A DNA stretch of 27,110 nt from a virus (Duplodnaviria; Heunggongvirae; Uroviricota; Caudoviricetes): the IMG/VR virus record IMGVR_UViG_2534681878_000029; one strand, given 5' to 3'. Positions 1 to 27,110 of this stretch are shown here, piece after piece (the first letter of the stretch is position 1; every line of letters starts with the position of its first letter). The notes beneath the pieces were generated by a model, which was not told where the DNA came from, ran no database searches, and saw only the letters and a list, made by a program, of their open reading frames with translations. Position numbers and translations under genes: made by a program.

Positions 1-975
1 TTACACATCATTAGTACCTTCCTTATTTTTTGACTGGGACAAATTTGGGACCGATGGGTTCAGGATCGAGTCTATTTGCCGTGCGTGTTCGGTAAGGTGA
101 TTAGGTGCAAGGTGAGCATATCGACGAACCATTTCGATAGACTCCCAGCCTCCCATTTCCTGTAACACTGACAACGGGACTCCGGCTTGAACCAGCCAAC
201 TTGCCCAGGTGTGTCTCAAGTCGTGAAATCTGAAATCATCAATACCAGCCCGTCTCAGCGCCGCTTTCCAGGCTGTGTTTGCGTCATACCGCATCTTCCT
301 TACTGTTGGCGCTTTCGTTCCGTCTGGTTTGGTACAGCTTTCCTTGTACACAAATACCCAACGGTGATGATTACCGATTTGTTTTTTCAATACGCGACAT
401 GCAGTATCATTCAGCGCAACGCCAATTGCGCGGTTTGATTTACTCTCTTCCGGGTTTATCCATGCCACCCGGCGCTGCATATCTATTTGTTGCCATTCAA
501 GGTTGATGATGTTCGAGCGTCTTAAGCCTGTTGCCAGTGCAAATTCAACAACAGACTTTAATGGCTCCGGACATTCATCAATCAGCCTTTGTGCTTCATG
601 GGGCTCCAGCCAGCGGAGCCGTTTATTCTTTGGTTGAGGCACTTTAATAATTGGTGCCTTATCGAGCATTTTCCATTCACGCTCTGCGGCTCTTAGCAGG
701 GCCTTTATAAATGAAAGATGCGTAGCCTTCGTTGCAACGGACGCTGGTTTTGGCGTGTATTCTGGAACAGGTTTCCCTTTTTTTCTGCATGCTTCTGCCC
801 TGAGTTTCCAGTTTTCCTCATGACGCCGGTTCGTCATTTTCTGCATTGCTGAATAAATTTTTGATTCAGTAATGTCTCTTAGTTGCATTCCTGCGAAATG
901 TTGAAGCCAGAATCCGATCTGCTTTCCATTGAGCCTGTTTCTCTGCGCGACGTTCGCGGCGGCGTGTTTGTGCAT
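1..975 (-). CDS. int: Tyrosine recombinase (lambdoid prophage integrase); complete ORF with stop at 1-3
   Basis: 324 aa ORF with C-terminal catalytic signature HDLRHTWAS...VRRYAHL (His-x-x-Arg and Tyr nucleophile) typical of phage integrases. Lies at the edge of the lambdoid module. The N-terminal arm-binding region may be missing or frameshifted (overlapping ORF 866-1111). Confidence 0.85.
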
Positions 976-1446
976 CCATCTGGATTCTCCTGTTAGTTAG
1001 CTTTGGTTGTGTGTGGGAGTCGTAGTCCTGAACGAAAACACCCCGCAATGGCACATTGGCTGCTAATCCGGATTCGCACTTCCGGCCAATGCTTCGTTTC
1101 GTATCACACACACCAAAGCCTTCTGCTTTGAATGCTGCCCTTCTTCAGGGCTTAATTTTTAAGAGCATCACCTTCATGGTGGTTAGTGCGTCCTGCTGAT
1201 GTGCTTAGTATCACCGCTAGTGGTATTTGTGTCAACACCGCCAGAGATAATTTATCACCGCAGATGGTTATCTGTATGTTTTTTATATAGATTTATTTTT
1301 TGCAGGGTTGTGTGGCTTGGGAGGTGATCGAGAGATCAGAATTGCGTTGTTTAGTGAGTTGCACCTATTAATTTTAAAATAAATACAATTGGTGAACCGC
1401 CCCGGGTTTCCTGGAGACTAAACTCCCTGAGAAAGAGGTAAACAGG

Positions 1447-1773
1447 ATGACTAAAAATACTCGTTTTTCCCCCGAAGTCCGTCAGCGGGCGATTCGTATG
1501 GTTCTGGAAAGTCAGGATGAATATGACTCACAGTGGGCGGCAATTTGTTCCATTGCCCCAAAGATTGGCTGTACGCCGGAGACTCTGCGTGTCTGGGTTC
1601 GCCAGCATGAGCGGGATACCGGGGGCGGTGATGGTGGGCTCACCAGCGCTGAACGTCAGCGTCTGAAAGAGCTGGAACGTGAAAATCGTGAACTGCGCCG
1701 CAGTAACGATATCCTTCGCCAGGCTTCCGCTTATTTTGCGAAGGCGGAGTTCGACCGCCTCTGGAAAAAATGA
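1447..1773 (+). CDS. IS3-family transposase OrfA (HTH/leucine-zipper part)
   Basis: 108 aa, [22 protein letters not shown]...; recognised from memory as IS629/IS1203-type OrfA. A second near-identical copy lies at 6565-6891 on the minus strand. Confidence 0.9.
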
Positions 1774-2660
1774 TGCCACTGCTGGATAAGCTGCGTGAGC
1801 AGTACGGGGTCGGACCGGTATGCAGCGAACTGCATATTGCCCCGTCAACGTATTACCATTGTCAGCAACAGCGACATCATCCGGATAAACGCAGTGCCCG
1901 TGCGCAGCACGACGACTGGCTGAAGAGAGAGATACAGCGCGTATACGATGAAAATCATCAGGTGTACGGTGTGCGTAAAGTCTGGCGTCAGTTGTTACGG
2001 GAAGGAATCAGGGTGGCCAGATGTACAGTGGCACGTCTCATGGCGGTTATGGGACTTGCCGGTGTTCTCCGGGGTAAAAAGGTCCGTACGACCATCAGCC
2101 GGAAAGCCGTTGCCGCAGGCGACCGCGTAAACCGTCAGTTCGTGGCAGAACGACCTGACCAGCTGTGGGTGGCTGATTTTACTTACGTCAGCACATGGCA
2201 GGGCTTCGTCTATGTGGCGTTTATCATTGATGTGTTTGCCGGATACATCGTGGGGTGGCGGGTCTCATCGTCTATGGAAACGACATTCGTGCTGGATGCG
2301 CTGGAGCAGGCGTTGTGGGCCCGTCGTCCGTCTGGCACCATCCATCACAGCGATAAAGGCTCTCAGTATGTGTCACTGGCCTATACGGAGCGACTAAAAG
2401 AAGCCGGATTACTGGCATCAACAGGGAGTACAGGCGACTCGTATGACAACGCGATGGCTGAGAGCATCAATGGTCTTTACAAAGCGGAGGTAATACACCG
2501 TAAGAGCTGGAAAAACCGTGCAGAAGTGGAACTGGCCACACTAACGTGGGTGGACTGGTATAACAATCGACGATTGCTGGGAAGGCTGGGCCATACTCCT
2601 CCGGCAGAAGCAGAAAAAGCTTATTATGCTTCCATCGGAAACGATGATCTGGCAGCCTGA
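1770..2660 (+). CDS. IS3-family transposase OrfB (DDE integrase-like catalytic domain)
   Basis: 296 aa, overlaps OrfA by 4 nt in the -1 frame; C-terminal portion matches the IS3/IS2 DDE transposase pattern; second copy at 5678-6568 on the minus strand. Confidence 0.9.
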
Positions 2661-2701
2661 GTTCACAGATAAAACACTCTCCAGGAAACCCGGGGCGGTT
2701 C

Positions 2702-3054
2702 AAGGCTGTTTTTCGAGTTTTTCTTAACTCTTCATGCAGCTCCGTTCTCAGAATATATGATTTTTCGAGTTTGAAATTCTTGCGACCAGGCGTCTTATTG
2801 CCAGGCTCAGGAAGTGGAAGGCGTGTTTGAATGTCGAGTGGTGGACAGTCATAGAAGTAAATTCTATAAAGCTCAAGCGGTTCCCTACGTTCTTGTGATT
2901 GACGTTTTCCATTAAGATGGGAAAGAACCATTGACCATATTACTTTCATTATGCATTGCGCAGTCAGTTCATGCTCGGCGAAGTGTTTACGATGCGTAGC
3001 ATGAACACGCTGCATGAAAAAACCCGCATCAATTAAAATTGCTGCTTTCTTCAT
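2702..3054 (-). pseudogene. cI-downstream gene of unknown function, 5' ~117 codons retained, 3' end replaced by IS629
   Basis: ORF starts 128 bp downstream of the cI stop (the position rexA occupies in lambda) with MKKAAILIDAGFF...; from residue ~118 the reading frame runs into the antisense of IS629, so the native 3' end is lost. Confidence 0.5.
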
Positions 3055-3181
3055 AAGAGTCCCAAAAAAATAGCCCAGAGCCGTTATGCAGATATTAACA
3101 ATTGTCTGCGAACGGGGCTGGGCTTGGTTTAATTAATCTATGCCAAGTTGACTGTGCCGTCAACATAAAACTTACTTCCTA

Positions 3182-3898
<717 letters not shown>

Positions 3899-3905
3899 TT
3901 AAATC

Positions 3906-3969
3906 TATCACCGCAAGGGATAAATATCTAACACCGCGCGTGTTGACTACTTTACCTCTGGCGGTGATA
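3906..3969. promoter_or_regulatory. Lambda right operator OR3-OR2-OR1 with divergent PRM/PR promoters
   Basis: OR3 TATCACCGCAAGGGATA (3906-3922), OR2 TAACACCGCGCGTGTTG (3929-3945), OR1 TACCTCTGGCGGTGATA (3953-3969). PR -35 TTGACT (3943-3948) and -10 GATAAT (3966-3971). cro SD AAGGAGG at 3985-3991. Confidence 0.9.
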
Positions 3970-3986
3970 ATGGTTGCATGTACTAA

Positions 3987-4196
<210 letters not shown>

Positions 4197-4203
4197 ATAA
4201 CCC

Positions 4204-4235
4204 CGCTCTTACACATTCCAGCCCTGAAAAAGGGC
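4204..4235 (+). promoter_or_regulatory. nutR antitermination site (boxA CGCTCTTACA, boxB hairpin GCCCTGAAAAAGGGC)
   Basis: Canonical lambda nutR boxA/boxB sequence immediately downstream of cro; boxB is a perfect 5-bp stem with a GAAAA loop. Confidence 0.8.
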
Positions 4236-4314
4236 ATCCAATTAAACCACACCTATGGTGTATGCATTTATTTGCATACATTCAATCAATTGTTATCTAA
4301 GGAAATACTTACAT

Positions 4315-4608
4315 ATGGTTCGTGCAAACAAACGCAACGAGGCTCTACGAATCGAGAGTGCGTTGCTTAACAAAATCGCAATGCTTGGAACTGAGAAGAC
4401 AGCGGAAGCTGTGGGAGTTGATAAGTCGCAGATCAGCAGGTGGAAGAGAGACTGGATTCCAAAGTTCTCAATGCTGCTTGCTGTTCTTGAATGGGGGGTC
4501 GTTGACGACGACATGGCTCGATTGGCGCGACAAGTTGCTGCGATTCTCACCAATAAAAAACGCCCGGCGGCAACCGAGCGTTCTGAACAAATCCAGATGG
4601 AGTTCTGA
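4315..4608 (+). CDS. cII: Lambda-type CII transcriptional activator
   Basis: 97 aa from the ATG at 4315 (MVRANKRNEALRIESALLNKIAMLGTEKTAEAVGVDKSQISRWKRDWIPKF...). The upstream extension in the ORF track is not used. A TTGC-N6-TTGC CII-binding motif of PRE is present antisense at ~4323-4338. Confidence 0.95.
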   Translation: MVRANKRNEALRIESALLNKIAMLGTEKTAEAVGVDKSQISRWKRDWIPKFSMLLAVLEWGVVDDDMARLARQVAAILTNKKRPAATERSEQIQMEF

Positions 4609-4640
4609 GGTCATTACTGGATCTATCAACAGGAGTCATT

Positions 4641-5563
4641 ATGACAAATACAGCAAAAATACTCAACTTCGGCAGAGGTAACTTTGCCGGACAGGAGCGT
4701 AATGTGGCAGATCTCGATGATGGTTACGCCAGACTATCAAATATGCTGCTTGAGGCTTATTCGGGCGCAGATCTGACCAAGCGACAGTTTAAAGTGCTGC
4801 TTGCCATTCTGCGTAAAACCTATGGGTGGAATAAACCAATGGACAGAATCACCGATTCTCAACTTAGCGAGATTACAAAGTTACCTGTCAAACGGTGCAA
4901 TGAAGCCAAGTTAGAACTCGTCAGAATGAATATTATCAAGCAGCAAGGCGGCATGTTTGGACCAAATAAAAACATCTCAGAATGGTGTATCCCTCAAAAC
5001 GAGGGAAAATCCCCTAAAACGAGGGATAAAACATCCCTCAAATTGGGGGATTGCTATCCCTCAAATTGGGGGATTGCTATCCCTCAAAACAGGGGGACAC
5101 AAAAGACACTATTACAAAAGAAAAAAGAAAAGATTATTCGTCCGAGAATTCTGGCGAATCCTCTGACCAGCCAGAAAACGATCTTTCTGTGGTTAAACCG
5201 GATGCTGCAATTCAGAGCGGCAGCAAGTGGGGAACAGCAGAAGACCTGACCGCCGCAGAGTGGATGTTTGACATGGTGAAGACCATCGCGCCATCAGCCA
5301 GAAAACCGAATTTTGCTGGGTGGGCTAACGATATCCGCCTGATGCGTGAACGTGACGGACGTAACCACCGCGATATGTGTGTGCTTTTCCGCTGGGCCTG
5401 CCAGGACAACTTCTGGTCCGGTAACGTGCTGAGTCCGGCCAAACTCCGCGACAAGTGGACCCAGCTCGAAATCAACCGTAACAAGCAACAGGCAGGCGTG
5501 ACAGCCAGCAAACCAAAACTCGACCTGACAAACACTGACTGGATTTACGGGGTGGATTTATGA
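4641..5563 (+). pseudogene. O: Lambda-type replication initiator O, frameshifted inside the ori iteron region
   Basis: N-terminal 140 aa in frame 0 (ORF 4641-5249) and C-terminal ~160 aa in frame +2 (ORF 5051-5563), both matching lambda O. The frame break coincides with a 23-bp tandem duplication of an iteron plus spacer. Confidence 0.8.
4989..5097 (+). repeat. ori-lambda iterons, five copies (one more than canonical), followed by an AT-rich tract
   Basis: ATCCCTCAAAACGAGGGA (4989-5006), ATCCCCTAAAACGAGGGA (5009-5026), ATCCCTCAAATTGGGGGA (5033-5050), TTGCT spacer, ATCCCTCAAATTGGGGGA (5056-5073), TTGCT spacer, ATCCCTCAAAACAGGGGGA (5079-5097); then the A-rich stretch at 5100-5135. Confidence 0.85.
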
Positions 5564-5635
5564 AAAACATCGCCGCACAGATGGTTAACTTTGACCGTGA
5601 GCAGATGCGTCGGATCGCCAACATCGATAACCAGG
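5560..5635 (+). pseudogene. P: Lambda-type P (helicase loader) 5' fragment, truncated by IS629 copy 2
   Basis: MKNIAAQMVNFDREQMRRIAN matches the lambda P N-terminus; the reading frame then enters the IS629 terminal repeat at 5636. Confidence 0.8.
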
Positions 5636-5677
5636 TGAACCGCCCCGGGTTTCCTGGAGAGTGTTTTATCTGTGAAC

Positions 5678-6568
5678 TCAGGCTGCCAGATCATCGTTTC
5701 CGATGGAAGCATAATAAGCTTTTTCTGCTTCTGCCGGAGGGATATGACCCAGCCTTCCCAGCAATCGTCGATTGTTATACCAGTCCACCCACGTGAGTGT
5801 GGCCAGTTCCACTTCTGCACGGTTTTTCCAGCTCTTACGGTGTATTACCTCCGCTTTGTAAAGACCATTGATGCTCTCCGCCATCGCGTTGTCATACGAG
5901 TCACCTGTACTCCCTGTTGATGCCAGCAGTTTTGCTTCTTTTAGTCGCTCCGTATAGGCCAGTGATACATACTGAGAACCTTTATCACTGTGATGGACTG
6001 TGCCGGACGGCCGACGGGCCCACAACGCCTGCTCCAGTGCATCCAGCACGAATGTCGTTTCCATAGACGATGAGACTCGCCACCCCACGATGTATCCGGC
6101 AAACACATCAATGATAAACGCCACATAGACGAAGCCCTGCCATGTGCTGACGTAAGTAAAATCAGCCACCCACAGCTGGTCAGGTCGTTCTGCCACGAAC
6201 TGACGGTTTACGCGGTCGCCTGCGGCAACGGCTTTCCGGCTGATGGTCGTACGGACCTTTTTACCCCGGAGAACACCGGCAAGTCCCATAACCGCCATGA
6301 GACGTGCCACTGTACATCTGGCCACCCTGATTCCTTCCCGTAACAACTGACGCCAGACTTTACGCACACCGTACACCTGATGATTTTCATCGTATACGCG
6401 CTGTATCTCTCTCTTCAGCCAGTCGTCGTGCTGCGCACGGGCACTGCGTTTATCCGGATGATGTCGCTGTTGCTGACAATGGTAATACGTTGACGGGGCA
6501 ATATGCAGTTCGCTGCATACCGGTCCGACCCCGTACTGCTCACGCAGCTTATCCAGCAGTGGCATCAT
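5678..6568 (-). CDS. IS3-family transposase OrfB (copy 2)
   Basis: 296 aa, ~99% identical to the 1770-2660 product (e.g. I192V, G212K, T278I differences). Confidence 0.9.
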
Positions 6569-6891
6569 TTTTTCCAGAGGCGGTCGAACTCCGCCTTCGC
6601 AAAATAAGCGGAAGCCTGGCGAAGGATATCGTTACTGCGGCGCAGTTCACGATTTTCACGTTCCAGCTCTTTCAGACGCTGACGTTCAGCGCTGGTGAGC
6701 CCACCATCACCGCCCCCGGTATCCCGCTCATGCTGGCGAACCCAGACACGCAGAGTCTCCGGCGTACAGCCAATCTTTGGGGCAATGGAACAAATTGCCG
6801 CCCACTGTGAGTCATATTCATCCTGACTTTCCAGAACCATACGAATCGCCCGCTGACGGACTTCGGGGGAAAAACGAGTATTTTTAGTCAT
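6565..6891 (-). CDS. IS3-family transposase OrfA (copy 2)
   Basis: C-terminal 108 aa of the 316-aa track ORF are identical to OrfA of copy 1; the ATG is at 6889-6891 (reverse strand). The upstream 208 aa of the track ORF are antisense read-through and not called. Confidence 0.9.
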
Positions 6892-6944
6892 CCTGTTTAC
6901 CTCTTTCTCAGGGAGTTTAGTCTCCAGGATTTCCGGGCGGTTCA

Positions 6945-7977
6945 AGGACATGACGATATCGGTCTGGGTCTTTCCTGATACTGATATTTCAGATGTATCG
7001 CGTGAGTTAATTGCGGCAATTAAACAGGGGTATCTAACAGTAAAAGCCGCCGGGGTATGGGCGGGGGGCATTGAAACACCTTCGGTGGAAACTCCATCGG
7101 AAGGCTCTAAATTTTTTGGTTTTGATATGGATAACGAATTCATCAGTGGTTTTGATGTAGGGGCATGGGGAGTATTACTCTGATGGCGAAAAATGACTTT
7201 AAAGCGTTTGCAACTGATCGAAATGCCAATGTTATGTCGCAGGAGGAATGGGAAGCGTTGCCTGCGCTTATATCCGGATTTACAGCAGGGAAAGCATCCA
7301 GTGCGCAAGTCAATAAGGTTATTCGGCAGGCCAGCTTTATTGCTGCAGCTCTGGCCCAGTTTGTAAGTGATAAAACGCAACGGGATGTGCTTGATAATGG
7401 TGATCTGCCCGGTTTTGTTGAATTGCTGGGATCGGGGTTTGCTGTTGAATACCTGAGCCGCAAGAATCCGTTTGGCGATATCAAATCGGACGGCACGGTG
7501 AAAACGGCTCTTCAAAACCTTGGTTTGGGAGAAGGTGCTCCAGCTATTGGCGTTCCGTTCTTCTGGCCGTCCGCTGCAATGCCAAATACTGTAATCGACA
7601 GCTGGTCCTGTATGGTGTTTTTGAAGTTCAACGGCGCGAAATTCTCTGCCACTGATTATCCTGTGCTGGCGAAAGTGTTTCCTTCGCTGGTATTACCTGA
7701 AGCCCGCGGTGATTTCATTCGTATCTGGGATGACGGGCGAGGTGCAGACGGTGGTCGCGAATTATTAAGCTGGCAGGCAGCTACAAACTTTTCTCAGTTT
7801 GCCGGGAATATAGGCGAAGGTGCGGGACACGCAATTAACTTTCATGATGGCATCGCCGGAAATCAGCCAGGATTTTCACGATTTAATTTCACCAGTAACT
7901 CTGTGGGTGATGGTGTGAATTTTGTTGCAGTCAGACCGCGAAATATTGCATTTAACTTTCTGGTGAGGGCTAAATAA
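6945..7977 (+). pseudogene. stf: Side tail fibre gene 3' remnant (C-terminal receptor-binding segment), 5' end removed at the IS629 junction
   Basis: ORF 7165-7977 (270 aa) is immediately followed by a tail-fibre assembly gene. The preceding 220 bp are open in another frame (6950-7183). No N-terminal tail-fibre shaft is present because the IS629 end is at 6944. Confidence 0.65.
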
Positions 7978-8570
7978 TGAAACCTGTTTTTGATGAAAAT
8001 GGGCTGGCTACAGTGCCGGGCGATATGCGTTGTTTTTATTATGATGCTGAAACATCTGAGTATACGGGCTGGTCTGATGAATATATTAATACTGGCGTAA
8101 GTATGCCCGCCTGTTCCACTGGTATTGACCCTGGCGAAAACATTCCGGGAAGAGTGGCAGTATTTACAGGTAAGGGATGGAGCCATGAAGAAGACCATCG
8201 CAATGAGACTGTTTACTCAATCGAAAATGGCGCAGCTGTTACAGTGGATTATATCGGTGCCATCAAAGACGGTTATGTCACGATTTCACCGTTAACGCCA
8301 TACGATAAATGGGATGGTGAGAAATGGGTGACAGACACTGAGGCACAACACAGTGCCGCAGTAGACGCGGCAGAAGCACAGCGCCAATCACTGATTGATG
8401 CAGCAATGGCTTCCATTAGTCTGATTCAGCTGAAGTTACAGGCCGGACGGAAACTGACTCAGGCAGAAACAACCCGACTTAACGCCGTGCTGGATTACAT
8501 TGACGCGGTGACGGCAACAGATACCAGCACCGCGCCGGATGTCATCTGGCCTGAACTGCCGGAGGCGTAG
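7977..8570 (+). CDS. tfa: Tail fibre assembly protein (Tfa-like chaperone)
   Basis: 197 aa; start overlaps the stf stop (TAATG). Its C-terminal motif ...LDYIDAVTATDTSTAPDVIWPELPEA has a counterpart in the convergent paralogue at 8542-8994 (...LDYLDALELVDTSGAPDIEWPTPPAVQAR). Confidence 0.85.
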   Translation: MKPVFDENGLATVPGDMRCFYYDAETSEYTGWSDEYINTGVSMPACSTGIDPGENIPGRVAVFTGKGWSHEEDHRNETVYSIENGAAVTVDYIGAIKDGYVTISPLTPYDKWDGEKWVTDTEAQHSAAVDAAEAQRQSLIDAAMASISLIQLKLQAGRKLTQAETTRLNAVLDYIDAVTATDTSTAPDVIWPELPEA

Positions 8571-8994
8571 GCCATTCAATATCTGGCGCACCGGAAGTAT
8601 CGACCAGCTCCAGTGCGTCCAGATAATCCAGCCACAAATTATATTGCGTCAGTTCGTCACCTTTCAGACGACCAATAGCCGCTTTACCGGGCCATTGCTT
8701 ACTGTTCATGTATTCGTTGGCCTGGTTAATTAGTAGCTGTCTTTCTGATTCAGTAATTTCAATAAGCTCTTCATGCGTGGGTGGAGGAATATCTGCCCAC
8801 GCAGGCAGCCCATCATCTCCGGCAATACGGATTTTTCCTTGTGGCGGTTCAGCCATAAACTCACTGATAATATTTTGATTTACTTCCTTAGCGTCTGATA
8901 AATCCCATCCCTCTGATTTATATTTATCAATCATATCCACAGGGAAAAAAGCATTATGCCTTGCGCTATAAACATATTCGTCCATATAAATCAC
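8542..8994 (-). CDS. Alternative tail fibre assembly protein (inverted-orientation paralogue)
   Basis: 150 aa, convergent with tfa and overlapping its 3' end; shares the C-terminal Tfa motif. This arrangement is typical of Pin/Gin/Cin invertible host-range cassettes. Confidence 0.8.
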   Translation of the reverse strand: MIYMDEYVYSARHNAFFPVDMIDKYKSEGWDLSDAKEVNQNIISEFMAEPPQGKIRIAGDDGLPAWADIPPPTHEELIEITESERQLLINQANEYMNSKQWPGKAAIGRLKGDELTQYNLWLDYLDALELVDTSGAPDIEWPTPPAVQAR

Positions 8995-9005
8995 CCTGAA
9001 TAAAA

Positions 9006-9419
9006 TTACTCACCAACAGCCCACCAACTGTAATTCATCGATACCGTGTCGCTGGTTGATGACGTTCTGTAAGCAGAATTAAAGCCGGTTAACGTTGGGC
9101 CTTCTGCAGTCATCACGAACCCTCGCCCAGCGCCTAAAGGCGCACCGCCATCACCAGAATGAGTAAGCATGGCGCAGTCCGCTTTTTTGGGGAAAGGGAT
9201 GCTGAATGTAATTCTCATTGTTTGCGTCGATAATGTCGGCGTAACCGCACCACGACCATATTGCAGGATTTTCCCGTTGGGTAATTTCATCCATCCATTA
9301 CCACTGGCAAAAGAGGCCATGTCCGGTATCTGATTTTCCCCTGTCCCCACATCCCGTTTTGCCGCTTCTCCCAAACCAACGTTTATGAAAATGCAGAAAT
9401 AACGAGCAAATGGCATCAT
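9006..9419 (-). CDS. Alternative tail fibre C-terminal cassette (silent orientation, no independent promoter expected)
   Basis: 137 aa ORF ending just upstream of the alternative tfa; Gly/Ser/Thr-rich like fibre tips; its 5' end overlaps the candidate crossover site at 9364-9389. Confidence 0.55.
   Translation of the reverse strand: MMPFARYFCIFINVGLGEAAKRDVGTGENQIPDMASFASGNGWMKLPNGKILQYGRGAVTPTLSTQTMRITFSIPFPKKADCAMLTHSGDGGAPLGAGRGFVMTAEGPTLTGFNSAYRTSSTSDTVSMNYSWWAVGE
9364..9389. promoter_or_regulatory. Candidate invertase crossover site (gix/pix-like 26-bp site)
   Basis: TTCTCCCAAACCAACGTTTATGAAAA fits the dyad pattern TTnnCnnAAACC-nn-GGTTTnnGnnAA known for Gin/Hin/Pin sites and lies just upstream of pin. 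I could not unambiguously locate the partner site. Confidence 0.45.
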
Positions 9420-9445
9420 TCCTGCTTTTGTCAGGGAGATCTACC

Positions 9446-10000
9446 ATGCTTATTGGCTATGTACGTGTGTCAACAAATGACCAGAACACAGATCTACAAC
9501 GTAATGCGCTGAACTGTGCAGGATGCGAGCTGATTTTTGAAGACAAGATAAGCGGTACAAAGTCCGAAAGGCCGGGACTGAAAAAACTGCTCAGGACATT
9601 ATCGGCAGGTGACACTCTGGTTGTCTGGAAACTGGATCGGCTGGGGCGCAGTATGCGGCATCTGGTCATTCTGGTTGAGGAGTTGCGCGAACGTGGCGTT
9701 AATTTTCGCAGCCTGACGGATGCTATTGATACCAGTACCCCAATGGGGCGCTTTTTCTTTCATGTGATGGGGGCCCTGGCTGAAATGGAACGAGAACTGA
9801 TTGTTGAACGAACAAAAGCTGGACTGGAAGCTGCTCGCGCACAGGGACGAATTGGTGGACGTCGTCCCAAACTTACACCAGAACAATGGGCGCAGGCCGG
9901 ACGATTAATTGCAGCAGGAATTCCTCGCCAGAAGGTAGCGATCATCTATGATGTTGGTGTATCGACACTGTATAAGAAGTTTCCGGCCGGAGATAAATGA
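9446..10000 (+). CDS. pin: Serine DNA invertase of the Pin/Gin/Hin family
   Basis: 184 aa from the ATG at 9446 (SD AGGGAG at 9434-9439): MLIGYVRVSTNDQNTDLQRNAL...VVWKLDRLGRSM...GRIGGRRPKL...; resolvase N-domain with catalytic Ser and C-terminal HTH. Confidence 0.9.
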   Translation: MLIGYVRVSTNDQNTDLQRNALNCAGCELIFEDKISGTKSERPGLKKLLRTLSAGDTLVVWKLDRLGRSMRHLVILVEELRERGVNFRSLTDAIDTSTPMGRFFFHVMGALAEMERELIVERTKAGLEAARAQGRIGGRRPKLTPEQWAQAGRLIAAGIPRQKVAIIYDVGVSTLYKKFPAGDK

Positions 10001-10057
10001 AACCGTAGCACGTCGTATGCAAGATCGTGCTGCGGTTTATGCTTACCACTTGAAGAT

Positions 10058-10927
<870 letters not shown>

Positions 10928-11010
10928 CTAACCCTTTGAATTTACATAGCGCAAAAAGATACCTTTCCTCATAATGTGAGCTAATTTTATGTTTCGTTTG
11001 ATGATCGGGT

Positions 11011-11072
11011 CGGTCTCGAAAACCGGAGTAGGGGCAACTCTACCGGGGGTTCAAATCCCCCTCTCTCCGCCA
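11011..11072 (+). tRNA. Partial tRNA-Ser (anticodon CGA, serU-like), 3' ~62 nt only: att-site remnant, not a functional gene
   Basis: CGGTCTCGAAAACCGGAGTAGGGGCAACTCTACCGGGGGTTCAAATCCCCCTCTCTCCGCCA matches the 3' part of enterobacterial tRNA-Ser(CGA) from the anticodon stem onward; the 5' D-arm and acceptor strand are absent. Confidence 0.8.
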
Positions 11073-11654
11073 CTTTATCAATGACTTATCTCCCGACTTC
11101 CCGTCTTGCTTTTCCTAAACAGAACAATCGTAGAATATTCTTGAAGGGTTAGATCGTCACTGTTTTCTGTTCGATACTGTGACATTCAGCACTTGATTCG
11201 CTATGGATCTGACAGGAAGGTTTTGAGCGAAAATCTGCAGTTATTCAGTCGTTTTCTTATCGGTCACCATTATTCTTTTAGACATTGATCCTACAAAGCT
11301 GCCGTAAAGTTGGTGGTGGGAACTGAAGTTGCGTAGAGAAGGGGTCAATACCCGGAGGCAAACATGGGCTGGCAAAAGTGTAGCGGTATTAGGCGCAGCT
11401 ATTTAGCCTAGTTATGTTTTATGAAAACTTGATATCATATAAGTGTCTTACTTATTGGCTGTAAATAAGTTTTTCCTAAGGAATTGTTTCTTGAGTATCA
11501 TTTGTAACTGTAACGGAATTTATAATCCTTTGCTTTATTGTTACGGTATTTTTTATCACACCCTATTTTTAGTGGTTTTTTATACTGAAGTTTGGCAAAG
11601 TGAACTTTATATACATATACTTCATCCTGGTTTCAGTTAAATTGGGGGGATGAT

Positions 11655-12398
11655 ATGGCAACTACATGTTCAGTTATATTGATTTTGGAGTCCTTTGATG
11701 TTTATTTCGGAAAAGAGAGTGTGTTTCTGGAGAGAGGTTCATCTGTACTTGTCGACTCTAGCTCTAGAGATTTTTTCCTGACATATCCTGAAAGAGTGAT
11801 AGTGGCGGATTTTGGCGCTGAGTTTATTAGTCGCTATTTGAAAGCTAATAACTTAAGGGATATTTCTGATTGTAGGGAATATCCATCTTATTTAAAAATA
11901 AACTTTGCTGACTTCAGTTTAATTAAAGGATTAATTAGTTGGGCTAATCACTGTGCTGAATACATAGAAATTTTTGATGAGTCTATTGCTTTTACATGTC
12001 TCTCTGCATTTTCTTCTGAAAAACAATTTGGAGTATTTCTGTTTGGATGTTTGAAAAGCACAGGGGCTAAAGTTAAAACGATTATTCATACGGATTTATC
12101 TGCACCATGGCGTCTTAAGGATATATCATCAAGATTATATCTCAGCGAAAGTTTACTAAAGAGGAAATTGAAAGAAGAGGGGGTATCATTCAGTAAGATC
12201 ATACTTGATGAGAGGATGCAAATGGCTGAATATTTACTCAGCACTCGTTGTTATCCTATTAGTAAAGTAGCTAAGGTCTGTGGTTATGCCAGTGTCTCAT
12301 ACTTTACTTATGTATTTAGACGTTATTTTGGTGTTTCTCCAAGTCAATACTCTCAGAGGAGTTCAGAAAGTAAAATTCTTACTCACCAGGGAATCTGA
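11655..12398 (+). CDS. AraC/XylS-family transcriptional regulator (AppY/GadX-like)
   Basis: 247 aa, strong SD GGGGGGA before the ATG; N-terminus MATTCSVILILESFD resembles AppY (MDYVCSVVFICQSFD); C-terminal AraC-type HTH (...KVAKVCGYASVSYFTYVFRRYFGVSPSQY). Sits in an AT-rich segment. Confidence 0.8.
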   Translation: MATTCSVILILESFDVYFGKESVFLERGSSVLVDSSSRDFFLTYPERVIVADFGAEFISRYLKANNLRDISDCREYPSYLKINFADFSLIKGLISWANHCAEYIEIFDESIAFTCLSAFSSEKQFGVFLFGCLKSTGAKVKTIIHTDLSAPWRLKDISSRLYLSESLLKRKLKEEGVSFSKIILDERMQMAEYLLSTRCYPISKVAKVCGYASVSYFTYVFRRYFGVSPSQYSQRSSESKILTHQGI

Positions 12399-12439
12399 TC
12401 ATTGTTCTTGCCCCCTTATTTCCAGACAGGGGGGGTATC

Positions 12440-12805
12440 TTAAGTTAACGTTACCCGCTGACGTCGATATTCTCGCGGAGAGCGATAACCCAACGCACTG
12501 TGCGGATGGTTTTCATTGTAATGTTCGATCGCCACTGCAAGATTATGCAATGCCGTTCTTACATTCGGTTTCGGCATGAACGCGATGTAGTCTTCCTTCA
12601 TCGTTTTCACGAACCTTTCTGCAATTCCATTACTCTGAGGACTGCTGATTGCCGTTGTGCAGGGCTCCAGATTCAACTCTCTGGCGAACTGCCGTGTTTC
12701 ATGCGCTCTATACGCTGAACCGTTATCTGTCAGCCACTGGATGGACTGTTCCGGTACTTTATCGCCAAAGCGTTTTTCTATCGCTCCTAACATGACATCC
12801 TGCAC
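12440..12805 (-). pseudogene. IS3-family (IS2-group) transposase OrfB C-terminal fragment
   Basis: 121 aa ...[51 protein letters not shown]...[14 protein letters not shown] resembles the IS2 InsD C-terminus; no intact upstream catalytic domain or OrfA. Confidence 0.8.
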
Positions 12806-13152
12806 TGTCGCTTTATCGTAACCTCCCGTGCTTGCGGCCCAGTCTATGGCTTCACGATCGCAACAGTCCAGGGCGATTCATCTGGGCCAATCCTTGCTCA
12901 TAACAGGCATTCACTTCAGTCATGGCAGAAAGGTATGCATGCTGGAGAAGTCGTGAAAGAAAAGAAGACTGCTGCGCCGTTTGTCGTCACGTTTATCTTC
13001 ATTGGCTATGCAAGTCGTAATACAAGGTGGGACAAAACTGAGACACATAAGGCCTCGCAATGGCTTGCAAGGCTTTACATGTTTTGATGTGGTGGGACGT
13101 GTGAGCGCAGTGTTGATGGGGTAATGCTTTGAATTAGAAGCGGATTCTTATA

Positions 13153-13198
13153 ATTCGTAATGCGAAGGTCGTAGGTTCGACTCCTATTATCGGCACCA
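13153..13198 (+). tRNA. Partial tRNA-Thr (anticodon CGU, thrW-like), 3' ~46 nt only: attL core of the P4-like element
   Basis: ATTCGTAATGCGAAGGTCGTAGGTTCGACTCCTATTATCGGCACCA equals the 3' part of tRNA-Thr(CGU) from the anticodon loop; the upstream sequence is unrelated to the tRNA 5' half. Confidence 0.8.
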
Positions 13199-13360
13199 TC
13201 TCAACTTCCTCAAACGTCCGTATTAGTCCATAAAATCTCTGATTTATAACATTTTTTATTCTTTTAAGTCCATAGTAGTCCGTAACCATCCAGTAGAATC
13301 CGGTACTGAATGTGTATAGGATTGTGTATATGTTCCTGTTCGGTCTGGATTCCTATACAC

Positions 13361-14542
13361 ATGCCTTTAAACGATATGCAGATTCGCCGCGCTAAGCCTG
13401 AAGCTAAAGCCTATACATTTGGAGATGGGCTAGGGTTGTCATTACTTATAGAACCTAATGGAAGCAAGAGTTGGCGGTTCCGCTATCGCTATGCCGGCAA
13501 ACCCAAAATGATCTCGCTTGGTGTTTACCCAACGATCACCCTTGCCGATGCTCGTTCCCGTCGTGATGAAGCTCGAAAACTTGTGGCAGAAGGAAAGAAC
13601 CCTAGTGAGGTTCGAAAAGAGCAAAAGCTAGCTATGCAAACAGAGTCAGAGAACGCCTTCGAAAAGATAGCCAGAGAGTGGCATCAACTTAAATCTGCTA
13701 AATGGTCGGCGGGATATGCATCAGACATCATGGAAGCGTTTAAGAACGACATTTTTCCTTATGTCGGAACAAGGCCTGTGGGAGAGATTAAACCGCTAGA
13801 GCTGCTGAACGTTCTGCGTAAAATTGAGAAACGTGGTGCGTTGGAGAAAATGCGCAAAGTGCGGCAGCGTTGCTCCGAAGTGTTTCGCTACGCAATTGCA
13901 ACGGGTAGGGCGGAGTACAATCCTGCGGCTGATCTCTCCAGCGCTCTCGAAGTACACCAATCCAATCATTTCCCATTCCTAAAAGCTGATGAGATACCTG
14001 ATTTTCTACGTGCCTTAGAGGGTTACTCCGGGAGTAAGCTTGTCCAGATAGCCACGAAATTACTGATGATTACGGGTGTGAGAACCATCGAATTACGCGC
14101 GGCATTATGGCAAGAATTTGATCTGGATAACGCTATTTGGGAAATTCCTGCTGAAAGGATGAAAATGCGTAGGCCACATCTTGTGCCCTTATCATCTCAA
14201 GCGGTAGATTTACTCAATGAACTCAAGATCATGACAGGGAACTATCGTTATGTTTTTCCAGGGCGGAACGATCCGAATAGGCCAATGAGCGAAGCGAGTA
14301 TAAATCAAGCCATTAAGCGTATTGGGTATGGAGGAAAAGTCACTGGACATGGTTTTCGTCATACCCTTTCTACAATCCTGCATGAGCAAGGTTTTGAGAG
14401 TGCTTGGATTGAAATCCAGTTGGCTCATGTAGATAAAAATTCTATTAGGGGGACTTATAACCATGCTCAATATTTTAGTGGAAGGAAGTCTATGATGGAC
14501 TGGTACAGTAATTTGATATTTGAAAGACTAAAAAGGAGTTAA
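13361..14542 (+). CDS. int: P4-type tyrosine integrase (IntA/IntS-like, DUF4102 N-domain)
   Basis: MPLNDMQIRRAKPEAKAYTFGDGLGLSLLIEPNGSKSWRFRYRYAGKPK... with the C-terminal R...HGFRHT...Y catalytic signature; directly downstream of the tRNA-Thr fragment. Start moved to the ATG at 13361 because the track extension overlaps an inverted repeat. Confidence 0.9.
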   Translation: MPLNDMQIRRAKPEAKAYTFGDGLGLSLLIEPNGSKSWRFRYRYAGKPKMISLGVYPTITLADARSRRDEARKLVAEGKNPSEVRKEQKLAMQTESENAFEKIAREWHQLKSAKWSAGYASDIMEAFKNDIFPYVGTRPVGEIKPLELLNVLRKIEKRGALEKMRKVRQRCSEVFRYAIATGRAEYNPAADLSSALEVHQSNHFPFLKADEIPDFLRALEGYSGSKLVQIATKLLMITGVRTIELRAALWQEFDLDNAIWEIPAERMKMRRPHLVPLSSQAVDLLNELKIMTGNYRYVFPGRNDPNRPMSEASINQAIKRIGYGGKVTGHGFRHTLSTILHEQGFESAWIEIQLAHVDKNSIRGTYNHAQYFSGRKSMMDWYSNLIFERLKRS

Positions 14543-14545
14543 TTT

Positions 14546-14962
14546 GTGTCTCAACCACTTTCGGAAATATTGACATGGGATGATGAACAATGGGAGGTAT
14601 TTGTCCATGATTGGCTTATTGTCTGTAAATCAGATGATTACCCGTGGAGCGAACGTTTGGGAGGAGCTGGAGATAAAGGTAGAGACGTTGTTGGATATAA
14701 ATCGGATCCTAACGTAGAAGGTTATTCTTGGGATAATTATCAATGCAAACTGTACAAAAAAAGTTTAGGGTTCTCTGATGTTGTAGTTGAGTTTGGAAAA
14801 CTTATCTATTTTACTCTGAATGGTGATTATCCCATCCCTCAGAAGTACTTTTTTGTGGCACCCTATGATTTATCTACTACATTTTCTAATTTATTGAAAA
14901 ATAAAAACGAGCTTAAAAAAGCAGTCCTTGATTCATGGGATTCAGCAATTTCAAAAAAATAA
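14546..14962 (+). CDS. Mrr-like PD-(D/E)xK nuclease-domain protein (candidate effector, N-terminal part)
   Basis: GTG start 4 nt after the int stop with SD AAGGAG at 14533-14538. Motif GGAGDKGRDVVGY ... YQCKLYKK (residues 39-72) matches the Mrr_cat pattern g-DgG-D ... QcK. AT-rich. Confidence 0.6.
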   Translation: MSQPLSEILTWDDEQWEVFVHDWLIVCKSDDYPWSERLGGAGDKGRDVVGYKSDPNVEGYSWDNYQCKLYKKSLGFSDVVVEFGKLIYFTLNGDYPIPQKYFFVAPYDLSTTFSNLLKNKNELKKAVLDSWDSAISKK

Positions 14963-15552
14963 CTAAAAAGATTGATATTCCATTAGATGATGAAATAAAA
15001 AAATATATTGAGGATTTTGATTTTAGTATTTTTTACTCTCTACCCTTATCATTGATTTTAAATGATATTGCAAATACACACCTTTATTTTAAGTACTTTA
15101 ACGAGCTGTATGTCGTGAGAATCCCTCCAAATGAAATTCCAACATACAATTCAAAAAAAGAGTCTGTATATGTTAATGCACTGCTTCAAGCCTATTCAGA
15201 GCATGGAAATAAAACTTATAGTTCTTTCTTAGAGCTTGATGATCCATACAGACGACACTTTAATAATAGTAGAAATGATTTTTATTTTGCATCTTCGCTT
15301 GAGGTTTTTGTCCGCGAAGTATTTAAAGATGATGTATTCAAAGCATTGAAATGTTACATTTCATCTTCAATTGAACCCGTCTTTTATGAAGACCATAATT
15401 ATGCATTTATTAGGTGTAATGCAGTCTTGAAGCAGGCTGTTCTGACACCAATTGCACATTCAGTACTATCAAAAATATGTGAAGCAAATGATAAAAAAGG
15501 AATATGCCATCATTTGGTTAATGATGGTGAAGTAATTTGGACGGTGAGATAA
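14935..15552 (+). CDS. Hypothetical protein; possibly the C-terminal continuation of the preceding ORF via -1 frameshift at an A7 run
   Basis: 205 aa ORF overlapping the previous one by 28 nt in the -1 frame; the overlap contains AAAAAAA (14953-14959) followed by the 0-frame stop; no recognisable motif. Confidence 0.5.
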   Translation: MGFSNFKKITKKIDIPLDDEIKKYIEDFDFSIFYSLPLSLILNDIANTHLYFKYFNELYVVRIPPNEIPTYNSKKESVYVNALLQAYSEHGNKTYSSFLELDDPYRRHFNNSRNDFYFASSLEVFVREVFKDDVFKALKCYISSSIEPVFYEDHNYAFIRCNAVLKQAVLTPIAHSVLSKICEANDKKGICHHLVNDGEVIWTVR

Positions 15553-16010
15553 TGGTTAGAATTTATAATTCAAGTTTAGAAGTGGCATGTCGAATGGCGA
15601 AAGTGCTCGTCGCTATTTATCCTTCTTCATTAAGCCTTGAACGGCTTATTTGTTTTGATTTTATTTTAGTAAATCTTAAGGATTTTTTACCTGAAGAGAT
15701 TAGTCTTCATCCTCCAATACCCCGTAGAGATGCTCAGTTAGCCCTAAAACGAGAGATTGTTTTAGAATCATTGGCTTTGTTGCAAGGCTATGAACTAGCC
15801 TCAAAAATTTATACACATCGTGGTTTTGTATATAAAGCTTCTGAAAAAACATATGCATTTACAAATTCTCTACATAATGAATATGTTGCGCAGATGGAGC
15901 ATAATATAAATTTGGTGGTTAAGTTATATAGTGATATTCCTGATGAGCAGTTGCAATCAATTATAAAAAATAAAATTGGCAAATATGATATGGAATTTAA
16001 TTATGAATGA
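15552..16010 (+). CDS. Hypothetical small protein (middle component)
   Basis: 152 aa from the ATG at 15552, overlapping the upstream stop as TAATG (translational coupling); no recognisable motif. Confidence 0.5.
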   Translation: MVRIYNSSLEVACRMAKVLVAIYPSSLSLERLICFDFILVNLKDFLPEEISLHPPIPRRDAQLALKREIVLESLALLQGYELASKIYTHRGFVYKASEKTYAFTNSLHNEYVAQMEHNINLVVKLYSDIPDEQLQSIIKNKIGKYDMEFNYE

Positions 16011-16635
16011 CAATTTTTTTACGTTCAGAAAAATAAAGGTAACCGGATTCAATAAATTAGATGCTATAATTGAATTTGGTTCTAAATTGACTATTTTATA
16101 TGGTGGTTCTGACTCTGGAAAAACATACATATATTATTTGATTCGATATTTATTAGGGAGTGAAAAACTAAAAAATAAAGATATCGATCATGCTCAAGGT
16201 TATGATTTAGCCTATCTGGAATTTAATTTTCAAGGTAGGGTAATGACAATTGAGAGGTCTCTTCAGGATAGCGCCCATTACAGATTATATGATTCGAGCA
16301 TTGAAAATGTTAGTGAAGCTAATCTGTTGATGGTTTTTTCCAAAAGTGCTTCGTCTAAAAAGAGTTTTTCATCATACTTTTATGGTAGGTTGAATTTCAA
16401 AGAGGCTAAAGTAAGAACAAACTTAAGTAATACTCTTCATAAATTTAATCTTAATAATGTTTTTGAATTTTTTTGTATTGATGAATTAAGAGTGTTAACT
16501 GAGAAGTCGTTAATTCTTTCTGATATTCCTAGCGAGGAGACAAAAAGAAAGTCTGAATTTAAATTCCTTTTAACTCAGAGAGATGATACTAACTCCTTAG
16601 CAGAAAAACCAAATAAAAAAGCAAGATATTTTTAA
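15985..16635 (+). CDS. ABC/SMC-like ATPase, N-terminal head with Walker A
   Basis: FRKIKVTGFNKLDAIIEFGSKLTILYGGSDSGKT: the SMC/RecF/RecN-type N-terminal strand followed by P-loop GGSDSGKT (nt 16102-16125). Start uncertain (ATG 15985 or 16003). Confidence 0.6.
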   Translation: MIWNLIMNDNFFTFRKIKVTGFNKLDAIIEFGSKLTILYGGSDSGKTYIYYLIRYLLGSEKLKNKDIDHAQGYDLAYLEFNFQGRVMTIERSLQDSAHYRLYDSSIENVSEANLLMVFSKSASSKKSFSSYFYGRLNFKEAKVRTNLSNTLHKFNLNNVFEFFCIDELRVLTEKSLILSDIPSEETKRKSEFKFLLTQRDDTNSLAEKPNKKARYF

Positions 16636-16665
16636 AAAAATCAAATTGCAAATATTTATGAGGAA

Positions 16666-17256
16666 TTGAAAGCGCAATTAATTTATCCTGAATATGATCA
16701 AGTCATTGTTTCAAGAGAACTTGAGAAAGTAGAGCAAGATATTGAATCATCGAAAGATATATTGAAAGGTATTGTTGATGCACTTGATGATAAGAAGCAA
16801 TTATTAAAAGAGTTAAGTGATGAATTATATTCAATCAGTGACAGGGAAAAATACTTATCATTACTCATTGAAAGATTTAGTCTTCTTAAAGACCAATACT
16901 TTATAGATCTACAAAGAATAGATGTTGTATCACAGGCGAATTTCTATTTAAATAATTTTGCAGATATTTATTGTGAGTTCTGTAATACACCGCAAAAAAA
17001 AGAAAATGAAATATCATATGATGATTGTTTTTTGTCGTGTAATGCAGAAAAATTGAAAATCAAAAGCCAGCTGAAAGGATTAATTGAATCAATCGGATCT
17101 AATGTTCGCGAACATGAATTAATTATGTTAAGAAAAAATGATGTTAATGAAATTTATCAATCAGAAAAAAGTGATTTTAAGACGTTAGAAGATAAAAATA
17201 TAAAACAATACATTCATCTCTTGAATCACTTTATGAATATAAAGACAATCTTTTAA
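16666..17256 (+). CDS. Coiled-coil segment, same frame as the preceding ORF and separated from it only by a single TAA
   Basis: 196 aa rich in heptad-like K/E/L/I repeats; the track start is TTG with no convincing SD; in frame with 15985-16635 across the TAA at 16633-16635. Confidence 0.5.
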   Translation: MKAQLIYPEYDQVIVSRELEKVEQDIESSKDILKGIVDALDDKKQLLKELSDELYSISDREKYLSLLIERFSLLKDQYFIDLQRIDVVSQANFYLNNFADIYCEFCNTPQKKENEISYDDCFLSCNAEKLKIKSQLKGLIESIGSNVREHELIMLRKNDVNEIYQSEKSDFKTLEDKNIKQYIHLLNHFMNIKTIF

Positions 17257-17822
17257 TGGATCACACAAAACATAGCATTCTATCTTCATTACAAGATAAA
17301 GAAGATGATGTTGACGAACTTAAATACTCCGCCGAGGACTTTGACTCCTTAACAGTAGCTGATTTGTATGATATAGAAATAGCGATGCAAGACTTTTTGA
17401 ATGATATAAATTTTGAAAATTCTAAAGATAACAAAGTGCGATTTGACGAAGATACATATGACTTTAATATCAATGGGAAACGCCGAGGAATGTTTGGTAA
17501 AGGTACCCGTGCAGTAATGCATGCTATATTTACCATTTGCTTTGCGGAATTTTTATCAAGAAAAGGGAATCCATTCATTGGATTTGTTGTGCTTGATAGT
17601 CCATTAGTGACGCACTTTGATAAAGATAGAGGGGGTTCTCTATCGGATGTTAATAGCGTCAGTCTCAGTGATTCATTTTATCACGCATTAATCAAAAGGG
17701 ACTATAATTTCCAGATTGTAATTCTTGAGAATAAAGGTCCGACGTTCCAAATAAAAATTAATGATGCAAATAAAATCCATAACTTAAATAAGAATGGAAG
17801 CTCTGGTTTTTATCCTGTTTAA
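17256..17822 (+). CDS. ABC/SMC-like ATPase, C-terminal head with signature-like and Walker B motifs
   Basis: ...RRGMFGKGTRAVMHAIFTICFAEF (signature-like region) followed ~20 aa later by IGFVVLDSP (Walker B-like hhhhD); ATG overlaps the upstream stop as TAATG. Confidence 0.55.
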   Translation: MDHTKHSILSSLQDKEDDVDELKYSAEDFDSLTVADLYDIEIAMQDFLNDINFENSKDNKVRFDEDTYDFNINGKRRGMFGKGTRAVMHAIFTICFAEFLSRKGNPFIGFVVLDSPLVTHFDKDRGGSLSDVNSVSLSDSFYHALIKRDYNFQIVILENKGPTFQIKINDANKIHNLNKNGSSGFYPV

Positions 17823-18231
17823 TACATTAAAAATATAACTGCTAATTGGGGTGCTCGAAATTATATTTCGTTTCGAGCGCTCAGTTCATTTCTAAATAAT
17901 TTGCAAAATTATTTTGGGTACTTTCGCCTCTACACTTCCTTCGGGTGGTTCCACAATAATGGATCTCACCGGCGTTTGATATTTTATAATCTAACCCCTT
18001 AGCGCGCGCAGCCCCCCACGCCTGCTCGCTTCGCTTAACAGACTGGTTTTCATGCATTCCGCAAATCGTCTCAGAAGCCACCACACAAGGGCTTTCGCGT
18101 CAAAAATGGTGCATGAGAATCATGCGTTTTCATGCGCTATAGACATGCACTCATGCGCTCTCAGGCCAGCCAGGGAAAAGGCGTAAAAAATCCCAGTACT
18201 GGACCGGGATTACGTGGGCTTTTTTTGCTAA

Positions 18232-18504
18232 TCAGACAGGAATTTGCTGACGGCTTGACAGCTTTGACGCGGAGCCATAGCGATTGAGAGTTTGCTGTTG
18301 TTTTTCCGGCATTTGTGCTTTCTCTGATTCCTGTTCATTGCGCCGGGGCTTCATGATTATCGTATCCACACTTTCCAGTGCGGTAAATGTGTAGGAACAT
18401 TCAAGATTCTGGCACTGATACCATGAGCGTTTAACCGATGGTGCTTCATAGGCGGAGGTTCTGGCGTGTGCCGTCGTACCGCATTCGGGACATTTAAGTG
18501 CCAT
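18232..18504 (-). CDS. Ogr/Delta-family zinc-finger late-gene transcriptional activator
   Basis: MALKCPECGTTAHARTSAYEAPSVKRSWYQCQNLECSYTFTALESV: the CxxC...AHARTS...QCxNxxC...TF pattern of P2 Ogr / P4 Delta. Confidence 0.85.
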   Translation of the reverse strand: MALKCPECGTTAHARTSAYEAPSVKRSWYQCQNLECSYTFTALESVDTIIMKPRRNEQESEKAQMPEKQQQTLNRYGSASKLSSRQQIPV

Positions 18505-18509
18505 TAATA

Positions 18510-19061
18510 TTACTCCTGCATGCCGTTAATGTAATCCAGACGTTGCTGAAAGCGCAGTTGTTGTGCAGGGGTGTAAGAGCTCTGGCAATCACGAACCATC
18601 ATGGGGTCAGGCATCACACCGGATTCATCCAGAATCATACGATAATCCCCGGCAATTTCAGGCGGTGTTATTGCCAGCTGGCGAACCAGAGCATTGCGTA
18701 ATATACGGGACGCAACGTCAACCCCTCCGCGCCCCTTCAGGAACGGAGCCAGTGCAGATGTCAGGGCTGCTCCATTCGCCTGCATAAAATTGCTGAGAGC
18801 GTCTTCTGTGCAGGCCTCCATCAGTTGATGCTGCGAGTAAATGCATTCGCGCGCAGCACAGTTAATTTGCCATTTCAGCACATCCAGATGTTCCCGCTGT
18901 AATTCGAGCTGTCGAGCATAATCTGCTGGTTTTTCCATGGCAGTGAGGAGTGATTCTATCTGTTGTTCAACGGCTTTTCGGCTCTCACTATGTCCAGCCC
19001 ACAGAATACGGGCATTTCTAAAACTGATAAGCGCTTGGTCTGGAGTGACTCGGGCCATCAT
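18510..19061 (-). CDS. psu: Psu-like protein (P4 polarity suppression / capsid decoration family)
   Basis: 183 aa; shares recalled P4 Psu motifs (KWQ[IV]N, HG[AT]ALA[AS]ALAP, TPAQ); co-oriented with the sid-like gene as in P4. Confidence 0.7.
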   Translation of the reverse strand: MMARVTPDQALISFRNARILWAGHSESRKAVEQQIESLLTAMEKPADYARQLELQREHLDVLKWQINCAARECIYSQHQLMEACTEDALSNFMQANGAALTSALAPFLKGRGGVDVASRILRNALVRQLAITPPEIAGDYRMILDESGVMPDPMMVRDCQSSYTPAQQLRFQQRLDYINGMQE

Positions 19062-19810
19062 ACTGCTTTCTCCTTCTCAGCACGTTCCTGACGAACCTTC
19101 ATTTTATGCATAGCTGCTGGAGAGAGTTTATTACTGAAATCCAGACGGGCCGCATAATCCGGGGCAACTCCCGCCAGTTTAAACACGGGGTCCTGTTCGG
19201 GCATCGCATCGTTAGTCAGAGCCGGTCTGGTGATATGTTTATGAATAAAATCTTTCAGCAGTGTGTCCGGGTCATTAACTGAATGCACCACACCGACAAC
19301 TGCGCTGGCTTCCCTGCCCATTGTTGATTTGAGCAGGCTTAGTGTCTGGATTAGTGCTTTTCCATGCGACTGCATAAAATCTTCCCAGATTTGTTTTGCG
19401 CGAATACCCACAAGGGTGTCGTGCGCGTGGATATACTTTCCGGCTAATTCCGCAGCCTCCTGCGGCAAAAGTGCATTTTCGCTTTCCTGAGCCGCCAGCA
19501 GCTCATCAAAATCCTCAAGCGTTTCTCGTCCCAGCGCAATTTCCGTGCGCAGTTTTTTCATTTCCTTTGAGACTACGCCCTGACTTTCACGAAATAGCGT
19601 GCGCCACTCCTCATTCAGGGCGTTCGTCGTGGCTTCCATTTCAGCGCGGCGCTGGCGGATTGTCGCAATATTATCCGCTGCCGCTTTTTGCTGACGACGT
19701 GCTTCAAGCCATGCAGATTTGGTGGCATTCACTTTCTCAAGCGCCTGTTGCGTCGAAACAGGGATAGAAATTTCAACGATCGGGTTATTGTTCTGTTCTG
19801 GGATTGTCAT
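19058..19810 (-). CDS. sid: Sid-like external scaffold protein (P4 capsid size determination family)
   Basis: 250 aa, Ala/Glu/Gln-rich helical protein upstream of psu in the same operon, divergent from the alpA/primase operon; resembles what I recall of P4 Sid (e.g. EEWRTLFRESQGVVS). Confidence 0.7.
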   Translation of the reverse strand: MTIPEQNNNPIVEISIPVSTQQALEKVNATKSAWLEARRQQKAAADNIATIRQRRAEMEATTNALNEEWRTLFRESQGVVSKEMKKLRTEIALGRETLEDFDELLAAQESENALLPQEAAELAGKYIHAHDTLVGIRAKQIWEDFMQSHGKALIQTLSLLKSTMGREASAVVGVVHSVNDPDTLLKDFIHKHITRPALTNDAMPEQDPVFKLAGVAPDYAARLDFSNKLSPAAMHKMKVRQERAEKEKAV

Positions 19811-19975
19811 GTCAGCACCTAGTGGTTTGTCGTGGTGTCAATTGTGCTGTGATGCATACAAAGCTGCCATTGAACGCCATTGTGCGAGCGACAAGACAAA
19901 GACTGAACCGCCCCGGACCTCTTTTGGCTAGCCAGAAAAGGCCTCGTTTAACTAAGGCTGTTTCAGACTTACCTT

Positions 19976-20196
19976 AACTATTCACTACTATTCACTTAGG
20001 TAAAAAAAATAGGTAATACAGAAGGTTATAAGGTGAAGGGTTGGCATGGCAGTATTCATCGACTGTTCATAACTGTTCACATGGGAATAAAATTATTTAT
20101 GGTATTTTTTCATAATGGGTGGTTTTTTTATTCCTCGTAGCTATTTGTTTTTTGCTCCTCACCACTATTCACCCTTATTCAGGAGTATTCAACAGG
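19976..20196. repeat. Cluster of ~9 degenerate octamer repeats T(A/G)TTCA(C/T): putative primase-binding iterons (P4 crr/ori-like)
   Basis: AACTATTCACTACTATTCAC (19977-19995), TATTCATCGACTGTTCATAACTGTTCACATGG (20053-20084), CACTATTCACCCTTATTCAGGAGTATTCAAC (20163-20193). P4 ori/crr use TGTTCACC-type octamers. Confidence 0.5.
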
Positions 20197-20743
20197 CACA
20201 TAAATAGACTGCATGTTTTTGCCGGGGAATAACATTTTCGCCTCTGGCCATGGTGTTGCATTTCATACTGATTTTTATAAAACTAGATCTGTCCGGTTCT
20301 TTATGGATTCATTCGGATATATTTTACGATTTAAGGTGATGTTATTTAATATCAAGGTTTTTATGCAGGCCCAATGTTTATAAGTTGGATGCGATTCAAA
20401 AATATGCCCGGAAATTGGGGCCTGCAATGCAAGGCCTCGTGTAGAAGTTGTACTGCCTTGCTGTATTGGCGGTGGGGTTAGCACTATCAGGTGCAATGAC
20501 CCATAGGATAGTAAACCCTGGGTGAATGGTAGTTCCTATTAATGCTCCTGTATTTATAGTCCGCAGGCATGGTATTTATTATGTCATTTTATATGGTTTA
20601 ATCGGGCTTTAAATTCCATAAAATCAATATGTGACGCTAAATAAAAAATGCGTGCGCAGGTGGTTTATATACACATAATAAGGAACTACCTGAACCCGGA
20701 TAAATTCATCCGGACTGTTGTGGAAATTAAAGAGGGTAGATAA

Positions 20744-21004
20744 ATGCGTAATATTTCTGTGTCTGCGCCAGCTCCTGCTGCGCCATTATTTCCTGTATCG
20801 AACCATCATGAGCGATTTTTACGCCTGCCTGAGGTGATGCACTTATGCGGGTTGTCCCGTTCGACCGTTTACGACCTGATCAGCCGCGATGCGTTTCCGA
20901 AGCAGATCCCGCTTGGCGGTAAAAATGTCGCCTGGGCACAGTCTGAGGTCAGCGCATGGATGGCGGACCGCATCAGCGCCCGTGGGCGGGGATGTGATGC
21001 ATGA
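20744..21004 (+). CDS. AlpA-family DNA-binding regulator (prophage excisionase/regulatory HTH)
   Basis: 86 aa; [52 protein letters not shown] is the AlpA/MerR-like HTH signature found in P4-like and CP4-57-like elements. Confidence 0.8.
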
Positions 21005-21554
21005 TGATACCTGCATACATTAAATACCTTTATTCTGGCTTGCTTACTGTCGTCATTTCCAGGTATAGTTTTTCCGCTGTCGCAAAATCGGCAGCCGGAA
21101 TTGGCGTTCCGTATAACTTATTGGCGACAATTGACGCCCCTTGCGTCTTTTTTTACGTCGTAGCTCAGGCACAACCATTTTCAGGGCTGTGGTGTTTATG
21201 CTTACACCATGGTTCTATCGAGATAATGGTAGTCCGGGCGGGGCAGCCTTCGGGCTGGCCGGTTTCCAATAAGGCCGGTTACGCCAACCCCGTTCGGGCT
21301 GCCACCAGTGAAATTGGCGTTTCCGGTGGTAGCAATAACCGCTACTTATTGGAGGCTGCCATCATGGCTACAATCCTCACCCCGTCACACCCGCAATATG
21401 TCTTTGTGTTTGCCGCAATCCGCCGTGCTGACACTCACCCCCGCATCTGTATGCTTCGCACTGTCTCCTGCGATGAGCGTTCCGCGCGCCGTTTGCTAGT
21501 CCGAGATTATGTACTCTCCCTTTCTGCACGGCTGCCTGCCGGGGAGGTGACGCT

Positions 21555-21776
21555 ATGAACCAGTTTGAGATTTCCTACGACGATGTTGTAAGGCTGAAAC
21601 ATTTACGCAATGTGGGTGAGTATGTAACTGGCATGGCAGTCCTGCAGGACTGTTATGAAAAGCCAGCAGGTGCCCAATGCGAACAACTGGTTTCCCTCAT
21701 TTATCTGATGACAGAGCAACTGGATGGAGTGGTGCAACGCTGCCATGACGACCTGATGAATGCGGAGGTGGCCTGA
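21555..21776 (+). CDS. Hypothetical small protein of the P4-like early operon
   Basis: 73 aa, ATGA start/stop overlaps with both neighbouring ORFs, co-oriented with the primase; no motif recognised. Confidence 0.45.
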
Positions 21777-22099
21777 TGATATGCTGTGAATCTCTTCTGG
21801 CACTTCGTGCCGCTCTGTATCGCCGTGCCGTTGCCTGTGCCTGGCTGGCTCTAAGCAATCATCAGGAACGTTATTCCGGCCTGACGCTCGCTGAACTTGA
21901 AGATGCCATAGCCCGCGAGCTGGAAGGGTTCTATCTGCGCCAGCATGGGCAGCAAAGAGGGCTGGAAATTGCCTGCGCGTTGCTTTCGGATCTGATGGAG
22001 TCGGGGCCGCTTAAAGCCTGTCCGGTTCTCTCACTGCTCGGAATGACGGTCATGGATGAACTTTGTTCCCGTCACCTCAACAAACCAGCGCTGCACTAA
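21776..22099 (+). CDS. Hypothetical small protein of the P4-like early operon
   Basis: 107 aa, coupled to the upstream ORF (TGATGA overlap) and ends 13 nt before the primase ATG. Confidence 0.45.
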
Positions 22100-22112
22100 G
22101 GAGGGCCGCACA

Positions 22113-24446
22113 ATGTCAGGAATGAAAGTTAGCCAGGCTGAGAAAGCAGCTCGGGGTCACTGGTCAAGAATTTTACCTGCGCTGGGCGTAAATGTACTGA
22201 AAAATCGGCACCAGCCCTGCCCGGTCTGTGCCGGGAAAGACCGCTTTCGATTTGATGACCAGGAAGGGCGGGGAACGTGGTTCTGTAACCAGTGCGGGGC
22301 AGGTGATGGCCTGGCGCTTGTAAGTAAAGTACTGGATGTAGGCATTAGTGAAGCGGCAGACAGAATAAACGGCATTATCGGAAACCTGCTGCCAGTATCT
22401 CAGGGAATGCTTGAATCTGGTTCTCCTGAAAAAGAGGACGGGAGAAAAGCTGCAGCAGTGCTGGCTGCCCGTTTGTTTGATAAGTCCCGCCAGACCACTG
22501 GCAATGCCTATCTGACGAGTAAAGGGTTTCCTGCACTGCCTTGCCGGGAATTAACCGCTATGCATAAAGTCGGTGGTGTGGCATTTCGCGCGGGAGATCT
22601 TGTCGTTCCATTGTATGCAGATGGAGAGCTGGTAAATCTGCAGTTAATCAACGCTAATGGGGGCAAATGCTTCCTTAAAGGCGGTCAGGTTAAGAATGCC
22701 TTTTACCTGGTTGAAGGTACTGCCAAAGCAGCCAAACGGCTCTGGATAGCGGAAGGATATGCCACCGCACTTACTATCAACTATCTGACTGGCGATGCTG
22801 TCATGGTGGCCTTTTCGTCCGTCAATTTCCTTTCCCTGGCGAGCATTGCCTGCAGTGAGTACCCAACGCACCAGATAATTATTGCTGCTGACCGCGATCT
22901 CAACGGTGCGGGGCAAACAAGGGGCGCAGCTGTTACCGGGGCCTGCAATTGCACAATGGCGCTCCCGCCTGTGTTTGGTGACTGGAACGATGCATTCACG
23001 CAAAACGGCGAAGAAGCCACCCGGCATGCAATTCATGAAGTAATAAAACCAGCTGTTGCCAGCCCCTTCGACACAATGAGCGAAGCTGAATTTACCGCGC
23101 TGAGCGTCAGCGAAAAAGCGCAGAGGGTAGTGGATCACTATAAAAATTCACTGGCAGTAGACCCGAACGGGCAGCTCCTTTCATGCTATGAGGCGGGGGC
23201 CTGGAAAGTTATCTATTACGCCGATTTTGCCCGTGATGTCGCTGCGCTGTTTCAGCGCCTCGACGCACCTTTTTCATCCGCGAAAATTGCGTCTCTCGTG
23301 GAAACCCTCAAACTGATCGTTCCGCAACAGCAGAATCCGGCGCGGCAACTTATCGGATTTCGCAACGGTGTGCTCGATACCCGGACAGGATTGTTCAGCC
23401 CGCACGATAAGAAGCACTGGTTACGTACGCTGTGCGAGGTGGATTACACGCAGCCCGTTGACGGTGAGTCACTGGAAACCCATGCCCCGGCATTCTGGCG
23501 CTGGCTGGATCGTGCCGCAGGTTTTAATCCTGAAAAACGGGACATTATTCTGGCTGCATTGTTTATGGTGCTGGCTAACCGTTATGACTGGCAGCTGTTT
23601 CTGGAGGTCACTGGCCCTGGCGGAAGTGGAAAGAGTATTCTTGCTGAAATAGCAACCATGCTGGCGGGTGAAGATAACGCGACCTCGGCAACCATTGAAA
23701 TGCTTGAGTCGCCAAGAGAACGAGCTGCGTTAATAGGTTTTTCACTGATTCGACTTCCCGACCAGGAAAAGTGGAGCGGTGACGGGGCCGGACTAAAAGC
23801 CATCACTGGCGGCGATGCGGTATCCGTTGATCCCAAATATCAGAACGCCTATTCAACCCACATCCCGGCGGTCATCCTGGCTGTGAACAATAATCCGATG
23901 CGCTTCACTGATCGTAGTGGTGGAGTTTCACGCCGAAGGGTGATCCTGCATTTCCCCGACCAGATAGCCCCGGAGGAACGCGATACCCAGCTCAAAGAGA
24001 AAATTGCCAGTGAGCTAGCGGTGATTGTTCGCCAGCTTATGCAGCGTTTCAGCGACCCAATGAGTGCCAGGACATTGCTTCAGTCACAGCAGAACTCCGA
24101 TGAAGCGCTCACCATCAAACGTGATGCTGATTCAGCTTTTGATTTTTGCGGCTACCTTGAGGTCCTACCTGACACCACGGGCATGTTTATGGGGAACGCT
24201 AATATTGTTCCACGTCAGCCTCGAACTTACCTCTACCATGCCTATCTGGTCTACATGGAGGCTAACGGCTATAAAAATACGCTCAGTCTGACCATGTTTG
24301 GCAAGGGGCTACCGTTAATGCTCAAGGAATATGGGCTGCAGTATGAGAAACGACGGACCAATCAAGGAATGCAGACTAATCTGGCCCTAAGAGAGGAAAG
24401 CAATGCTGACTGGTTGCCAAAATGCGATGAGTTTGCAGCGAAATAA
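22113..24446 (+). CDS. P4 alpha-like primase/helicase (zinc-binding domain, TOPRIM primase, D5-like SF3 helicase)
   Basis: 777 aa from the ATG at 22113 (SD AAGGAGG at 22099-22105). N-terminal CPVCAGKDRFRFDD...WFCNQCG zinc ribbon; Walker A GPGGSGKS in the C-terminal helicase; same length as P4 alpha. Confidence 0.9.
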   Translation: MSGMKVSQAEKAARGHWSRILPALGVNVLKNRHQPCPVCAGKDRFRFDDQEGRGTWFCNQCGAGDGLALVSKVLDVGISEAADRINGIIGNLLPVSQGMLESGSPEKEDGRKAAAVLAARLFDKSRQTTGNAYLTSKGFPALPCRELTAMHKVGGVAFRAGDLVVPLYADGELVNLQLINANGGKCFLKGGQVKNAFYLVEGTAKAAKRLWIAEGYATALTINYLTGDAVMVAFSSVNFLSLASIACSEYPTHQIIIAADRDLNGAGQTRGAAVTGACNCTMALPPVFGDWNDAFTQNGEEATRHAIHEVIKPAVASPFDTMSEAEFTALSVSEKAQRVVDHYKNSLAVDPNGQLLSCYEAGAWKVIYYADFARDVAALFQRLDAPFSSAKIASLVETLKLIVPQQQNPARQLIGFRNGVLDTRTGLFSPHDKKHWLRTLCEVDYTQPVDGESLETHAPAFWRWLDRAAGFNPEKRDIILAALFMVLANRYDWQLFLEVTGPGGSGKSILAEIATMLAGEDNATSATIEMLESPRERAALIGFSLIRLPDQEKWSGDGAGLKAITGGDAVSVDPKYQNAYSTHIPAVILAVNNNPMRFTDRSGGVSRRRVILHFPDQIAPEERDTQLKEKIASELAVIVRQLMQRFSDPMSARTLLQSQQNSDEALTIKRDADSAFDFCGYLEVLPDTTGMFMGNANIVPRQPRTYLYHAYLVYMEANGYKNTLSLTMFGKGLPLMLKEYGLQYEKRRTNQGMQTNLALREESNADWLPKCDEFAAK

Positions 24447-24455
24447 CTGACCTAA

Positions 24456-24476
24456 GACCGGCTGTGCCGGTCTTAA
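24456..24476. terminator. Perfect 9-bp stem hairpin AAGACCGGC-TGT-GCCGGTCTT between convergent genes (candidate bidirectional terminator)
   Basis: Inverted repeat 10 nt after the primase stop; no strong U-tract on either side, so function as an intrinsic terminator is uncertain. Confidence 0.4.
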
Positions 24477-24578
24477 ATCCGCTACAGGAAATTATCTCAA
24501 AATATATATCGATAAAATTTAAAAGTTATATGCTAAGGCGTCAGCGGAAAATGCATCTAATTCATTGTTAGATGATGT

Positions 24579-25535
24579 TTATTTTTGAATTGATTTAAAC
24601 ATCCCATCGAGTTGTAATTTATTTATGTCGGTTTTCTTTATGGCTTTAATTAAGTTTTCAATAACTTCCAAAGAAAAAATTACATCTTTCTTTTCAATTC
24701 TAACCCCCCCGTGGTGGCTGCAAGCATTAAGGATGTCCTTTGTAATTTCAACATCATTTTTCATTAATGGTTCATAGTCCAGAGCCTCAATAACAGAAAC
24801 TAAACTACCTAGCATTTGCTCTTGGTATTGAACGTTGTTTAAATGCATTATACGAATATTAACAAGCATGAGAATATATTCTAAATATCTCCTGGCAGTA
24901 TTTCCTTTCTCTTGTAAAGAATCACGATCATATTCCTCAATACTCATGACTTCATTATGTAAAGAGGCTATTTTGTGCTCTGCTAATGAAATATTTATCG
25001 CATCCATGAGGTTTCGTGAGAAGCCTGTAGATGTAACATGACCATTTGCGGGCCTTGTTAAAATACATGTAGTATAGCAATTTATATTTGGGGTCTGGAT
25101 TGTCTCATTTACTCTTTTAACCGTTCTATAAACGTCTACCATATAAGAACCTGAGTTTTCAAATGAACATGAAGAGCATTTTGTATTATATATTCTATTT
25201 AGAGATAACTGATTGTGATAGTATCCCTTTAAGAAAGCATATATAGTGTCATTAAACTCGACAAACACAACGGACTCAATATATATATGGAATTTATCAT
25301 TGGGGTGCCACTCTAATTCAAGTCTTCTTGTAGAGTCATCAAAGGAAAAGTTTGAAATAAAATCCCAGTTACCTAAATCTATAAAATCAACGATATTTCT
25401 ACCTGCACCATGGATATTTTTATTTATTAAAGTTGTGATTGAGTTTTTTATAATGTCCCAATCATGAATTTCATGATCGAATTTATTATTGATGGTTTCT
25501 TTTATTTGATTGGAAAAGTTTGAATAACTAGTCAC
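24579..25535 (-). CDS. Hypothetical AT-rich cargo protein in the second variable region of the P4-like element
   Basis: 318 aa, Asn/Ile/Lys-rich, much lower GC than the flanking primase gene; no recognisable catalytic motif by eye. Confidence 0.6.
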   Translation of the reverse strand: MTSYSNFSNQIKETINNKFDHEIHDWDIIKNSITTLINKNIHGAGRNIVDFIDLGNWDFISNFSFDDSTRRLELEWHPNDKFHIYIESVVFVEFNDTIYAFLKGYYHNQLSLNRIYNTKCSSCSFENSGSYMVDVYRTVKRVNETIQTPNINCYTTCILTRPANGHVTSTGFSRNLMDAINISLAEHKIASLHNEVMSIEEYDRDSLQEKGNTARRYLEYILMLVNIRIMHLNNVQYQEQMLGSLVSVIEALDYEPLMKNDVEITKDILNACSHHGGVRIEKKDVIFSLEVIENLIKAIKKTDINKLQLDGMFKSIQK

Positions 25536-25833
25536 TTGTTAGCCTCAAAATTAATAATGAGTATTAAAATTTAATTGATATTGTCTATAAAATGTAGCGA
25601 TGCAATTTTATTGCAACGAAATGATTTTTACAACATACCATTATCGCTAAACAAAATCGCACCCATCAAATCAACTTACGTTACAATCACTACAAAGCGA
25701 TTGCATTTAAATTCAAAACAGTTTTCTGTTGGGCGCATTTTTTGTTGTACTGGACTAAAGAGAAAAAATGGGGTAAGGAACAAATACCTTCCGTGCTCAA
25801 AAATTAGGTTTTTATGCACTTATTAATCAGTCA

Positions 25834-25853
25834 AGGTGAACAGTAAAGTGTTC
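25834..25853. promoter_or_regulatory. Inverted pair of TGTTCAC octamers (GTGAACA-gtaaag-TGTTCAC): putative primase-binding/origin-like site
   Basis: Same octamer family as the 19976-20196 cluster, arranged as a dyad. Confidence 0.35.
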
Positions 25854-26067
25854 ACTTCTTATCAATCGTTAATTTCATATCTTTTTGAATATTAATGAAA
25901 AAAAACACAATGAGTAGTATGAACAGTTTTCCCCCAAAAAAAGTTTTTTCTGCCTTGAGAATGCGCGGAAAGCGAACGCCTTCACCAATGTGTATAGGGG
26001 TGTGTGTAGTTTAAATCTTCTATTTTAATTTATGTATTAAAATCATTGTGTTGGTGGCGATTATTGG

Positions 26068-26085
26068 TTCCTATTATCGCACCAT
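26068..26085 (+). repeat. attR-like direct repeat of the tRNA-Thr 3' core (17/18 nt, one G deleted)
   Basis: TCCTATTATCGCACCAT versus TCCTATTATCGGCACCAT at 13181-13198; delimits a ~12.9 kb element. Confidence 0.55.
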
Positions 26086-26210
26086 TTAAATCAAGTAGTT
26101 ACCCCATATTTAAATACACCACGTTTCCTCCTGTGCCGCATTTGTGCCATTGTAACCCTGGCAATTAATCAAAATACTGTTCTGACATCAGGCAATGCAG
26201 GTGCAGACAT

Positions 26211-27110
26211 TTAAGCCAATTGCTGCCGCCATTCCTTAACGTGGTCAATCAGAGCGCGGAGCTTTGGTGCAATATTGCGACGCTGTGGGAAATACAGATA
26301 GAAGCCCGGAAATTGTGGAAGAAAGTCATCAAGCAGAGATACAAGCTTACCGCTTTCAATATACGGCCTGAAAGTTTCCTGAGTGGCAATTGTTATTCCT
26401 CCGCCGGCAAGAGCCAGCCTCAACATCAGACGCAGATCATTAGTCGTAATCTGCGGTTCAATCGCAAGGTCGAAAGCTCTCCCGTTTTCTTCAAATGGCC
26501 AGCGATAAGGCGCAACCTCCGGGGACTGACGCCAGCCGATACACTTATGATTCACAAGTTCACGCGGATGAACAGGTGTGCTGTTGGCTGCGAGATAGGA
26601 GGGAGAGGCAACGACCATTTCACGCTGCCTGCCGGTAAGGGGCACAGCAATCATGTCTTTTTCAATGACCTCTCCGAGCCTTACGCCAGCATCGTAACCT
26701 GCGGCCACGATATCGAATTCCTCATCCGTGACAACAATATCAAGCGTAACGGCTGGATTGGCTGCTGCAAACGAAGCGATTAGCGGACCTGAAAGAAATT
26801 CTTCAGCTATTGACGTCACCGCGATTCTGAGAAGTCCGCGTGGCACATGGTCAGAAACCATCTCTTCGAACGCTGCCTCAATACCGGATAAAGGTAATGA
26901 CAGCGATTTATGCAGCCGTTCTCCCGCTTCTGTCAAATTAACTGAGCGCGTGGTCCGCATTACAAGCATTGTCCCGAATGCATCTTCAAGGCGTCTTATT
27001 CCCTGACTGACCGCTGAACGGGTAACGCCCAGCCGTGCGGCGGCTTTACTAAAATTACTCTCTTCTGCTACCGCGATAAAAATGGGTAAAAGATTAAGAT
27101 CGATTTTCAT
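26211..27110 (-). CDS. LysR-family transcriptional regulator
   Basis: 299 aa; N-terminal LysR HTH (LNLLPIFIAVAEESNFSKAAARLGVTRSAVSQGIRRLEDAFGTMLVMRTTRSVNLTEAG) and C-terminal substrate-binding domain; ATG is the last three bases of the window (reverse strand). Confidence 0.9.
   Translation of the reverse strand: MKIDLNLLPIFIAVAEESNFSKAAARLGVTRSAVSQGIRRLEDAFGTMLVMRTTRSVNLTEAGERLHKSLSLPLSGIEAAFEEMVSDHVPRGLLRIAVTSIAEEFLSGPLIASFAAANPAVTLDIVVTDEEFDIVAAGYDAGVRLGEVIEKDMIAVPLTGRQREMVVASPSYLAANSTPVHPRELVNHKCIGWRQSPEVAPYRWPFEENGRAFDLAIEPQITTNDLRLMLRLALAGGGITIATQETFRPYIESGKLVSLLDDFLPQFPGFYLYFPQRRNIAPKLRALIDHVKEWRQQLA

Follow-up and report, generated by a model that had tools for sequence, protein, structure and literature searches.

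Introduction

The CI RNA of P4 and the C4 RNA of P1 were characterized in the 1990s, and in the published models for both elements a block of translation is coupled to premature termination of transcription. The kil gene of P4, which encodes 65 aa, reportedly forms the end of a longer frame, eta, and translation of eta from transcripts that begin at an upstream promoter is said to prevent termination in P4. CI is processed from an untranslated transcript and has seqA and seqC as its partners, according to the literature on P4, and the precursors of both P4 CI and P1/P7 C4 are among the substrates of RNase P (PMC5499578). A study of 2010 catalogued the Rfam motifs (PMC2864571). In Gifsy-1 a leader RNA, IsrK, acts in trans and activates translation of the frame that lies downstream of it (PMC4825925). 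The noncoding RNAs given as known for O157:H7 EDL933 in an EHEC study of 2017 include Rfam "C4" and "isrK (2x)", and a census of P4-like satellites used the Pfam family PF10554 as its "epsilon" profile (PMC8628076).

We analyzed a stretch of 27,110 nucleotides from a virus of the Caudoviricetes (IMG/VR record IMGVR_UViG_2534681878_000029), referred to below as the window. A sequence-only reading had singled out the segment 21180-21330, within an ORF that it considered doubtful, as a possible structured small RNA of the P4 CI type, placed between the early promoter and the alpha gene. The Rfam match (RF01695), a layout shared with P4, and covariation bear this proposal out, and we are highly confident that positions 21222-21309 encode an antisense immunity RNA of the C4/CI family, belonging to a P4-like satellite prophage. 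The finding is correct but already known; the RNA itself is not new, and what novelty there is, if any, lies in the by-products of the comparison with related loci.

Results

The locus belongs to a complete P4-like satellite

The window matches E. coli O157 chromosomes at 100% identity and holds a complete P4-like satellite, with integrase, delta, psu, sid, AlpA/Vis, a DUF5375 protein (P4 orf106), and the alpha primase-helicase. The AlpA/Vis-like gene aligns with P4 orf88. The features of the segment that follows it are collected in Table 1.

Table 1. Features of the immunity locus, in window coordinates
Feature	Positions	Strand	Basis
AlpA/Vis-like regulator gene, counterpart of P4 orf88	20744-21004	+	PF05930 Phage_AlpA, E = 1.2e-19
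Long open frame, 185 codons, counterpart of P4 eta	21001-21558	+	Starts in an ATGA overlap with the AlpA/Vis stop
PLE-like sigma-70 promoter (predicted)	21040-21069	+	-35 TTGCTT 21040-21045, 18-nt spacer, -10 TATAGT 21064-21069
isrK-type leader	21076-21153	+	RF01394, 71.9 bits (gathering 50)
Upstream target a1 (TTGGCGT), loop of second leader hairpin	21101-21107	+	Exact 7-nt complement of a' (21281-21287)
Upstream target b1 (CTTATTGG)	21117-21124	+	Exact 8-nt complement of 21266-21273
C4/CI-type antisense immunity RNA	21222-21309	+	RF01695 match, fold, stem covariation
Downstream target a2 (TTGGCGT)	21314-21320	+	Exact complement of a'
Downstream target b2 (CTTATTGGA)	21345-21353	+	Exact 9-nt complement of b' (21265-21273)
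Small Icd/Kil-like gene, 64 aa, last third of the long ORF	21364-21558	+	NF033153, coding signature

Beyond the long frame, at the place of epsilon and orf151 in P4, there is an ORF of 73 aa (21555-21776). It gave no Pfam or NCBIfam match, and epsilon (PF25738) was not found among the ORFs scanned, those of 21001-22099. The 73-aa ORF is probably the ~75-aa protein that is found in 61% of P4-like elements and is absent from P4 itself (PMC8628076).

Positions 14546-17822, which lie between the integrase gene (13310-14542) and delta/psu, carry RefSeq annotations for ABC-three-component system proteins, an AAA ATPase, and hypothetical proteins; the integrase-psu hotspot, known from P4-like satellites, here has defense-type cargo. 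Two matches to the ALIL pseudoknot, of 121.5 bits each (1728-1844 on the plus strand and 6494-6610 on the minus strand), mark a pair of inverted IS3-family (IS1203-like) copies, flanking remnants of the lambdoid cI/cro/cII type. In the reference strain that matches the window at 100%, the two annotated IS copies share one orientation, and strains may differ by an inversion or other rearrangement of the IS-flanked stretch.

Identity and fold of the immunity RNA

The whole window was scanned with Rfam at gathering thresholds, and a more permissive scan was run for 20500-22100. Two matches above gathering were obtained in this segment, both on the plus strand: RF01695, the C4 antisense RNA, and RF01394, isrK. 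The RF01695 model was matched over its full length (1-87) in the scan of the window, scoring 84 bits against a gathering threshold of 45 (E = 2e-15); a covariance-model search of this kind had been proposed as the check on the sequence-only reading, and it came out in favor of the RNA. The matches to snoU105B, CRISPR-DR22, and IS009 within 20500-22100, at E = 0.1-0.2 and far under gathering, were rejected as chance.

Folding of 21222-21309 gave a minimum free energy of -50.8 kcal/mol, compared with -34.8 ± 3.3 kcal/mol for 200 dinucleotide shuffles (z = -4.9), none of which was as stable; for the full segment 21180-21330, z was -5.1. The minimum free energy and centroid folds of 21222-21309 agree, and they have the architecture of a C4/CI RNA, an outer helix of 17 bp enclosing two hairpins and an unpaired 3' segment. 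Hairpin 1, CAGCC-TTCG-GGCTG (21244-21257), has a C(UUCG)G tetraloop. Hairpin 2, GGCCGG...GGCCGG (21258-21278), comes directly after it and has a large variable loop. A CCA (21305-21307), read from the sequence, follows the helix. The tetraloop hairpin, the GGCC/CCGG palindromes, and the GC-rich stretch on which the earlier proposal was built are all present where it had placed them: the GC content of 21180-21330 is 57.6%, compared with 44.7% for the window, and only 4% of intervals of the same length, 151 nt, are equally GC-rich.

The RNA gene proper is confined to 21222-21309. A 13-bp hairpin, GGGCUGUGGUGUU...ACACCAUGGUUCU at 21183-21216, lies in the spacer that separates the leader terminator from the C4 RNA, and contributed to the earlier impression of a hairpin-dense segment. 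We considered this hairpin as part of the RNA gene and rejected it; the spacer in which it falls is variable, ranging from 50 to 106 nt between leader and C4/CI RNA, and the spacers of relatives are not generally structured (median z = -1.2, 56 distinct spacers).

Covariation within the stems

A scan of viral contigs with a pattern for hairpins 1 and 2 yielded 120 loci, corresponding to 108 distinct 600-nt segments and 77 distinct 88-mers. The stems were then examined in an independent MAFFT alignment of 81 distinct sequences. Standard pairs occupy 94.8% of the stem pair cells, compared with 23-51% when the partners are slid. Compensatory cells, in which both sides have changed, number 101, compared with 30 ± 5 in shuffles and 2-16 in the slid controls; the loci are phylogenetically related, so that the shuffle controls overstate the significance. 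In the outer helix, 8 of the 17 pairs show double changes. Since the search pattern left little of hairpins 1 and 2 free to vary, the covariation comes mainly from the outer helix and from two free positions of hairpin 1, which are always compensated. RNAalifold gives the same C4/CI architecture. Folding combined with covariation across homologs, which had also been suggested as a check, thus sides with a structured RNA.

Promoter and leader RNA

We infer that 21040-21069 functions as a PLE-like promoter. It was missed by a generic promoter scan, the -35 element matching at only three of six positions, and was found by way of P4 and the related loci. Of 85 related loci, 76 have TATAGT and 7 have TACAGT as the -10 element, and the TTGC of the -35 element is nearly invariant; the promoter as a whole is kept in 83 of the 85, and the terminator in every one. 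The predicted transcription start, at about 21076, is the position at which the isrK model begins.

The leader is made up of two hairpins and an intrinsic terminator, whose stem (21133-21147) is followed by a run of T residues (21148-21154). A run of at least six T residues closes the leader in 85 of 85 relatives. The upstream target sites described below are held within the leader. A third Rfam family, RF03163 (c4-a1b1, "a1, b1 targets of C4 antisense RNA"), covers 21063-21115 with 44.6 bits, slightly under its gathering threshold of 46.7.

The immunity RNA covaries with its targets

Hairpin 2 carries the loop element b' (TCCAATAAG, 21265-21273), exposed in the C4/CI RNA as UCCAAUAAG; the element a' (ACGCCAA, 21281-21287) is single stranded. 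Exact complements of each are found both upstream and downstream of the RNA gene (Table 1); in the terms used for P4, the two elements answer to seqB, the upstream site a1/b1 to seqA, and the downstream site a2/b2 to seqC. The Shine-Dalgarno sequence of the small gene, GGAGG (21351-21355), is partly covered by the downstream target b2, whose 3' end is 9-13 nt ahead of the small-gene ATG in every scored locus.

Matching between RNA and target was scored as the share of 107 loci in which an exact complement extended over 7 nt or more; for the control, each RNA was compared with the flanks of another locus. The loop b' found its upstream target b1 in 89% of cases within its own locus, compared with 15% in the control, and its downstream target b2 in 91%, compared with 12%. 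Corresponding values for the strand a' were 97% against 3% for a1 and 96% against 3% for a2. All four matches reach at least 7 nt in 74 of 84 P4-like loci. This intermolecular covariation is the strongest functional evidence for the RNA, and it shows that there are many distinct immunity specificities: the 84 P4-like loci combine 18 loop cores with 8 single-strand cores in 35 ways. With six interleaved copies (a1 b1 .. b' a' .. a2 b2), no single crossover can exchange just one module.

A separate complementarity was observed between the 5' strand of hairpin 1 (GGCAGCCU, 21242-21249) and the ribosome-binding region of the small gene (AGGCTGCC, 21353-21360); it extends to 10 nt in P4. With G-U pairs included, a match of at least eight pairs occurs in 81% of 85 loci, compared with 6% for shuffled targets, the RNA side being fixed by the search pattern. 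The match may reflect a second way for the precursor to fold in cis, or it may lengthen the b2 duplex.

A proposed circuit and its alternatives

The family and structure of the RNA, its stem covariation, the positions and covariation of the six pairing elements, the conservation of promoter and terminator, the coding status of the small gene, and the selected openness of the long frame are the observed parts from which we propose a circuit. Expression in this strain would begin at about 21076, from a constitutive PLE-like promoter (-10 at 21064-21069), and most transcripts would end at the intrinsic terminator (21133-21154), giving a short leader of the isrK/SeqA type. In transcripts that read through, the C4/CI structure would be cut from an untranslated precursor, as in P4 and P1, where the 5' cut is made by RNase P. 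The mature RNA would then present the loop b' of hairpin 2 and the single strand a', which are expected to pair with transcripts of the same operon, at a1/b1 in the leader and at a2/b2 just downstream. Translation of the small Icd/Kil-like gene would be blocked by pairing at b2, which overlaps this gene's ribosome-binding site. The untranslated RNA would be prone to premature termination, which in P4 takes place at the Rho-dependent terminator timm, used in dependence on CI RNA and translation, and by analogy would have a Rho-dependent site here, and the replication genes up to the alpha primase (22056-24446) would remain silent in the lysogen. Transcripts started at an upstream promoter, entering by way of the AlpA/Vis gene, would by contrast translate the 185-codon frame, and this translation may override termination in the manner of P4 eta.

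The RNA might instead act mainly as a translational repressor of the P1 type, or as a partner or sponge of the leader, as proposed for Gifsy-1 IsrK, and not through termination of the P4 type. We regard this as unlikely, if still to be taken seriously. The overlap of b2 with the Shine-Dalgarno sequence would suit a repressor, as would the Icd-like domain of the small gene; however, repression and termination are not exclusive mechanisms, and the models for P1 and P4 couple the two. A role as partner or sponge has its precedent in the Gifsy-1 leader, with its activation of downstream translation in trans (PMC4825925), but the locus is collinear with P4, and not with P1 or Gifsy-1. Control by termination of the P4 type remains the reading that we prefer.

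The RNA gene could be a relic in a domesticated prophage, silent and dispensable, but this is improbable. Cryptic P4-like elements are numerous in E. coli, and the near-identity of the sequence over 308 E. coli records may reflect O157 clonality, not selection. Nevertheless, the promoter, terminator, RNA, four targets, small gene, long frame, and alpha ORF are all intact, and integrase, delta, psu, sid, and AlpA are retained; moreover, the same specificity pair is found, with matched targets, in several independent viral contigs.

The long frame is open but only its end evolves as a protein

RefSeq annotates the whole of 21001-21558 as one CDS for an Icd-like protein, without annotation of the RNA gene. 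The frame crosses both RNA genes before it enters the small gene. The Icd-like domain of NCBIfam (NF033153) matches only aa 133-179 of the translated ORF, and Pfam PF10554 (Phage_ASH) matches aa 22-132 with 104.6 bits, compared with a gathering threshold of 26. The ORF is matched by 1107 database proteins, of which the best 120 are nearly all about 185 aa long.

Codon tests were carried out on a gap-free subset of 42 distinct loci. Within the last 64 codons, column entropy at the three codon positions is 0.40/0.35/0.90, and the synonymous fraction reaches 0.73 in-frame, compared with 0.12-0.15 off-frame. Of 36 indels counted in the small gene among the related loci, 32 are multiples of three. 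Over 21001-21363 the same 42 loci gave no codon periodicity: entropy is flat, and the in-frame synonymous fraction, 0.12-0.32, is no better than that of the other frames. The sequence-only reading had doubted the 185-aa ORF and had favored an RNA over a protein. Its doubt is upheld for the upstream 121 codons, in which there is no selection on amino acids, and is mistaken for the last 64, which form a real Icd/Kil-like gene; the ORF exists, and only this last part of it evolves like a protein.

The stretch matched by PF10554 coincides with the isrK and C4 RNA genes. Conservation peaks on these two Rfam elements, at 0.40 bits, compared with 0.77-1.02 bits in the flanks and spacer, and the stretch fails the test for amino acid selection, its in-frame synonymous fraction being at the off-frame level. 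Conservation of the ORF at the protein level had been named beforehand as an outcome that would count against an RNA. Such conservation is superficially present, in PF10554 and the 1107 homologs, but it tracks the RNA, because the synonymous fraction in-frame is no higher than off-frame. We conclude that PF10554 Phage_ASH largely consists of translated RNA genes. In P4, this family matches the old "cI/ash" frame (L002:1698-2291) and not epsilon, which is PF25738; the "epsilon" marker of the satellite census, PF10554, probably detects the immunity-RNA/eta region. It is very improbable that the segment is merely part of a 185-aa protein of the Ash family or Icd-like kind with incidental hairpins, since the RefSeq CDS, the PF10554 match, the homologs of uniform length, and the open frame, which all speak for such a protein, are outweighed by the lack of any third-position excess before 21364 (synonymous fraction 0.12-0.32, compared with 0.73 in the last 64 codons), by the conservation peaks on the Rfam elements, and by the stem-compensatory pattern, in which variable positions covary with distant complements and which no protein model explains.

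The openness of the frame is itself conserved. The frame is open for 100 codons or more ahead of the small-gene ATG in 81 of 85 loci, compared with 1 and 3 loci for the other two frames, and spacer lengths differ among loci only by multiples of three. An in-frame stop is found in 2 of 56 distinct spacers, compared with 21 in each of the two other frames and 27.9 ± 3.7 in shuffles. Frame-breaking indels seen upstream of 21364 in a MAFFT alignment of the 85 loci were rejected as an artifact of the unalignable spacer; distances measured directly are multiples of three. Upstream of 21364, openness and phase are selected and the amino acid sequence is not. By analogy, this fits the nested eta/kil arrangement of P4, in which translation would matter and not the protein.

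Discussion

The annotation of this locus can be corrected to a promoter, a leader RNA, an antisense RNA with four targets, a 64-aa gene, and a frame through which ribosomes pass. Taken jointly, three wider propositions are put forward tentatively: that the long frame is a ribosome-transit ORF throughout the P4-like family, selected only for openness and phase; that the names PF10554, "ash family," and full-length "Icd-like" largely stand for a translated RNA locus; and that immunity specificity is a two-part combinatorial code, which has changed repeatedly in concert. If such a code is undescribed at this scale, it raises a real question of how RNA-based immunity types diversify. An RNA gene inside an obligatorily open frame can mimic a convincing protein family, as PF10554 illustrates, and this family feeds both the naming of genomes and the marker sets used for satellite detection.

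Three described systems resemble the locus. Gifsy-1 IsrK (RF01394) likewise has its own promoter and terminator, with read-through into a downstream frame that is conserved in nucleotide and not in amino acid sequence. In Gifsy-1, however, orf45/anrP and an antiterminator circuit lie downstream and IsrK is a trans-activator, whereas the leader described here carries C4/CI target sites.

The C4 RNA of P1/P7 (immI, c4-icd-ant; RF01695 and RF03163) is of the same RNA family and has the same architecture. It likewise has an a'/b' pair, with a1/b1 upstream and a2/b2 downstream, and its downstream site also overlaps the ribosome-binding site of an Icd-like gene. The two differ in context, which is an antirepressor (ant) operon in P1/P7 and a satellite replication operon, with the alpha primase, in this element.

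P4 shares this context. Positions 20807-21549 align at 69% over 743 nt to P4 orf88 and the historical "cI gene product" CDS, and each locus follows the orf88/Vis gene and precedes DUF5375 (orf106) and the alpha primase. All three Rfam elements recur in P4, in matching order and spacing, and so do the six pairing elements, which occupy homologous positions and include two bipartite target sites. The small gene encodes 65 aa in P4 and 64 aa here, the two products being 81% identical, and the long frame, which is open from the Vis stop in both, runs for 198 codons without a stop in P4 (the "cI/ash" frame noted above) and for 185 here. The tetraloop is UCCG in P4 and UUCG here, and the 73-aa ORF takes the place of epsilon and orf151. 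The sequences of the two specificity elements and of the four targets are different in P4, and neither RNA is complementary to the targets of the other, so the O157:H7 satellite is predicted to be heteroimmune to P4, and likewise to many other P4-like elements, with which it would be able to share a cell.
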